Origin: Nitrospirota bacterium
GTDB taxonomy: Bacteria; Nitrospirota; UBA9217
Assembly: GCA_963754875.1 (NCBI GenBank)
Contig: CAVWHO010000020.1
Coordinates: 320,001-384,000, forward strand
Direction of reading: 5' to 3'
Length of the DNA: 64,000 nt
The notes beneath the pieces are model-generated. The model saw nothing but the letters and a program-made list of their open reading frames with translations, made no database searches and had not been told where the DNA came from. The position numbers and the translations under genes were made by a program. The number at the start of each line of letters is the position of its first letter. The first letter of the stretch is position 1. This document shows, piece after piece, positions 1 to 64,000 of the stretch.

Positions 1-273
1 TTCATGCGGCGAAAGAACGGTGCATCGATAATCGTCGCCGTGCCCCGGTTCCTGACCAGCCTTATTTCGGGGACCGGAGCAATGCCCTTCGGCAAGGGAG
101 CCTGGGAGAATACGATGCTTGTACTGCCCGAGGCTGTTCAGGGTGGAACCTATCGGAACGTGTTCACCGGAGAAGTCGTTACGGCGCATGCGGAGAGCAG
201 TGAACAGGGGATATTCTTCTCCGATATTTTCGGGAGCTTTCCTGTTGCACTTCTGGAAAGCTCTCCGGCTTGA
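1..273 (+). CDS. treY: C-terminal part of malto-oligosyltrehalose synthase (5' end outside window)
   Basis: Frame reads ...IVAVPRFLTSL..GKGAWENTMLVLP...YRNVFTGE...SDIFGSFPVALL, the typical TreY C-terminus. Compatible-solute context fits. Confidence 0.7.
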   Translation, partial: FMRRKNGASIIVAVPRFLTSLISGTGAMPFGKGAWENTMLVLPEAVQGGTYRNVFTGEVVTAHAESSEQGIFFSDIFGSFPVALLESSPA

Positions 274-582
274 AATGATCGGGCCGCCTCATGAGAGGGC
301 CGGACCAGGTGCACCGCAAACCCGATGACGTCCATCTGCAAAAAACTTTTACAGACGTGCACGCGGAATATTTTCTGCGAGCGGTCGGCCAAAGTATGCA
401 CGATTGACAAACAATGGAACCATGACCTATAATCGGCTCTCACACGAGCAATTCATAACGACTCAGGGACTGACACGCCCGGAAGTACATCTGCCGGTTT
501 GACAGGTGCGCCGGGAAAGAGGGCTGGCAAAGAGCATTCATGCACAGAGATGCTTGTGGCGGCCCTTTGTATTTTATTTCCG

Positions 583-1380
583 ATGACGAAAACGATTATC
601 TTCACCGACCTCGACGGCACGCTGCTGCATCCGAAAAATTACTCCTTTATGGATGCGCTGCCTGCGCTCGAATTGATCCGAGAAAGAGACATCCCGCTCG
701 TCCTATGCTCCAGCAAGACGAGAGCGGAGATGGAAGTCTACCGGAAGCGGCTGAAGAACAAGCACCCCTTCATCGTGGAAAACGGGGCGGCCCTGTACCT
801 GCCAATGGGATATTTTATGTTTTTTACGGGGAGCGTGAGAGGCGGGGACTATATTGTAAGCGAATTCGGGAAACCCTATGATGAGATCAGGAAAGAGTTT
901 GCGGTCCTGCGTGAAAAACTGCACGTCCCGGTAAAGGGCTTCGGCGATATGACCCTCGAGGAAATTTCCGAAGTGACGGGCCTCTCGAAGGACGAGGCCG
1001 CCCTTGCCCGGCAACGGGAGTTCGGCGAACCGTTCATTTTTGAGCAAAGACCTGACGATCGTTTTTTTCAAGCCATTGAAGCACGCGGACTACGGTGGAC
1101 CCAAGGCAGGCTCTATTACCTCATGGGCGACCATGACAAGGGAAAAGCAGTAGGGCTTCTGAAATCATGGTACCAGGCAGAGTATGGTAAACTTATAACT
1201 ATTGGACTCGGCGACGGTTTGAATGATCTGCCGCTGCTCCGGGAAGTGGACCACCCGGTTCTTATCCAGAAGGAGGACGGCAGCTATGACCCGCGCATCG
1301 ATCTTCCCGGCCTCATTAAAGCGGAAGGCATCGGACCCATAGGATGGAACCGTGCGGTACTGGAGTTGCTGAAACAGTGA
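583..1380 (+). CDS. HAD-IIB mannosyl/glucosyl-3-phosphoglycerate phosphatase (MpgP/GpgP)
   Basis: Motifs IFTDLDGTLL, CSSKTRAE, IVENGA, DKGKAV, GLGDGLND. ATG 583 preferred over TTG 499. Confidence 0.9.
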   Translation: MTKTIIFTDLDGTLLHPKNYSFMDALPALELIRERDIPLVLCSSKTRAEMEVYRKRLKNKHPFIVENGAALYLPMGYFMFFTGSVRGGDYIVSEFGKPYDEIRKEFAVLREKLHVPVKGFGDMTLEEISEVTGLSKDEAALARQREFGEPFIFEQRPDDRFFQAIEARGLRWTQGRLYYLMGDHDKGKAVGLLKSWYQAEYGKLITIGLGDGLNDLPLLREVDHPVLIQKEDGSYDPRIDLPGLIKAEGIGPIGWNRAVLELLKQ

Positions 1381-2733
1381 CGAGAGAACCTCTGATGGAC
1401 ATCTTCAACGCGGGCCTGGCCGCCGTTGATCCCTATCATGCCGTAATCAGGGAGCTGCGGACTGTAAACGGACAACTATATGCAGGCGGGCGCGTGTACG
1501 AGCCCGCCGCTTTTGACCGCATCATTGTCGTTGGCGCGGGTAAGGCGACAGCGCGCATGGCTGAGGCTGTTGAGGAAACTCTCGGGAGCAGCGTCGACGA
1601 TGGCCTCATCATCGTAAAATATGGTCATACCGGCAGGCTCAGGATTACCGAGCAGATCGAGGCTGGCCATCCGATTCCTGATGAGGCGGGAGTGCGGGGA
1701 ACGGAGAGGATCCTCGAGCTGGTTCGTCGCGCGGACGAGAAAACTCTCGTCATCTGCCTTCTCTCGGGAGGCGGCTCTGCGCTGCTCGTTGCGCCGCTGC
1801 CCGGCATCACGCTGGAAGACAAACAACTGACCACGGACCTGCTTTTGAAAGCCGGCGCGAATATCCGACGAATTGAACACGGTTCGCAAACATCTGTCCG
1901 CGATAAAAGGCGGCAGACTTGCACGGGCGGCTTATCCTGCCATTCTGGTGACGCTGGTCCTTTCCGACGTGATCGGAGACAGACTTGACGTGATCGCGTC
2001 CGGTCCCACTGCGCCGGACAGCACGACCTATGTTGATGCCGACTTCGTGATCTCAAAGTACGGGCTCAAGGCGGCGCTTCCTCCCCGGGTCGCTGCATTT
2101 ATTGAAAGGGGCGTTTCCGGGAAGGAGCCGGAAACAGCCAAGAGCGGAGAGTCCTGTTTCTTGAAATGCAGGAACGTGATCGTCGGCTCGATTGCGCAGG
2201 CCCTTGCTGCGGCAAGCGAAAAGGCCATGGCGCTTGGCTATACTGCCGAAATTTATACCGCTGAGCTCCAGGGCGAGGCCCGTGATGCGGCCCGTAGGTT
2301 GGCACAAACAGCGTTTCGGATCCGGGACAGCCTGAAACCCGGGGAGAGACGCTGCCTTCTCTCCGGCGGGGAGACGACGGTGACGGTCCGAGGAAAAGGA
2401 AAGGGCGGCAGAAACCAGGAACTGGCGCTTGCCTTCGCGGTGGAGCTCGCAGGCAGGGAAGGGATCACTCTGCTTTCCGCCGGCACCGATGGAACGGACG
2501 GTCCAACCGATGCAGCGGGCGCTGTGGTTGACGCATCCACCGTGCAACTGGCGAGAGCATGGGGCATTCATCCGGAGACCTATCTGGGAAACAACGATTC
2601 CTACACGTTTTTTCACGAGGTAGACTCTTTCTGCAATACGAAACATCACGTCATCACGGGACCGACGGGAACGAACGTCATGGACATGCAGATCATTCTC
2701 ACCGAGGCTAAACCGGGCGGAGCGGCAGGGTGA
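1377..2733 (+). pseudogene. Glycerate 2-kinase (MOFRL/TtuD family), split by a +1 frameshift at 1865-1866 (real lesion or sequencing error)
   Basis: N-half has VVGAGKA, AGHPIPD, LLSGGGSAL. C-half has NTVRKHLSAIKGG, IASGPT, GGRNQE, GTDGTDG, TGPTGTNVMD. Removing one C in ATCC gives a continuous AGANIDELNTVRKHLS. GTG start overlaps the upstream TGA. Confidence 0.85.
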
Positions 2734-2755
2734 CATACGTGAACCTGAGAGCGGC

Positions 2756-4015
2756 ATGAACAGCATCATTTCCAGAAAAGAGATAGCGGACCAGATCGAG
2801 AGCGTAAAGGCCGCCGATATACTTGTCGGCATCCCGAGCTACAACAATGCCCGGACCATCGGTCACGTCGTGCGGGCAGTCCAGGCGGGCCTCGCCAAAT
2901 ATTTCCCCGATCTGAAATCCGTGATCGTGGATTCCGACGGCGGGTCAACCGACGGGACCACGGAAATCGTACGGAACACGGTTGTCGAGGATTTTCAATC
3001 CATTCTGCTTCATCACCGGGTGTCGCCCGTGTTCAAGATGGCCGTACCCTATCATGGGCTGCCGGGCAAGGGAAGCGCCTTTCGCACGATCTTCGAGATT
3101 GCAGACGCCCTGAACGTCAAGGCCTGCGCCGTGGTGGATTCGGACCTCCGGAGCATAACTCCCGAGTGGATCGAACTTCTTTTGAAACCGGTGCTCGAAG
3201 AAGGGTTCGATTACGTCGCCCCCCTTTACCACCGGCACAAGTACGACGGGACGATTACGAATAGCATCATCTATCCTCTCACCCGGGCGCTCTACGGCAA
3301 GCGCGTACGTCAGCCCATCGGCGGGGACTTTGGTTTTTCCGGTTCCCTCGCGAAACATTATCTCACCCAGGACGTGTGGCAGACGGACGTTGCCCGATAC
3401 GGCATCGATATCTGGATGACCACGGAAGCAATCGCCAATAACTGCAAAATCGCCCAGGCTTTTCTCGGCGCGAAGATACACGATCCGAAAGACCCCGGAT
3501 CGGACCTCTCCTCCATGCTCTACCAGGTAGCTGGCTCGACCTTCGGGCTGATGGAAGCCTACTCCGCGGTCTGGAAAACGGTCAAGGACTCCGGGCCGGT
3601 GCCGACCTTCGGGTTTCAGTACGAGGTGGGGCTCGAGCAGGTGAATGTGGACGTCGGGAGGATGCTCAGGTTCTTTAGGGAAGGGATCCGGAATCTGAAA
3701 GATATCTGGGTCGAGGTCCTCGGGAACGGGGACTGCGGTGAACTGGCAGCATTAAGCTCGCGTCCCGACGAGGAGTTCCGGTTCCCCCTCGGGCTGTGGA
3801 CCCGGATCGTGTACGATTACGCCCTTGCTTATCATAAAAACAAATTTCCCGCCGAACACCTGCTGAAATCGCTGACGCCGCTCTACCTGGGGAAGACCGC
3901 CTCCTTTATCATGGAAGTGCGCGACCTGAGCCAGCGTGATGCGGAGGAAGAAATCGAGAAGCTCTGCATGGAGTTCGAGGAGAACAAGGCGCATTTGATC
4001 AACAATTGGACGTAA
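2756..4015 (+). CDS. GT-A glycosyltransferase, glucosylglycerate synthase (GgS)-like
   Basis: VGIPSYNNARTI, SDGGSTDGT, PGKGSAF, VDSDLRSITPEW, RHKYDGTITN, RQPIGGDF, YGIDIWMT. Confidence 0.8.
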   Translation: MNSIISRKEIADQIESVKAADILVGIPSYNNARTIGHVVRAVQAGLAKYFPDLKSVIVDSDGGSTDGTTEIVRNTVVEDFQSILLHHRVSPVFKMAVPYHGLPGKGSAFRTIFEIADALNVKACAVVDSDLRSITPEWIELLLKPVLEEGFDYVAPLYHRHKYDGTITNSIIYPLTRALYGKRVRQPIGGDFGFSGSLAKHYLTQDVWQTDVARYGIDIWMTTEAIANNCKIAQAFLGAKIHDPKDPGSDLSSMLYQVAGSTFGLMEAYSAVWKTVKDSGPVPTFGFQYEVGLEQVNVDVGRMLRFFREGIRNLKDIWVEVLGNGDCGELAALSSRPDEEFRFPLGLWTRIVYDYALAYHKNKFPAEHLLKSLTPLYLGKTASFIMEVRDLSQRDAEEEIEKLCMEFEENKAHLINNWT

Positions 4016-4031
4016 TCTAAGGGGGTGCACA

Positions 4032-4730
4032 ATGACGGATTTCCTCAATTTGATCCTGGAGCCGCTCAAGGAGGTATTCCAGAAGTTCTTCAAATTTCTT
4101 CCCAACCTGCTCGCGATGCTGATCATCATCCTGATCGGGATCATCGCGGCACGGATCGCCCGGGCCGTGCTGCTCATGTTGCTTAAGGCGATCAACTTTG
4201 ACTCATGGAGCGACCGGATGGGCCTCACGTCGGTGATGAGGAAGGGGGACCTGTGGGCCAAGCCGTCAGCCGCTGTCGGCGCCTTTGTGTTCTGGCTCCT
4301 TATTATCGTCGCGTTCATGGCGGGGTTGAACGCCCTGCAGGTAAGCGCCATCGACAGCCTGACGTCGCAGTTCGTGCTCTACCTTCCGCGGGTCCTTGCG
4401 GCCGTCCTGATTCTCGTCTTTGGATACATCGGGACAGGATTCATCGGCAGGGCGGTCCTCATCTCGGCCGTGAACAGTGGCTATCATTTCGCCAAGCTTT
4501 TTGCCGAGGCGGTCCGGATCCTGCTCGTGGTGCTTTTCGTCGCCATGGCGCTGGAGCAGCTGCAGGTGGCCCCCAATATTGTCGTGGCGGCTTTCTCTAT
4601 CATCTTTGGCGGTATTGTGCTGGCCCTGGCCATCGCCTTCGGCGTAGGCGGCATCGACGCCGCCAAAAAAGTTATAGAGGAAGAGACTGAGAAGAAAGAG
4701 GAAGGGAAACGGGATATAGAACACATTTAA
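4032..4730 (+). CDS. CmpX-like membrane protein with conserved TM-helix repeats (MscS-associated TM helix family)
   Basis: Two LP(N/R)(L/V)LA.. TM repeats and C-terminal ALAIAFGVGG. Confidence 0.75.
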   Translation: MTDFLNLILEPLKEVFQKFFKFLPNLLAMLIIILIGIIAARIARAVLLMLLKAINFDSWSDRMGLTSVMRKGDLWAKPSAAVGAFVFWLLIIVAFMAGLNALQVSAIDSLTSQFVLYLPRVLAAVLILVFGYIGTGFIGRAVLISAVNSGYHFAKLFAEAVRILLVVLFVAMALEQLQVAPNIVVAAFSIIFGGIVLALAIAFGVGGIDAAKKVIEEETEKKEEGKRDIEHI

Positions 4731-4739
4731 GGAGGCGCT

Positions 4740-5948
4740 ATGTCGGATTTTTACCAGACAGGGATCATCACCACGCTCCATGATCTCGGTAAACAGTCCC
4801 TGGAACGACTAGAGCAGGAACTGGGCCGTTATTCCCAAGCCCGGCCAATGGCTCTGGTGTTGCCCGCGCTCTACTCCGAGTTCGAGGGGCCTGCCATGCC
4901 GGGGATCGTGCAGGAGCTTTCGAAGGTGAAATATCTTTGTGAGATCGTGCTCGTCCTGGACAAAGCGTCTGACAAGGAGTTCGAGCACGTCAGGCGTTTC
5001 ATGGCGCCGATCTCCGGAAATGTAAAGGTCATACACAATGACGGCAAACGAGTCACGGAAATCTACGACACCTTCAAACGGAATGGGTTGGATGTCGGCG
5101 AGCGGGGAAAAGGGCGGTCCGCCTGGCTGGCCTACGGGTTTGTGATTGCGGGAGGCACATGCGATGTGATTGCGCTCCACGATTGCGACATCGTGAATTA
5201 CAGCAGGAAGCTTCTCGCCCGGTTGTGCTACCCCGTGGTGAACCCGAACATGGATTATGTCTTCTGCAAGGGATACTACAGCAGGGTCACGAACAAGATG
5301 CATGGCCGCGTCACCCGTCTTCTTGTGACCCCGCTCGTCCGGTCTCTTCAAAAGCTGGGAGGGGAACACCAGTTTCTTCAATTCATCGATAGCTTCCGTT
5401 ACCCTCTCGCTGGCGAGTTCGCGATGACCACAGACGTGGCGAGGGTCAACCGTATACCCTGGGACTGGGGGCTGGAGGTAGGGTCTCTCGCCGAGGTTTA
5501 CCGGAACTATTCTCCGCGCCGCGTGTGCCAGGTGGACATCGCCGAAACCTACGAACATAAGCATCAGATCCTTTCTCCGGAAGATCCGGAAAAGGGATTA
5601 ATGAAGATGACTGTAGATATCTGCAAATCTCTCTTCAGGAACCTGGCATCGGAAGGAGTTGTCTTTTCAGACGGTTTTTTCAAGTCTCTGTCCGTCGCCT
5701 ATCTGCGAAGCGCCGAGGACGCCATCATTAAATACGAGGCCGATGCCGCAATCAACGGTTTGGAGTTCGACCGGCATGAAGAAGCGAAAGCCGTTGAAGC
5801 CTTTACCCGTGCCATTGCTCAAGCAGCAAAGGTTTTTATGGAGGACCCCATGAGCACGCCCCTCATCCCGAACTGGAACAGGGTGACATCGGCAATCCCG
5901 GGTATTCTGGATATGCTGAAAAAGGCGGTGGAAGAAGACAATAAGTAA
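4740..5948 (+). CDS. gpgS: Glucosyl-3-phosphoglycerate synthase
   Basis: N-terminus MSDFYQTGIITTLH, GKGRSAW, ALHDCDI, FCKGYYSR, SFRYPLAGEF, DWGLEVG, YEHKHQ. RBS AAGGAGG. Confidence 0.85.
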   Translation: MSDFYQTGIITTLHDLGKQSLERLEQELGRYSQARPMALVLPALYSEFEGPAMPGIVQELSKVKYLCEIVLVLDKASDKEFEHVRRFMAPISGNVKVIHNDGKRVTEIYDTFKRNGLDVGERGKGRSAWLAYGFVIAGGTCDVIALHDCDIVNYSRKLLARLCYPVVNPNMDYVFCKGYYSRVTNKMHGRVTRLLVTPLVRSLQKLGGEHQFLQFIDSFRYPLAGEFAMTTDVARVNRIPWDWGLEVGSLAEVYRNYSPRRVCQVDIAETYEHKHQILSPEDPEKGLMKMTVDICKSLFRNLASEGVVFSDGFFKSLSVAYLRSAEDAIIKYEADAAINGLEFDRHEEAKAVEAFTRAIAQAAKVFMEDPMSTPLIPNWNRVTSAIPGILDMLKKAVEEDNK

Positions 5949-6180
5949 AGACGAACCGGTCCGTCCTGCAATCCACGATTTTGTGTTTTCTCAATGTATC
6001 GGAAAACAGCTTTCCTTTTTGATGACGATTATTTTTCTGATACTTAACTCCTAAAAAATCCTCTCTGCATTTTTTAAATCCTTACCATATTCGTTGTAGC
6101 ATATCCTGCAGAGAATCGAGCCACAAGCTTCAGTCGAAAAAAAAAGAAAAAAAATCGTTCGAAAAAACAACGAATAAAGC

Positions 6181-6196
6181 TGGCATAGGAGATGCA
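6181..6196 (+). promoter_or_regulatory. Putative sigma54 (-24/-12) promoter of the metal operon
   Basis: TGGCATAGGAGATGCA has GG-N10-GC with exact spacing, 90 bp upstream of ATG 6286. Confidence 0.55.
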
Positions 6197-6285
6197 ATAA
6201 TTCAAATGCAAAGGATTTGCAGTAAAATAATTCAGGTGGTGTTCCGCGTTCATGCAGTACTCGTATTTGGGACGGGAGGCTCAAC

Positions 6286-6525
6286 ATGATGCACTGGGGA
6301 AACTGGGGAGGCTACGGATGGGGAATGGGGTTCGGGTGGATATTCATGGTTATCTTCTGGGCACTGGTTATTTTCGGAATTGTCTATATCGTCCAGTCCC
6401 TGACGCGGAGGGCCGGACAGTCAGGGAAGGAAGAGTCTGCCCTCGACATGCTGAAGAAGCGATACGCCAAGGGAGAGATCACCAAAGAAGAATTTGACCG
6501 AATGAAAGACGACCTGCAAAAATGA
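6286..6525 (+). CDS. SHOCT-domain membrane protein
   Basis: Gly/Trp/Met-rich N-terminus, one TM helix, SALDMLKKRYAKGEITKEEF. RBS GGAGG. Confidence 0.85.
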   Translation: MMHWGNWGGYGWGMGFGWIFMVIFWALVIFGIVYIVQSLTRRAGQSGKEESALDMLKKRYAKGEITKEEFDRMKDDLQK

Positions 6526-6536
6526 GGGGAAAAGCC

Positions 6537-6839
6537 ATGAAGATGATAACGGCGATTGTGAGGACAACCAGCCTTCAGCGCGTCATCCAACAGCTCGAAA
6601 AAATCGGCATACGGGGGTTGACGCTTTCCGAGGTCAAGGGTCTTGGCGAGGAAGTGCGGCTGAACAACCCCTATTCCATTCACGACAAGATCGAACTTCT
6701 TATCGCCGACGACAAAGCGGACGAAGCGGCGAACATTATTCTTGAACATGCTGCGACCGGTCTTGCCGGCGACGGTGTTGTAGCCGTCTGGCCCGTGGAT
6801 TACGCGGTCAGGATCAGGTCGAAGGAGCAGTTGATATGA
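6537..6839 (+). CDS. P-II family signalling protein (short T-loop, metal-cluster type)
   Basis: MKMITAIVR...GLTLSEVKGLG...KIELLI...TGLAGDGVV...VRIRS. Confidence 0.85.
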   Translation: MKMITAIVRTTSLQRVIQQLEKIGIRGLTLSEVKGLGEEVRLNNPYSIHDKIELLIADDKADEAANIILEHAATGLAGDGVVAVWPVDYAVRIRSKEQLI

Positions 6840-7240
6840 ACCGGAAAGAACGTCTGCGTCAGGCGCGCGAAAGCAGGGAAGAGGCACTGCTTCTCATGCA
6901 CGAACATATGGGAAATAAGGCTGTGCTCACGAAAATTTATCATGCCATGATGAGTTGTCTTTTCGCGCTTTTTAATATACGGGACATCGGAAAATTGACC
7001 CATGCAGATATCATCGGCCGGTTCGAAGAGGAGTTCGTACACGCGGGGAAAATGGACGAGACGATTCTGGCCGCCCTTCACCGGACGTACGACCTGACCC
7101 ACGAGTGCGACTGCGGGCATATGCCGGTGCCGACGGAAGAAGAAATTACGTCCGCGATGAAGGCCGCGCAGGGACTCATCGCCGCAACTGAAGGATTTTT
7201 GGGGACGGAGGTGACGGTACATGAAAACAGCGCTGTTTAA
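6836..7240 (+). CDS. HEPN-like domain protein (degenerate)
   Basis: Resembles HEPN/DUF86-UPF0332: ARESREEA, IYHAMM, THADIIGRFEEEFVHAGKMD. The usual R-x3-DY region is replaced by THECDCGH. Confidence 0.6.
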   Translation: MNRKERLRQARESREEALLLMHEHMGNKAVLTKIYHAMMSCLFALFNIRDIGKLTHADIIGRFEEEFVHAGKMDETILAALHRTYDLTHECDCGHMPVPTEEEITSAMKAAQGLIAATEGFLGTEVTVHENSAV

Positions 7241-7436
7241 AGTGGAAAAAACGCTCTGCGCGGAGTGTTCGCTCGCGCTCAGGCGGTTCATAGGCGGCAT
7301 GGACGGCGTCGAGGAGATCGACGTGGAGAGCGGCAAGCTGGCCGTCCGGTACGACGAGGGGACCATCCCCGAGGAAAAGCTGACGAAGCTTGCGAAGGAC
7401 AGCATCGAGCGGCTGGGATACCGGCTGGAGGAATGA
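7221..7436 (+). CDS. Heavy-metal-associated (HMA) domain protein / copper chaperone
   Basis: 71 aa with TLCAEC metal motif and C-terminal IERLGY. RBS GGAGG. Confidence 0.8.
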   Translation: MKTALFKVEKTLCAECSLALRRFIGGMDGVEEIDVESGKLAVRYDEGTIPEEKLTKLAKDSIERLGYRLEE

Positions 7437-7458
7437 CCGGGTAAGGAGATGATACGGC

Positions 7459-8541
7459 ATGATACGAGATCCTATCTGTAACATGGAATGTTCCGAAGAC
7501 ACGGCTGTGAAAACCGACTTTCAGGGCGAAACGTACTATTTCTGCTCCGAAGGGTGCCGGGACAGGTTTCTGAAGCGAAGATCTTGCAAGCGTCCCCGCG
7601 ATTCTTATGATCTGATCATCGTCGGCGGCGGCCCCGCAGGCCTCACGGCGGCGGTCTACGCGGCGACGATGAAGATGGACGCCTTTCTCATCGCAAAAGA
7701 CCTGGGCGGCCAGGCCGTGGACAGCACGAAGATCGAGAACTACATGGGTTATGACTTCATCACCGGACCGCAGCTCGTCGAGAAGTTCCAGGAGCAACTC
7801 GTGCGCTCCCACTACATCGACCATGTGATAACCGAGGTCGAGAAGATCGAGGCTGCAGGGGGCGTGTTCCACGTCACGACCTCGGCGCTCACGACCTATA
7901 CCGCTAAGGCGGTGATCGTCACCACCGGCATGGCAAGGCGGACCCTGGGCGTGGAGGGCGAAGAACGGTTCCAGCGGACAGGAGTGTTCTACGGGAATAT
8001 CCAGGACCTGACCTTCGTCCACGACCAGGACGTGGTCGTGGTGGGCGGAGGCAATTCCGCGCTACAGATGGTCGAGAACCTGCACGGCATCGCCGCGAAG
8101 ATCCACATAGTCTCGGCCACGGAGCTGACCGCTGACCCGGCAATCATCGAGCGGGTCCGGTGCCTGGACAACCTGGACATCTACGAAGAGTATAAGGTCG
8201 TGGAGTTCGACGGAAACGCCTCTCTCGAAGGTGTGACGATCAGGAAGATGGCAGGGGAGGAAACGCTATGCCTCCCCGCACATGGCGTGTTCATCTCGAT
8301 CGGGTTCAAGCCGAATTCCGGCCTCGTAACGCATCTGGTGGACGTGAACGACCGGGGCGAGATCATGATCCAGCCGGACTGCTCGACCTCGATGCCTGGC
8401 GTCTTCGCGGCCGGTGACATTACGAACGCCTTCGGCAAAAGGATCATCATCGCTTCGGGAGAAGGTGCCAAGGCGGCCATGGCGGCAAGACAATACCTCC
8501 TTGATCTCAGAAAGAAAATGGCTGCGACCGCCTGCTCGTGA
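7459..8541 (+). CDS. YHS-domain / thioredoxin reductase (TrxB/AhpF)-like FAD-dependent oxidoreductase fusion
   Basis: N-terminal DPICNM...YYFCSEGC (YHS), GGGPAG, GGGNSA, TSMPGVFAAGD. The catalytic CxxC position reads GNIQ. Confidence 0.85.
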   Translation: MIRDPICNMECSEDTAVKTDFQGETYYFCSEGCRDRFLKRRSCKRPRDSYDLIIVGGGPAGLTAAVYAATMKMDAFLIAKDLGGQAVDSTKIENYMGYDFITGPQLVEKFQEQLVRSHYIDHVITEVEKIEAAGGVFHVTTSALTTYTAKAVIVTTGMARRTLGVEGEERFQRTGVFYGNIQDLTFVHDQDVVVVGGGNSALQMVENLHGIAAKIHIVSATELTADPAIIERVRCLDNLDIYEEYKVVEFDGNASLEGVTIRKMAGEETLCLPAHGVFISIGFKPNSGLVTHLVDVNDRGEIMIQPDCSTSMPGVFAAGDITNAFGKRIIIASGEGAKAAMAARQYLLDLRKKMAATACS

Positions 8542-8596
8542 TTGTCCCATCGACCAAGATGCCCGCCAATCAATCAGCGAAGGGAGAAATATTGCA

Positions 8597-9133
8597 ATGT
8601 TCATAACGACGGAAACGAACATTATAATAAACAACACTCCCGAAGCAATATGGGATTACGCTTCTGATCCTTCCAACTGGACCTCATCGAATCCCGAAGA
8701 GCATTTCGGGCTCGTTTACTACAACAGCAAGGACAACCGGCCTGCGACCGGCGTGGAATTTCATCAGCGAGAATCCGTGGCCGGCATCTATGCGGATCTG
8801 CGCGGGAGGTTTCTGAATGTCGAGCGGCCCCGCATCGCGGTGTGGTCAGGCACTGCGGTCTATCGCATGCTCGGCGGCCTGATTCGAGTACGGATCCCGG
8901 AAGGCGGCGTCGTCCGCGCGGAACCCGCGGCAAAGGGCACACACCTTTCCCATGACGTGTACATGGATTTTCCCAATTCAGCATGGGGCAGGATGCTTGC
9001 CTGGATATTCAAGGATATTCTGCAAGGCCCCAAGGCCGTGTACAACCATACCTATAAGGAACTGCTGTTCTTCAAGGAACACTTGGAAAAGGAACAACCG
9101 GCGCGAATAAAGGAGAACGCATCGTTCAACTGA
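8597..9133 (+). CDS. SRPBCC (START/polyketide cyclase-like) family protein
   Basis: TNIIINNTPEAIWDYASDPSNW N-terminal signature. RBS AGGGAG before ATG 8597. Confidence 0.65.
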   Translation: MFITTETNIIINNTPEAIWDYASDPSNWTSSNPEEHFGLVYYNSKDNRPATGVEFHQRESVAGIYADLRGRFLNVERPRIAVWSGTAVYRMLGGLIRVRIPEGGVVRAEPAAKGTHLSHDVYMDFPNSAWGRMLAWIFKDILQGPKAVYNHTYKELLFFKEHLEKEQPARIKENASFN

Positions 9134-9274
9134 GAAGAATATGAGAAAGCGGCAGGATGGGAAGCGGGAAACGGGTATAATAGATATTAATGAAAAGACT
9201 GCAGCGTTCATTCCAAGGAGAGGGAAGAAGACACATGCGCCGACTTTTATTTGACGCAGGAATTGGAGGAAAAC

Positions 9275-9388
9275 ATGACAAGCGAAGAAGACACAATCTA
9301 TACTTGCCCCATGCACCCCGAAGTACGGCAGAAGGGGCCCGGCAAATGCCCGAAATGCGGCATGTCGCTTGAGCCGACAAAAAAATAA
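9275..9388 (+). CDS. 37-aa stand-alone heavy-metal-binding (YTCPMHP...CPKCGM) microprotein
   Basis: Own translation [45 protein letters not shown] at 9265-9269. Below the ORF-track size cut-off. Confidence 0.8.
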
Positions 9389-9453
9389 TTACCGCTGCCC
9401 TGTCCCGGTTTCCCGGCTTTTTCCCGGCCCATCTTCGCCGTCAGGAGGAACAC

Positions 9454-11910
9454 ATGAAAGTAAAAGACCCGGTGTGCGGAATGACCATTGAAGACAAGGA
9501 TGCTGCGGGAATGGCATCCTATAAGGACATGACGTACTATTTCTGTTCCTCTTCCTGCCGGGAGAAGTTCGAGAAAGACCCTGCATTGTATGCGGTGAAG
9601 GAAAGTCCGAAAGAACAAGCGCCAGGCTCCTGTCCTGCCTGTGGAAGACCGTTGCTGCCTAATGAGCCCCATAGACACGTTGATTCAAAGGAATATACTT
9701 GCCCCATGCATCCTGAGGTCCGGCAACCCGGCCCGGGCGTGTGTCCGAAGTGCGGCATGGCGCTTGAGCCGGTCGAGCTGGCCGTTGCTTCATCCAAAAC
9801 AGAGTGGACCTGTCCCATGCATCCGGAGGTCGTGCGGGATGAGCCGGGAAGCTGCCCCATCTGCGGCATGGCCCTCGAACCGAAAACGATCACTGCCGAG
9901 GAACAGGAGAACCCGGAACTCATCGACATGACACGACGGCTCAAGATCAGCGTTGTTCTGTCCATCCCCCTGATCTACATCGCCATGGGCGGCCTCATCC
10001 CCGCGATCTCGCCGGAGAAATTCATTCCCCTGAGGATGCTGAAGTGGCTGGAACTGGTCCTAGCGACGCCTGTCGTGCTCTGGGGCGGGTGGCCGTTCTT
10101 CGTGCGCGGGTGGAAATCGATCATTACCTGGAACCCCAACATGTTTACGCTCATCGGCCTCGGTACGGGTGTGGCCTACGGGTACAGCATCGTAGCCGCG
10201 CTCTTCCCGGGGATGTTTCCTCCATCATTCCGCGGAAAAAACGGGGAGGCGGCAACGTATTTTGAAGCTGCCGCCGTTATTACGACCCTCGTGCTTCTGG
10301 GCCAGGTCTTGGAACTGCGGGCCCGGAGCAAGACCGGGGCAGCTATCAAAGCATTGCTCGGTCTAGCTCCGAAGACCGCTCGGCGTGTGCAGGGTGAGAC
10401 GGAAGAGGACGTCCCGCTCGAAAACGTCCACGCTGGCGATCTCCTGCGGGTACGGCCCGGTGAGAAGGTCCCTGTCGATGGGACGGTGACGGAAGGGTCG
10501 AGCAGCGTGGATGAATCCATGATCACCGGGGAACCGATGCCCATGGAAAAACATGCCGGCGACCGCGTTGTCGGCGCTACCGTGAACGGGACCGGCTCAT
10601 TCATCATGCGGGCGGAGAAAGTCGGCTCTGAGACCCTTCTTGCGCAGATTGTGCACATGGTGGCGGATGCCCAGCGGAGCCGTGCGCCGATCCAGAAGCT
10701 TGCGGACATCATCGCCGGATATTTTGTCCAGATAGTCGTCTCAATCGCAATTATAACCTTCATCGTGTGGGCCTGGATCGGACCGGAGCCCCGCTTTGTC
10801 TACGCATTGGTGAATGCCGTGGCAGTCCTGATTATTGCCTGCCCCTGCGCCCTCGGGCTCGCCACGCCTGTATCCATCATGGTCTCCATGGGCAAGGGCG
10901 CTACAGCGGGCGTGCTGTTCAAGAACGCCGAAGCCATCGAACTCATGCGAAAAGTGGATACTCTCGTCGTGGACAAGACCGGTACGCTTACCGTCGGGAA
11001 ACCGAAGCTGAATTCTGTTGCAACGAATGACGGGTTCGACGTGAAAACGCTTCTTCTTTATGCCGCGAGCATCGAGCGAGGGAGCGAACACCCTCTGGCC
11101 GCGGCCATCGTTGCAGGCGCACTCGAAAAGGGCGTGAGCCCGAAGAATGCCGAGTCCTTTCAGTCCAGTACCGGCAAAGGGGTCACCGGTAAGGTTGAAA
11201 GTCACGCTGTCGGACTCGGCAATCGCGCGCTGCTCGACGAGCTGCGCATCGATCCCGGCCACTTATCCGCAAAGGCGGAGGAGATGCGAAAGGACGGCCA
11301 GACGGTGATGTTCCTTGCCGTGGACGGAAAAGCAGCCGGCCTTCTGGGAGTGGCTGATCCGATAAAAGAAACAACGCTTGAGGCCGTGAAACTCCTTCAT
11401 GACGACGGCATCCGTATCGTGATGCTTACTGGCGATAACAAAACCACTGCCGAGACAATAGCGAAAAAGCTCCATATCGATGACGTGGTCGCGGAAGTGC
11501 TGCCGGACCAGAAAGCAGCTGTCGTGAAGCGGTTCCAGAGCGAAGGCCGGTTCGTGGCAATGGCAGGAGACGGGATCAACGACGCTCCCGCTCTCGCGCA
11601 GGCCCAGGTGGGCATCGCCATGGGCACCGGGACGGACGTGGCCATGGAGAGCGCTGGGGTGACGCTCGTGAAAGGCGACCTCCGCGGGATTCTCCGGGCG
11701 CGGCTTCTCTCCCGGGCCACGATGAAGAACATCAAGCAGAACCTGTTCTTCGCCTTTGTGTACAATTCCTTGGGAATCCCCGTTGCAGCGGGAGTACTCT
11801 ACCCATTCTTCGGGATCCTGCTCAGCCCTGTCTTCGCAGCGGCGGCGATGAGTTTCAGCTCCGTGTCAGTCATCGGGAACGCCCTGCGGTTGCGCAGGAC
11901 AAGCATATGA
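9454..11910 (+). CDS. copA: Cu(I)-translocating P1B-type ATPase with N-terminal YHS and two CPMHP domains
   Basis: [31 protein letters not shown] and MSFSS motifs. Confidence 0.93.
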
Positions 11911-12379
11911 AGGCATGTATGACCCCACCTGGACAAAGCATTATGCTACGAAGAAAGTATTAGTTTGCTATAATACTCTCCGATTGAAGCCCAGATCAAA
12001 AAAATGACGCCTGACCCTCCTTCGATAATACATTCTGGTATACTCAACCATATGGGATCAGATCTGCAATACGCATGAGATAGGTATCTGAATTTAACAG
12101 CTTTACCTTAACCGGTGCTTTCCATGTGACGACTTCCTTTTGAGCTATAGTCATGGACATTTGTCGCGGGAGTTCACGAAATAAAAACCCCTTTTTATGT
12201 TCCCGGTGATAACCAGCAGACTGTTCATTGCCATCATGCTGTCTATGCAAATATCTCATTTTCTCAACGCGATGTGGCAGAGACGGGCATGAACCGTTCC
12301 TTTACTGTCCAGACGGGAGTTGGGGAAAGCGGCGGTCAATCACCAGGCACGGGAAACAAGTCCCTCCTATGAGGCAGAA

Positions 12380-13114
12380 ATGATGATCAAAAAGAGCCAT
12401 GTAATGGCACTCTGTTTGGCAGCGGTATTCGTCCTGTACGGAGCGGGCGTACGCGCGGAGCAGACGTCCGGGGCGTGCATAACCTGCCACACCTTTCTCG
12501 GCGGCAAGCTTGCGCAGCCCGTTGCGGAATGGAAAGGTTCGATCCATCAGCAGAACGGCATAACCTGCGATTTCTGTCATGGTGGCGATGCAGGCGTTGA
12601 TGTGGGGACTGTACGGGATCTCGCGGGGCAGGAGTTTGCGGACAGGATGTCGCGCGCAATGTCTAAATCCCAGGGTTTCATCGGCAAGCCTTCCGGAAAA
12701 GCGATGTTCGCCATGTGCTCCAAGTGCCACAGAGATTCCGTCGAACGGTATGCAAAGAGCATCATGGGCAGGTCCTATCTTGAGAACAAGGGCGGGCCCT
12801 CCTGTGTTACCTGCCACCATGCACACCGCAATGCCATGCCCGACGTGCCCAAGGTTTGCGAAAGCTGCCACAAGGATATAGAAGGGTTCGACCAGATCGA
12901 CCCGATGGATGTGACCGAATCAACGGTGAATGCGTTATCAGGCATACGGATAAAGCTCGCCCAGGCGAAAATGATCGGCAAGCAGCCGCCCTTCATACCC
13001 GAGTTTCCCGTGGACCTCGATGCTTTCCAAATAGGGTTCGTCGCATTCGGCGCCGTGCTTGTCCTGTTCTGCATCGGCTATATCGTGTACGTCGTACTGG
13101 AACGGAGGAGATGA
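12380..13114 (+). CDS. Pentaheme cytochrome c with signal peptide and C-terminal membrane anchor
   Basis: CITCH, CDFCH, CSKCH, CVTCH, CESCH. Hydrophobic N- and C-termini. Confidence 0.85.
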   Translation: MMIKKSHVMALCLAAVFVLYGAGVRAEQTSGACITCHTFLGGKLAQPVAEWKGSIHQQNGITCDFCHGGDAGVDVGTVRDLAGQEFADRMSRAMSKSQGFIGKPSGKAMFAMCSKCHRDSVERYAKSIMGRSYLENKGGPSCVTCHHAHRNAMPDVPKVCESCHKDIEGFDQIDPMDVTESTVNALSGIRIKLAQAKMIGKQPPFIPEFPVDLDAFQIGFVAFGAVLVLFCIGYIVYVVLERRR

Positions 13115-13115
13115 T

Positions 13116-13379
13116 ATGAGCTTTGAGACCATTCAGACGAAGAGGCCTGCCTATCCAAAAGCCGCCGTGATCGCGGTCCTGGTCCTGTCAATCCTCCTTC
13201 TCGGTGCAGGCGCCGAGTTCGCCTATTTCCTGGTATCGGGCAAGGGAAACGATTACCTCTGGGGCACGCTGCTGGCCGTGGAGTTCCTGATCGCAGGTAT
13301 TGAGATCGTCCTCTTTGCACGCTATTTTGTTCCGTTCAGGGAGGTATCGGAGGACCGTGAGGAGGAGCTGCTATGGTAG
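13116..13379 (+). CDS. Small two-TM membrane protein, probable subunit of the Rieske/cytochrome b complex
   Basis: Two hydrophobic stretches. Tightly coupled between the cytochrome and Rieske genes. Confidence 0.65.
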   Translation: MSFETIQTKRPAYPKAAVIAVLVLSILLLGAGAEFAYFLVSGKGNDYLWGTLLAVEFLIAGIEIVLFARYFVPFREVSEDREEELLW

Positions 13380-13987
13380 ACGGGAACACCGGCAGCAATG
13401 ACAACAAGGAAGGCATCAGCCGGAGAAGGTTCACCCTCGGGATGCTCCTTGCGTCCGTGGCAGGAGCCTTCGGGTCTCTTTTTGCCCTGCTCAAAGTGCT
13501 GGCTCCCGCAAAAAAGGGCGGAGGCTATGCAACGACCATAAAGCCCGGTGATGGGCTTGTCTATGCTCAGGGAGGCAATGCGGGTGCTCCCGTCACGGCT
13601 TCATCGATGAAGCCGGGCGACGCCGTGCTCGCCTATCCCACGGGCAAGTCATCGAATCCGGCAAACCTGGTCCAGTTGATCAAACTGGAGGAGAAGGCAT
13701 TCATACCGCCAACCGACATCGCACTGACGGACCAGGGGTTCGTGGCCTACAGCGCCATCTGCACTCATCTCGGCTGCACCGTCTCCTGGATGGCGAACCG
13801 GGAATCACCCACAGCATCGTTTACGGAATGTTTCTGCCACAACAGCATTTTCAATCCTGCCCAGGGCGCGAAGGTCATGGGCGGGCCTGCACCGATCCCT
13901 CTCGCACAGATTGGAGTGAAGGTGAAACAGGACGGGACGCTTATCTTTACGAGCGATTTCAACGGCCCGATCGGGCCGCAGGTATAA
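13373..13987 (+). CDS. Rieske 2Fe-2S subunit of quinol:cytochrome c oxidoreductase
   Basis: Tat motif SRRRF, CTHLGC and CFCHNSIF boxes, GGPAPIPL. Confidence 0.9.
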   Translation: MVDGNTGSNDNKEGISRRRFTLGMLLASVAGAFGSLFALLKVLAPAKKGGGYATTIKPGDGLVYAQGGNAGAPVTASSMKPGDAVLAYPTGKSSNPANLVQLIKLEEKAFIPPTDIALTDQGFVAYSAICTHLGCTVSWMANRESPTASFTECFCHNSIFNPAQGAKVMGGPAPIPLAQIGVKVKQDGTLIFTSDFNGPIGPQV

Positions 13988-14004
13988 GAGGCGAGGATTC
14001 TGCC

Positions 14005-15252
14005 ATGGTCTTTAAATGGTTCGATGAACGGCTGGAGCTCAGAAAGTTCAAAGAAAAGTTCCTGAGCAAGACATTCCCGACCCACCCCACGTTCCTGCTC
14101 GGAGAAACGGCGTTGTTCGCCTTCATTACTCTTATCATAACGGGCGTCTTCCTCGGGTTTCTCTATGAGCCTTCGACCACGATGGTTTCTCTCTTCGGTG
14201 CGATGGTTCCGGCAGCCTATGCGAGCGTGGTGAGAATAGACCTGCTCCCCATGGGCCTGATCATCAGACGCATCCACCACTGGTCGGCAATGATAATGAT
14301 CGCCGCCATAATCGCACATCTCCTGCGGGTCTATTTTACGGCGTCCTACCGGAAGCCGCGGGAAATCAACTGGCTCGTGGGGCTCAGCTTGTGGGGTACG
14401 GCCATGGTCGCGGCATTCACCGGCTATTTGCTGCCCTACAGCCAGTTCTCGGTGACTGCCACGTCTATTGCCTACTATATGGCAAAGTCGGTGCCCTGGG
14501 TCGGGGAATGGATGTCCCGACTCCTCTTTGCAGGCGACTTTCCTTCGGACGGGACCGTCCCCCGCTTCTTCTTCATGCATGTCATGCTGATCCCGACGGC
14601 ACTGATCGGTCTCATCGGCGTGCACATGCTCATCCTGATCAAACAAAAACATACGGAGCCCCGGTCCAACAAGGACCGAAAGGAGGCACAGGGCGGGAAG
14701 AGGCTCATCGGCATCCCGATCTGGCCCGAACAGACCGTCATCAGCCTGTCTTTTTTCCTGTTCCTGCTGTTCGTGGTCGTGACTATGGCGACGTATATCC
14801 CCTTGAACCCGATAGAAACGTATGGCCCACCGTCGCCGGGAACACCCGTGATGAGGCCTGACTGGTATTTCCTCGTTGTGTACGGTTTCCTGAAGCTGGT
14901 GCCCGGCGATTTGTCATTTTCCATCCTGGGAGGGAAGATCACGCCCGAAACCATCGGCGGCGTCATCTTTCCCGCAGCCACATTCGTTGCGTATGCATTG
15001 GTCCCTTTCCTCGACCGGTCAAAGGGCCCGCAGTACTATATGGAAAATCCGCTCCACCGGCCCTTCATGACCTCGTTAGGCATTGGGGCCATAGTTTTCC
15101 TCTGCATGATGGTCGTGGCCGGGTACATCGACGTGCTCCATATCACGCCGAGGACCATGACCGTCTCCGCGGTCCTCGCAACGGCGGCGGCGTGGAGCAT
15201 CAGCTACGGCTTACTGCACTGGTACAACAGAAAGAGAGGCGACAATGTCTAA
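14005..15252 (+). CDS. Cytochrome b subunit (cytochrome b plus subunit-IV-like region, fused)
   Basis: RRIHHWSA..AHLLRV, YRKPREINW, FTGYLLPY, RFFFMHV...VH, PDWY motif. Confidence 0.92.
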   Translation: MVFKWFDERLELRKFKEKFLSKTFPTHPTFLLGETALFAFITLIITGVFLGFLYEPSTTMVSLFGAMVPAAYASVVRIDLLPMGLIIRRIHHWSAMIMIAAIIAHLLRVYFTASYRKPREINWLVGLSLWGTAMVAAFTGYLLPYSQFSVTATSIAYYMAKSVPWVGEWMSRLLFAGDFPSDGTVPRFFFMHVMLIPTALIGLIGVHMLILIKQKHTEPRSNKDRKEAQGGKRLIGIPIWPEQTVISLSFFLFLLFVVVTMATYIPLNPIETYGPPSPGTPVMRPDWYFLVVYGFLKLVPGDLSFSILGGKITPETIGGVIFPAATFVAYALVPFLDRSKGPQYYMENPLHRPFMTSLGIGAIVFLCMMVVAGYIDVLHITPRTMTVSAVLATAAAWSISYGLLHWYNRKRGDNV

Positions 15253-16000
15253 GCGTGGTCACGCTCTCCTCTGCGCCCTTCTCGCGTGCGGCGCATTCCT
15301 GTTCACCGCAGCCGCAAACGGCGCTGACGGAAATAAAACCTCGAATTCCTGCGTTGCCTGCCATTCCCGGCTTCCGGGAAGCAGTTTCGTGGGCGCAAAG
15401 TCCCACAGCTGGAAGGGATCGATACACCAGAAGCACGGAGTGACCTGCGACAAATGCCATAAAGGCGACCCCCGCGCTTCCGGGCAGAAGGAGGCCCATG
15501 CAGGGGTCCTCGCCTCCAGCGATCCCCAAAGCTCAGTTTACTACAAGAACATCCCGTCAACCTGCGGCCAGTGCCACGGGGCCGAATTCTATAAATTCAC
15601 CCAGAGCTTGCATTACAAGAGGCTCGAATCGGAAGGAAAGGGGCCCGAATGCGTAACGTGCCACGGATCGATGGTCACCGGTATCTTAACGCCTGACACC
15701 ATCGCGGCCGTGTGTGAGCGGTGCCACAATGCGCGGATAGGCGTCTTTCCCTATGTGCCGCAAAAAGCGAAGGCTGTTTTGCTTTTATTGAAGGAAAGCA
15801 ATGCACTTCTCGATGCAAACGTGAAGCTTAATCGTTCTGCCAGCGGCACCGAAAGGGCAGGAGACCTGCGTGATGCCCGGACCTCGCTGCACTCTGCCAT
15901 GCTCGACTGGCACAAATTCGATCTCGACACGATCATTGCCGACTTGCAGGATTTTTACAATTCTATGAATAAACGGTCTCCGGGGAACATGCACCAGTAG
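15245..16000 (+). CDS. Periplasmic pentaheme cytochrome c
   Basis: Signal peptide. CVACH, CDKCH, CGQCH, CVTCH, CERCH. Paralogous to 12380-13114 (shared WKGSIHQ..G.TC..CH.GD and KGGPSCVTCH/KGPECVTCH). Confidence 0.85.
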   Translation: MSKRGHALLCALLACGAFLFTAAANGADGNKTSNSCVACHSRLPGSSFVGAKSHSWKGSIHQKHGVTCDKCHKGDPRASGQKEAHAGVLASSDPQSSVYYKNIPSTCGQCHGAEFYKFTQSLHYKRLESEGKGPECVTCHGSMVTGILTPDTIAAVCERCHNARIGVFPYVPQKAKAVLLLLKESNALLDANVKLNRSASGTERAGDLRDARTSLHSAMLDWHKFDLDTIIADLQDFYNSMNKRSPGNMHQ

Positions 16001-16237
16001 GCGGAAGTTCCTCACTGTATTTTGATTCTCAGGTATTGGAGCCAGCCTTATTGTTTTCCTGCTCGGCAGTTCTTTCGATCACACCCATCGGCTGAAAGTA
16101 CACACTCGGGATGTTGACCTACGCCCTCCTGTGGTTCTTGTTTAAAAACGTCGCCAAGATAGGGGCATACCGGCCGATGCGGAGGCGGGAAATCCTTTTG
16201 TAATGGCAGTATGCTTGTAGAAGTATGGAGAAATGCT

Positions 16238-16924
16238 GTGAAACCATCGACCGATATGGTGTTTCTATTCGACGTTGACAACACGTTGCTTGATAACGAC
16301 CGGGTGGAAATGGACCTTCGGCGCCACCTCGAAAGCGAGTTCGGGGTTGAAAGCAAAAACCGGTATTTTGCCATTCTGGAAGAGCTGCGGGCTGAGCTCG
16401 GATATACGGATTACCTGGGCGCCTTGCAGCGTTACCGGCTCGAAAAGCAGTGCGATCACCGGCTCCTCATGATGTCATCATTCCTCGTAGATTATCCGTT
16501 TGCAGACAGATTGTACCCGCAATCGCTGGATGTCCTTAAACACGTGCAGGCATGGGGGCCGGCGGTGATCCTGTCCGACGGCGATGTCGTCTTTCAGCCG
16601 CGTAAAGTCCAGAGATCGGGGTTGTGGGACGTCGTTGAGGGCCGCGTTCTCATCTATGTTCACAAAGAACGTATGCTGGCCGACATAGAGAAGCGCTATC
16701 CGGCGCGACATTATATAATGGTGGATGACAAGCTGCGTATTCTCGCAGCCATGAAAAGCAGCTGGGGCGACCGGTTGACGACGGTCTTTCCTTGCCAGGG
16801 CCACTATGCGCTCGATCAAAGAAATGTCGATGCCTACCCGCGGGCTCAAATAACCGTTGAGCGGATCGGCGATCTCCTGCAGTACGACCTGGCCGCGTTT
16901 CTCGGCGCCGACGGGAAACGCTAG
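16238..16924 (+). CDS. HAD-family hydrolase
   Basis: FLFDVDNTLLDND, ILSDGDVVFQPRK, MVDDKLRIL. Start uncertain (16211, 16238 or 16256). Confidence 0.85.
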   Translation: MKPSTDMVFLFDVDNTLLDNDRVEMDLRRHLESEFGVESKNRYFAILEELRAELGYTDYLGALQRYRLEKQCDHRLLMMSSFLVDYPFADRLYPQSLDVLKHVQAWGPAVILSDGDVVFQPRKVQRSGLWDVVEGRVLIYVHKERMLADIEKRYPARHYIMVDDKLRILAAMKSSWGDRLTTVFPCQGHYALDQRNVDAYPRAQITVERIGDLLQYDLAAFLGADGKR

Positions 16925-17253
16925 AACGGCAGCGTCGAATATCGCTTCTCATCAATTGTCCGAACGTGATCAATCTGTTGCGGAGCAGACGACGCCGGCG
17001 TCAAGAGGACTCCTTACGAACTGATAGCACGGAACAATGTTCGGGTGGATCTCAGTTTGCTGCTTGCACCTGACACGCGCATTACAGCGGGTCTCTGCCT
17101 TGAAACTTACGGACAGTGCTCTATAATAGAGGTAAGGCAATGAACAGGTAATGTGTGATTTATGCGAATTCGCAATGTCACGCTTTATCATCCATTGACG
17201 TAAAAGAGCGTGAGGTTGAATTTCACTTGAATTTTAAGAAAAGAGGAGGACTT

Positions 17254-17703
17254 ATGATTTCAAAGATTCTTGTGCCAATAGACGGTTCGAAAATGTCACA
17301 CAAGGCGGCAAAATACGCGCTCGAGCTCGCGAAGCAAACGGGCGCATCTTTGACGCTGCTGAGCGTCATCGATAATCGCTTCGTCGTCGAGCAGGCGGTT
17401 TCAGCTTCTGCATCGCCCACCCATTTAAAAGAGGCTGTCGAAGATTATCTGAAGCAGTCAGTGCAATCCTCCACGGACGAGATAGCAAAGGAATGCAGAC
17501 GGAATCGCATTCAATGCAAAGCGACAATAAGGACAGGGCATCCTGTGGAAGAAATTGTGAACGAAGCGACAAAATCAAGAGTCCACCTGATTGTTATGGG
17601 CTCCCATGGTAAAAGCGCCCTTAAAGCGGCCGTGCTCGGCAGCGTTACGTACGGCGTGATACATAAAGACTCTAAAATTCCTGTACTCATCGTGAGACGA
17701 TGA
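17254..17703 (+). CDS. Universal stress protein
   Basis: KILVPIDGS, GHPVEEI, LIVMGSHG, LGSVT, PVLIVR. RBS GAGGAGG. Confidence 0.9.
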   Translation: MISKILVPIDGSKMSHKAAKYALELAKQTGASLTLLSVIDNRFVVEQAVSASASPTHLKEAVEDYLKQSVQSSTDEIAKECRRNRIQCKATIRTGHPVEEIVNEATKSRVHLIVMGSHGKSALKAAVLGSVTYGVIHKDSKIPVLIVRR

Positions 17704-17777
17704 TCACAAGGTCTGGAAAATAGTTCTCATGTTAGGGATAAAGCAAGGCAGCCGCTATGGCATTTGAAGGAAACGCT

Positions 17778-19472
17778 ATGAACGTGAGCCCTTGGGCAGG
17801 AAAGCCCGCGGAACCATCCATACTCGTAAACGTGCCCAAACTTATTACAGCCTATTATACCGAGATGCCTGACCCTTCGGTGCCGGAGCAACGGGTTTCC
17901 TTCGGCACCTCAGGACATCGTGGTTCTGCGCTAGAAAAGGCTTTCAATGAGTGGCACATCCTCGCCATCACCCAGGCTATTTGCTTTTATCGCCAAGGGA
18001 AGAAAATAGATGGCCCCTTGTTTCTCGGCATGGACACGCATGCCCTTTCAGTGCCGGCTCTTGCCAGCGCGCTGGAAGTTCTGGCGGCCAACGGCGTAGA
18101 AGTCATGATTGCCGAGAAAGATGAATACACTCCTACTCCTACTATTTCCCACGCAATTCTCACGTACAACCGCGGACGCACGAAAGGACTTGCGGACGGC
18201 ATCGTGATCACTCCTTCCCATAACCCGCCTGACGATGGAGGCTTCAAGTACAATCCCCCAAACGGCGGTCCAGCAGAGCAGGACGTAACCGGCTGGATCG
18301 GGAAGACGGCGAACGAGTTTCTTGCGAATGAGCTGAAGGGTGTGAAAAGAACGACGTATATGAAGGCGATTCGTGCCGATACGACGCATCGCCACGATTA
18401 CCTTAATGCCTATGTAAACGATCTAGGCAGCGTGATTGACATGGATGCTATTCGGGCTGCGAATATCCATCTAGGTGTGGACCCGCTTGGCGGCGCCGGA
18501 GTCCACTATTGGCCTGTCATTGCCGAACGATACGGGCTAGATCTCACCGTCGTAAACGACGTCATCGATCCCACGTTCCGTTTCATGACCGTTGATTGGG
18601 ACGGCAGGATCAGGATGGACCCTTCGTCGCCTTATGCGATGCAGCGGTTGATCGGGCTGAAGGACCGCTTCGACGTGGCCTTTGCCTGCGACACCGACCA
18701 TGACCGGCACGGAATTGTCACCCGGAGCGAGGGGCTGCTGCCCCCCAATCACTATCTTTCCGCAGCCGTCTTCTATCTTTTTCAACACCGGCCGAACTGG
18801 CGCAAGGAAGCGGCAATCGGCAAGACGGTCGTGAGCAGCCGGATGCTCGACCTCGTCGCTGCGAAGCTCGGACGGACACTCTACGAAGTTCCCGTGGGGT
18901 TCAAGTGGTTTGTCGACGGCCTGCTCAACGGTTCTCTCGGGTTCGGCGGCGAGGAGAGCGCGGGCGCGTCATTCCTTCGTCGCGACGGTACCGTCTGGAC
19001 GACTGACAAGGATGGCATCGTGCCGGCCCTGCTCGCGGCGGAGATCACGGCGCGGATGGGGCGCGACCCCGGCGAGATCTACCGTGAGCTTACCGTCGAG
19101 TTAGGAGAACCGCTGTACGACAGGATCGAAGCGCCGGCGACTCCCGAGCAAAAAGAGATCTTGAAAAAACTCTCTCCGCGCCAGGTTACGTCGACCGTAT
19201 TGGCCGGTGAGAAGATAGAGAGCATCATCACCCTGGCTCCCGGCAACAACGCTTCGATCGGCGGCCTGAAGGTCAGCGCGAAGAGCGGCTGGTTTGCAGC
19301 ACGGCCGTCGGGGACCGAGGACATCTACAAGATATACGTGGAAAGCTTCCTCGGCAAGGACCATTTGCACCGCATCCAGGAGGAAGCACAGACGATCGTC
19401 AGCGATACTCTGGCGGCGTCTCCGCAACAGCCGGAGATTCCGTCCAGGACGCATTTGATGGAGAGGCAATGA
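17778..19472 (+). CDS. pgm: Phosphoglucomutase (alpha-D-glucose-1,6-bisphosphate dependent)
   Basis: FGTSGHRG, TPSHNPP, DTDHDRH, GEESAG, RPSGTE. Alternative start 17757. Confidence 0.95.
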   Translation: MNVSPWAGKPAEPSILVNVPKLITAYYTEMPDPSVPEQRVSFGTSGHRGSALEKAFNEWHILAITQAICFYRQGKKIDGPLFLGMDTHALSVPALASALEVLAANGVEVMIAEKDEYTPTPTISHAILTYNRGRTKGLADGIVITPSHNPPDDGGFKYNPPNGGPAEQDVTGWIGKTANEFLANELKGVKRTTYMKAIRADTTHRHDYLNAYVNDLGSVIDMDAIRAANIHLGVDPLGGAGVHYWPVIAERYGLDLTVVNDVIDPTFRFMTVDWDGRIRMDPSSPYAMQRLIGLKDRFDVAFACDTDHDRHGIVTRSEGLLPPNHYLSAAVFYLFQHRPNWRKEAAIGKTVVSSRMLDLVAAKLGRTLYEVPVGFKWFVDGLLNGSLGFGGEESAGASFLRRDGTVWTTDKDGIVPALLAAEITARMGRDPGEIYRELTVELGEPLYDRIEAPATPEQKEILKKLSPRQVTSTVLAGEKIESIITLAPGNNASIGGLKVSAKSGWFAARPSGTEDIYKIYVESFLGKDHLHRIQEEAQTIVSDTLAASPQQPEIPSRTHLMERQ

Positions 19473-22015
19473 ACAAGCAAACACCTGTCATCAAGCCGAT
19501 CTACAGTATTCTCCCTGCGGACGTCGAGGGGTTCGACTCGCTGGCTGAGCTTGCCCTGGATCTGCGCTGGTCATGGAATCACATAGCCGATGAAGTGTGG
19601 CAACAGCTCGATCCCGACCTGTGGGATCTCACGCACAATCCCTGGGCTGTCCTGCAGACGGTTTCCCGGGACAAGCTTCAGCTCGTTTCAACCGATCCCG
19701 TTTTCCGCAAAAGCGTCGATGACCTCGTGCGAGCCCGGCGTCAGGCGGCGAAAGCCCCTGCGTGGTTTCAGCAAGAGCATGCGAAGTCTCCACTTACCCG
19801 AGTCGCGTATTTCAGCATGGAATTCATGCTGAGTGAAGCTCTGCCCATCTATTCCGGCGGACTGGGCAATGTGGCCGGCGATCAGCTCAAATCGGCCAGT
19901 GATCTGGGCGTGCCGGTGGTCGGTGTTGGTCTGCTCTACCAGCAAGGCTATTTCCGGCAGGTGCTCGACAAGGACGGAGCGCAACAGGCCCTTTTCCCCT
20001 ACAACGATCCCGGCCAATTGCCTATCACGCCGTTGCGTGAGGCGAATGGGGAGTGGTTGCGGCTGAAGCTCGACTTGCCCGGTTACCCGGTCTGGCTGCG
20101 CGCCTGGCAGGTCCAGGTCGGCCGTGTGTACCTTTACCTGCTCGACAGCAATGACCCCGCGAACATCCCTGCTCACCGGGGCATTACCAGCGAGCTCTAC
20201 GGGGGCGGGCCGGAGCTGCGGCTGAAACAAGAGATTATGCTTGGGATCGGCGGGTGGCGTTTGCTTAGTGCCCTTGGCATCCAGCCGGAAGTCTGTCACT
20301 TGAATGAAGGGCATGCCGCCTTCGCCATTTTGGAGCGGGCCCTGAGTTTCATGCAAGAGACAGGGCAGCCCTTCGAAGTGGCACTGGCCGTCACGCGAGC
20401 GGGCAATCTCTTCACCACCCATACAGCAGTGGCTGCCGGTTTTGACCGCTTTGCTCCGGCCCTCATCGAGCAATACCTCGGTGGTTATGCCGAGCAGAAA
20501 CTCGGTATCCCCCTCAGCGATCTGCTGGGACTCGGCCGCCGGAGCCCCGAAGACCAGTCGGAAAGCTTCAACATGGCCTATCTGGCGATCCGCGGAAGCG
20601 GGGCGGTCAATGGCGTGAGCCGTTTGCACGGAAAGGTGAGCCGGCAACTCTTTGAGCCTCTTTTTCCGCAGTGGCCGCAGGACGAAGTGCCGATCGGATC
20701 CGTGACCAACGGAGTTCACATGCCGAGCTGGGATTCGGCGCCAGCCGATGATCTTTGGACGGAAACCTGTGGAAAAGACCGTTGGCTGGGGACGACGGAA
20801 ACACTGGAGAAAGACATTCGCCGCATCTCTGACGCCAGGCTCTGGAAATTTCGTAGTGCTGCCGGAAAGTCTCTCGTCGAATACGCTCGCGAACAATTGT
20901 CCCGGCAACTGGCCGCTTCCGGCGCGTCACCCGAGGCGGTTAACGAGGCGAAGCACCTATTTGATCCCAACGCGTTGACGCTGGGCTTTGCACGCCGCTT
21001 CGCAACCTACAAGAGACCGAACCTGCTGCTGCACGATCCGGAGCGGCTGCTTCGCCTATTATCTGATCCAGAGCGCCCTGTACAGCTCATCATTGCCGGC
21101 AAGGCCCATCCGGCGGACCAGTCAGGGCAGTCTTTGATTCAGCAGTGGACCCATTTCATCCGACGCACAGAGGCGCGTCCCCATGTGATCTTCCTCAGTG
21201 ACTATGACATGCTTTTGACCGAACACCTGGTGCAGGGCGTAGATGTCTGGATCAACACGCCTCGCCGGCCCTGGGAGGCCTGCGGCACCAGCGGCATGAA
21301 GGTGCTCGTCAATGGAGGCATCAACCTGTCGGAGCTTGATGGCTGGTGGGCGGAAGCCTACACGCCTGAAGTGGGGTGGGCGTTGGGAGACGGCCTGGAA
21401 CATGGCGACGATCCCGCCTGGGATGCAGCCGAGGCCGGGGCACTCTACGACCTGCTCGAACGCCAAGTGATCCCCGAGTTCTATAATCGCGACAGGACCG
21501 GCATCCCCACTGCCTGGGTGGCGCGGATGCGAGAAAGCATGGCGTGTCTAACCCCGCGCTTCTCCGCCAACCGCGCGGTGCGCGAATACACTGAGCAACA
21601 CTACGTCCCGGCTGCTATAATTTATCGCAAACGAGCCGCAAGTCAAGGGGCCGTGGGCAGACAGGTGGTTGATTGGCGGCATAGGGTGGAGCAAAAATGG
21701 CCGACGCTCCACTTCGGCGAAGTGAAGATAGAGACCAACGGGAAACAGCATGTATTCGAGGTTCAGGTCTATCTCAATGACCTCGACCCCAAAGCGGTGC
21801 GTGTGGAACTTTATGCCGACGGCGTTAACGGCGGCGGTCCGGTGCGGCAGGAGATGAAGCGCGTTCGGCAGCTGGTGGGCATGTCGGGCGGCTTCGTGTA
21901 CACTGCGGCGGTGTCTGCGGTGCGCCCGGCGCCGGACTATACAGCGCGGGTGATACCGTACTTCTCCGGCGTTGCGGTTCCCTTGGAAGCCGATCCGATT
22001 CTCTGGCAGCGCTGA
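19469..22015 (+). CDS. glgP: Alpha-glucan (glycogen/starch) phosphorylase
   Basis: AYFSMEF, YSGGLG, HLNEGH, FARRFATYKR, EACGTSGMK PLP-lysine motif. Confidence 0.95.
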   Translation: MNKQTPVIKPIYSILPADVEGFDSLAELALDLRWSWNHIADEVWQQLDPDLWDLTHNPWAVLQTVSRDKLQLVSTDPVFRKSVDDLVRARRQAAKAPAWFQQEHAKSPLTRVAYFSMEFMLSEALPIYSGGLGNVAGDQLKSASDLGVPVVGVGLLYQQGYFRQVLDKDGAQQALFPYNDPGQLPITPLREANGEWLRLKLDLPGYPVWLRAWQVQVGRVYLYLLDSNDPANIPAHRGITSELYGGGPELRLKQEIMLGIGGWRLLSALGIQPEVCHLNEGHAAFAILERALSFMQETGQPFEVALAVTRAGNLFTTHTAVAAGFDRFAPALIEQYLGGYAEQKLGIPLSDLLGLGRRSPEDQSESFNMAYLAIRGSGAVNGVSRLHGKVSRQLFEPLFPQWPQDEVPIGSVTNGVHMPSWDSAPADDLWTETCGKDRWLGTTETLEKDIRRISDARLWKFRSAAGKSLVEYAREQLSRQLAASGASPEAVNEAKHLFDPNALTLGFARRFATYKRPNLLLHDPERLLRLLSDPERPVQLIIAGKAHPADQSGQSLIQQWTHFIRRTEARPHVIFLSDYDMLLTEHLVQGVDVWINTPRRPWEACGTSGMKVLVNGGINLSELDGWWAEAYTPEVGWALGDGLEHGDDPAWDAAEAGALYDLLERQVIPEFYNRDRTGIPTAWVARMRESMACLTPRFSANRAVREYTEQHYVPAAIIYRKRAASQGAVGRQVVDWRHRVEQKWPTLHFGEVKIETNGKQHVFEVQVYLNDLDPKAVRVELYADGVNGGGPVRQEMKRVRQLVGMSGGFVYTAAVSAVRPAPDYTARVIPYFSGVAVPLEADPILWQR

Positions 22016-22277
22016 GTTCTCGAAGGTATGATTGCTGATAAGAATTGTCTTGAATATAGTGTGCAATGATATATTGTTATTCTGAAACTAGGCGTATGGG
22101 CAAAACAGGCTATTATTAAAGAGCAGTAAACCATCTTAGGTTCTTTAGCTTCTTATGCGAGAGTGTCCAGTCATGAGCAGAAGAAAGATTTGGATGGGCG
22201 GCTTGAGCGGCTTTCTGCACTTGCTGCGTCTCCACCAATTTTCACCAATTTCCGCAAACAGCTCAGGAGACAAAAGC

Positions 22278-23705
22278 GTGACCAATACGCAACCACAACA
22301 ACTGCATGAAATCGGCATGGTCGGCCTGGGCGTCATGGGGCGTAATCTCGTGCTAAACATGGCTGACCACGGCTTTTCAGTGGTTGGCTACGACAGGGAA
22401 TCAAGCCAAGTCGAAGCTCTGCGGAAGGAAGCAGTCGAACGCAACATCCGCGGCGCGGTAAACATCCATGATTTCATTGCACTGCTTCGTAAACCGCGCG
22501 CAATAATGATGCTGGTGCCCGCAGGCGCTCCGGTGGATTCAGTTATCAGGGATCTGTTACCGCACTTGGACAGGGGCGATCTCATCATCGATGCCGGCAA
22601 CTCATACTTCAAAGATACCGACTTGCGCGCTAGCAGTTTGACCGCAAAAGGCATCCAATTCCTCGGTGTGGGCGTGTCGGGTGGTGAAGAAGGCGCGCGT
22701 CACGGACCGAGCATCATGCCAGGCGGGCCGAAAGAGGCTTACGAGAGGGTCCGTTCCGTCTTTGAAGCTGCTGCGGCGAAGGTCAACGGAGAGCCGTGCG
22801 TGACGTATCTCGGTCCCGGATCGGCAGGTCACTTTGTGAAGATGGTCCACAACGGCATTGAATACGGTGTCATGCAATTGATTGCTGAGGCTTACGACCT
22901 GATGAAACGCAGCTCTGGCTTGAACGACGATGAATTGCATGACGTGTTCAGCTCATGGAACAAGGGTGAACTGAATGGCTACCTGATGGAAATCACCAGT
23001 CATATTTTTTCCAAAAAGGACGAGAAAACCGGCAAACGAATGGTCGACGAAATACTCGACGTGGCTAAACAGAAAGGCACCGGGATGTGGACCTCGCAGA
23101 GTGCAATGGAGCTGCAAGTGCCGATCCCGACCATCGATCTAGCAGTTGCGATGCGGGACTTGTCTGTGTTCGCGAAGGAACGGCAACAAGCCGGCGCGAT
23201 CTATCAGCGGTCCCGGCGGCGCTCCACCAGCGACCGCGAGGCGTTTCTTACGCAACTGGGCAGCGCGCTATTTGCCGGGATGATTATCATCTACGCACAA
23301 GGCCTGGCGCTTTTGGCGGTTGCTTCAGAAAAATACGAGTATCACCTGGACCTTGAAGCCGTGACGCGGATCTGGCGGGGCGGCTGTATCATCCGGGCCG
23401 CGTTGCTGGAAGATATCTGCGCGGCTTTCCACGTAAGGCGTGATCTGCCGAATCTGTTGCTCGACCCAAACCTGTCGAAGAAGGTCATGACACATCAGGA
23501 ATATCTGCGTCAAGTGGTATGCCACGCAGCCGAATTAGGGGTGCCGGTCCCGGGTTTGATGGTTTCATTGGGTTATCTCGACGCCTATCGCAGCGCCTGG
23601 CTACCGGCAAATCTGATTCAGGCCCAGCGCGACTATTTCGGGGCCCACACCTATGAGCGGATAGATGCCAAAGGAACGTTTCACACGGAATGGGAGAAGG
23701 AGTGA
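22278..23705 (+). CDS. gndA: NADP-dependent 6-phosphogluconate dehydrogenase
   Basis: GLGVMGRNL, VSGGEEGA, KMVHNGIEY, QKGTG, QRDYFGAHTY. GTG 22278 follows AGGAG. Confidence 0.95.
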   Translation: MTNTQPQQLHEIGMVGLGVMGRNLVLNMADHGFSVVGYDRESSQVEALRKEAVERNIRGAVNIHDFIALLRKPRAIMMLVPAGAPVDSVIRDLLPHLDRGDLIIDAGNSYFKDTDLRASSLTAKGIQFLGVGVSGGEEGARHGPSIMPGGPKEAYERVRSVFEAAAAKVNGEPCVTYLGPGSAGHFVKMVHNGIEYGVMQLIAEAYDLMKRSSGLNDDELHDVFSSWNKGELNGYLMEITSHIFSKKDEKTGKRMVDEILDVAKQKGTGMWTSQSAMELQVPIPTIDLAVAMRDLSVFAKERQQAGAIYQRSRRRSTSDREAFLTQLGSALFAGMIIIYAQGLALLAVASEKYEYHLDLEAVTRIWRGGCIIRAALLEDICAAFHVRRDLPNLLLDPNLSKKVMTHQEYLRQVVCHAAELGVPVPGLMVSLGYLDAYRSAWLPANLIQAQRDYFGAHTYERIDAKGTFHTEWEKE

Positions 23706-23710
23706 GAAGC

Positions 23711-25246
23711 ATGCCGACGAATGATCGACTCGAACCGACTGTGTTCATCATTTTTGGTGGAGCCGGCGACCTTACCTGGCGGAAGCTCGTGCCGGCCCTG
23801 TTTGATCTCTCCCAGGACAGAAGTATTCCGGCTGATTTTTCGATCATCGCAGTTGATCGCGTTGAATTGAGCGACGAAAAGATGCGTCGGCGTTTCCACG
23901 ACGGCATCAAGAAGTTCTCGCGCCAGAGAATGGTAAAAACCGGTGATTGGGCGGAGTTTGCAAAGCATATCCGCTACCAGCAGGGCGATTTCAAGAAACT
24001 GCAAACGTATAAGACCCTGGGCGAACAATGCGCGAAACTGGAAAAGGAATGGGGCGCCAAAGCCCACCGCATCTTTTACATGGCCACACCACCTGGCATG
24101 CTCGGCGAAATCCCTAAATACCTCGGCAAGGCCGGACTGGCGAGTGACCGGAAATGGACGCGGATAGTGGTTGAGAAACCGATCGGCCATGACCTGGAAT
24201 CGGCCCGGGCCCTGAATGCCATCCTCGCTGCAAATTTTGAGGAGTGCCAGATCTTCCGCATCGACCATTATTTGGGCAAGGAAACAGTGCAGAACATTCT
24301 GGCGTTCCGCTTCGCCAATCCTCTCTTCGAGCCGATCTGGAACCGCCGTTATGTGGATTGTGTAACCATCACCGCTGCCGAAGCAGTGGGTGTCGAACAT
24401 CGGGGCGGATATTATGACCACGCCGGAGCCTTGCGCGACATGGTGCAGAATCACCTGATGCAACTGCTCTGTCTGGTTGCGATGGAACCGATGGTCTCCT
24501 TCGAAGCCGACGAGATTCGCAATAAAAAAGTGGACGTCCTCCACGCCGTTCGTCCGATTCATCCTGACGAAGTCCATCAATGCGTCGTGCGTGGGCAATA
24601 CGGCCAGGGTCGGGCCGGCAGTAAAAAAATTCCTGGTTACCGTGAAGAGGACGGCGTGTCGCCTGATTCCCAAACAGAGACGTTTGTCGCACTCAGGCTG
24701 TTCGTCGACAACTGGCGCTGGCAGGGCGTGCCTTTCTACCTCCGGACGGGAAAGCGGCTCACCAGGCAGGCCTCGGAAATTACGATCCAGTTTCGCGGAG
24801 TGCCGCATCAATCGTTTCCGGCCGAGTCCACTCTCGATTGGCAGGCATCCCGACTGGTGATGTCTATCCAGCCCGACGAAGGCATCGTGCTGAGCTTTCA
24901 GGCCAAAAATCCCGGGCCAAAGATGCACCTGCGCTCCGTGGAGATGCAGTTCAATTACCAGGACGCCTTCGCCGCCCGGTCGCCTGACGCTTATGAAACG
25001 TTGCTCTGGGACGTAATGAAGAATGACGCGACATTGTTCATGCGCGCCGATCAGGTGGAGGCCGCCTGGCGGTTGTTGATGCCGGTGATCGAGGTCTGGG
25101 CCGCGGCTCCGCCCGGTGATTTCCCCAATTACGCCGCTGGCGCCTGGGGACCAGAGGACGCTCAGGGACTGCTTGCTCAAGGCCACAGCTGGCCGGTTCC
25201 TACTGAATTGGCTGGACATTGCGAGAAGAAGGGTAAGGATTCGTGA
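23711..25246 (+). CDS. zwf: Glucose-6-phosphate 1-dehydrogenase
   Basis: IFGGAGDL, EKPIG, RIDHYLGKE, RDMVQNH, RWQGVPFYLRTGK. Confidence 0.95.
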   Translation: MPTNDRLEPTVFIIFGGAGDLTWRKLVPALFDLSQDRSIPADFSIIAVDRVELSDEKMRRRFHDGIKKFSRQRMVKTGDWAEFAKHIRYQQGDFKKLQTYKTLGEQCAKLEKEWGAKAHRIFYMATPPGMLGEIPKYLGKAGLASDRKWTRIVVEKPIGHDLESARALNAILAANFEECQIFRIDHYLGKETVQNILAFRFANPLFEPIWNRRYVDCVTITAAEAVGVEHRGGYYDHAGALRDMVQNHLMQLLCLVAMEPMVSFEADEIRNKKVDVLHAVRPIHPDEVHQCVVRGQYGQGRAGSKKIPGYREEDGVSPDSQTETFVALRLFVDNWRWQGVPFYLRTGKRLTRQASEITIQFRGVPHQSFPAESTLDWQASRLVMSIQPDEGIVLSFQAKNPGPKMHLRSVEMQFNYQDAFAARSPDAYETLLWDVMKNDATLFMRADQVEAAWRLLMPVIEVWAAAPPGDFPNYAAGAWGPEDAQGLLAQGHSWPVPTELAGHCEKKGKDS

Positions 25247-25262
25247 TTCGGTATAGAACGCA

Positions 25263-25340
25263 ATGCCCGATCAACCTAGAATTCTAGTCATCAACATCGG
25301 CGGCACACATGTGATGAGCTGGCCATGGCCCCACGCGTAA
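25263..25340 (+). pseudogene. 5' remnant of a ROK/polyphosphate-glucokinase-like gene
   Basis: Translates MPDQPRILVINIGGTHVM..., matching the ILVIDIGGTHVK N-terminal phosphate loop, then stops after 25 codons. Confidence 0.5.
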
Positions 25341-25415
25341 AACGCCACAGCGGTTTGATGCGGGCGTTTCGGGCATGCTGGGATCAAAGGCCTTAACAGG
25401 GGACAGGATAGCACT

Positions 25416-26594
25416 ATGCGCATTTTAACCATCAACAGCGGTTCGTCGAGCATCAAATTCTCCCTCTATGGCATGGAGCCTGAGGAAACATTGATGCTCT
25501 CGGGAAGCATCGCAGGAATCGGGACAGCAACAGGCCGATTCCATGTTGCCTCGCCGAATGGGACCGCCAGGATAGAAGCGGAACGAAAGTTCCAGAACCA
25601 CGTTGAAGCGTTAGACGTAATCATGGCTTGGCTTAGTGGAAGCGCGGAAGGCCGCACACTTGATGCGATCGGCCACCGCCTGGTGCACGGCGGAAGCGCT
25701 TATATCAGACCGAACCTGATCGATGCGCAGCTGCTGGTGGCACTCGATGCGCTGATTCCCTTTGCCCCCGACCATCTGCCCCACGAAATCGATGCGATCA
25801 AGGCGTGCGCACGGTTCTATCCCGGCGCCAGGCAGGTTGGCTGTTTCGACACGGCGTTCCATCGCACCATGCCCGGCGTGGCACAGCGCTATGCGCTCCC
25901 CGAAGAGGTGCAGCGTCACGGCGTGCTGCGGTACGGCTTTCATGGTCTGTCCTACGAATACATCCTGAGTGAATTGCGGAACATCGCAGGTGCACAAGCG
26001 GCCGACAACAGGGTGATCATCGCCCACCTGGGAAACGGGGCGAGCATGGGCGCTTTCAAAAACGGAAAGAGCATGGACACGACCATGGGGTTCACGCCCG
26101 CGGGGGGGCTTATGATGAGTACGCGCTCCGGCGATCTGGACCCCGGCGTGATCGTGTACCTGCTCAAGGACAAAGGTATGGACGCAGCCGCGATCAACCG
26201 GATGGTGAACAAGGAGGCCGGCCTTCTCGGCGTATCGGGAACGAGCCCCGACATGAAGGACCTGCTCGCGCAGGAAGCAGCGGATCCGCGCGCTGCCGCG
26301 GCAGTGGAGCTGTTCTGCTACCAGGCGAAAAAATTCCTCGGCGCTCTGGCCGCGGTGCTGAGCGGGTTCGACACGCTGATTTTCACCGGCGGCATCGGCG
26401 AGAACGCCGCTCCGGTCCGGGAGCGCATCTGCGGGGGCTTGGAATTTCTTGGAATTCACATCGACAAGGAGCGTAATCTCGGGAACGAACCGATCATATC
26501 GCGCGACGACGGCCCTGCCGTCGTCCGGGTGATGAAAACGAACGAGGAACTGATGATCGCCCGGCATACGTATCGTCTCATTAATAATATCTGA
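25416..26594 (+). CDS. ackA: Acetate kinase
   Basis: INSGSSSIK, GHRLVHGG, FDTAFH, RYGFHGLS, HLGNGAS, TRSGDLDPG, FTGGIGEN, TNEELMIA. Confidence 0.95.
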   Translation: MRILTINSGSSSIKFSLYGMEPEETLMLSGSIAGIGTATGRFHVASPNGTARIEAERKFQNHVEALDVIMAWLSGSAEGRTLDAIGHRLVHGGSAYIRPNLIDAQLLVALDALIPFAPDHLPHEIDAIKACARFYPGARQVGCFDTAFHRTMPGVAQRYALPEEVQRHGVLRYGFHGLSYEYILSELRNIAGAQAADNRVIIAHLGNGASMGAFKNGKSMDTTMGFTPAGGLMMSTRSGDLDPGVIVYLLKDKGMDAAAINRMVNKEAGLLGVSGTSPDMKDLLAQEAADPRAAAAVELFCYQAKKFLGALAAVLSGFDTLIFTGGIGENAAPVRERICGGLEFLGIHIDKERNLGNEPIISRDDGPAVVRVMKTNEELMIARHTYRLINNI

Positions 26595-26615
26595 AATGCC
26601 TGACAGGAGGCCGTC

Positions 26616-29009
26616 ATGACCAAAGCACTCTCCGATGAACAACGCGAAGCCATACATGCGTACTGGCGCGCGGCGAATTATCTTTCCGTGGGCCAGATCT
26701 ATCTCTACGATAATCCGTTGCTCAAAGAGCCGCTGAGGCTGGAGCACATCAAGCCGCGGCTCCTGGGCCACTGGGGCACCACCCCGGGCCTCAACTTCAT
26801 CTATGTCCACCTGAACCGAGTGATCAAGGAACGCGACCTCAACGTCATCTTTATCTGCGGCCCGGGCCATGGGGGCCCGGGCATGGTGGCGAACACGTAC
26901 CTGGAAGGAACGTACAGCGAATTCTACTCCCACATCACCCAGAACGCGGAGGGGATGCGGAAGCTCTTCAAACAGTTTTCCTTTCCCGGCGGGATCCCGA
27001 GCCATGCGGCCCCGGAAACGCCCGGCTCCATTCACGAGGGAGGGGAACTGGGGTATTCGCTCTCTCACGCCTATGGAGCCGCTTTCGACAATCCCGATCT
27101 CATTGTTGCCTGCGTGGTGGGCGACGGCGAGGCAGAGACCGGCCCCCTTGCCACGGCGTGGCATTCGAACAAATTCCTGAACCCGGCCACTGACGGCGCC
27201 GTGCTGCCGATCCTGCACCTGAACGGCTACAAGATCGCGAACCCCACAGTCCTGGCTAGGATCAGTCACGGGGAACTGGAGGACCTCTTTACCGGATACG
27301 GATATCATCCCTATTTTGTCGAGGGCTCGGACCCAGTGGTCATGCATGAGAAAATGGCCGAGACCCTCGACACCGTGATAGGTGAGATCCAGTCGATCCA
27401 GAGCAAGGCCCGCAGCGGCGGTGCGGTGGAACGTCCGCGTTGGCCCATGATCATCATGCGAACACCCAAGGGGTGGACAGGCCCGAAGGAAGTCGACGGA
27501 AAAAAGACAGAGGGATTCTGGCGTTCGCACCAGGTCCCCTTTGCCGATATGGACAAGCCGGAGCATGTGAAGCTGCTCGAAGAGTGGATGAAGAGCTATA
27601 AGCCGGAGGAGCTGTTTGACGAGAACGGCCGGTTCATCCCGAAACTGGCAGCGCTTGCCCCACGCGGAAACCGCCGCATGGGAGCCAATCCCCATGCCAA
27701 CGGCGGCCGGCTTCTCATAGATCTGAATATGCCCGATTTTCGGGACTATGCCGTTGCGGTGCCGAAGCCCGGCAAGGTCCAGGCCGAGGCCACGAGGATC
27801 ATGGGCGATTTTTTACGGGACATCGTGAAGCTCAACAAAGACAGCAGGAACTTCCGGGTCGTGGGCCCCGATGAAACAGCCTCGAACCGGCTCAGTGCGC
27901 TGTTCGAAGCAACGAACCGGGTGTGGATGGCGGACAGGATCCCCGAAGACGAGAGCCTTGCGCCCGAAGGCAGGGTGATGGAGATCCTGAGCGAACACAC
28001 CTGCCAGGGCTGGCTTGAAGGCTATCTTCTGACCGGCAGACACGGACTCTTCTCCTGCTACGAGGCCTTTATTCATATCGTCGACTCCATGTTCAACCAG
28101 CACGCCAAGTGGCTCAAAGTCACGAAGAACGAGATCCCCTGGCGCCGGCCCATCGCCTCCCTGAACTATCTGCTCACGTCCCACGTCTGGCGCCAGGACC
28201 ACAACGGCTTCAGTCACCAGGATCCCGGTTTCATCGACATGGTTGTGAACAAGAAAGCCGACGTCATTCGCGTGTACCTGCCGCCCGACGCGAACACCCT
28301 CCTGTCCATCACCGACCACTGCCTCCGGAGTCGCAACTACATCAACGTTATCGTGGCAGGCAAACAGCCCGAGGCGCAGTGGCTCGACATGGAGTCCGCG
28401 GTCAAGCACTGTTCCGCGGGGATCGGCATCTGGGAGTGGGCAAGCAATGACAAAGGCGCAGAGCCGGACGTGGTCATGGCCTGCGCAGGGGACGTGCCGA
28501 CGCTCGAGACACTTGCTGCAGTCGAGCTCCTGCGGCAATACGCGCCGGACCTCAAAATCCGGGTCATCAACGTGGTCGACCTGATGACGCTCCAGCCGAA
28601 GGAGGAGCATCCCCACGGCCTTTCGGACAGGGACTTCGACACGCTCTTCACAATGGACGCACCTATCATCTTCGCATTCCACGGCTATCCCTGGTTGATC
28701 CACCGGTTGACCTACCGGAGGACGAACCACAAAAACCTCCACGTGCGCGGGTACAAGGAGGAGGGGACCACGACCACACCGTTTGACATGGTGGTAAGGA
28801 ACGACCTGGACCGTTTTCATCTCATGTCCGACGTGATCGACCGCGTGCCGAAGCTCGTCTCCATCGCCGCGTACGCCAAACAGGCCGTGCGCGACAAACT
28901 GGTAGAACACCGGGAGTACATTACGAAGTACGGCGAAGATATGCCCGAGATCAGGGAATGGACCTGGAAGGGGCCGAGGTCGCAGGGGACCGCCATACAC
29001 GGCAACTAG
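26616..29009 (+). CDS. xfp: Xylulose-5-phosphate/fructose-6-phosphate phosphoketolase
   Basis: [56 protein letters not shown]. Confidence 0.95.
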
Positions 29010-29122
29010 GCCTGGCCGCATGTGCCTGAAGCACGACGACGTATGACGGTGGCAGGGGAAAAGGACATCCTCAAACGGGCTGCGGGGAGGAAATCATAAA
29101 AAAGACTTTTGACTTTCGGTTC

Positions 29123-30901
29123 ATGCGACCCATGAGAAAAGCGGGCTTTCTGTTCCTTGCCGCTCTGACCGGCGTGATCGCCGGACTGGGCGCAGTGGTC
29201 TTTCGCGCGCTCATCGCCTTCGTTCACAACGGACTCTTTTACGGCAGGCTCTCGACCGTCTACGATGCAAACGTGCACACGGCTGCAAGTATGTGGGGGC
29301 CCTTCGTTATTCTCGTGCCGGTGATCGGATCGCTGGGAGTGACCTTTCTGGTCACGCATTTTGCTTCCGAAGCGAAGGGACACGGGGTACCCGAGGTGAT
29401 GGACGCCGTGTACTACGGCAAGGGCGTCGTCCGTCCTCTCGTCGCCGTAATCAAGTCCCTTGCCTCGGCGCTTTCCATCGGCAGCGGTGGGTCCGTGGGG
29501 AGAGAGGGGCCGATCGCTCAGATCGGCTCGGCCTTCGGGTCCACCCTAGGCCAGATCTTAACCATGACGACGAAGCAGCGCATCACCCTGATCGCCGCCG
29601 GCGCGGGAGGGGGCATCGCGGCGACTTTCAACACGCCCATTGGCGGTATCCTGTTCGCTGTCGAGCTCCTGCTGCACGAAGTGAGCGTAGCCACGCTGGT
29701 GCCCGTCGCGGTCACAACGGTCACGGCAACGTACGTGGGGCAGCTTTTCTTCGGTGTCCATCCGTCCTTCGTCATCCCGGCGCTGCAGCAACCCTATTTC
29801 CACCCGCTCAATCCCTTGCTCCTCGCCCCTTACGCGGCCCTCGGCGTGCTCATGGGCCTGGCTTCGGCGGTGTATATCCATTCGCTCTACCTGGCCGAGG
29901 ACTTTTTCGAGAAACATACCGTGGCGAATCCCTATCTGCAACATGGGGTGGGCATGCTGGCCGTAGGAGGGCTGATGTACGTCCTGCTGACCACGACGGG
30001 AAATTATTATGTCGACGGCGTCGGCTACTCGACGATCCAGGACATCCTGACCGGAAAGATGAACACCGTACACATCCTCGTGCTGCTGTTCTTCATGAAG
30101 CTTCTTGCGACATCTCTCACCCTGGGGTCAGGAGGCTCGGGCGGAATTTTTTCGCCGTCCCTGTTCCTGGGTGCAACCGCCGGAGGCGCTTTCGGGATCG
30201 TTCTCCAGCATCTGTTTCCGCATACGCCGGTCAGTCCGACAGCCTTCGCCGTGGCGGGCATGGCAGGCATGGTGGGCGGCGCCACCGGCGCGGCCATGAC
30301 GGCGATCGTCATGATCTTCGAGATGACCCTCGATTACAGCGTTATTCTGCCGATGACAATGACCGTGGTACTAAGCTATGGCACCCGTACGCTGCTCACA
30401 CGGGAAAGCATCTATACGATGAAGCTCGCACGCCGGGAACACTACATTCCCGCGGCGCTCCAGGCGAACCTGCTCCATGTCCGGCGTGCGCGGGACATAA
30501 TGGAGAAACCGCTCGGGACCGTATCAGTATCGGACAGTCTGGATGTTCTTGCCCGCCGCACCGCGGAGCACGCGGAGGTGGGATGGTTCCTCGTCGTCGA
30601 GGTCGGCCATGTTGCGGGCATTGTGCCGGGGGACTATGCGTTATCCGCCCCTGAGACCGAGCGCAGAGGCTGGCACTCCGTGGCCGACGTGATGCGGCGC
30701 GACTTCATTCATGCCCGCGTGGACGAGACCATGGACAGCATCGTCGCACGCATGCACCGGCCGCACGCCGCAGTGGCGCTCGTGCTCAGATATCCGGGAT
30801 CGCCGCCCTCCGTCGGTGACGTCGTGGGCATTATCTCCTGGGAGCGTGTCGCGGAACTGCTGGAGGAGACTGTTGAACTGTTTTCGGAAGCTCGGGAATA
30901 G
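29123..30901 (+). CDS. CLC chloride channel/antiporter with C-terminal CBS pair
   Basis: GHGVPE, GREGP, ATFNTPIGG, GIFSP, IFEMT, SIYT, followed by a CBS-like tail. Confidence 0.9.
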   Translation: MRPMRKAGFLFLAALTGVIAGLGAVVFRALIAFVHNGLFYGRLSTVYDANVHTAASMWGPFVILVPVIGSLGVTFLVTHFASEAKGHGVPEVMDAVYYGKGVVRPLVAVIKSLASALSIGSGGSVGREGPIAQIGSAFGSTLGQILTMTTKQRITLIAAGAGGGIAATFNTPIGGILFAVELLLHEVSVATLVPVAVTTVTATYVGQLFFGVHPSFVIPALQQPYFHPLNPLLLAPYAALGVLMGLASAVYIHSLYLAEDFFEKHTVANPYLQHGVGMLAVGGLMYVLLTTTGNYYVDGVGYSTIQDILTGKMNTVHILVLLFFMKLLATSLTLGSGGSGGIFSPSLFLGATAGGAFGIVLQHLFPHTPVSPTAFAVAGMAGMVGGATGAAMTAIVMIFEMTLDYSVILPMTMTVVLSYGTRTLLTRESIYTMKLARREHYIPAALQANLLHVRRARDIMEKPLGTVSVSDSLDVLARRTAEHAEVGWFLVVEVGHVAGIVPGDYALSAPETERRGWHSVADVMRRDFIHARVDETMDSIVARMHRPHAAVALVLRYPGSPPSVGDVVGIISWERVAELLEETVELFSEARE

Positions 30902-31022
30902 CCTCTTCCCTTCTCCTGATCGAAGAAGGACTGTCCTGCACGTGAAAATCCCCGCCCTGAAAATGTGATCGAAGAAGACCTTCAAGCCTTGCGAAGTGCA
31001 GCATCCTCGCGCAACTTCGCTC

Positions 31023-31496
31023 TTACTCGGGCCAGGAATCGGAAACGGCCTTCGGCTCGCGCTTCACGAGAAGGATGGAACAGGGCATCCTCCGGATAAG
31101 GTCCTCATTGTCCCTTCCGAAAAGTAAGTGTTCGAGCCGCGATTCTTCATGGGCAGGAAGCACGAGGAGATCGATCTTCTCGTCCCGCACGATCTTCTCG
31201 ATTTCATCGACGGGTTTGCCTTCCCGGATCAGTTCCTTGACTGCCATGCCCTGCCGTTTTTCTTCGGCAACGAGGTTGTCCATGTCCTTCCTCGTCTTTT
31301 CGAGCAGACGACGAAGATCCTGCTCAAGTGACGGGAGGGGAAGGTTCCATCCCTCGATCCCGAAGGGGTTGTGAATGATGTGTGCGACGTATAATTCCGC
31401 GCCAAAGCTCCTGGCTTGGTCTACGGCAGCCCGGACTACAGGGCCGCAACGGCTTGTCAGCATGCAGACGACGAGGACTCGTTTGATGTTATTCAT
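31023..31496 (-). CDS. Universal stress protein
   Basis: EGKPVDEI, IDLLVL, MPCSILLV. Confidence 0.85.
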   Translation of the reverse strand: MNNIKRVLVVCMLTSRCGPVVRAAVDQARSFGAELYVAHIIHNPFGIEGWNLPLPSLEQDLRRLLEKTRKDMDNLVAEEKRQGMAVKELIREGKPVDEIEKIVRDEKIDLLVLPAHEESRLEHLLFGRDNEDLIRRMPCSILLVKREPKAVSDSWPE

Positions 31497-31555
31497 GAAA
31501 CATCTTCCTTTCTTGCTTTTTACAGCCGTTACACCTGCCTGCGGTGATGTTTTTC

Positions 31556-31858
31556 TCAGGCATTATGCCGCTTTTTAAATTTGTCCTTTGCTGATGAGAC
31601 AGCTTCTGTGAAATCAATCCAGGTCTTATCAAGGCCATCTCGCAGCGTCTCCCATGCCTCGCCGCTGGATTGCCTCAGTTCCTGGAGCTTTTGTTGAACG
31701 CTGTCACGCTTTTTCTTGAGGTCGCGCAGGTTGTTCTGGTACCCGCTTTTCAGGTCTTCTTTGGCGACTGCCATCTTTGTCTCCATTTCATCGATCCTGG
31801 AAGACCAATCCTTCAACTGCTTGGCCATTTTGTCGATATATTCTTGCCGTGTTTTCAT
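31556..31858 (-). CDS. Small coiled-coil stress-associated protein
   Basis: MKTRQEYIDKM..QLKDW...SSGEAWE.L.DG....W pattern. GAGG RBS. Confidence 0.7.
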   Translation of the reverse strand: MKTRQEYIDKMAKQLKDWSSRIDEMETKMAVAKEDLKSGYQNNLRDLKKKRDSVQQKLQELRQSSGEAWETLRDGLDKTWIDFTEAVSSAKDKFKKRHNA

Positions 31859-32207
31859 AATACTTTCCTCCACAGAATATCGAACGTCTTTACTTTAATC
31901 TTAAAACTCACTGATACATCTGTCAATATAAGCCAAGAGCGAATATAACGAGCCGCGTGCAAAGGAAACAACGGAACTAAGACAAACTGCTGAGGAGAAA
32001 GAGGGTTCCGCTTGTCGTATAGGCTGAAGAGGACAAAAAGTGTCATCTGTGCAATGAAGAGTTGCGAAGACCTTGAAGGAAAATCAGTACGGGAATCTCG
32101 CTGTCCAACATCACCGCGTTCATCTTTCTGTAATCTTCATTTTATTATAATCTGTGCAAAACAACCTGCATAATAGCCTCTTGTATGACTGATGAGAGTG
32201 GGGCGTC

Positions 32208-33647
32208 ATGCCTATGAAGCCGGATGATTTTGGCCTTCAAGAGGAGAAAGGGGAGCAATTAACCTTGTCAAAGCGTTCTTTATGCCTGGGCCTGCTTTTT
32301 TTAATGTTGTCCTCCTGCGTCTCCTATCAGACCAGGCCGCTGAATACCAGGCCTACCTTGTTGAACGAAGTGCCCCATGTAATCATGAACGCTGGACAAA
32401 TGCCTTTGCCGGAATTGGCGTCGCACCCGTTCAATCCCGACGACGGCCTTGATATGACCGAAGTGGCTATGTTGGCGGTGACGAACAATCCTGACCTGAA
32501 AGTGGCGCGGGATGAAAGAGGCATAGCTCAGGCTGAGCTCATGGCAGCGGAGGTACTGCCAAATCCCCAGCTGACTGCCGGAATGGACTATCCGACAAAC
32601 GGCGGACCGGGCACCGTGAACGCATTCAACGCTGGCTTGAGTTACGACATCGTTGCGCTCCTTACACGTAACGCTTTAATCAATTCCTCCCGTGCGAACA
32701 GCCTGAAGCTTAACCTCGCTGTTCTCTGGCAGGAATGGCAGATCGTTCAGCAGGCGCGTCTATTGTTTGTCAGCAGCATAGAGGAGCAGAAGATGATCCG
32801 GGAATTGACAGCTTATCGTGAGCTCGTTGCCGTCAAGTACCAGCGTGCGCGACAGGCCCTGCAGGAGGGTGATCTCACGATCGACGTGGTGAGCGCGGAC
32901 TTGACCGCTTTGCAGGATGCAAACACGAGTATCAATGATCTCGAACGAGAGATGTGTAAAACGCGTCACGACCTCAATACGCTGCTGGATTTATCACCCG
33001 ACATCAGACTCAATCTTGCGGGGAAAGTCGATCTGCCCATGCCGGACCAGGCGATGGTCGAAGCGTTGCTGGAACAGTTGCCTGACCGACGCCCGGACCT
33101 GCTGGCGCTGCAGGCCGGTTATAAAAGCCAAGAAGAGCGCCTGCGAAAGGCGGTGCTGGAGCAATTCCCGGCGCTTTCAATCGGGGTGACCCGCGCCCGC
33201 GACACAAGCGGAATTTACACCTCAGGCATCGGCATTACCTTGAGCCTTCCGATATTCGATCGGAACCAGGGGCCCATCGCAATCGAAAAAGCCACCCGTA
33301 AACGCCTATATGACGAGTACCAGGCCCGTTTGAACTCGGCATACGGCGAGGCGAAAAGCCTGCTGTCGCAATCGAACCAGGTGAACCGTCAATACAAGGA
33401 CGTAATCGCTGTTCTACCCGGGATGGAGAGAACTGCGGCGAGCGCACAAGCCGCACTGGACGCAGGCAATCTGGACATCACCACCTACACCGATCTTCAG
33501 GCCGCCCTTCTGAAGAAGCGTCTTGAGGCCATCGCCCTTGAACGCACGCTGCTTGAACAACGAATAGCCCTCAGGACGCTGCTCGGCGCCGATCTGCCGG
33601 GACACATTGCATTGGCCGCGATCCAACGCGAGGAGCGAGGAAAATGA
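32208..33647 (+). CDS. TolC-family outer-membrane efflux lipoprotein
   Basis: Lipobox-like LSSC, NNPDL, LPNP, RRPDL, LPIFDRNQG. Alternative TTG start 32265. Confidence 0.85.
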   Translation: MPMKPDDFGLQEEKGEQLTLSKRSLCLGLLFLMLSSCVSYQTRPLNTRPTLLNEVPHVIMNAGQMPLPELASHPFNPDDGLDMTEVAMLAVTNNPDLKVARDERGIAQAELMAAEVLPNPQLTAGMDYPTNGGPGTVNAFNAGLSYDIVALLTRNALINSSRANSLKLNLAVLWQEWQIVQQARLLFVSSIEEQKMIRELTAYRELVAVKYQRARQALQEGDLTIDVVSADLTALQDANTSINDLEREMCKTRHDLNTLLDLSPDIRLNLAGKVDLPMPDQAMVEALLEQLPDRRPDLLALQAGYKSQEERLRKAVLEQFPALSIGVTRARDTSGIYTSGIGITLSLPIFDRNQGPIAIEKATRKRLYDEYQARLNSAYGEAKSLLSQSNQVNRQYKDVIAVLPGMERTAASAQAALDAGNLDITTYTDLQAALLKKRLEAIALERTLLEQRIALRTLLGADLPGHIALAAIQREERGK

Positions 33648-33650
33648 TAT

Positions 33651-34688
33651 ATGAGAAAGAGCTTTTCCCTGTGCACGGTTTTGATAATGATGTTCGGCGC
33701 CGCAAATTATGCAGTATTAGCCGGCACCACGAGTACGCTGGTTCGAACACAGCCCCTTGTTGAACAGGTGCTTGCCGAAACAATCTCCGGATACGGAATC
33801 GTGAGCATCGATCCTCTTAACACCGAAAGCATAAATTTCCCCCGTGCAGGGCAGGTGACGCGGCTTCTGGTCGGACAAGGAGAGGTGGTAAAAAAGGACA
33901 CACCCCTCCTGCAATTGGAAACCAGCCCTCAGGAAAGCGTCGGTTACGAGCAGGCGCGGTCAGCTGTGGACTTGACAAGAGGCGAACTGGCCAGAGTGCA
34001 AAACCTGCTGGCGCAACAGCTTGCGACCAGGTCACAGGTGGCGAACGCTCAAAAGACTTTGCAGGACGCAGAAGCAGCATTCGCAGCCCAGCAGAAGCTG
34101 GGAACAGGGACCCCAAGCGAAATTATCCGGGCACCTTTTGACGGCATTGTGAGCGTAGTGCAGATCGCCCAGGGAGAGCGGATCCAGGCTGGCGCCCCGG
34201 CGTTGCAGTTGTCGCGGATCGACCGCCCGCGCATCGTGCTGGGAATTGAACCCGAAGACGCCCGCAGGGTGAAACGTGGCATGCCGGTGAAGCTGGTCCC
34301 GGTATTCGACAGTTCGCAGAGCGCAGCAGGCCTGGTCAGTACCGTCAACGGGATGATCAATCCGCTGACAGGGCTGGTTGACCTTCTTGTTGCGCTGAAA
34401 CCCGGACAGGCTGTCCGTTTGATGCCGGGAACACGAATAGGGGGACTCATCACGCTGAATAGCCGGCGGAAAATTGCCGTTCCACGACAGGCGGTCCTCA
34501 CCGATGATCAGGGAACCTATATTTTCGTCGTCAAAAACGGTCTCAGCCATCGCATCAATGTGAAGACCGGGATCGAAACACAGGGTCTCGTCGGCATCGT
34601 CGGGCCTTTTGAGAATAGCGACCGCGTTGTGGTCGTGGGCAATTATGAGCTCCAGGAAGGAATGGCCGTGAGGGAGGCTTTGAAATGA
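33651..34688 (+). CDS. RND periplasmic adaptor (membrane fusion protein)
   Basis: PRAGQV..LLV..GE.V, IRAPFDGIV, AVPRQAV, VVVGNYEL. Confidence 0.9.
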   Translation: MRKSFSLCTVLIMMFGAANYAVLAGTTSTLVRTQPLVEQVLAETISGYGIVSIDPLNTESINFPRAGQVTRLLVGQGEVVKKDTPLLQLETSPQESVGYEQARSAVDLTRGELARVQNLLAQQLATRSQVANAQKTLQDAEAAFAAQQKLGTGTPSEIIRAPFDGIVSVVQIAQGERIQAGAPALQLSRIDRPRIVLGIEPEDARRVKRGMPVKLVPVFDSSQSAAGLVSTVNGMINPLTGLVDLLVALKPGQAVRLMPGTRIGGLITLNSRRKIAVPRQAVLTDDQGTYIFVVKNGLSHRINVKTGIETQGLVGIVGPFENSDRVVVVGNYELQEGMAVREALK

Positions 34689-37600
34689 GCGCCTTCCCCC
34701 TCTGGGTACAGGCGCACCGCCGCTCGATCCTCTTTCTGGTGCTGATCCTGGCCCTTACAGGGGCTGTTATCGCCTTCAAACTGCCGGTGGCCCTTTTCCC
34801 GAATGTGGATTTTCCCCGTGTCGTGGTCTCCTTGGATGCGGGAGACCGCGCCGCGGAGTTGATGGAGCTGGAGGTGACGCGGCATGTCGAAGAGGCGGTC
34901 CGTTCGGTGCCCGGCGTCATCTCGGTGCGCGCTACAAGCAGCCGTGGCAGCGCCGATATTTCGATCAATTTCGGTTGGGGCGTGGATATGGTTTCCTCCC
35001 TGCTCCAGGTCGAGTCCGCCGTCAGCCGGGTGCTGCCCCAACTGCCGCAGGGAACGGTCTTCGAGGTCCAGCGCATGGACCCGACGGTGTTTCCCGTCTT
35101 GGCGTACAGTCTGACGTCGGACAACCGCTCCCTGGTGGAACTGCACGACATCGCGGAATATAAACTGGTTCCCCTGCTGTCAAGCGTCAACGGCACTTCG
35201 CGGGTGCAGGTCATCGGAGGCCAGGTGGAGGAGTATCGCGTTACCGTGGACCCGGCGCGTCTTCAAACCTACGGGCTGACCCTGAATGATGTGGCGCAGG
35301 CGCTTTCGGCAGCCAACGTGATCACCGCCGTGGGCCGCATGGAAGACCATTACAAACTGTATCTCGTCATGTCGGACACACGCTTTGCCGGCCTCAGCCA
35401 GATCCTACGGACCGTTCTGCGCAGCGGCCCGAACGGCCTCGTCCGCCTCGAGGAGGTTGCCAGGGTCCAGCGCGATATCGTTCCCCAATGGCAGCGCGTG
35501 ACCGCGGACGGGCACGACGCCGTATTGATCAATGTCTATCAGCAGCCCGGCGGCAATACCGTCCAAATTGCACGGGATATAAAAGCAAAACTTGCCGCGT
35601 TTCAACAACGCCTGCCGAATGGAGTACGGATCAGCAACTGGTACGATCAGAGCGAGCTGATCATCGCATCCGCAACCAGCGTGCGCGACGCGATCATCAT
35701 CGGGGTGATCCTCGGGGCGGTGGTTCTGTTCCTGTTCCTGCGCAACCTCAAGATCACCCTTATCGCCGTCATCATCGTGCCGATGGTGCTGGCAGCCACT
35801 ATCGTCCTTCTCTTTGTGCTGAAGATGAGTTTTAATATTATGACGCTCGGCGGCATGGCGGCTGCCGTGGGGCTGATCATCGACGACGTCATCGTGATGG
35901 TTGAGCACATCATGCGGCGTTTGCGCGGGAGCGGGGAACAACACCGCGGCCGCGTGATGGCCGCCGCGCGCGAGTTTGCGCAGCCCCTCGTCGGCTCCTC
36001 TTCTGCCACCATCATCATTTTCCTGCCGCTGGCTTTTTTAAGCGGTGTAACAGGCGCTTTTTTCAAGGCGCTGTCCTTCACCATGGCGGCGGCGCTTGTC
36101 ATTTCGTTTCTCATTACCTGGCTCGCCATCCCGATCCTCGCGGACCATCTGCTCGGGAGAAAAGAGGCGGAGGAGAACGAGAGCGGCCCGTTCAGGGAAC
36201 GCACGCACCGCGCGTATGAATGGATCATGGAGCGTTTGCTGAAACGGCCGGGGCTCCTCCTGGCGGGCATCACGCCGCTGCTGATACTCGGCTTCATAGG
36301 CTACCAACAGGTCGGTTCGGGGTTCATGCCGGTCATGGATGAAGGAGGCTTCATCCTCGATTACCGCACGCCGCCAGGGACTGCGCTCTCCGAAACTGAC
36401 CGCTTGCTGCGGCAGGTTGAAGCCATCATCAGGACGACGCCGGAAGTGCTCACCTATTCGCGCCGTACGGGCACGCAACTCGGCGGCGGTCTCACGGAGG
36501 CGAATGAGGGAGATTTCTTCATACGATTGAAACCGTTGCCCAGGCGGCCCATAGAAGAGGTCATGGACGAGATCCGCGAAAAAATCGAGCGAGACGTGCC
36601 CGGCATCGACATCGAACTGGCCCAGCTCATGGAAGACCTGATCGGAGATCTGACCGCCGTGCCGCAGCCCATCGAGATCAAACTGTACTCCGACAGCCAG
36701 CAACAGCTTGCTGCCGTGGGCCGGCGGGTAGCCGATGCCATCGGTGGAATACCCGGCGTGGTGGACGTCCGAAGCGGTATCGTGCTGGCAGGGGACGCCC
36801 TGGACATCTATGTAGATCGAACCAAGGCCGCACTGGAGGGCGTCGATCCCGATGCAATAACCCGCATGCTGAACGACTATCTGTCCGGGGCGGTGACGAC
36901 GCAGGTCCAGGAAGGCGTCAAAATGGTCGGTGTCCGCGTCTGGATCGACAGTGCTCTGCGCGCCACCGAAAGAGAGGTCGGGGAGCCTCATGATGCGCGC
37001 GCCGGACGGGCATATGTTCCCCCTCAAACGGGTTGCAAACGTCAAGGCGGTCGTCGGCCAGCCCCAGATAACAAGCGAAAACCTCAAGACCATGACGGCG
37101 GCAACCGGCCGCATCACCGGCCGCGATATGGGCTCGGTGATGCGGGATGTGCGCACGGCGCTTGCGCGTCCGGGTTTGATCCCGAAGGACGTCTACTTCG
37201 ATCTGGGTGGAATGTACGAGCAGCAGCAGATCGCCTTCAAGGGGCTCATCGCCGTGTTCATCGCCGCGCTTGCCCTGGTAAGCCTGCTGCTTCTCTTTCT
37301 CTATGAACGCTTCAGAATCGTGCTCGCCATCATGGCGCTTCCGGTGCTTTCCCTGTCAGCGGTGTTCATCGGCCTCTGGGTGACCGGCATAGAGCTCAAT
37401 ATCTCCGCCATGATGGGAATGACCATGATCGTCGGAATCGTCACCGAGGTCGCCATATTTTATTTTTCGGAATACAGCGATCTTGCTCAAACCATGGATA
37501 TGGGACCCGCCTTGATCGAGGCGGGAAAGAACCGCATGCGACCGATCATGATGACGACCTTTGTGGCCATTCTGACTCTTCTCCCCCTGGCGCTGGCCTT

Positions 37601-37754
37601 GGGCCAGGGGGCCGCAATGCAACAGCCGCTCGCCGTCGCGATTATTTCCGGCTTGCTGGTGCAGATCCCGCTTGCGCTTATTGTACTGCCGGCGCTATAT
37701 TATCTGTTAGCATCGGCGCAACGCAGAGGAAGCGGGCCGGACAAGGACGCGTAA
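34685..37754 (+). pseudogene. RND efflux permease (AcrB/CusA superfamily), split by a +1 frameshift in GGGG 36980-36983
   Basis: LPVALFP, NIMTLGG, GLIIDD, and RMRPIMMT in the second ORF. Deleting one G gives EREVGSLMMRAPDG and a full-length ~1020-aa protein. Confidence 0.85.
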
Positions 37755-37762
37755 GGAGCCCC

Positions 37763-38431
37763 ATGCGCATACTGATAGTGGAAGATGAAAAGCCCCTGGC
37801 CGACATTCTAAAAAAAGGCCTTGAGGAGGAAGGGTACGCCGTCGATGTCGCATACAATGGAGAAGACGGTCAGTATCTGGCTGAACATGAGCCATCGGAC
37901 CTCATGATCCTGGATATTATGCTGCCTGTGGTCGACGGCATGACTATCCTGAAATGGATTCGCCGGATCGGTATTAAGACCCCAGTTCTCCTGCTGACGG
38001 CGCGGGACGCCATAACGGACAAAGTGTCCGGCCTGGACAGCGGCGCTGATGATTATCTGACAAAACCTTTTTCCTTTGAAGAGCTGCTCGCCCGCATGAG
38101 AGTATTGCTGAGACGGAATTCAATGGTGAAAACGTCCTTGATCGTAATTAGAGACTTGACTCTTGACACAGCGACCCATGAAGTCAGGAGGGGGGAAAAG
38201 AGCATTTCCCTCTCGGCGAAAGAACTCTCGCTCCTTGAATATATGGCCCTCAACAGGAATATTGTCCTGAGCAGAACGGCCTTGACGGAACATCTTTATA
38301 ACCAGGACTTTGATCTTGACAGCAACGTGATAGATGTCTTTATTAACCGCCTCAGGAACAAGATAGACCGGGGATTTGAGGAGAAAATCATATTTACCGT
38401 GCGGGGCGCCGGTTATATGCTGAGGGGATAA
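37763..38431 (+). CDS. OmpR-family response regulator (CusR/CzcR-like)
   Basis: ILIVEDE, LDIMLP, GADDYLTKPF, SNVIDVFI, TVRGAGY. Confidence 0.92.
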   Translation: MRILIVEDEKPLADILKKGLEEEGYAVDVAYNGEDGQYLAEHEPSDLMILDIMLPVVDGMTILKWIRRIGIKTPVLLLTARDAITDKVSGLDSGADDYLTKPFSFEELLARMRVLLRRNSMVKTSLIVIRDLTLDTATHEVRRGEKSISLSAKELSLLEYMALNRNIVLSRTALTEHLYNQDFDLDSNVIDVFINRLRNKIDRGFEEKIIFTVRGAGYMLRG

Positions 38432-38432
38432 C

Positions 38433-39860
38433 ATGCTGTCTTCGATCAAGGTAAAAATCATTTTTTACTACATGGCTGTTTTGTTCGTCGTCCTCTCCTT
38501 CCTGGGGACCTTCCTGTATTTCAGCCTCGACAAGATCGTATATAAATCCCTTGATGCCGGTCTGCTTGCCAGGGCCAAGGCGATAGCATCGATTATTGAT
38601 ATCGACAGGAATGAAACCGAGTTCAATCTGTCCGATGAAATCATGTGGGAGTACCATTCGACGAGGTCAGGAAGTTTTTTTCAGGTGCGCCGCGCCGACG
38701 GGACGACCATGGCAAAATCGGCTTCGCTCGGGGGGATGGAACTCCCCGTGCCAGAGAACGATTCCCGCACGCGTATCACCACGATCCGTCTGAACGGAAG
38801 GAGTGTGCGACTCATTGCTTTCCCCTATGGTTCGACGGGAGAGGAGGGGGGCGCTGAGGAGAAAGACCTGCAGGGACTGGTGGTCCAGTGCGGTGAGGAT
38901 ATGGAAGACCAATTAGAGCTTCTGGAAGATTTTCGCGCCGTACTGGTCGGCGCGGTTCTTTCCGTCATGCTTCTGTCGGCATTAGGCGGCTTCGTCATCG
39001 CGAAGAAAGCACTTACTCCCGTCCTGGACATTTCACAGACCATCGACAGGATATCCGAGCTGGACCTCACGAGACGAGTCTCCCTGCAGGGCATTCCTCG
39101 CGAGTTGAAAATTCTTGCTGCTTCCTTCAACCGTATGTTCAGCAGAATGGAAGAGGCGTTAAACCGGCAGAAACGGTTTGCAGCGGACGCTTCCCATGAG
39201 CTCAGGACGCCGCTCTCGGTCATTCTGAGCCAGAGCGAGATCGTCCTTCGAAAGGAGAGGACCACGGAAGAATACAAAAGCAGTCTCGATGCCATCATGC
39301 GGGCGGCACGAACGATGTCGTCCACGGTCCGGAAACTGCTTACGCTGACCCGGTTCAGCGCCGATAAGGTTGAACTCAAGTTTGAATCCATTCAAATCAA
39401 AGAACTCATAAACGACGTGGCAAAACTGCTCGGTCCTCTTGCCGGACAGAAAGGGATCGTCCTGGAAACGTCGCAAATACCTGCTTCACTATCGGTTCAG
39501 GGAGACCGGGAAAATCTGCTGGATCTGTTTACCAATGTGCTGGACAATGCCATAAAATACAATATTCCCCGGGGTCTGGTGCGTATTTCCGCCAGGAAGG
39601 ATGTAGAATTCATCGTATGCGAAATCCTGGATGCGGGGATCGGCATACCTGCTGGCGCGCTGGATAAAGTGTTCGATCGCTTTTACCGGGTAGACCATTC
39701 CCGTTCGAACGAGATCGACGGCAGTGGATTGGGGCTCAGCATCTGCAGGGAGATAGCAGGGCTTCACGGAGGAAAAATCGAAATTAAAAGCAGGGAAGGT
39801 GAGGGAACGGTTGTATCGGTATATCTGAAAGAAGGGGAGAGGGAGCGGTCTTCCAGATAA
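38433..39860 (+). CDS. Membrane sensor histidine kinase (HAMP-HisKA-HATPase)
   Basis: Two TM helices, ADASHELRTPL, NVLDNAIKY, DAGIGI, GSGLGL. Confidence 0.92.
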   Translation: MLSSIKVKIIFYYMAVLFVVLSFLGTFLYFSLDKIVYKSLDAGLLARAKAIASIIDIDRNETEFNLSDEIMWEYHSTRSGSFFQVRRADGTTMAKSASLGGMELPVPENDSRTRITTIRLNGRSVRLIAFPYGSTGEEGGAEEKDLQGLVVQCGEDMEDQLELLEDFRAVLVGAVLSVMLLSALGGFVIAKKALTPVLDISQTIDRISELDLTRRVSLQGIPRELKILAASFNRMFSRMEEALNRQKRFAADASHELRTPLSVILSQSEIVLRKERTTEEYKSSLDAIMRAARTMSSTVRKLLTLTRFSADKVELKFESIQIKELINDVAKLLGPLAGQKGIVLETSQIPASLSVQGDRENLLDLFTNVLDNAIKYNIPRGLVRISARKDVEFIVCEILDAGIGIPAGALDKVFDRFYRVDHSRSNEIDGSGLGLSICREIAGLHGGKIEIKSREGEGTVVSVYLKEGERERSSR

Positions 39861-39954
39861 TGAAACGCCTCATGCCGGCGTGAGCATGGGGTTGGTTTAA
39901 ATATTCAGAGGAGATTGAGACGGTATCCCGATTTCGCCGGGCGGTGCAGCGACT

Positions 39955-41208
39955 TTACTCACGACGCAGTGCTGCGATCGGGTCCAGCTGAGTGGCCCGC
40001 CACGCCGGATAAAAGCCGAAGAAGACGCCGACCCCGATTGCGAATAGTGGGGCGATGACGAGGGCTTCGAGGGGGATGGACATCGGCCATCCCAAAACGT
40101 ACCCCATTATAAAAGAGCCGATCACACCTACGCAGACCCCCGAGAGTCCTCCGAAGAGGCTCAATATGACTGCTTCGCCGAGAAACTGCACTTGTATGGC
40201 GGATGTCTTGGCCCCGATCGCCATGCGCAAGCCGATTTCCTTGGTCCTTTCAGTCACGGACACGAGCATGACGTTCATGATCCCGATCCCGCCGACCAGA
40301 AGAGAGATGGAAGCGACGCTGATGAGAAAGATTGCGAGTGTCCGGTTCGATTCGATTTGGGCCTTGATTACCTCTTCCGGACGACGGATGTTAAAATCAT
40401 CATCACTCGCAGTTCGGATATGGTGCCGCTCCCGCAGAAGCTCATTGATCCGGTCAACAGCGGGTTTCACAACGTCCATGGACTGGGCCGAGCACAAAAT
40501 GTCGTCCAGCCAGGAGTAGCCCTTGCCCCGAAGCCTCTTCTGCACCGTTGTATAGGGCATTATGATGGTGTCGTCCTGATCCTGGCCGGTACCAGACTGG
40601 CCTTTCGGCGCCAGTACGCCGACCACCCGGTATATCTGTTGATTAATTCGTGCTTTTCGTCCAATTGCTTGCTCGTCCCCGAAGAGCTGCTGACGCACGG
40701 TTTGGCCGAGAAGAACCACGTTGGCCACATGATCCACGTCTTCTCTTGTGAACGGTTCCCCCTCCGCCAGTTCCCAGCGTTTAATTCCGAAAAAATCAGG
40801 GGTGACACCACGATAATGAGTCGTCCAATTAAGCTTTCCCGAGGCGATGAGCACACTCCCGTCCACATTCGGAGAAACACTTTTAATGAACGGCACTTCA
40901 TGAAGGATTGCCTCGGCATCATCCATGGTGAGTGATGTCATACCGTGGCTGCCGGACCGCACCCCGTTCACGTTGCGGGAGCCGGCCTCGACCCACACGA
41001 GGTTGTCCCCCAGGTTGTGGAGCTGCTGCTCGGCGCGCTGCGTACCTGCCGTGCCGATGGCCACTACGCACACTACCGCGGCAATACCGATGGCGATTCC
41101 GAAAGACGAGAGCGCACTTCGCATCTTGTTCCGGGTAAGCGCACGGACTGCTTCACGGCCGAGGAGGCTGAGCGGGAGACCAATTAATTTATGTGAAATG
41201 CTTGACAT
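39955..41208 (-). CDS. MacB/FtsX-type ABC transporter permease (no fused ATPase)
   Basis: RNKMRSAL, GIAIGIAAV, VGGIGIMNVMLVSVTERTKEIGLRMAIGA, LDPIAALR. Confidence 0.9.
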   Translation of the reverse strand: MSSISHKLIGLPLSLLGREAVRALTRNKMRSALSSFGIAIGIAAVVCVVAIGTAGTQRAEQQLHNLGDNLVWVEAGSRNVNGVRSGSHGMTSLTMDDAEAILHEVPFIKSVSPNVDGSVLIASGKLNWTTHYRGVTPDFFGIKRWELAEGEPFTREDVDHVANVVLLGQTVRQQLFGDEQAIGRKARINQQIYRVVGVLAPKGQSGTGQDQDDTIIMPYTTVQKRLRGKGYSWLDDILCSAQSMDVVKPAVDRINELLRERHHIRTASDDDFNIRRPEEVIKAQIESNRTLAIFLISVASISLLVGGIGIMNVMLVSVTERTKEIGLRMAIGAKTSAIQVQFLGEAVILSLFGGLSGVCVGVIGSFIMGYVLGWPMSIPLEALVIAPLFAIGVGVFFGFYPAWRATQLDPIAALRRE

Positions 41209-41548
41209 ATCGAAGAACTATCTGTTTTGACCTCCATAGTACACAGGGATGCAGGTTCTGTCAACTAAGCACTTCTTGAAATCAGACTGATAACGCAGCT
41301 GCGGATTATGTGGTAAGTTAAAAAAAAGGACGAAGCGCATCGTCTCTGTTTATAGTATTTTTGAACGGACCCGATACTTGCCCCCTGGCGCAATGCCGCG
41401 GCTTTTTACCTGCAAATCAGCCAAAGTGCATGTAGTGTATGCAAATACCCTAAAAATACCCTGAATCACTAATTTATTGATTTAAAGATAAAAATACTAG
41501 ATTTTTTTTGAAACCATGAAATATTGTTCGCTTTCGGTAAATCTTGTC

Positions 41549-41577
41549 TTGACAGAGGAGCAGTATTGTTATAGTTT
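41549..41577 (+). promoter_or_regulatory. sigma70-type promoter with no convincing downstream CDS
   Basis: TTGACA(41549-41554)-17 bp-TAGTTT(41572-41577). Confidence 0.5.
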
Positions 41578-42118
41578 TATAGTGAAAGCAGGAAGCGGAG
41601 CCTCTAGTTCCAGCCGGAGGGAGCTCCACGGGGAACCCGGAGTATTTATATTCAGCGCGTCGTTTAGCCGGTACATCGGCTTTACGCTCAATAAGCATTC
41701 AGCGTTCCGGCGGAGATCAATTATTCTCTGGATAAAAGGCGCTCTAAGCCGGCTCCCCGGCTTATTCGGCCTTACCGTTCGCAGCCTGTGCGCTTATGCT
41801 TATGTAAGTGTACAGGCGGAGCAATGTGCCGGTACATTTATAAATCGTTTACATAGCGATCATACCTGATTTTCTCGACTTCCCAAAAAATCGACCCACG
41901 ATGAAGTTTCTCATGAGCAAAAACGGGCATCTGTCTCATTAAATCTTTGTTTTGCAAAAAAAAATATGATTAATAAACTGATGAATAAGAATTACACGGC
42001 GGTACCCATTTTCCCGTGATTCAATAAAATCGATTGAACATAATGGAAGTTAAGGGCTTAATGGATCCAAACGTTCGTGCCAAGAGCTCTAATGGATTTG
42101 ACAGGACTGTCTTTTTAA

Positions 42119-43303
<1,185 letters not shown>

Positions 43304-43579
43304 GACGGTAAAAAGAATCAGACGCGGATGGTGCTCCGCGACATCCGACCTCCTGCTCCCGACTCCCGGCCGATCGGATAAAATGCTTACCAGTGCGCTC
43401 AAAGCATGCTTCAAACCAGCGTTACGTGCCCTCATCATAAGAATGAAATGCCACACCCGTTGTTTTCGTTGACATTTGCGCGATTCAGTCATATATTATT
43501 TCATAATTTCTGTTCAATAAAGATACAATCCTTTTTAACCTTTGCTTTTCTGTTATAGCTTCTTGCGTGAGGATTAACT

Positions 43580-44101
43580 ATGAATAAGATTGCTCTGTTT
43601 TTTTGTTTTATGATATGTATAAATTCAGCTTATGCCGAGATGCCCTATGATTATCCAAACCAGCCACAGGGATTTAGGAACATATCGTGGGGGGAGAATT
43701 TGACAAAGGTAAAGGGCATGAGGAAGATGTATGTCAGCGATGAGGACAGTGATATCGTAACTTTTGCCCGGGATAAAGATGTATTGCAAATAGGAGCTGC
43801 AAAATTAGATTTCATTCGGTATGTTTCATGGAAAAATAGATTTTCCGGTGTGATTATTTCTTTTAAGGGATCTACCAATCATGAAGGATTAAAAGCGACA
43901 TTATTCGAAAAATTCGGGAAAGGACAACAACACGATGCCGGGAATAGTCTGGAATGGTTTGGAAAAGATACAAACATTATTTTAGAATATAATGCCGCGA
44001 CCAGAGAGGGTTCGTTGATGTTTTATGGCAACAAAATACGTGCTGAGGAAGATGCATACAGGAAGAAAAAAGCCAAGGAAGGGGCGGCAAAAGACTTTTA
44101 A
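43580..44101 (+). CDS. Exported hypothetical protein
   Basis: Signal peptide (..SAYA), GFRNISWG motif, AT-rich, GAGG RBS. Confidence 0.7.
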   Translation: MNKIALFFCFMICINSAYAEMPYDYPNQPQGFRNISWGENLTKVKGMRKMYVSDEDSDIVTFARDKDVLQIGAAKLDFIRYVSWKNRFSGVIISFKGSTNHEGLKATLFEKFGKGQQHDAGNSLEWFGKDTNIILEYNAATREGSLMFYGNKIRAEEDAYRKKKAKEGAAKDF

Positions 44102-44703
44102 GCGCACAAGTCACGAGGTGCGTCACGGCAATTGTCGATGCAAATACTGTTTTTAACCTTTTACCACACAGAGGACCACTGAATAGTTCACTTAGGCAAC
44201 TCGATAGATTTCCCCCCGGATATTCCTTGAACCTGGTTGCAAAGATACTTTATAGATGACATGACAATGTTTAATTGTTACGAAGGACGGGAACGGATTA
44301 CCGAAGCCGGCAAAGCCCTCGGATTCTATTGCCCAAGGTCAGGGAAACGCTTGAGCAAGAATAGAACGGGGGCAATGCTCGAGACTGCGGAGTGATCGCC
44401 CGCCCTTCTACTCATTGCCCACAGGCAACTTGCAATCCGAATTTGCTGCTTGTCCTAACCAACGAGACCTGCACGCTCATGTGCCGAATTTTCTTTTAAC
44501 CACTCCGCTGCCTCAAATCAGACCCGTGATATACCCTAAACATACCCTTATCGGAGTATGGCGTTATCCTTCGGTTGGTGATTGGTAAAAAAAATCGAGG
44601 CCGGGTGCGGATATTTTTATTCAAAAAGGCCAGTGAGTTCAAAATCTTGCTCTTTTAATGCAGAGCAAACCCACTCATTGAAGAGGGGGCTAGAGGAGGG
44701 TGT

Positions 44704-45069
44704 ATGAAATTACGAGGCAAGAGGTGGCAATGCAGTGCATGCGGAACGGAAAATGACACTGCATCAAAAACGTGTACGAATTGCGGCGCGCTAGTACATG
44801 AGGGACCCGTGTCCAAGTACAAAGGCTCCCGAAGGATAGCAAAAGCCGTTTCCATTAGTGGATGGTTCATTGTTGTATTAAGTGTTTACGGGCTATTACA
44901 TCTTGGGCTCACCATGATGAGCTTGTATTTGATTTTAGGGGGATTTTTCAGCGGGTTTCTATTGGTAGTTGCAGGTCAATTTGCACGTGCAATAATTGAT
45001 AATGCTGATAATACCGGCCAAATACTGGCGCTTATGAAAAGTAAAAAAAATGAACGGGTTGTTCAATAG
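44704..45069 (+). CDS. Zinc-ribbon membrane protein
   Basis: WQCSACG...CTNCG followed by two TM segments. GGAGG RBS. Confidence 0.7.
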   Translation: MKLRGKRWQCSACGTENDTASKTCTNCGALVHEGPVSKYKGSRRIAKAVSISGWFIVVLSVYGLLHLGLTMMSLYLILGGFFSGFLLVVAGQFARAIIDNADNTGQILALMKSKKNERVVQ

Positions 45070-45077
45070 CCTTCCTG

Positions 45078-45800
45078 TCAGTCCTCGCTTCCCCGTTCAA
45101 TACCGGTATGTTGGTTACCTTCAACGCAGTCTATGAATCTCATAAGCAACGACTTGTCCAGGTCCGTCAGTTCCAGGAATTTCACCCCTATGTCGTAATC
45201 TGCATGCATCCTATGCTGGTGTTTGCGGCAGGAAACAACTTTGCCCATAAAGTTTACAGGAGCACAATCGTTGGGTGACAACTCCAGGAGGACCATGCTG
45301 TCTATGTTCAAGTGATGATTGGTTTGAATAATTACGCCGCTGAGGCTGATTTCTTTTATTCCGAACTGCGTCGGCAGATTCAGAACCTTTTCGTCGGGCG
45401 TGGTGATGCGAAACCGGATAAAGCAAGAGAACCAGTCAGCCTGCTCCGGTACCGGTGTTTTCCGGTGGTTTTCAATTGAAGCAAGAAAATCTTTGACCTT
45501 CCCCACCGATGCCTCGTTAAACAATATCCCCACCGAGTAGATCGTAACTTGGACCCCCTCAGCTCTTTCCTCAATTCCGCTTAATTCTGAACGAACCACT
45601 ACCCCCTTTACATTAATAGGCTTCCCTTCGTATCCCAGCATCATCAAACACTCTTTCCCTATGTTAAGTTTCCTGTCCGCCTTGAACGCAACCCCGCCCA
45701 AGCTGATATCAATGATTTCTACACTGCCGACCAAGCTTATCTTGCTGTTCAGATCGATTACATCCAATTTGAATCTCTTATGCTTCCTCATCTGCCGCAT
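45078..45800 (-). CDS. Tandem PilZ-domain protein
   Basis: RKHKRF plus DISLGG; second domain with EISLSG and IGVKF. Confidence 0.85.
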   Translation of the reverse strand: MRQMRKHKRFKLDVIDLNSKISLVGSVEIIDISLGGVAFKADRKLNIGKECLMMLGYEGKPINVKGVVVRSELSGIEERAEGVQVTIYSVGILFNEASVGKVKDFLASIENHRKTPVPEQADWFSCFIRFRITTPDEKVLNLPTQFGIKEISLSGVIIQTNHHLNIDSMVLLELSPNDCAPVNFMGKVVSCRKHQHRMHADYDIGVKFLELTDLDKSLLMRFIDCVEGNQHTGIERGSED

Positions 45801-46167
45801 TTTGTGACTCCAATTGCTACCTTCCCTGATTTCGTATGGATGGCACTGGCCTTTTCACCGTAGAGATAAGACCATAATGTATGTTTCCGGCGACCCTTGC
45901 CCGATCTGCTCTCTGCATCATCACTGCCTTTAATTTGGGTCGTTCAACTTCCTTCGCTCTTCGCCTGATCCTCGTCCTTACTCCGAAAATTTGTACCTCC
46001 CGCGACTCTGATTATGGTAACATAAAACCCGAAGAAGGGCAATCATGGGTGGAGAAAAAGGATTGCTCCCAAGCAAACCATCAGAAGTTCGTGCGATGCC
46101 GATGACTGACATCGAAAAGATATTTTAAGCGCAGACATCAGCGGATGAGGTTGATATTTTACATGCT

Positions 46168-46869
46168 TCAAAGCATGGCAACTTTATCGACAGAATGCCT
46201 TGCCAGCAAATTATCTCTGTAGAGGAGCAGTTTAAAATATTCGAATATCAGTTCGCTCAACGTAGCATGATAATTCGATGCATAAATGCTAAGAGCTATG
46301 CCTCGGCCGTTTACATACTTTGAAAAAGCCAACCATGTCCTCATGGTGTGGTAGGGAGAAGTCACGAGGACCAGATGTGTATACCCCCTCTGCGAGGCAG
46401 TATCGGCAATACTCTTTGCCTCTGTTAATGTTCCAAAGAAGCGACGCTTTAATGTTACTAATTCTATATCTTCTTTTTTCACGCCGCTGTTAGCCAATGT
46501 TTTTATAAACCATTCATCATTTGTTAAATTCCTGTGAAGATGATGGTCGTATTCTGTTATTCCCGGCCTGCTTAACGACAATATTCTTTTACACAGGCCG
46601 TGATGATACAACTCGGCGGCAGTTCCGATTTTTCGTATAAGTTCATTTTGAGATCCGCCCAGTACGTAGACGACATTATCCGACTGTGCAGGAGAAGAAA
46701 TAGAGGAAGTTTCCGGGAGAGGCTCGACTTTTGTCAGTTCACCGATGAGCAGACGATAGAGCTCCTTATGGCCGGGAAAAGTTTCAGCGCGGATAAATAA
46801 TACACAGAAGATGGCAAAAACACCGATACCGAGGATGAGGGGGCGTTTTTTCAGGAGATATGTATTCAT
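46168..46869 (-). CDS. YdcF/DUF218 (SanA/ElyC-like) family protein
   Basis: VYVLGG, GTLTEA, VLVTSPYHTMR, EYFKL. N-terminal TM helix. Confidence 0.8.
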   Translation of the reverse strand: MNTYLLKKRPLILGIGVFAIFCVLFIRAETFPGHKELYRLLIGELTKVEPLPETSSISSPAQSDNVVYVLGGSQNELIRKIGTAAELYHHGLCKRILSLSRPGITEYDHHLHRNLTNDEWFIKTLANSGVKKEDIELVTLKRRFFGTLTEAKSIADTASQRGYTHLVLVTSPYHTMRTWLAFSKYVNGRGIALSIYASNYHATLSELIFEYFKLLLYRDNLLARHSVDKVAML

Positions 46870-47421
46870 CGATATTATTGAGCATTGTCAAGTTTATATC
46901 GTGAAATAAACATGACCGCGTGTTGTATGCTGAAAAGGGAATTATTCTTTACAAGAATGGCGCTGCACCATAATTCATGGTTACAAAGTTCTTCGCCCTA
47001 TCAGAAATAGTTATACATCAATTTGTATCGAAAATCTACCTCTATGGCACAATCGATAAGTACAGCTTACAGAAAGAATATCGCCCTTCAGATTGTAGCC
47101 GATATTCAGCACCTCAATCACATCAGGTTCTCTGTGAGTGACTTAGCCATCGCATCACGCAATGGCAGAGATACATTGAACCCCATAGAATATAGCGGAT
47201 TATTAGAGCAAATTCTGTAGGTCCCTCACCTGCGTTTGATGAGTATATCAGTTTTCTGCACAGGCAAAATCGATAAAATTATCCTTTTGTGCCGTAAAAC
47301 CCCGCCTCTTGGTGGGGATGTAAGGCACTGGTTGCAACGCAACCCGATAAGTTGCTAAGTATTGAAATCTTTACCTCTATGATATAATATGTGGAATGCT
47401 TGAAACCGCTGAGGAGATTCC

Positions 47422-50400
47422 ATGAATAACAAAACAACGACAAATGGGCCCGCTTTTAATTCGGAATTGGAGCTCAAATATCGAACGCTTTTCGAACAAT
47501 CAGCCGACGGCATCCTCATTCTCGACCCCGAGGGAAATATTCTGGAGTTCAATACCAACGCGCATTTGCAATTGGGGTACACAAGGGAAGAGTTTGAGAA
47601 ACTCCGTATTGCCGATCTCGACCCGGAGGAGACCCCGGCAGAAATAAGGGGAAAAATCCAGGAGATCTTGCGGCAGGGAAAAGCCGAACACGAGGTTAAA
47701 CACATAACCAAGCAGGGGGAGACTAGAGACGTCCACATCATTGTACAGAAGCTTGTTCTGTCAGGCAAACCGATTCTCCACGCTATTTGGCGCGACATCA
47801 CCGACCGTAAGCGGGCGGAGGAGATGCAAAGGAGAATTCAAGATCATGTCCAGGCTCTCTATAACAGTATTACCGATGCCCTGTTTGTTCATAGCGAACT
47901 GCCTGAAAGCGGCCAGCGCTTTTTGGAGGTCAATGACGTGGCCTGCCGGCGCCTCGGTTATACGCGTGATGAGTTGCTTTGCCTGTCGCCGAAAGACATC
48001 GATGCTCCGGATTCGGGCCTGGACATCGAATCTATCGTGGAACAAGTCGCGGCAGGGAAATCAGTGGTTTTCGAGCAGGTCCATGTTGCAAAGGACGGAA
48101 GACGTATACCGGTCGAGATCAGTGCAAAACTGCTCACGCTGGAAGGTAAACCGGCCGTTTTATCGATGGTTCGCGACATCACCGAACGAAAGCAAGCGGA
48201 GGAAAAGCTTCAGAAAAGCGAGGCCGAGCTTTCAGAATCACAACGTGTGGCGCACATCGGCAGTTGGGACTGGGACGTCCGGACGGATATAATATCGTGG
48301 TCCAACGAATTATACCATATTTTCAATATTGATCCGGATGCGATTCGGCGTAATTATCTCAAGCATTTGAAACTGTACACGCCTGAAAGCATCGAGAGGC
48401 TTGATGCGTCGGTGAAAAAAACCCTAGAAACAGGAGAACCGTACAAGCTCGACCTTGAAGTGGCTAATCCAAGCACCGAAATACAGTGGATTGCCGCGAG
48501 AGGCGAAGTCAAGCGGGATTTGGGTGGGAGCATTACCGGCCTTCATGGCACAGCTCAGGATATCACCGAACGCAAACTGGCTGAGGAGAAGCTCCGGCAA
48601 AGCGAGACTAAATACCGCTACCTGTTCGAGTCGTCGATGGACGGGATTTTCATCCTGGGTCTTGATGGACACTTTATCGACGTTAACCGGACCGCCTATG
48701 AACGCCTGGGATATACGCGGGAGGAGATGCTCGCCCTGAATGTAAGAAACTTCACCTCCCCCGAGTTTGCCCGCCAGGTCCCGGAACGGATGGCGCAGGT
48801 ACGCGAGCGCGGGATGGCGGTTTTCGAATCCAGCCACCTGCGCAAGGACGGTTCCGCGATGCCGGTGGAAGTAAATGCGCGACTGATCGAGTACGACGGG
48901 AAAATGGCTCACTTCAGCGTCGCCCGGGACATCACCGAACGCAAACAGGCCGAGGAGAGGATCCGCCAGAGCGAGCAGTTCATTCGGGGCATCCTCGACA
49001 CTGTCGATGAAGGATTCATTGTTGTCGACCGGGACTTCCGCATTCTGACAGTCAACAAGGCCTACTGCAGCCAGGTGGGTGGCTGCGATGAAAACATGAT
49101 CGGAAGTCATTGCTATGAGATGACACACAAGAGCAGCCTGCCCTGCTCCAAAAATGGCGAGGAGTGCGCACCATGCAGGGCATTTGAAACGGGCAAGCCC
49201 CATTCAACAATCCATCGCCACAAAGACCCCAACGGGAACATCCTCTACGTAGAGACCAAGGCCTTTCCCATCAAAGACGCATCCGGCGTTGTAACCTCCG
49301 TCATCGAAACGCTCAACAATATTACGGAACAACATCTTCTTGAAGAAGAACGACTCAAGACCCAGAAACTTGAATCCATAGGCACTCTTGCAGGCGGGAT
49401 CGCCCATGATTTCAACAATCTTTTGCAGGGTGTGTTCGGGTATATCTCCATGGCCAAGATGACCTTCGACCGGAAAGAGAAGTCGTTCGCTATGCTCGAA
49501 CAGGCCGAGAAAGCCCTTCACCAGTCTGTCAATCTTACGGCCCAGCTCCTGACCTTTTCCAAGGGCGGCAAGCCGCTCAAGAAGCTCATAGACCTTCGAA
49601 CGGTCGTCGAGAACTCGGCAAAATTTACGCTTAGTGGCTCGCGATCCGATATCCGTATGAATATTCCGAAAGACCTGTGGCAGGCGGAGGCGGATGAAGG
49701 TCAGCTGGGACAGGTGGTCCAGAACATCGTGCTGAATGCGGACCAGGCCATGCCGCTCGGAGGCACGGTCAGTATTACAGCGGCGAACCTTGCAGGGGGC
49801 GATGCATCACTGCCCCCCCGACTCGCAAAGGCGAACTATGTCGTAATAGCGATCCAGGATGCCGGCGTCGGCATCCCCGAACAGTATCTGAGCAAGATCT
49901 TCGACCCCTATTTCACGACCAAGGACAAGGGAAGCGGCCTGGGGCTGGCAACATCCTACTCGATCGTCAGGAATCATGGCGGCATGATCCATGTCAGGAC
50001 CAAATCCGGCGAAGGCAGCACGTTCATGATCTATCTTCCCGCGATTCCCGGAGAAGGCCGTCGAGACGCCGTAACCGGCCCTGCAAAGGATGCGAAGCCG
50101 CGAGCAGCAAAGATTCTGGTAATGGACGATGAGGAAATTATCAGAAATTTAAGCTGTGAAATTTTCAGGGCACTGGGACATACCGTTGAAGTGGCAATAG
50201 ACGGCCAGGAGGCACTGGAAAAGTATAAGGGTGCGATGGCCGGCAGACCCTTCGATATCGTCATCCTGGATCTGACAGTACGGGGCGGCATGGGAGGAAC
50301 GGAAACGATGCAAAAGCTTCTCGAACTTGATCCCCGGGTGAAGGCGATCGTATCAAGCGGGTATTCCGACGATTTCGCGACGACGAACTACGAAAAACAG

Positions 50401-50478
50401 GGGTTCAAAGCATTTTTGAAGAAACCCTATAATGTTGAGGCTCTCAGGGTGATGCTGAATAAGATGCTTGCTGGTTAA
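47422..50478 (+). CDS. Cytoplasmic multi-PAS hybrid histidine kinase with receiver domain
   Basis: Five PAS/PAC repeats ending in (R/Q)DITE/NNITE, LAGGIAHDFNN, KGSGLGLA, and a receiver domain (ILVMDDEE, LDLTV, KPY). Confidence 0.92.
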   Translation: MNNKTTTNGPAFNSELELKYRTLFEQSADGILILDPEGNILEFNTNAHLQLGYTREEFEKLRIADLDPEETPAEIRGKIQEILRQGKAEHEVKHITKQGETRDVHIIVQKLVLSGKPILHAIWRDITDRKRAEEMQRRIQDHVQALYNSITDALFVHSELPESGQRFLEVNDVACRRLGYTRDELLCLSPKDIDAPDSGLDIESIVEQVAAGKSVVFEQVHVAKDGRRIPVEISAKLLTLEGKPAVLSMVRDITERKQAEEKLQKSEAELSESQRVAHIGSWDWDVRTDIISWSNELYHIFNIDPDAIRRNYLKHLKLYTPESIERLDASVKKTLETGEPYKLDLEVANPSTEIQWIAARGEVKRDLGGSITGLHGTAQDITERKLAEEKLRQSETKYRYLFESSMDGIFILGLDGHFIDVNRTAYERLGYTREEMLALNVRNFTSPEFARQVPERMAQVRERGMAVFESSHLRKDGSAMPVEVNARLIEYDGKMAHFSVARDITERKQAEERIRQSEQFIRGILDTVDEGFIVVDRDFRILTVNKAYCSQVGGCDENMIGSHCYEMTHKSSLPCSKNGEECAPCRAFETGKPHSTIHRHKDPNGNILYVETKAFPIKDASGVVTSVIETLNNITEQHLLEEERLKTQKLESIGTLAGGIAHDFNNLLQGVFGYISMAKMTFDRKEKSFAMLEQAEKALHQSVNLTAQLLTFSKGGKPLKKLIDLRTVVENSAKFTLSGSRSDIRMNIPKDLWQAEADEGQLGQVVQNIVLNADQAMPLGGTVSITAANLAGGDASLPPRLAKANYVVIAIQDAGVGIPEQYLSKIFDPYFTTKDKGSGLGLATSYSIVRNHGGMIHVRTKSGEGSTFMIYLPAIPGEGRRDAVTGPAKDAKPRAAKILVMDDEEIIRNLSCEIFRALGHTVEVAIDGQEALEKYKGAMAGRPFDIVILDLTVRGGMGGTETMQKLLELDPRVKAIVSSGYSDDFATTNYEKQGFKAFLKKPYNVEALRVMLNKMLAG

Positions 50479-50936
50479 TATTTTATATTTAACGTAAGGT
50501 AGGTGCGACATTTGAGACGCACCATGGCAATCGTTGGCATGCCTCACAAAAAACCTAACCGCGCTCAGACCTCGTCAACCTGTTCCGTTCCTCACCCAGT
50601 CCTGCAACGATATTCAACTGCATCTGATCCCTCAAACTTGTAATTACCCGTTCCTGCCGGAGGAGTCGCCACTAAAGTTGTTTCACCACAGTATTCTTCA
50701 AGAAACGACGACCTTAGTATTAGTTCTTATTCAAGGATGCAAATTTCAACACTTTATAAAAAAATCTTTTATTACCATATGAAGAAATCACCTTGACGAA
50801 ATTAACACTGTAATCGTATAATCATCAGGCGAAAAAAAGTGCACAATATTCACGTTTGGAAAATTTTAGATTTGACATTTCTTGCCATGAAAACCATCTT
50901 GGACTCCTCGACCATAGACTTCTCACTTCCCGCATA

Positions 50937-52073
50937 ATGACTGGAAGATTACTCGATAAATCCGATTTTCTCAAATACATTTTCGACACGATACCATCGT
51001 TCATGTTTGTAGTGGACGAGGATGTTCGAATCATTCACTTGAATGCTGCGGCCTTGACGCTCCTCGGCGGAGACTTGAAGCAGGCATTGCACAAACGGGG
51101 CGGCGAGGCATTGCACTGCATTCATTCGACCGAGACCCTGAATGGCTGCGGCCACGCGCCGTCCTGCAAAGACTGTGTGATCAGGAACTCTGTGAACGAG
51201 GCTTTTAAGGGCAGACGGAGACATCGTGAAGAATCGAAATTGGAGCTCGTACGTGATGGCACGGTATGCGGCATCAATGTGAAAATCACGGCCAACCCGC
51301 TCCGGTACAAAGGAAAAGATTTTGTCCTTCTCTTGATTGAGGACATTACTGACCTCAAGAAAAGCGAGGAGCAACTGAAGCAGCACGCAGCCCGGCTGGA
51401 AGACGCAAACAGAGAGCTTGAGGCGTTCAGTTATTCCGTATCTCACGATCTCAAAGCCCCGCTCCGGAGCATATGCGGTTTCAGCGACGTACTTTTGCAG
51501 GATTTTGGCTCGCGTCTGGACGAGGAGGGCAGGGATTTTCTTCAGCGTATCCGCTCATCGGGGCTGCGAATGACGCAGCTCGTCGATGACATGCTGAACC
51601 TTTCCCGTATCACGAAAGAGGAGCTTCGCCGCGAGGAAGCTGATCTCAGCGAACTAGCACTCACCGTTGCTGAAGAAATCATGACGAATAGCCCCGGCCG
51701 CAGTATCAATTTCATCGTCGCGCCCGGCATACGCGCAAGCGGCGATGTCCGACTCATGCGAATCGTCCTGGAAAACCTGCTTGGCAATGCGGCAAAATTC
51801 ACGTCGGACCGCGAGAGCGCACGGATCGAATTCGGTTCGGTCTTTCAAGGCGACAAATGTGCGTACTTTGTGCGGGACAACGGCGCCGGCTTCGACATGG
51901 CGCGAGCCCGTGATCTCTTCACTCCCTTCAAAAGGTTGCATGACGAGTCGAGGTTCCCGGGTAACGGCATTGGATTGACGACGGTACGCCGTATTATCCA
52001 TCGGCATGGCGGCACGATCTGGGCTGAAAGTGCTGTAGAAAAGGGAACAGCGTTTTACTTTACGTTACAGTAA
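50937..52073 (+). CDS. PAS sensor histidine kinase with Cys-rich PAS insert
   Basis: FSYSVSHDLKAPLR, NLLGNAAKF, DNGAGF, GIGL. Sensor region contains HCIH...GCGHAPSCKDC. Confidence 0.88.
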   Translation: MTGRLLDKSDFLKYIFDTIPSFMFVVDEDVRIIHLNAAALTLLGGDLKQALHKRGGEALHCIHSTETLNGCGHAPSCKDCVIRNSVNEAFKGRRRHREESKLELVRDGTVCGINVKITANPLRYKGKDFVLLLIEDITDLKKSEEQLKQHAARLEDANRELEAFSYSVSHDLKAPLRSICGFSDVLLQDFGSRLDEEGRDFLQRIRSSGLRMTQLVDDMLNLSRITKEELRREEADLSELALTVAEEIMTNSPGRSINFIVAPGIRASGDVRLMRIVLENLLGNAAKFTSDRESARIEFGSVFQGDKCAYFVRDNGAGFDMARARDLFTPFKRLHDESRFPGNGIGLTTVRRIIHRHGGTIWAESAVEKGTAFYFTLQ

Positions 52074-52356
52074 ACACCGTTTGGTTATCGGTCATCGGTG
52101 CATGCCGGCAGGTGGTCGATGAATCCCGCGACTTGCAATCCCCCGGTTCCCGCCTGGGGTAATGTGTCGTAAACCGCTATTTCTCCCCGAACGATCTGAA
52201 AGATCCTGCTCGTACTGTGGGGTAACAAAACCTTCCTGAAATTTACAACAGCGGCAGGTTTCGGAACGTGCGGACGTCATGCGGAAATATTCGGCCCAAG
52301 GCGACGCTCCACGATGATATCGATGGAGATTATTTCAATATTGGATGGTGTTGCTC

Positions 52357-52695
52357 ATGAGTTCATACAACAATGAAAAAAGGATCAAACGAAGGATGAA
52401 GCAGGAGTTGGTGGTGGGCGTCAGGACCAAGATGGGACTAATCAATGTGGCCTACACAATTGATCTATCCCGTAGCGGTGTAAAGGTTGGAAGCCCGCTG
52501 CTTCTGCTTTCCCTTGGAGAACAGGTGGAGCTCGTAATTGATAAACAGGGAGAAAAATATCCGTTCTCAGGCCGGGTTGAAAGAGAGGACGGGAATTATT
52601 ACATCAACCGCATAAGCCGCAGCGTAAATACATTTTTTATCAGGATTGACGACGACCGGTTTCCAAAATTTGTTATCGACAATTATTTCTTATAA
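52357..52695 (+). CDS. PilZ-domain protein
   Basis: EKRIKRR plus DLSRSG motifs. Confidence 0.75.
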   Translation: MSSYNNEKRIKRRMKQELVVGVRTKMGLINVAYTIDLSRSGVKVGSPLLLLSLGEQVELVIDKQGEKYPFSGRVEREDGNYYINRISRSVNTFFIRIDDDRFPKFVIDNYFL

Positions 52696-52904
52696 TGTTT
52701 AGCATATACTTTTTACGCGTCTACTGCAATTAGTAGCCGGGGGTATCTGTTTCGGGCAGATCACGAAAAAATTTTCGTTTATCCTTTCCCTGACTGAATA
52801 TGATTTTTTCTGCCTGGCAGCAGCTGCTGCATTCCCCCTTTTTTGCGTAGACATCATTTCTCAGAAGGAGTATCCTGAGAACAGTCATTTGTGAGGGAAC
52901 TACC

Positions 52905-53639
52905 ATGCAACACCTGAGACGACATCAAAGATACGGCCTGGATTTAATGGACGTAAAGGGCAAGATGAGTTTATCCGAAAAAGTCGAGATCCTTGATATC
53001 AGTCTCGGCGGAGTTGCCTTAAAAGTGGACCGAAGACTGAATCCCGGCAGAGAATATATGATCAAGCTGCACGATAAAGAGAATACTCTTAATGTAATGG
53101 GCATGATAGTCCGTTCCGAGCTCAGCGGAATGGAGACGAGAGACAATGGAGAAAGTGTCTCCATATACGCGGCAAGCATGCAGTTTAAAGATGGTTCAAC
53201 GGACCGGGTCGCCGATTTTCTTAAATCAATAGTGCCGAACCAAAAAAAGCCAGCCCCAATACCAGGGGAGCGGAGACTCGCTGTCAGGTCGCAAACTCCC
53301 GAGCCGCAGGAGAATATTTTGTGCTATCCCGCCAACTTCAAGGTGAAAACAGTCAGCCTCAGCGGCATGCTCATTCAGACTGATCAGGCCCTGGCAATAG
53401 AAAGCAAAGTCCCCATGGGATTGCCTCTGAATGACGGCACCACGGTCAACTTTACCGGACGAGTTGTTTCATGCCAAATGAAGGAAGACAAGGGGCAACA
53501 AACACACTTCGATATAGGGTCGGAGTTTATCGATCTGACAGACAAGGATAAAGCGTTGCTCCAAATGTTCATAGACCAGTGGACAACAATGGAAAACAGC
53601 ATCGCAAGAGAAAAAGAACACTCAGAGGGTCGTACCTGA
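52905..53639 (+). CDS. Tandem PilZ-domain protein (paralog of 45078-45800)
   Basis: RRHQRY plus DISLGG; ERRLAVR plus VSLSG; IGSEF. Confidence 0.85.
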   Translation: MQHLRRHQRYGLDLMDVKGKMSLSEKVEILDISLGGVALKVDRRLNPGREYMIKLHDKENTLNVMGMIVRSELSGMETRDNGESVSIYAASMQFKDGSTDRVADFLKSIVPNQKKPAPIPGERRLAVRSQTPEPQENILCYPANFKVKTVSLSGMLIQTDQALAIESKVPMGLPLNDGTTVNFTGRVVSCQMKEDKGQQTHFDIGSEFIDLTDKDKALLQMFIDQWTTMENSIAREKEHSEGRT

Positions 53640-54138
53640 ACGTCGTTGCCGGGAGAACCAATCGGGACATCCTGTATTGATTAAGATAGCAATAAACCAG
53701 CTTGCTTTTTCAACATGATAACCATGCCGGCTTCTTTTGAACGCACTGATCCTGTACAACGAGCAATCCGGTCCCTTTTTTGACATTATCTAAAAATACC
53801 CCCCCTTTACTAAATATCTTGCAATAAATAAACGAATATGATGGTAAAGTATCATATCTTTGTGTCATAATGTTTAATTTCCATTATAAACCTCCTGCAT
53901 TGCGCTGGTTTCTTTCTGTTTTATCAAGCATGTAAAATCTATTTGCCGAGTAGTTCTTCGACCACACAGGCCCGTACCAGAGCGTACTGCAGTGGCTCGG
54001 GGGAACGTCGTTCGGGAGCACGGGTTTTCTGAGCCGCGAGATCCAGATGTTTGCTGACTCAGATGCAGATCTGACCGCGCTTCTGAACGAACTGCTTTCC
54101 GGCAGAAGCCGGGAACCTATAGGGTCAGGTCTTTTAAT

Positions 54139-54167
54139 TTGACATTCTCCTTTTTCAGTGCTAATCT
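54139..54167 (+). promoter_or_regulatory. sigma70 promoter overlapping the left repeat; probably yields a leaderless transposase mRNA
   Basis: TTGACA-17 bp-TAATCT with extended TG. ATG begins 7 nt downstream and there is no Shine-Dalgarno sequence. Confidence 0.6.
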
Positions 54168-54173
54168 CGCCGC

Positions 54174-55025
54174 ATGACCCGCCCCCTTCGCATAGAATAC
54201 GCCGGAGCCGTCTACCACATCACCTCCCGCGGCAATGAAAAGAAGGCTGTTTTCAAAGACGACCAGGACCGCATCAACTTCCTGAACACGCTCCAGCATG
54301 TCAACAAGCGGTATAACTGGCTCTGTCATGCCTACTGCATGATGGACAATCATTATCACCTTCTGATCGAGACACCTGACGGCAATCTGTCCCTGGGTAT
54401 GCGGCAGTTGAACGGAGTCTATACGCAGCTTTTCAATAAACGTCATCAACGGACGGGCCATCTATTCCAAGGACGATACAAATCAATCCTCATTCAGAAG
54501 GACAGCCATCTTCTCGAAGTATGCAGGTACGTAGTATTAAATCCTGTCCGGGCGCGGATGGTTGAACGACCGGAAGCCTGGAAATGGTCCAGCTACCGTG
54601 CTACAGTGGGAAAGGAATCGCCGGCACCATGCCTGACAACGGACTGGGTCCTTGGGCAATTCAGCCGAAAGAGAACTGCGGCAGAGCAGAAATACCGGCA
54701 ATTCGTCGAATGGGGTATCGGCAAGGAGACTATCTGGAGAGAGGTAAAAGGACAGTCCATCCTGGGTGAAGACGATTTTGTGGAGGGACTCATCTCCCAT
54801 ATCAAGAAACATCAGAACATTCCTGAAATACCGAAGAGTCATCGCTATGTGAACAGACCGTCTCTCGACAAGATATTTCCGAAAAATGTGATCCTGGATA
54901 AGAGAAAACGAGATAAGAAGATCATTGATGCCGTGCAGAAATATGGTTATACTCAGCAGCAGATAGCCGCTCATTTGAGTATGCATTATTCAACGATCAG
55001 CAATCTGGTGAGGGGTAAGGCGTAA
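54174..55025 (+). CDS. REP-associated-type tyrosine (Y1/HUH) transposase with C-terminal HTH
   Basis: YHITSRGN, MDNHYHLL (HUH), GHLFQGRYKS, YVVLNPVRA, WSSY. C-terminal GYTQQQIAAHLSMHYSTIS. Confidence 0.9.
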   Translation: MTRPLRIEYAGAVYHITSRGNEKKAVFKDDQDRINFLNTLQHVNKRYNWLCHAYCMMDNHYHLLIETPDGNLSLGMRQLNGVYTQLFNKRHQRTGHLFQGRYKSILIQKDSHLLEVCRYVVLNPVRARMVERPEAWKWSSYRATVGKESPAPCLTTDWVLGQFSRKRTAAEQKYRQFVEWGIGKETIWREVKGQSILGEDDFVEGLISHIKKHQNIPEIPKSHRYVNRPSLDKIFPKNVILDKRKRDKKIIDAVQKYGYTQQQIAAHLSMHYSTISNLVRGKA

Positions 55026-55193
55026 CACCAAAATAAAAGACCTGACGCTTGACGGGTTCTAGTGATGCAGTTTCAGTTATTTCCATTTTGGAAAGCACTG
55101 ACGACGAAGGTGAACCTTTAAACTCACTTCTTGTCTTTTGCGCTAGACCGTTTCACTCGGAATTGTTATCATGCTATGTAAGGGGACCATCTG

Positions 55194-55790
55194 ATGTCAG
55201 AAAAGAATCCGCATGTCATTGTCATAGCCGGGCCGAACGGGGCCGGAAAATCGACGACAGCGCCGATGCTTCTCAAGGGGACGCTGGGTGTGACGGAGTT
55301 CGTGAATGCCGACGTCATCGCTCAGGGGCTCTCCGCGTTCCAGCCGGAGAGCGCGGCGTTCCATGCAGGCCGGGTCATGCTGGAGCGGCTGCACTTCCTT
55401 GCGAATGAGCGCGTGGATTTCGCATTTGAGACTACGCTGGCGAGCAGATCCTTTGCGCCCTGGATTGCAAAACTGAAGCAAAGCGGGTATACTTTCCACC
55501 TGGTGTTCCTGTGGCTTCCGAGCGCTGATTTTGCCGTTGCCCGCGTGGCCGAGCGGGTCCGCATGGGCGGGCATGATGTGTCTGAGGAAACCATTCGGAG
55601 GCGGTATAATAAGGGTATCGAGAACTTCTTCCGGCTTTACCGGCCGCTGTCGGACACGTGGCGGATGTATAATAATTCGGCCCGTATAGGACCACGGATT
55701 CTGGCTGATGGCGGGACTGGGAGAAGAGAAGCAACTTACGATCCGGCAACCTGGAGCATGATCAGAGGTGAACACAATGAGCGTAGCTGA
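55194..55790 (+). CDS. Zeta-toxin-like P-loop ATPase (COG4185 type)
   Basis: IAGPNGAGKST, FVNADVIA, FAFETTL, RVRMGGHDV, IRRRY. Confidence 0.85.
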   Translation: MSEKNPHVIVIAGPNGAGKSTTAPMLLKGTLGVTEFVNADVIAQGLSAFQPESAAFHAGRVMLERLHFLANERVDFAFETTLASRSFAPWIAKLKQSGYTFHLVFLWLPSADFAVARVAERVRMGGHDVSEETIRRRYNKGIENFFRLYRPLSDTWRMYNNSARIGPRILADGGTGRREATYDPATWSMIRGEHNERS

Positions 55791-55971
55791 AAAGAAAACA
55801 ATTGACGAACTCTTTCGCGACGGAAAAGAAATTGATATCGCTTTACGGAATGCCGTCCAGCAGGCTCTCTTGCAGCACAAGAAGGCCGGAAATCCTGTGG
55901 CCGAGTGGCGTGATGGCAAGGTTGTCTTGATCAAACCGGAAGATATTGTTGTTGAAGAGAATCAAAAGTAA
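55777..55971 (+). CDS. Small cognate partner (putative antitoxin) of the zeta-like ATPase
   Basis: Overlaps the ATPase stop. AVQQALLQHKKAGNPVAEWRDGKVV is typical of these partner proteins. Confidence 0.7.
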   Translation: MSVAEKKTIDELFRDGKEIDIALRNAVQQALLQHKKAGNPVAEWRDGKVVLIKPEDIVVEENQK

Positions 55972-56171
55972 AAACCCTCTCCGGGTTCCTTCCCTCTCAC
56001 ACAGCCCGCTCACCTTTGGAAAGCATCAATAAAAAAGCCCCAGTCTTAACGGCGACTGAGGCGCTGCCACGGTCCTGAACCATAGGTAATGGACCACCAG
56101 CCTTGCGGCTTGGCAATAATATACAGCAGTGAATAATAGAGTTCAAGCTAAAAGGAAAGGCATTATCAGTT

Positions 56172-56225
56172 ATGACATCTTCCGCAATCGTTCAAAAACT
56201 CTGGAACTACTGGGGGGGGCGATAG
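56172..56225 (+). pseudogene. 5' remnant of a type I hsdM gene
   Basis: MTSSAIVQKLWNY(W) versus MTPAAIVSKLWNYC of the intact hsdM at 58927. Shares AAAACTCTGGAACTACTG at DNA level. Confidence 0.75.
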
Positions 56226-56249
56226 GGTCACCCATTTAAAGGGCACCGT

Positions 56250-56625
56250 CAAGCGGAAAAAGCTATCTTGTGGCGAGAAACGAATGTTTCTCGCCGAGCC
56301 TTTTCGTTATCTTCATCATTACCATTGCCGCAGTTTCATTCGGTTTCGGTGTCAGTCTTCACTGCACCAGTCACCCATCGGGATTAAGGTCATTGGTGAA
56401 GCTCTTTATCCATGACCCTTTCCGCCTTATGGCGGACCAGAAAATCTTCGGTTCCATGCCGTGTCCAGGAGTTTGTACAGGTCTCATGGTTGTTAACCAG
56501 CCCCATGATGGCTCGCGGCATGGGCAGTAAAGATGCTGATAACGCTATAAAAGGGTGGGACGGATTACCAATCAGGTCTCGTGGTTTTTTGCCAACCCTA
56601 AGCCAGGTTCACCGTCCCAGCCAGC
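56250..56625 (-). ncRNA. Candidate bridge/seek RNA of the IS110 element
   Basis: Non-coding end with hairpins (56272-56295, 56348-56368, 56421-56436) and segments matching the target and donor junctions (56476-56484, 56413-56419, 56370-56378). Boundaries approximate. Confidence 0.7.
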
Positions 56626-57654
56626 CTATGAACTTTGTGTAAAGATTTTCTCCGGCATAAAGGGAACTCCATCTCGCATGATGTAGTACGCTGCCCGCGC
56701 CAGTTTGTGGGCCAGGGCTTGATGGGCTATCATGGCGTTGGTCTTTTGCATCTTGCGCTGGTAATATGCCCGGGCTTCCGGATAATAGCGCCGGGCGATC
56801 TCGGCAGCTTCGGAAAAGGCCCATGCCAGGTACTTGTTGCCGCTTTTCTTGTTCCCTTTGCCCTTTTTCTTGTCGTTGCTGATCCATTTGGTTGAAACTT
56901 TCCGGCAGTAGGAACAATAGTTGCCGACTTGCGCGAAGCGGCTGATCGGGCCGGTCTCCAGCATGATGGTAAGTCCCAACGTTTTACCCACTCCCGGCAA
57001 CGTGAGGAGATTTTTGTATGGTTCGCGCAGCTCCATTCTGTCTTCTATGATGCTCTCAACCGTTTTGATCTTGAGCGTCAGAAAATCTATGGACTCCTTG
57101 CTGATCTTGCCGGCCAAGGCCAGGTCCTCGTTCTGCTCAAGAAACGGCGCAACGCGATCCGTTTTCAATGCCTTGACGTCGTTCGTCTTGAGCCGGAACC
57201 CGTTGTTACGGCAAATGATGTTCTGCAAACTGATGATGAGCGAGGTCCTGAGCTTTACGAGATGACTTCGTTTGCGTAACAAGTCACGGACTGGTCGATC
57301 TTCTTTCGGGTAAATGTAGCCTTCGGGAAGGATCCCGAGCCGCAGCATCTCGGCCAGCCAGAAGGCATCATGCTGATCGTCTGAATACTTGAGCCCCTTA
57401 TATTGCTTTATCTCCGTAGGGTTTGCGAGATGCACCTTGTATCCTTCTGCCATGAGTGCATCCACCAACCAGTACCAGTTGTACGTGGACTCGATGACGA
57501 TGCCGATAATCGTATCCTTGTATGGTGCGAGAGCGGAAAGAATTTGTTCCGGATCATTGGGAAGCTTCTTTTTGAACACCCGTTTACCAGTTTCATCGAT
57601 GATCGCCAGATAACTGTTGCTTGAATGTAGATCAATTCCTGTGTACAATCTCAT
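56626..57654 (-). CDS. IS110-family DEDD recombinase/transposase
   Basis: GIDLH (D), IESTYNW (E), SDDQHDA (DD), LPGVG and the Tnp20-type C-terminal domain ending HKLARAAY. Confidence 0.95.
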   Translation of the reverse strand: MRLYTGIDLHSSNSYLAIIDETGKRVFKKKLPNDPEQILSALAPYKDTIIGIVIESTYNWYWLVDALMAEGYKVHLANPTEIKQYKGLKYSDDQHDAFWLAEMLRLGILPEGYIYPKEDRPVRDLLRKRSHLVKLRTSLIISLQNIICRNNGFRLKTNDVKALKTDRVAPFLEQNEDLALAGKISKESIDFLTLKIKTVESIIEDRMELREPYKNLLTLPGVGKTLGLTIMLETGPISRFAQVGNYCSYCRKVSTKWISNDKKKGKGNKKSGNKYLAWAFSEAAEIARRYYPEARAYYQRKMQKTNAMIAHQALAHKLARAAYYIMRDGVPFMPEKIFTQSS

Positions 57655-57832
57655 AAAGCACCTCCTGGGATAAGATTGGTCTCTTCTCCCAAGAGCATAT
57701 CAGAGCTTAACCACTCTGGTATGCTCTGGAGGTGCCCTTTATATGGTTATACAGGTCTTTTCTTCTTGATATCGCTTCTTTATGATATGGTGATATGGCG
57801 GTTGGAGCGGTGAGCGCGAATCGTCATCATTC

Positions 57833-58240
57833 CTAGCCCCGCCCGGCCCGGAGGGTTTCCCAGAATTGCCTCGGTGTGATGATGGGGATGTTTTTGTATC
57901 GCTCTAAAACGAGCAGATCCTTGTCGCCGGTTATAAGGTAGTCCGCATGTCCTGCATCGGCAGCGCCGAGAACGGGAAGGTCCTCGTTGTCGCGGCACTG
58001 CACAGCAGTCACCGGCAGCGGTACCGCAAGAATGGAATATTCTCTGAGATACGCCATGATGTCGTCGGCAATGGATGCTGGAAGCGCGATTTTTTGAATC
58101 AGTTTTTTACGAACTTCGGAAAGGATGTGCTCGCTGGTTATGACGGTGTGACCGGAAAGACAGAGTTCAAGAACGTCGGCGCTCAGGCCGCGCGCGGCAA
58201 ATGCCGCGATAATGACGTTCGTGTCCAGAAGGACTTTCAT
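57833..58240 (-). CDS. PIN-domain toxin (VapC-like)
   Basis: VLLDTNVII, CRDNED, ADYLITGDKDLL. Confidence 0.9.
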   Translation of the reverse strand: MKVLLDTNVIIAAFAARGLSADVLELCLSGHTVITSEHILSEVRKKLIQKIALPASIADDIMAYLREYSILAVPLPVTAVQCRDNEDLPVLGAADAGHADYLITGDKDLLVLERYKNIPIITPRQFWETLRAGRG

Positions 58241-58455
58241 GAAATAGCTTTGAATACATCTTCATCGGTCAGCAGGCCTTGTGATTCGGCAAACGGCAGG
58301 ACCTTTTTCCGCAACAGCTGAAACTGTTTGACCGAAAGGTAGCGGATAAGGGCATCTTTAATGATCTTGTCCTTCGATGTCTTTTCCGCTTTCATGACGG
58401 CTTCCAATTCTTTTTCGAGCTTGTCAGGTAATTTTATGGTAATACTTGATGGCAT
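58237..58455 (-). CDS. Ribbon-helix-helix (CopG-like) antitoxin
   Basis: ITIKLPDKL...IIKDAL..YL; GLLTDEDVF tail. 4-bp overlap with the PIN gene. Confidence 0.85.
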   Translation of the reverse strand: MPSSITIKLPDKLEKELEAVMKAEKTSKDKIIKDALIRYLSVKQFQLLRKKVLPFAESQGLLTDEDVFKAIS

Positions 58456-58473
58456 TGTTATCTCCTTTTATGT

Positions 58474-58707
58474 TTAACGCTTCTCTTCCCGGACTTCCTG
58501 TATCGCGTGAGCAATGTCTGATTCTATCTCGTCAGATGAATACTGCGAAGAACGGGCGTGGATTTTTCGCAGGATGCTGTCAAACCGCTTCTGCCATTCG
58601 TCATGGGAGAGGATTTTCAGCTCAACCTGTTCATGCTCTTTGAGGTCCATTTTCTGCAGCGGCTTGAGAACGCCGTTTTCGAATATTGCATTGACTACTT
58701 TGGACAT
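58474..58707 (-). CDS. DUF104/AF2212-like antitoxin family protein
   Basis: NAIFENGVLKPL..MDLKEHEQV signature. GGAGG RBS. Confidence 0.8.
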   Translation of the reverse strand: MSKVVNAIFENGVLKPLQKMDLKEHEQVELKILSHDEWQKRFDSILRKIHARSSQYSSDEIESDIAHAIQEVREEKR

Positions 58708-58926
58708 GCGGACCTCCTTTGCGATGGTTTCCGGGTTTTAATGCCGGGCAGTTTTACGCCCTCAATTGCAGAAGAGGTCACAACGGCTGTATAAAGCATG
58801 GATTTCCGCCGGGTTGGATTTTTGAGGTATGGATTAGTATTGATTAGCGAGTCTTTCTTCATAGGAATATTATAGTCGATATTAGAATCAAGTCAATCGA
58901 TTCTTAAAAGGAATAAAAGGGATTAT

Positions 58927-60495
58927 ATGACACCAGCAGCAATCGTTTCAAAACTCTGGAACTACTGTAACGTCCTCCGGGACGACGGAATGAGCTACGG
59001 CGATTATGTGGAGCAGCTCACGTACCTGCTGTTCCTCAAGATGGCCGACGAGCGCACGAAGCCGCCGTACAACCAGCCGAGCGCCGTGCCCGCGAAGTAC
59101 AACTGGCCGACGCTGCTCAAAAAAGACGGCGACGACCTGTTCGACCACTACCGCCACATGCTCGAAAGCCTGGGCAATGAAAAAGGTCTGCTCGGCCTGA
59201 TCTTCAACAAATCCCAGAACAAGTTTCAGGACCCTTCGAAGCTGCGACGGCTTGTTGTCGATCTGATCGATAAGGAAAACTGGTCGGTCATGAGCGCTGA
59301 TGTGAAAGGGGACGCATACGAGGGCCTCCTGGAGAAGAACGCACAGGATACCAAGTCCGGCGCAGGCCAGTACTTCACTCCCCGTCCTTTGATCCAGGCC
59401 ATGGTCGACGTGATCCAGCCGAAGCCGAAAGAGACCCTCTGCGATCCTGCGTGCGGGACCGGGGGCTTTCTCTTAGCTGCGCACGATTACGTGGTAAAGC
59501 ATAACCCGAACATGAGCGCCGATGAGAAGCGCAAACTCAAAGGCTCGACCTTTAAGGGCTGGGAGCTGGTCCAGAGCATGGCCCGGCTCTGCGCCATGAA
59601 CCTGATGCTCCACAGCATCGGGACCGACAAGGACCTTCCTATCATCGTTTCGGATTCTCTTGCTGCCGACCCGGGAGACAGGTTCGATATCGTACTGACC
59701 AATCCTCCCTTCGGGAAAAAGAGCAGCACCACTATCGTTGCTGAGAACGGCAAGGTATCACGGGAGACCGATATCATCGAGCGCGAGGACTTCTGGGCCA
59801 CGACGTCCAACAAACAGCTCAACTTCATCCAGCATGTAAAGACCCTTTTAAAACAGAATGGCCGCGCGGCGGTTGTCGTGCCGGATAACGTCCTGTTCGA
59901 AGGCGGGGCAGGGGAGACGGTCAGGAGAAAGCTCCTGCACGAGTGCGACGTGCATACCCTCCTGCGCCTGCCTACGGGCCTGTTCTACGCCCAGGGTGTG
60001 AAGGCGAACGTGCTGTTCTTCGACAAAAAGCCGGCAAGCGAAACACCTTGGACAAAGAAGCTCTGGATCTACGACCTCCGCACGAACATGCACTTCACGC
60101 TCAAGACGAGCTCCCTCCAGCGCTCAGATCTCGACGAGTTTGTGAAGAACTACAACCCCGAGAACCGCCATCAGCGTAAGGCTACCTGGAAGACTTCCCC
60201 CTCACCCCAGCCCTCTCCCCGAAGGGGCGAGGGAGTAAAAAATAAGCGCAAAACAAGTGGAGAGGAAGGTAAAAATGAAGGGCGCTGGCGGTCGTATACC
60301 TATGACGAACTCGTAAGCCGCGACAAGGCGAGCCTCGACATCTTCTGGCTCAAGGACGAATCCCTCGAAGCATCCGACAACTTGCCCGATCCCGACGTTA
60401 TCGCCCAGGAGATCGTGGAAGACCTGGAAGCTGCGTTGGAACAGTTTAGGGAGATTGTGGCTGATCTTGGTAGCAATAAGAAAAGTGCCGATTAA
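58927..60495 (+). CDS. hsdM: Type I restriction-modification N6-adenine methyltransferase subunit
   Basis: KLWNYCNVLRDDG, GQYFTPR, DPACGTGGFL, NPPF, VPDNVLF, LRLPTG, SLDIFWLKD. Confidence 0.93.
   Translation: MTPAAIVSKLWNYCNVLRDDGMSYGDYVEQLTYLLFLKMADERTKPPYNQPSAVPAKYNWPTLLKKDGDDLFDHYRHMLESLGNEKGLLGLIFNKSQNKFQDPSKLRRLVVDLIDKENWSVMSADVKGDAYEGLLEKNAQDTKSGAGQYFTPRPLIQAMVDVIQPKPKETLCDPACGTGGFLLAAHDYVVKHNPNMSADEKRKLKGSTFKGWELVQSMARLCAMNLMLHSIGTDKDLPIIVSDSLAADPGDRFDIVLTNPPFGKKSSTTIVAENGKVSRETDIIEREDFWATTSNKQLNFIQHVKTLLKQNGRAAVVVPDNVLFEGGAGETVRRKLLHECDVHTLLRLPTGLFYAQGVKANVLFFDKKPASETPWTKKLWIYDLRTNMHFTLKTSSLQRSDLDEFVKNYNPENRHQRKATWKTSPSPQPSPRRGEGVKNKRKTSGEEGKNEGRWRSYTYDELVSRDKASLDIFWLKDESLEASDNLPDPDVIAQEIVEDLEAALEQFREIVADLGSNKKSAD
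60197..60235 (+). repeat. REP-like palindromic element within the hsdM reading frame
   Basis: CCCCCTCACCCCAGCCCTCTCCCCGAAGGGGCGAGGGAG. Hairpin 60211-60233. Encodes SPSPQPSPRRGEG. Confidence 0.75.
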
Positions 60496-60507
60496 GGAGG
60501 TTACCAC

Positions 60508-60960
60508 GTGAAGTCAGGCAAACTTTTAAATAGAATACATAAACGTATTTTTTTGCAGTTCGTTCTAGCTCTTATTATTATCGGCGGATGTAGCCTTCAG
60601 CTCATTTCACCCTACGATGCGGACACTCAGCGCTCGACATTTGAATGCGCCAAGATGGTAGATCAGTTCTACGGCAAGATCCTTGAAACGGATGCACAGA
60701 ACCGCCAGTATACAAAATTTGCCGATCAGTACACGACAATTGAATCAGAACTTAGATCCCTTGTCCTTCGCAACAAGGTGCGAAAGCTTAACGAAGACTC
60801 TGTTAATATTTCTCAGCAAATATTAGCGCTCTGGCAGAAATACAAGGCTCGGCATAAGACGGACGACACCTACAGCACCGGCAATGCGGAATTAGACCGT
60901 GACCGCTTTGCGCGACTCTTCGCATATGCCGTGCGGGCCGAAGATGCGAAGAAACCGTAG
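60508..60960 (+). CDS. Hypothetical lipoprotein
   Basis: GTG after AAGGAGG, hydrophobic stretch plus GGC lipobox, ISPYD motif. Confidence 0.75.
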   Translation: MKSGKLLNRIHKRIFLQFVLALIIIGGCSLQLISPYDADTQRSTFECAKMVDQFYGKILETDAQNRQYTKFADQYTTIESELRSLVLRNKVRKLNEDSVNISQQILALWQKYKARHKTDDTYSTGNAELDRDRFARLFAYAVRAEDAKKP

Positions 60961-60987
60961 TGCGAACAATTGCCTGAGGAGACTGGT

Positions 60988-61452
60988 ATGTCATTTAACC
61001 CGGAACAGACAGAGAAGGATATGCTGGCATCAGCTCAAGCGGTCATGGGCACAGAATGGCTCAAGATAAAGGACGCGCTGCAGCAGGTGATAGATGGTGA
61101 GCGCGAAGCTCTCAAAAAGATTGCTGAGGCATATGCTCTTGGTAAAGTGAAAGTACCCCGCAGCAGAGCTGCGGGGCATCTGGCCTTGGAACCTAAAGAT
61201 ACATCGAAACAAGAGGCTAATCCTGACTACGTCAGGATGTCCTTTTCATCCCAGCAGCAGAGCTGCTGGGTATTTCAGGACGCTTTTATAAATGAAGATG
61301 ATCTCAAGAGCCAACTAGAGGACGAGAAAAAAACATTTAATGCTGGTCTTTCCATGGTGCATGCGGTGAAAAGGGCATCTGTACAAAACGCTGTCAATGC
61401 GGCCTTGGGAACATTCTGGAAGGCGGTTTCTGCTGCTGTTAAACCAGGCTGA
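60988..61452 (+). CDS. Hypothetical helical protein carrying an in-frame hairpin-rich insertion
   Basis: GAGGAG RBS. Amphipathic helical sequence interrupted by an atypical segment at 61147-61287. Confidence 0.7.
   Translation: MSFNPEQTEKDMLASAQAVMGTEWLKIKDALQQVIDGEREALKKIAEAYALGKVKVPRSRAAGHLALEPKDTSKQEANPDYVRMSFSSQQQSCWVFQDAFINEDDLKSQLEDEKKTFNAGLSMVHAVKRASVQNAVNAALGTFWKAVSAAVKPG
61147..61287. mobile_element. Miniature palindrome-ended non-autonomous element (IS200/IS605- or HUH-dependent type)
   Basis: Perfect 9-bp hairpins CCCCGCAGC-AGA-GCTGCGGGG (61156-61176) and CCCAGCAGC-AGA-GCTGCTGGG (61250-61270), plus central ATCCTGAC-TAC-GTCAGGAT. Boundaries inferred. Confidence 0.65.
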
Positions 61453-61580
61453 TTATCATACAAACTTGCTATTTTGATTTCAACGCCATCTCCTTTCATT
61501 CTGTTATCCTGTCGGGTCCAAACAAGCCCTTGCCGATTTTATCAATTTCCTGCAGACTTCATACCGAGGGTGCTTTGAGT

Positions 61581-62066
61581 ATGCCTAAGACGATGACCCG
61601 CCTGTCGGAGGAGGAACACCTGTAACCGTTAAAAACGGCATAACCCTGACCTCGGGAGCATACCGGGTAAGCTCGATCAATCTCAGCGGGAGCGGTAAAG
61701 GCACCATTAACGGCAATGTAACACTCTACAAAACGGGCAGCGTAAATCTTTCCGGCAGCTCACAGATCGTGATTTTTCCGGGTAGTTCGCTGACCATCTA
61801 TATTAACGGCAGCCTCAATGTTAGCGGAGGATCAATAGTAAACCAGACGCTCAGTCCGCACAATCTGACGATTTATGGGACCCCGACCTGTACTTCTGCA
61901 AGTTATTCAGGAAGCAGCCTCCTCTATGGGGTCATTTACGCACCTGCTGCTAGGACGGCGCTTTCCGGAGGAGTCAATGTCTACGGGTCTATAATCGGGA
62001 AATCGGTAGCTATGTCCGGCGGCGGCTGTTCACTATGACTACAGCCTGGGGAATACCGCAAATTGA
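61581..62066 (+). pseudogene. C-terminal fragment of a Gly/Ser/Asn-rich beta-helical (PilX/pilus-tip adhesin-like) protein
   Basis: Frame open from 61589: ..SINLSGSG..LTIYINGSLNVSGG..YGVIYAP..VYGSIIG.. An extra G at 62024-62025 disrupts the terminal GGAVHYD motif. No N-terminal domain or signal peptide. Confidence 0.55.
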
Positions 62067-62464
62067 GGAATTCGATGACTCGCTAAGGCAGCTCTAATCA
62101 TACGAGAAGCCGATGCCCTTAAGTCCTGGTGATCATCATACACGTGGGCGGTATATGTGTTACGACCGGAATTCGTCTGCTACGGGCATAACAAAACCTT
62201 CCCTAACCCTTCTTCTCATTCCCTCGGTGTTGTCACCGCCTAAATCGAGCTATATTTTCTATAGATAATTGCTTTTTAAAGCAGCCAAAAGAAGCCGAAA
62301 AATATTTGTCTGATAATTAAATATGTCATATTATCAGCAACTATACAACGCAATTAGTGCTAGAATTGATGAAAGAGCAGTGAATGAGGTGAAAATAACG
62401 ACGGCAATCTGACCCATAACAATCACCAAGCCAAACAGATTTTCAAACTCTGAGGGAGGTAATT

Positions 62465-62995
62465 ATGGACGATCTAAAATTGCCTGAATCCAAGAGCGAA
62501 TTTCTTGACCGTGTAACATCCCTCTCTAAGGAAGGGCATGGTGTACACTATCAGGATTTTGAGCGTGTATTTAGAGAGTCGGCAAAAGAAGATATTCCGG
62601 TCGATGGTTGGCGCAAAATTACCAGTTTCACGTCCGATCAACGTGGTTTTTGGGAAGCCGAGTGGTTATTTTCCCAGGCATATTCTCCAAATATGATGGC
62701 AAAATCAGAAATGAATGGCTGGAAGATCATCTGTGAAGCTTGTTTGGATGAATTAAAAAATAAAATTTCTGAAGCAGCGTATATGATTGAAGAACAGCGC
62801 AATCTAGCAGTGTTGAAGTATTCTCTAAAAAGAGCGGTTGCTTATAATGAGTCAAAACTCTCCCGAAAAATTAGAGCAAATGTGCGATCGTCACTCCTTA
62901 TTAAATTAGATGAAATCGGATTGCGCCGTGTTGCTGCACGCCTTTATGCACGAACTTTATATCCCAAGGGAACTGTAGGTCGTGCAAGCAATTAA
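62465..62995 (+). CDS. Hypothetical protein (AT-rich)
   Basis: 176-aa ORF with GGGAGG RBS. No recognised motif. Confidence 0.6.
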   Translation: MDDLKLPESKSEFLDRVTSLSKEGHGVHYQDFERVFRESAKEDIPVDGWRKITSFTSDQRGFWEAEWLFSQAYSPNMMAKSEMNGWKIICEACLDELKNKISEAAYMIEEQRNLAVLKYSLKRAVAYNESKLSRKIRANVRSSLLIKLDEIGLRRVAARLYARTLYPKGTVGRASN

Positions 62996-63319
62996 CTTAA
63001 ACTAGTTCAACCAGTCCTTAAGCACATACTGGGAATTTGGCCCAGACCTCATTCTCCTTGCTGTGAAAGTTATACTGCACGTTTCAATCTAATAATCTCA
63101 AGGATCGAGAAGTGACCCCTAATGGTTGTGTTTCCAATCTCCCTCTCATCTACGCATTTATGGGCATTGACATAGCTTATCAATAATCATATAGTTCCAG
63201 TGGATAATTTCACAGCAACGGGCGGGCATTTTATTTGCTAAATCCGCTAACATCGTATCTCGGATATTAGTTTTGAACACTCTGTTTTATCCGTTCGAGG
63301 GGGACAGGAGGGTGATTCT

Positions 63320-64000
63320 ATGCACAAGAGCGATGGCAGTGAAATGGATCCCGTCCGGGAATCCGGGCCTGAAAACCTTCCCGCACGTCGAAGGACGGTG
63401 CGATCGATCGTCGGTAGGATTCTTCTCCATTGCGGGTTTCTCCTGATCGCCGTCGTTGCCCTCGGGGCGTATGAGCATTTCAAGCTTCATGGGGAATCAA
63501 CGCAATCGCTGGTGAGCCTGCTGCTTGCGGCTGGCTTCGGGTTTGCACCGGTACGCGCCCTGGTGCGCGAGCTGTTCGTGATCGAAGGCAAGCTGCTGCA
63601 CCTGGTGCACGGTGTCGGCGGGCTGGCGTTGGGCGGGTTGGTGCTGGGGGGTGTGGTTTCAGGTGGGCCGCTGCTGGCGCACGCGGCGCTTGCGCCGTTC
63701 GCGATTATGGGCGCGGCGCAGGCGGTGATGCATCAGGATCACCCGCGCAGCCCGCAGCAGGCCGAGGCGCTGAGGCGTTTCGTGACGAGCCTGCCGGAGG
63801 TCGAGCAGTTCACGAAACCGGGAAATCTTACATCTCCTGAAAACGTGCGCCGGGCAGTCGCGGTTCTTACCGATCTGGTGACGAAGGCGCAGGTGCTCGG
63901 TGAGACCGAGCTGCGATCCGATCCCGGTTTTCAAGGCGCGCTCAGGCGGGTCACGACACGCTTCGGGCTTTCGCTCGGGCTAGACGCGGTTGACCGGGCG
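63320..64000 (+). CDS. Hypothetical multi-TM membrane protein (runs off window end)
   Basis: AGGAGG RBS, ATG 63320, frame open for 227 codons (MHKSDGSE...ILLHCGFLLIAVVALGAYEHF...) with GC3-rich codons. Absent from the ORF track because it has no stop in the window. Confidence 0.75.
   Translation, partial: MHKSDGSEMDPVRESGPENLPARRRTVRSIVGRILLHCGFLLIAVVALGAYEHFKLHGESTQSLVSLLLAAGFGFAPVRALVRELFVIEGKLLHLVHGVGGLALGGLVLGGVVSGGPLLAHAALAPFAIMGAAQAVMHQDHPRSPQQAEALRRFVTSLPEVEQFTKPGNLTSPENVRRAVAVLTDLVTKAQVLGETELRSDPGFQGALRRVTTRFGLSLGLDAVDRA

Follow-up and report, generated by a model that had tools for sequence, protein, structure and literature searches.

How does an insertion sequence come to lie exactly inside the terminal repeat of an unrelated mobile element, and what leads it there? 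The question is raised by a 64,000-nt stretch of a Nitrospirota bacterium genome (the window; contig CAVWHO010000020.1, positions 320,001 to 384,000), in which an IS110-family element splits a copy of the terminal inverted repeat (TIR) that flanks a TIRYT-type Y1/HUH transposase gene. In all its copies in this genome (G000), the element, a member of the IS1111 group, sits at the CA of a TIRYT TIR, and it is very probably led to that point by a bridge RNA from its 3' end, one loop of which (loop 1) has predicted base-pairing with each of the repeat's two strands.

The TIRYT element of the window consists of the following features:

54119-54141, plus strand: left TIR, an intact target (member of an inverted pair and best PWM match; the -35 box of the likely tnp promoter lies at its inner edge)
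54174-55025, plus strand: TIRYT (RAYT-like) Y1 HUH transposase, 283 aa, with HYH at residues 61-63, a weak C-terminal HTH, and matches to NF047646 and PF01797
55029-55049, minus strand: right TIR, an intact target (inverted pair; PWM)

The two arms of the repeat (54121-54141 and 55029-55049) are 21 nt long and 90% complementary. The gene product matches PF01797 and scores 90.9 bits with NF047646 (cut-off 80), and a C-terminal HTH_23 match at residues 249-280 (E 3.8e-4, 20.6 bits) lies under its cut-off of 24.6. TIRtrons, or TIRYT elements, are described in the accessible text of Di Nocera 2013 (PMC3733652) as a Y1/HUH gene with a C-terminal HTH (HTH_23, HTH_28, or Bac_DnaA_C), TIRs with a GGGGWSAS motif, and families of solo TIRs; TIRYT is subclass 2.1 of TnpA-REP in that of Quentin 2018 (PMC6006769). 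The window gene and its repeats fit this class in sequence, sharing with it the Y1/HUH gene, TIRs with a GGGGWSAS-like motif (7/8 in the left arm of the window, 8/8 in L201, L211, and L214), and solo TIRs. Homologues of the Y1 gene are found in 32 of the 61 genomes searched, and the repeat anchor is present at 47 of 57 TIRYT gene ends (30 fetched loci; 45 distinct), with the consensus TAGGGT-CA-GGTCTT followed by an A/T-rich interior. G000 has 23 further PWM matches above 17 bits, many of them solo repeats. TIRYT units that are 92-95% identical occur in different flanks and begin to diverge about 6-10 nt outside the CA; the insertion sequence therefore inserts a few bases inside the likely end of the element. 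An insertion in the left repeat keeps the -35 box on the side of the TIRYT gene.

The interrupted copy of the repeat lies downstream of this element:

56221-56230, plus strand: outer half of a split solo TIR with the CA core (56229-56230), identified by sequence comparison of copies
56231-57753, minus strand: IS1111-group insertion sequence, 1523 nt plus one shared core, present in three copies with identical ends
57754-57772, plus strand: inner half of the split solo TIR (TIR-interior score 7.0 bits; empty allele)

Excision of 56231-57753 in silico rejoins the flanks with a single CA. As the preliminary description had claimed for these boundaries, the longest stretch shared by the rejoined site and the left TIRYT repeat is 17 nt (54119-54135), a length at which a given sequence has a chance expectation of 0.0005 occurrences in this genome; with the right repeat the site has 12 nt in common. 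Both junctions carry the CA (56229-56230 and 57752-57753), with no longer target duplication, a second element of that description which recurs in all three full copies. The window insertion site is a solo TIR, with the TIRYT gene absent after it.

The other copies in G000 lie at C15:184665-186187 and C5:130316-131838 (the window copy is on C20). They are identical to each other and differ from the window copy at 14 positions, a pattern of sequence divergence that suggests recent movement. The flanks of all three full copies read GTCA/GGTCTTT (the slash marks the insertion), and a TIRYT TIR is occupied at the same CA by three of three full copies and two of two remnants, with none in unrelated sequence. 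The C5 copy lies 20 nt from the end of a TIRYT gene that shares 92% identity with the one in the window, and splits the right TIR there. The C7 remnant, a right end of the insertion sequence, is placed after the outer half of a repeat, and the C18 remnant, a left end, precedes an inner half that is followed by a decayed TIRYT start. In another genome (L224, G070), an empty allele upstream of the same PIN toxin-antitoxin/hsdM block has an uninterrupted repeat with one CA, which confirms the boundaries originally proposed; in L223, likewise from another genome, the insertion sequence occupies the position corresponding to the window site. One further TIRYT gene end, in L206, is occupied by the end of a related insertion sequence.

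The anatomy of the insertion sequence is as follows:

56234-56247, minus strand: right sub-terminal inverted repeat of 14 nt, separated from the core by 3 nt and conserved across relatives
56247-56252, minus strand: -35-like box TTGACG, recognized by sequence
56626-57654, minus strand: IS110-family DEDD recombinase, 342 aa, with D8, E55, D93, D96, and S259
57731-57744, minus strand: left sub-terminal inverted repeat, followed by a 7-nt extension with a -10-like box (57745-57751) and the CA core (57752-57753)

The recombinase exceeds the cut-offs of both PF01548 (N-terminal DEDD RuvC) and PF02371 (C-terminal Ser), as well as that of NF033542 (178 bits vs 140). D8, E55, D93, and D96 are invariant in 129 of 129 sequences, and S259 is kept in 127 of them. 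The 14-nt sub-terminal repeats are complementary at 13 of 14 positions and carry extensions of 7 and 3 nt (6 and 3 nt in most relatives); non-coding DNA extends over 395 nt downstream of the gene and 97 nt upstream. For the IS1111 group, the available portions of PMC11187229 and PMC11208160 give sub-terminal inverted repeats of 7-17 bp, extensions of 7 (or 6) and 3 nt, and a long downstream non-coding region. By its sequence, the window element is an intact IS1111-group element of the IS110 family, so that the earlier label of IS110/IS1111 holds for the family and is refined to the group. In the predicted circular form, TTGACG of the right end and TATAAC of the left end would stand 18 nt apart. 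A promoter and terminator scan of the linear element gave nothing informative. An Rfam scan of positions 53000-59500 gave no match in the non-coding end, and two weak snoRNA matches from the same scan, far below gathering scores, were rejected.

Two parts of a predicted bridge RNA (or seekRNA) are assigned to the downstream non-coding region:

56553-56622, minus strand: predicted target-binding loop 1, with guides at 56595-56601 and 56573-56580 and a handshake pair at 56571-56572
56370-56446, minus strand: predicted donor-binding region, with a guide at 56372-56378 (matching the right end and core), a handshake pair at 56370-56371 (tracking the target), and a weaker left-end guide at 56440-56446

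The predicted fold of the non-coding strand is better than that of shuffled sequences (z -3.97). An alignment of 85 regions reveals a repeated scaffold, which opens with a guide whose sequence complements the right flank, continues through a small hairpin to a second guide with the sequence of the left flank and core, and closes with two handshake bases; at the sequence level this is the IS1111 guide order, with the top-strand complement before the bottom-strand match. Target positions -1 to -4 match RNA columns 56575-56578 of loop 1 in 91-95% of weighted elements (80 elements, 34 clusters), and the covariation excess is 0.34-0.59 against a permutation maximum of 0.28 (20 runs). Of 75 distinct combinations, 63 have a loop 1 that fits the last four target bases when wobble is allowed, and 56 when it is not (null maximum 36% and 21%, respectively); these counts come from related elements and are not independent. 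The earlier proposal that this insertion sequence is aimed at the repeats of an HUH element thus gains a predicted matching guide, in the non-coding end, that covaries with the target. The right-flank guide of loop 1 shifts in register by 1-2 nt between lineages, and its matches are seen by eye with a weak column signal (excess <=0.25). The outer-half guide is an imperfect match in two of the three G000 copies. Across 26 sequences, the stems of loop 1 and of a second loop, described below, keep 94-96% pairing, and 13 of 34 pairs show compensatory changes. In 74 of 83 cases the handshake of the donor region is the same as the two bases with which the right flank starts, an identity predicted by the handshake rule of IS621 (PMC13626964, accessible text); the predicted left-end donor guide fits poorly in the window's subclade. 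One other RNA segment, 56415-56421, resembles the target and was rejected as a guide, being nearly constant while targets change. Judged by these comparisons of guide and target, loop 1 is the main targeting loop.

The relatives of the element place the target in a wider context. From 191 loci, 100 distinct elements were obtained with both ends rebuilt. In 11 of 123 distinct left flanks, the inner side of the insertion has a TIRYT gene 20-110 nt away, as would be expected of left and right repeats; the other 112 are without a TIRYT match, and 16 of the 123 are shorter than 200 nt. Among right flanks, 1 of 95 has a TIRYT gene near, 1242 nt away. The repeat interior beyond the guide-paired bases was scored with a PWM built from TIRYT loci (89 sites, of which 11 without an extracted guide are not counted). 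A score above 3 bits is reached by 30 of 43 sites whose guide is of the TIR type, as against 2 of 35 sites with a different guide and 13 of 162 genomic 9-mer matches; in a leave-one-out check, 37 of 45 true repeats pass the same mark, and the modelled interior is missing at 13 of the 43 TIR-type sites. Within the window's subclade, a GAC/GAT-type motif ends 22 of 22 left junctions and the interior is present in 17 of them. A pattern search supplied 7 further hold-out junctions, 3 of which score above 3 bits; both sets consist of related rather than independent sites.

Several features of individual junctions were recorded in addition. At the right junctions of L114, L137, L141, L026, L038, and L075, the last 13-20 nt or more of the right end are tandemly duplicated. 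L034 and L144 are two records of one insertion site with different loop-1 guides, a single one of which matches exactly; the difference suggests either a change of guide after insertion or assembly mixing. A distant relative in L082 lies between CRISPR-associated genes (Cas5fv-like and Csy4 Pfam matches).

Two other accounts of the insertion site have to be weighed against RNA guidance. A match by chance, or repeat halves made or duplicated by the insertion sequence itself, would suit the absence of a TIRYT gene inside the window site, but five independent sites in one genome and intact repeats around TIRYT genes in many genomes speak against it; the copy sites and the empty allele in L224 refute this explanation, whose probability is close to nil. 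The guide might also set only a short, loose motif, with the preference for true TIRs arising from survival (insertions in genes being purged) or from TIRYT protein at the repeat. Unoccupied sites outside TIRs match as well as the occupied C15 site (e.g., C7:193570), and of 12 free GTCAGGTCTTT sites about half appear by eye not to be TIRs. Target choice dependent on structure is reported for ISPpu10 in the available part of a preprint (10.64898/2026.03.19.712850). However, the 11-nt full-guide motif has three genomic matches, each of them a TIRYT TIR, and guide variants follow TIR variants: an AATCT-type guide adjoins a different TIRYT family in L123/L124. A guide confined to a loose motif is unlikely, and in any case this account modifies RNA guidance rather than replacing it; survival bias or help from the TIRYT protein may add to the preference for TIRs.

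Guidance by loop 1 leaves a second loop of the same RNA to be accounted for:

56454-56523, minus strand: predicted target-like loop 2, with guides at 56500-56506 and 56478-56485 and a handshake pair at 56476-56477

Loop 2 is visible in all aligned elements (more than 60% identical) and, by eye, in relatives that are 40-51% identical, and its stem is kept with compensatory changes in 7 of 13 pairs. It also follows the target more closely than shuffled pairings do (43 of 75 combinations when wobble is allowed, the null maximum being 36%), and these observations argue for a function as a guide. In the window's subclade, which has one extra base at the left end, a handshake pair fitting the left end is found only in loop 2 (15/15, one clade and hence one event); outside this subclade, the same pair occurs in loop 2 in 14 of 60 cases without such a fit. 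On this sequence evidence a second working guide is possible, though doubtful. The opposing explanation, in which loop 2 is a structural or vestigial duplicate whose similarity to loop 1 is kept by conversion, is a serious one that falls a little short of being probable. An exact match (4/4) between loop 2 and the target is limited to 14 of 75 combinations, and among 57 combinations in which the last four bases of the loops differ, loop 1 is the better fit in 26 and loop 2 in 2, with 29 ties. One subclade has changes in loop 1 and the target but an unvarying loop 2. Among the 14 differences between the window copy and the C15 and C5 copies are those at 56480 and 56485, where the window base in each case makes loop 2 identical to loop 1, and this sequence pattern hints at conversion between the loops. 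RNAalifold favours another inner pairing for loop 2. The reading of loop 2 as a guide for the donor or the junction was discarded, since its two segments resemble the target and not the element ends, and an automated count of two loops in 97 of 100 elements was set aside, as the search pattern can also match the donor scaffold.

The targets of siblings are not confined to TIRYT repeats. Siblings 77-78% identical and with another guide adjoin ISNCY transposases (L139, L144, L030, L032, L034, L035, and L027), NF033594 being passed by 7 of 9 flank ORFs scanned, two of which are the same site. Those in L130 and L133 are inserted between an IS200/IS605 tnpA gene and its terminal hairpin. On a quick midpoint-rooted tree of 75 proteins, TIR-like targets (a label for a sequence pattern that takes in types without a verified TIRYT gene) make up 41 rows over deep and shallow branches, with 10 changes, and the ISNCY elements form a single clade that is supported; the tree suggests repeated switching away from TIRs.

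Further sequence features accompany these sites. L139 and L027 have a repeated motif, about 25 nt long, next to the ISNCY-end insertion site. The window has two G+C-rich hairpins (61156-61179 and 61250-61273) like that beside the IS200/IS605 tnpA in L130. The right-flank targets of a clade comprising L006, L018, L136, L138, and L167 start with CAT/CAG and carry a further conserved motif; they may be the end of another IS110 element, because the gene of such an element begins about 110 nt from the insertion in L018.

The surroundings of the window site include a partial gene copy:

56171-56212, plus strand: truncated 42-nt copy of the hsdM start, a direct repeat ending just outside the solo TIR

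Around the site are a zeta-toxin-like ATPase, a PIN/RHH toxin-antitoxin pair, an AF2212-like gene, and a type I hsdM (55194-55790, 57833-58707, and 58927-60495). Truncated hsdM starts in the window, in L044, and in L225 (1-110) vary in length and stop about 8-10 nt outside a TIR; in the window and L044, toxin-antitoxin genes and a complete hsdM start follow at some distance. These variable breakpoints suggest that the outer edges of TIRs are places where insertions or deletions made by TIRYT build a defence island. Tandem duplications of about 7-15 nt are stacked just outside TIRs in L194, L200, L202, L207, L210, and G000 C7 near 60270, often ending in a partial repeat. No far-side TIR closing a cargo element around the toxin-antitoxin genes was found by PWM in the window, whose matches are the two TIRYT arms and a weak one at 21764.

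Insertion into the ends of other mobile elements has precedents in the IS1111 group. IS4321 and IS5075 reportedly aim for the Tn21 family's terminal inverted repeats, and other IS1111 elements are said to target attC sites. The window element resembles IS4321/IS5075 in its IS1111 type, its sub-terminal inverted repeats, and its aim at the TIRs of another transposable element; in contrast to their target, the repeat of a Tn21-family DDE transposon, the target here is the TIR of an HUH/Y1 TIRYT element, mostly in solo copies. REPs, which are the repeats that belong to RAYT HUH enzymes, serve as targets for ISPa11 and IS621 (Siddiquee 2024, PMC11187229; Durrant 2024, PMC11208160; available portions). 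From what these portions describe, the window element agrees with the seekRNA systems of ISPa11, ISEc11, and ISKpn4 and with IS621 and ISPpu10 in its downstream non-coding region, 7- and 3-nt extensions, guide order, 2-nt core, and handshake pairs; unlike them, it has a TIR rather than a REP as its target and a predicted RNA with two target-like loops on one scaffold plus a donor region, instead of a single loop for the target and another for the donor. The latter arrangement is also given in the accessible text of 10.1101/2025.05.14.653916, 10.1101/2025.10.25.684509, and PMC13604230, and that of 10.64898/2026.08.14.744561 mentions one locus with several predicted donor loops. The nearest named label in a plasmid collection (RefSeq/PLSDB) is an ISGsu4-like IS110 transposase, 48% identical; the record so labelled is similar by eye in its ends and loop scaffold and has a different target.

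A literature search found no published insertion into a TIRYT TIR and no clade-wide duplicated target loop, though ISfinder, figures, and supplements may hold cases. Insertion of insertion sequences in TIRs is not described in the available text of PMC3733652 (no occurrence of IS110) or PMC6006769 (one, unrelated), and the target motifs are absent or incidental in the readable supplements of PMC11208160 and PMC11187229. The preliminary description had not recognised the target class as a described one, and this stands for the TIRYT TIR, which was not found in print as a target; the HUH element itself belongs to a described class, and IS1111 elements in transposon ends and REPs are known, so that the target is new in the kind of repeat and not in principle. 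Two findings appear to be new, in that neither was found in print: TIRYT TIRs as an IS1111 target, together with siblings retargeted to ISNCY and IS200/IS605 ends, and a further conserved loop of target-like sequence, which follows the target in part and is a poorer predictor of it than loop 1.

Under RNA guidance by loop 1, insertion would proceed through steps for which IS621 and ISEc11 serve as models for the circle, the junction promoter, RNA binding, and strand exchange. The insertion sequence would be excised as a circle, and a promoter would be assembled at the circle junction from the -35-like and -10-like boxes. The bridge RNA would be held by the DEDD/Ser recombinase, the guides of loop 1 would pair with both target strands of the repeat, and strand exchange would take place at the 2-nt core, driven by the "handshake" pairs. 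Loop 2 would most likely be an old duplicate, retained as a looser second guide. TIRs offer a conserved, intergenic, multi-copy landing pad that is spread between genomes by the TIRYT lineage, and the likely benefit to the insertion sequence would be a neutral site and carriage among genomes with TIRtrons; siblings with altered guides occupy the ends of other mobile elements. A more ambitious reading, which is rather unlikely, would make this a natural multi-guide bridge RNA: one transcript with two working target loops and conversion between them, in which one loop drifts to a new target as the other keeps the old. The lineage could thereby follow diverging TIRYT families and jump to ISNCY and IS200/IS605 ends, and loop 2 of the window's subclade would supply the handshake lost by loop 1.

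TIRYT terminal repeats and natural retargeting events extend the range of RNA-guided IS110 systems, which are used for genome editing, and the matched pairs of guide and target reveal which mismatches and wobbles are tolerated in an IS1111-type RNA with a TG/CA core. If loop 2 works, it would provide a ready scaffold for multiplexed bridge recombination and would allow a guide to evolve without losing the old target. For the TIRYT elements themselves, the insertions mark the ends precisely and so help in testing whether uncharacterised HUH enzymes transpose.

Follow-up and report, generated by a model that had tools for sequence, protein, structure and literature searches.

A predicted three-loop guide RNA in the right end of an IS1111-type IS110 element from a Nitrospirota bacterium

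The locus described here raises the question of where, in the non-coding end of an insertion sequence, the guides of a putative bridge RNA lie and what each of them reads. The element occupies 56229..57753 on the minus strand of the window, a 64,000-nucleotide stretch of a Nitrospirota genome (contig CAVWHO010000020.1, positions 320,001 to 384,000). An earlier note had flagged the interval 56300..56490 as a bridge RNA with one target loop and one donor loop in an IS621-like order. All features of the element are given below in window positions and lie on the minus strand.

The element, its ends and its relatives

The transposase gene (56626..57654) encodes an intact DEDD transposase/recombinase of 342 amino acids in which PF01548 (E 9e-20) and PF02371 (E 9e-12) both score past the cut-off. 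Among 11 homologous proteins D8, E55, D93 and D96 are invariant and S259 is kept in at least 90%, and these catalytic residues line up with those of ISCro4 in the ISCro4/IS621 alignment, with the motif SN in place of SG. An N-terminal DEDD RuvC domain followed by a C-terminal Transposase_20 domain, with the D-E-D-D residues and a C-terminal serine, is the make-up of the IS110 family; similarity to the IS621 and ISCro4 proteins themselves is distant (E 5e-10 and 2e-9). The earlier proposal of a programmable recombinase of the IS110 family, guided by RNA and with TG as its core, is upheld here.

The genome holds three full copies of the element, 99-100% identical and with different flanks, and their comparison fixed the ends as well as the TG core that stands at both ends of each; both cores of the window copy (57753-57752 and 56230-56229) are counted as part of the element. 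The target common to the three copies reads AAAGACC-TG-AC(CC), with the left half AAAGACC at 57754..57760 in all three and the right half ACCCTA, placed by the same comparison, at 56223..56228. The non-coding ends measure 97 nt on the left and 395-396 nt on the right, and each carries one arm of a 16-nt subterminal inverted repeat (57731..57746 and 56232..56247, 94% complementary). The copies on contigs C15 and C5 agree with each other at all 14 positions at which the window copy differs from them, and two of these positions lie within the 3′ guide of the loop called B below.

In IS1111 elements the subterminal inverted repeats are reported to be 7-17 bp long and set in from the ends (PMC11208160), and in the guide region of their seekRNAs the match to the top strand is reported to lie 5′ of the match to the bottom strand (PMC11187229). 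The window element has 16-nt subterminal repeats, a short left and a long right end, and its top-strand match 5′ of the bottom-strand one. By end features and guide order, as far as the sequence tells, it is an IS1111-type IS110 element with a predicted RNA-guided recombinase that uses a TG core. It resembles the IS1111 seekRNA elements ISEc11, ISPa11, ISKpn4 and ISPst6 as described by Siddiquee et al. 2024 (PMC11187229) in its subterminal repeats, a DEDD transposase of 330-350 aa, a long 3′ non-coding region, the order of the two matches and a junction promoter, the last predicted here. Its nearest homologs are in Nitrospirota MAGs, and the nearest named relative is annotated as ISGsu4-like (48% identity, plasmid matches H7/H8). 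ISGsu4 is grouped with ISGsu5, ISShfr7 and ISShwo5 in Supplementary Table 1 of Durrant et al. (PMC11208160), and a literature search found no guide RNA study of ISGsu4; the one paper that names it deals, by its listing, with a different topic. In the alignment, plasmid members of this closest named family (L106, L113) show the same loops A and B and donor loop as the window element.

Across the predicted circle junction, TTGACG (56252-56247) and TATAAC are separated by a gap of 18 nt and resemble -35 and -10 hexamers, and a junction promoter of the form TTGACG-18 nt-TATAAC is predicted from the sequence of the inferred junction. Four RNA runs yielded contigs of relatives only, and no contig spanning the junction stood among the joints listed for them; no sequencing run in the search contained half of the query words. 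A promoter and terminator scan returned two plus-strand sites against 1.9 expected, and no terminator. The predicted -10 lies in a left-end extension, TATAACC (57745..57751), where homologs usually have ATAATC, shorter by one T. The extra T, at 57751, is present in eight scored records of one cluster. This variant has moved, since it is found at different sites in several genomes. The additional base weakens the fit of the left end both to the 5′ donor guide and to the handshake of loop A.

Several features of the surroundings were recorded as well. The genome has five empty AGAYYTGACCC sites, each at a distance of 41-227 bp from a long transposase gene of the Y1 (RAYT-like) type. One such gene stands in the window (54174-55025, plus strand), with an empty target copy at 54132 (minus strand), 42 bp upstream. 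The C5 copy of the element is itself 14 bp from a Y1 (RAYT-like) gene, and the window and C15 copies have none nearby; a literature search found no paper on a RAYT-flank target motif. The same genome carries fragments of related elements, a right end that lacks loop A and the transposase gene (L004, G000:C7:59920-60258) and a left end adjoining a RAYT-like fragment (L005, G000:C18:61243-61395). Directly beside the right junction of the window copy, an hsdM-like 5′ remnant of 13 codons (56172-56212, plus strand), whose sequence resembles the beginning of the complete hsdM gene at 58927, stops in a G run. The flanking genes encode a Zeta/AAA_33-type ATPase (55194-55790, plus strand) and a PIN-domain protein (57833-58240, minus strand), and together with hsdM they look like a small defence-like cluster.

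Fold of the right end and layout of its loops

The strings on which the earlier note had built its two loops are all where it placed them. AGACC-UG-UA at 56484-56476 equals the junction at 57758-57750, AUGGG-UG-AC at 56378-56370 equals the junction at 56235-56227, and the 7-mer AGGGUCA (56419-56413), the CCATG/CATGG pair and both arms of a second helix (56311-56323/56388-56401) are present. When the 396-nt end was resampled 20,000 times under a first-order Markov model, the 9-mers arose at frequencies of 0.00065 and 0.0036 and never together, and the 7-mer at 0.012. Of the three copies in the genome, only one has the exact 9-mer at 56484-56476; both others differ by C>T at 56480 and by G>A at 56485, the second of which removes one pair of the CCATG/CATGG helix.

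The whole right end folds better than its shuffles (z -5.15). A 70-pair model was derived from the window sequence, which favours it over slid controls; across 38 homologs it is paired in 89.5% of cells, with double changes at 40 of the 70 pairs, compared with 84.0% for shuffles (0/500 as high) and 30-43% for slid versions. The minimum free energy fold reaches -111.8 kcal/mol, and enforcing the helices of the three-loop model described here gives -102.0 kcal/mol, 9.8 kcal/mol above it, whereas enforcing the helices of the earlier note gives -91.4 kcal/mol, at a cost of 20 kcal/mol. An Rfam scan returned three weak matches, all far under their gathering scores.

Aligned with its homologs, the right end consists of one motif used three times, in loop A, loop B and a donor loop. 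In each, a short conserved lead (GAACC/GAGCC) precedes the 5′ guide; UGG...CC separates this from the 3′ guide, after which come UG, a dinucleotide and UGG. Loop A (56556..56619), which lies upstream of and outside the interval flagged earlier, is closed by an outer helix (56619-56612/56563-56556) that is 96% paired in homologs with double changes at seven of eight pairs. Its 5′ guide (56601-56595) forms six Watson-Crick pairs with the right target and, from 56594, a U-G wobble; an inner hairpin (56594-56582), the 3′ guide AGACC (56579-56575), the core UG (56574-56573) and the predicted handshake bases AU (56572-56571) follow. The stretch 56573-56598 within loop A (repeat D4) is a second copy of the AGACC-UG-UA module of the earlier note and stands 95 nt upstream of it. 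Loop B (56465..56513), a second target-like loop, is enclosed by the helix 56522-56516/56461-56455 and comprises a 5′ guide (56508-56500), in which four of the first six positions pair with the target here, a hairpin (56499-56487), a 3′ guide (56486-56480), UG (56479-56478) and UA (56477-56476). The UA is followed by an 8-nt spacer such as neither loop A nor the donor loop has, and 56 of the 69 clusters have an insert of 8-12 nt after the loop B dinucleotide.

Loop B and the donor loop sit within a large domain (56305..56544). Its closing helices (56544-56538/56311-56305, 56534-56527/56322-56315 and 56526-56523/56329-56326) are 85-89% paired in 38 homologs and are not predicted by RNAalifold in this form. 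The donor loop is multibranched and runs from 56446 to 56370, with a candidate second donor guide, GAUUUUC (56440..56446), at the place in the motif where loops A and B have their 5′ guides, and with the donor guide GAUGGG, the core UG (56373-56372) and the handshake bases AC (56371-56370) at its other end (56370..56379). Between them is a stem-loop (56386..56419) in which AGGGUCA pairs with UGACCUU (56392-56386); it is 82% paired, with double changes at four of seven pairs, and RNAalifold agrees with it. A perfect hairpin 3′ of the guide domain (56272..56295) appears in the minimum free energy fold, and homologs have a similar hairpin. RNAalifold independently finds loop A and the helix enclosing loop B, as well as the GGGUC stem and the hairpin that follows the donor guide, but turns the short helices of loop B into two small hairpins and leaves out the long closing helices.

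Covariation of the loops with target and donor

Homologous loci were drawn from related genomes, GTDB contigs, metagenomes and plasmids and gave 159 distinct records, of which the 142 whose right end was 250 nt or longer were aligned. A loop-anchor filter passed 123 of the 142 right ends and dropped 19, and clustering at 90% identity yielded 69 clusters; anchor invariance among the 123 scored records is partly circular, since they were picked by a filter on the loop anchors. A separate pattern search matched 11 of the 19 filtered-out right ends, seven of them cleanly on loop B. Covariation was scored with one record per cluster against flanks shuffled 5000 times (n=63 right, n=55 left), with right flanks corrected for tandem-repeat ends (9/127 right ends), and the resulting z values overstate because the clusters are related.

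The two guides of loop A follow the target closely. Its 5′ guide scored 4.43 against the right target compared with 3.15 for shuffled flanks (z 12.3, n=63, 0/5000), and its 3′ guide 4.27 against the left target compared with 2.12 (z 15.8, n=55, 0/5000). The corresponding scores for loop B were 3.68 versus 3.09 (z 6.6, 0/5000) and 3.16 versus 2.15 (z 8.7, 0/5000). The right target has changed in 21 clusters, and in 17 of these the cluster's own target fits loop A better than the common one, with the same count of 17 for the handshake; for loop B the own target was better in ten, equal in nine and worse in two, and in the 21 clusters alone A, B and the handshake each beat 5000 of 5000 shuffles. 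Where the left target has changed (19 clusters), the loop A 3′ guide prefers the own target in 19/19 and that of loop B in eight, with five equal and six worse. Set directly against each other, loop A fits better than loop B on the right in 35 of 63 clusters, equally in 25 and less well in three, and on the left in 39 of 55, with 14 equal and two in favour of B. By this covariation loop A is the main target loop, the address of the element, and loop B tracks the target more loosely. The segment AGACC-UG-UA of the earlier note keeps its role in part, as the 3′ guide of a target-like loop that follows the target, but its UA does not act as a handshake across the family, matching the left end in 3/55 clusters.

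A tree-based test, underpowered with its six well-supported independent pairs, gave no guide at p<0.05, with directions in agreement: same versus opposite direction stood at 2.9 to 0.3 for loop A, 2.3 to 0.2 for loop B and 5 to 0 for the handshake, the right flanks in this test including the tandem end of L136 uncorrected, which seemed to favour loop B. A division in which A reads the left flank and B the right was considered and dropped, being clear in L014 only. Inspection by eye found loops A and B in plasmid elements at 33-50% identity (L106-L113, L225) and loop B in relatives as distant as 33% in protein identity (L111, L112, L225). L226, at 31% identity, apparently has one target loop only, and the loops of L223 and L224 (27-32% identity) were not parseable by eye.

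The reading of AUGGG-UG as a donor guide was upheld, as AUGG(G/A) follows the right end in 112/117 records (GGG/GGG in 100, GGA/GGA in 12, discordant in 5). The dinucleotide after it equals the next two bases of the target (+2,+3) in 60/63 clusters, with seven different dinucleotides represented (1.95 versus 1.24 shuffled, z 11.2, 0/5000). On this evidence the AC of the window copy is a real post-exchange handshake position, as the earlier note had proposed. The dinucleotide of loop A equals the left end in 51/55 clusters and that of loop B in 3/55; loop B's equals the right target in 1/63. The window lineage is inverted in this respect, with a left end that starts TA, so that the AU of loop A mismatches and the UA of loop B matches (7/8 records, one cluster). 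UA is also the commonest pair in loop B (18/69 clusters). Guides that covary with target and donor are thus found as in bridge RNAs and seekRNAs, the 5′ donor guide by conservation only, and handshake dinucleotides are found for the donor loop and loop A, not for loop B. Of the guide segments named in the earlier note, AUGGG-UG-AC and the loop B segment covary in homologs, and AGGGUCA does not.

The order of the guides is that of IS1111 and not, as the earlier note had it, that of IS621, and the 'right donor guide' it had missed was absent from its search because partner guides lie 5′, not 3′, in IS1111 order. Inspection of the homolog alignments found no donor guide 3′ of AUGGG-UG-AC. The candidate on the 5′ side, GAUUUUC, pairs with the left end at +1, +2, +4, +5 and +7 in 87-98% of 55 clusters and almost never at +3, which is conservation and not covariation, since the left end hardly varies. 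In the window copy it forms only four of seven pairs because of the extra T in the left end, or five of seven if that T bulges. Another candidate, GUUAUCA (56543-56537), complements the usual left end but was rejected because it belongs to a helix that shows compensatory changes.

For IS621, the handshake bases are reported to come after the guide bound to the cleaved strand and to pair with the two core-adjacent bases of the other DNA (PMC11208158). If the DNA is read on the opposite strand, the layout here equals that of IS621, and the two bases after each UG would be handshake positions. The junction dinucleotide differs from TG in 8/117 records on the right and 1/100 on the left, a bias of the kind expected if the opposite strand is cut on the 3′ side of the core, given the IS621 cut site as reported (PMC11208158).

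Some right ends are unusual in themselves. Tandem repeats of the last 11-18 nt are found in L031, L051, L069, L131, L136, L139, L150, L182 and L187, with six repeats in L139, and in several of them the repeat unit begins at a TG inside the inverted repeat, which suggests recombination at a second core. In L058-L060, L076-L080, L119, L129, L133, L140 and L142 the right end is 550-612 nt long; in L058 and L076, which were read over their full length, the additional sequence is situated 3′ of the donor loop.

Possible roles of the second target-like loop

The predicted RNA, with its three guide loops, likely guides the recombinase, loop A choosing the target and the donor loop holding the ends of the element. 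Going by IS621 and IS1111 work, the element would form a circle whose junction promoter would drive the transposase gene and the RNA. By the same comparison with known systems, each loop would bind a recombinase dimer, with exchange at TG, and the chemistry would be that of IS621 on the opposite DNA strand. The bases after UG would serve as handshake guides in an insertion-favouring state, the AU of loop A standing for the left end and the AC of the donor loop for the right target. Within this three-loop model we think it reasonably probable that loop B is a working, second and looser target loop. Counting against this reading are the poorer fit of B than of A, the inverted handshake pattern of the window lineage and the refolding of B by RNAalifold.

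What loop B would do is a more speculative matter. With its weaker pairing and no donor-matching handshake, it might be the partner of the donor loop while an integrated element is being copied out, and loop A, a separate hairpin of seekRNA size, might serve insertion. In IS621 every RNA change that raised insertion is reported to have lowered excision, with inverse effects at the handshake (PMC13626964), and in CazIS110-1 a TBL-only RNA and the full bridge RNA are reported to act in different steps (10.1101/2025.10.25.684509); together with B's weaker fit, free dinucleotide and insert, these favour B as a looser target loop that eases excision. However, the IS621 donor loop alone can reportedly drive excision (PMC13626964; 10.64898/2026.08.31.748434), so an excision target loop may be unneeded, and the B dinucleotide, equal to the right target in a single cluster, is by sequence not set for excision either. 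A full division of insertion and excision between loops A and B is doubtful. Equally tentative is the wider proposal that a whole IS1111 clade, ISGsu4-like and reaching from Nitrospirota to Proteobacteria, has a bridge RNA of three loops, two of them target loops that are programmed separately, one for insertion (strong pairing, donor-matching handshake) and the other for excision (looser, no handshake). The direction of recombination would then be built into the RNA, and the extra T of the window lineage would swap which loop has the matching handshake.

Loop B could also be a remnant without a guide function. In an ordinary two-loop IS1111 system of loop A and donor loop, B would stem from an old duplication of A and persist as an arm with a structural or protein-binding function, and its guides would follow the target passively, by conversion from A or by the same rewriting. 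This would suit the lag of B behind A in most clusters, its unconstrained handshake with the insert that follows, the near identity of the A and B 5′ guides in several retargeted clusters (L011, L031, L151: 6/6) and the seemingly single target loop, by eye, of L226. The hairpin loops of A and B differ, however, which would limit any conversion to the guide positions; the right flank of L014 fits B at 5/5 and A at 2/5, the left flank of L160 fits B at 5/5 and A at 3/5, and B is kept across relatives of 33-100% identity. We regard passive duplication as rather unlikely. L014 bears on another reading as well, in which B is a second independent address, with insertion at A- or B-matching sites, or a store of the earlier target while the element is being retargeted: L014 and L057 have loop B in common and differ in loop A, the right flank of L014 follows B, and B often retains the common GAYY/GGG-type guide after A has changed. 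Yet no site was found with both halves following B against A, B exceeds A on the right in only 3/63 clusters, and the multi-copy families (L035, L042-L048, L072; L076-L080) follow A, and such a role is improbable.

The model of the earlier note, an RNA in IS621 order with a target loop of AGACC-UG-UA and AGGGUCA closed by CCAUG/CAUGG and a donor loop closed by 56401-56388/56323-56311, has in its favour that all its matches exist in the window copy, that the 7-mer is uncommon by chance and that AGGGUCA gives a weak signal over the whole set (3.16 versus 3.02, z 2.0, 151/5000). In the 21 retargeted clusters, however, 588/5000 shuffles scored as high; the segment keeps a GGGUC-like sequence after a change of target, with a better fit to the cluster's own target in 0/21 and to the common target in 21/21, and its stem partner covaries with it, so AGGGUCA does not hold as a right target guide. 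The two closing helices fared no better, being 61% paired, a level that 64/500 shuffles reached, and expensive to enforce. This leaves the IS621-order model barely credible, and the three-loop reading is the one we compare with known systems.

In size, loop A (about 65-70 nt) is near the short seekRNAs (82-96 nt), and the guide region as a whole, at about 320 nt, compares with 148-172 nt reported for long seekRNAs (PMC13604230). It departs from the elements of Siddiquee et al. in its second target loop and in readable donor guides and handshake bases, which the text of PMC11187229 available to us does not describe. With the bridge RNA of IS621 and ISCro4, as reported by Durrant 2024 (PMC11208160), Hiraizumi 2024 (PMC11208158) and PMC13626964, it shares a two-nucleotide core, guide-hairpin-guide loops, post-exchange handshake dinucleotides beside the core-pairing guide and a target in a short genomic repeat. 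Unlike that RNA, it lies in the right end, with polarity reversed relative to the transposase gene, a TG core and three loops in place of two. The IS621 type, with one target and one donor loop, simple internal loops and a place in the left end, also differs in its donor loop, which is multibranched here; multiloop donor regions are noted for many IS1111 elements by Durrant (PMC11208160). CazIS110-1 (Sun et al. 2025, 10.1101/2025.10.25.684509) is similar in having a free target-loop RNA beside a full bridge RNA, but there both are reported to come from one target loop by truncation, and here two target loops are separately encoded. A 2026 review gives two loops as typical of bridge RNAs (PMC13604230). 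A text-level literature search, which may miss a loop that is only drawn, found no description of a second or additional target loop in IS110/IS1111 RNAs, and passages of 10.1101/2025.05.14.653916 and 10.1101/2022.05.22.493013 say nothing of one. The three-loop layout is apparently undescribed, and the guide RNA itself is of a known kind, in a mechanism class described in 2024.

A readable guide RNA in an element of this family is thus ordinary by itself, and what is added is a conserved second target loop, which, as far as the literature search extends, goes beyond the described two-loop architecture. The natural retargeting seen in about 20 clusters brings handshake covariation in an IS1111-type element, points to a reversed strand polarity and gives the exact positions to alter, along with a new TG-core scaffold for programmable recombination. 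If loop B has a role of its own, it would bear on how the recombinase chooses between insertion and excision and on why an RNA of the target loop only works for IS1111 elements.
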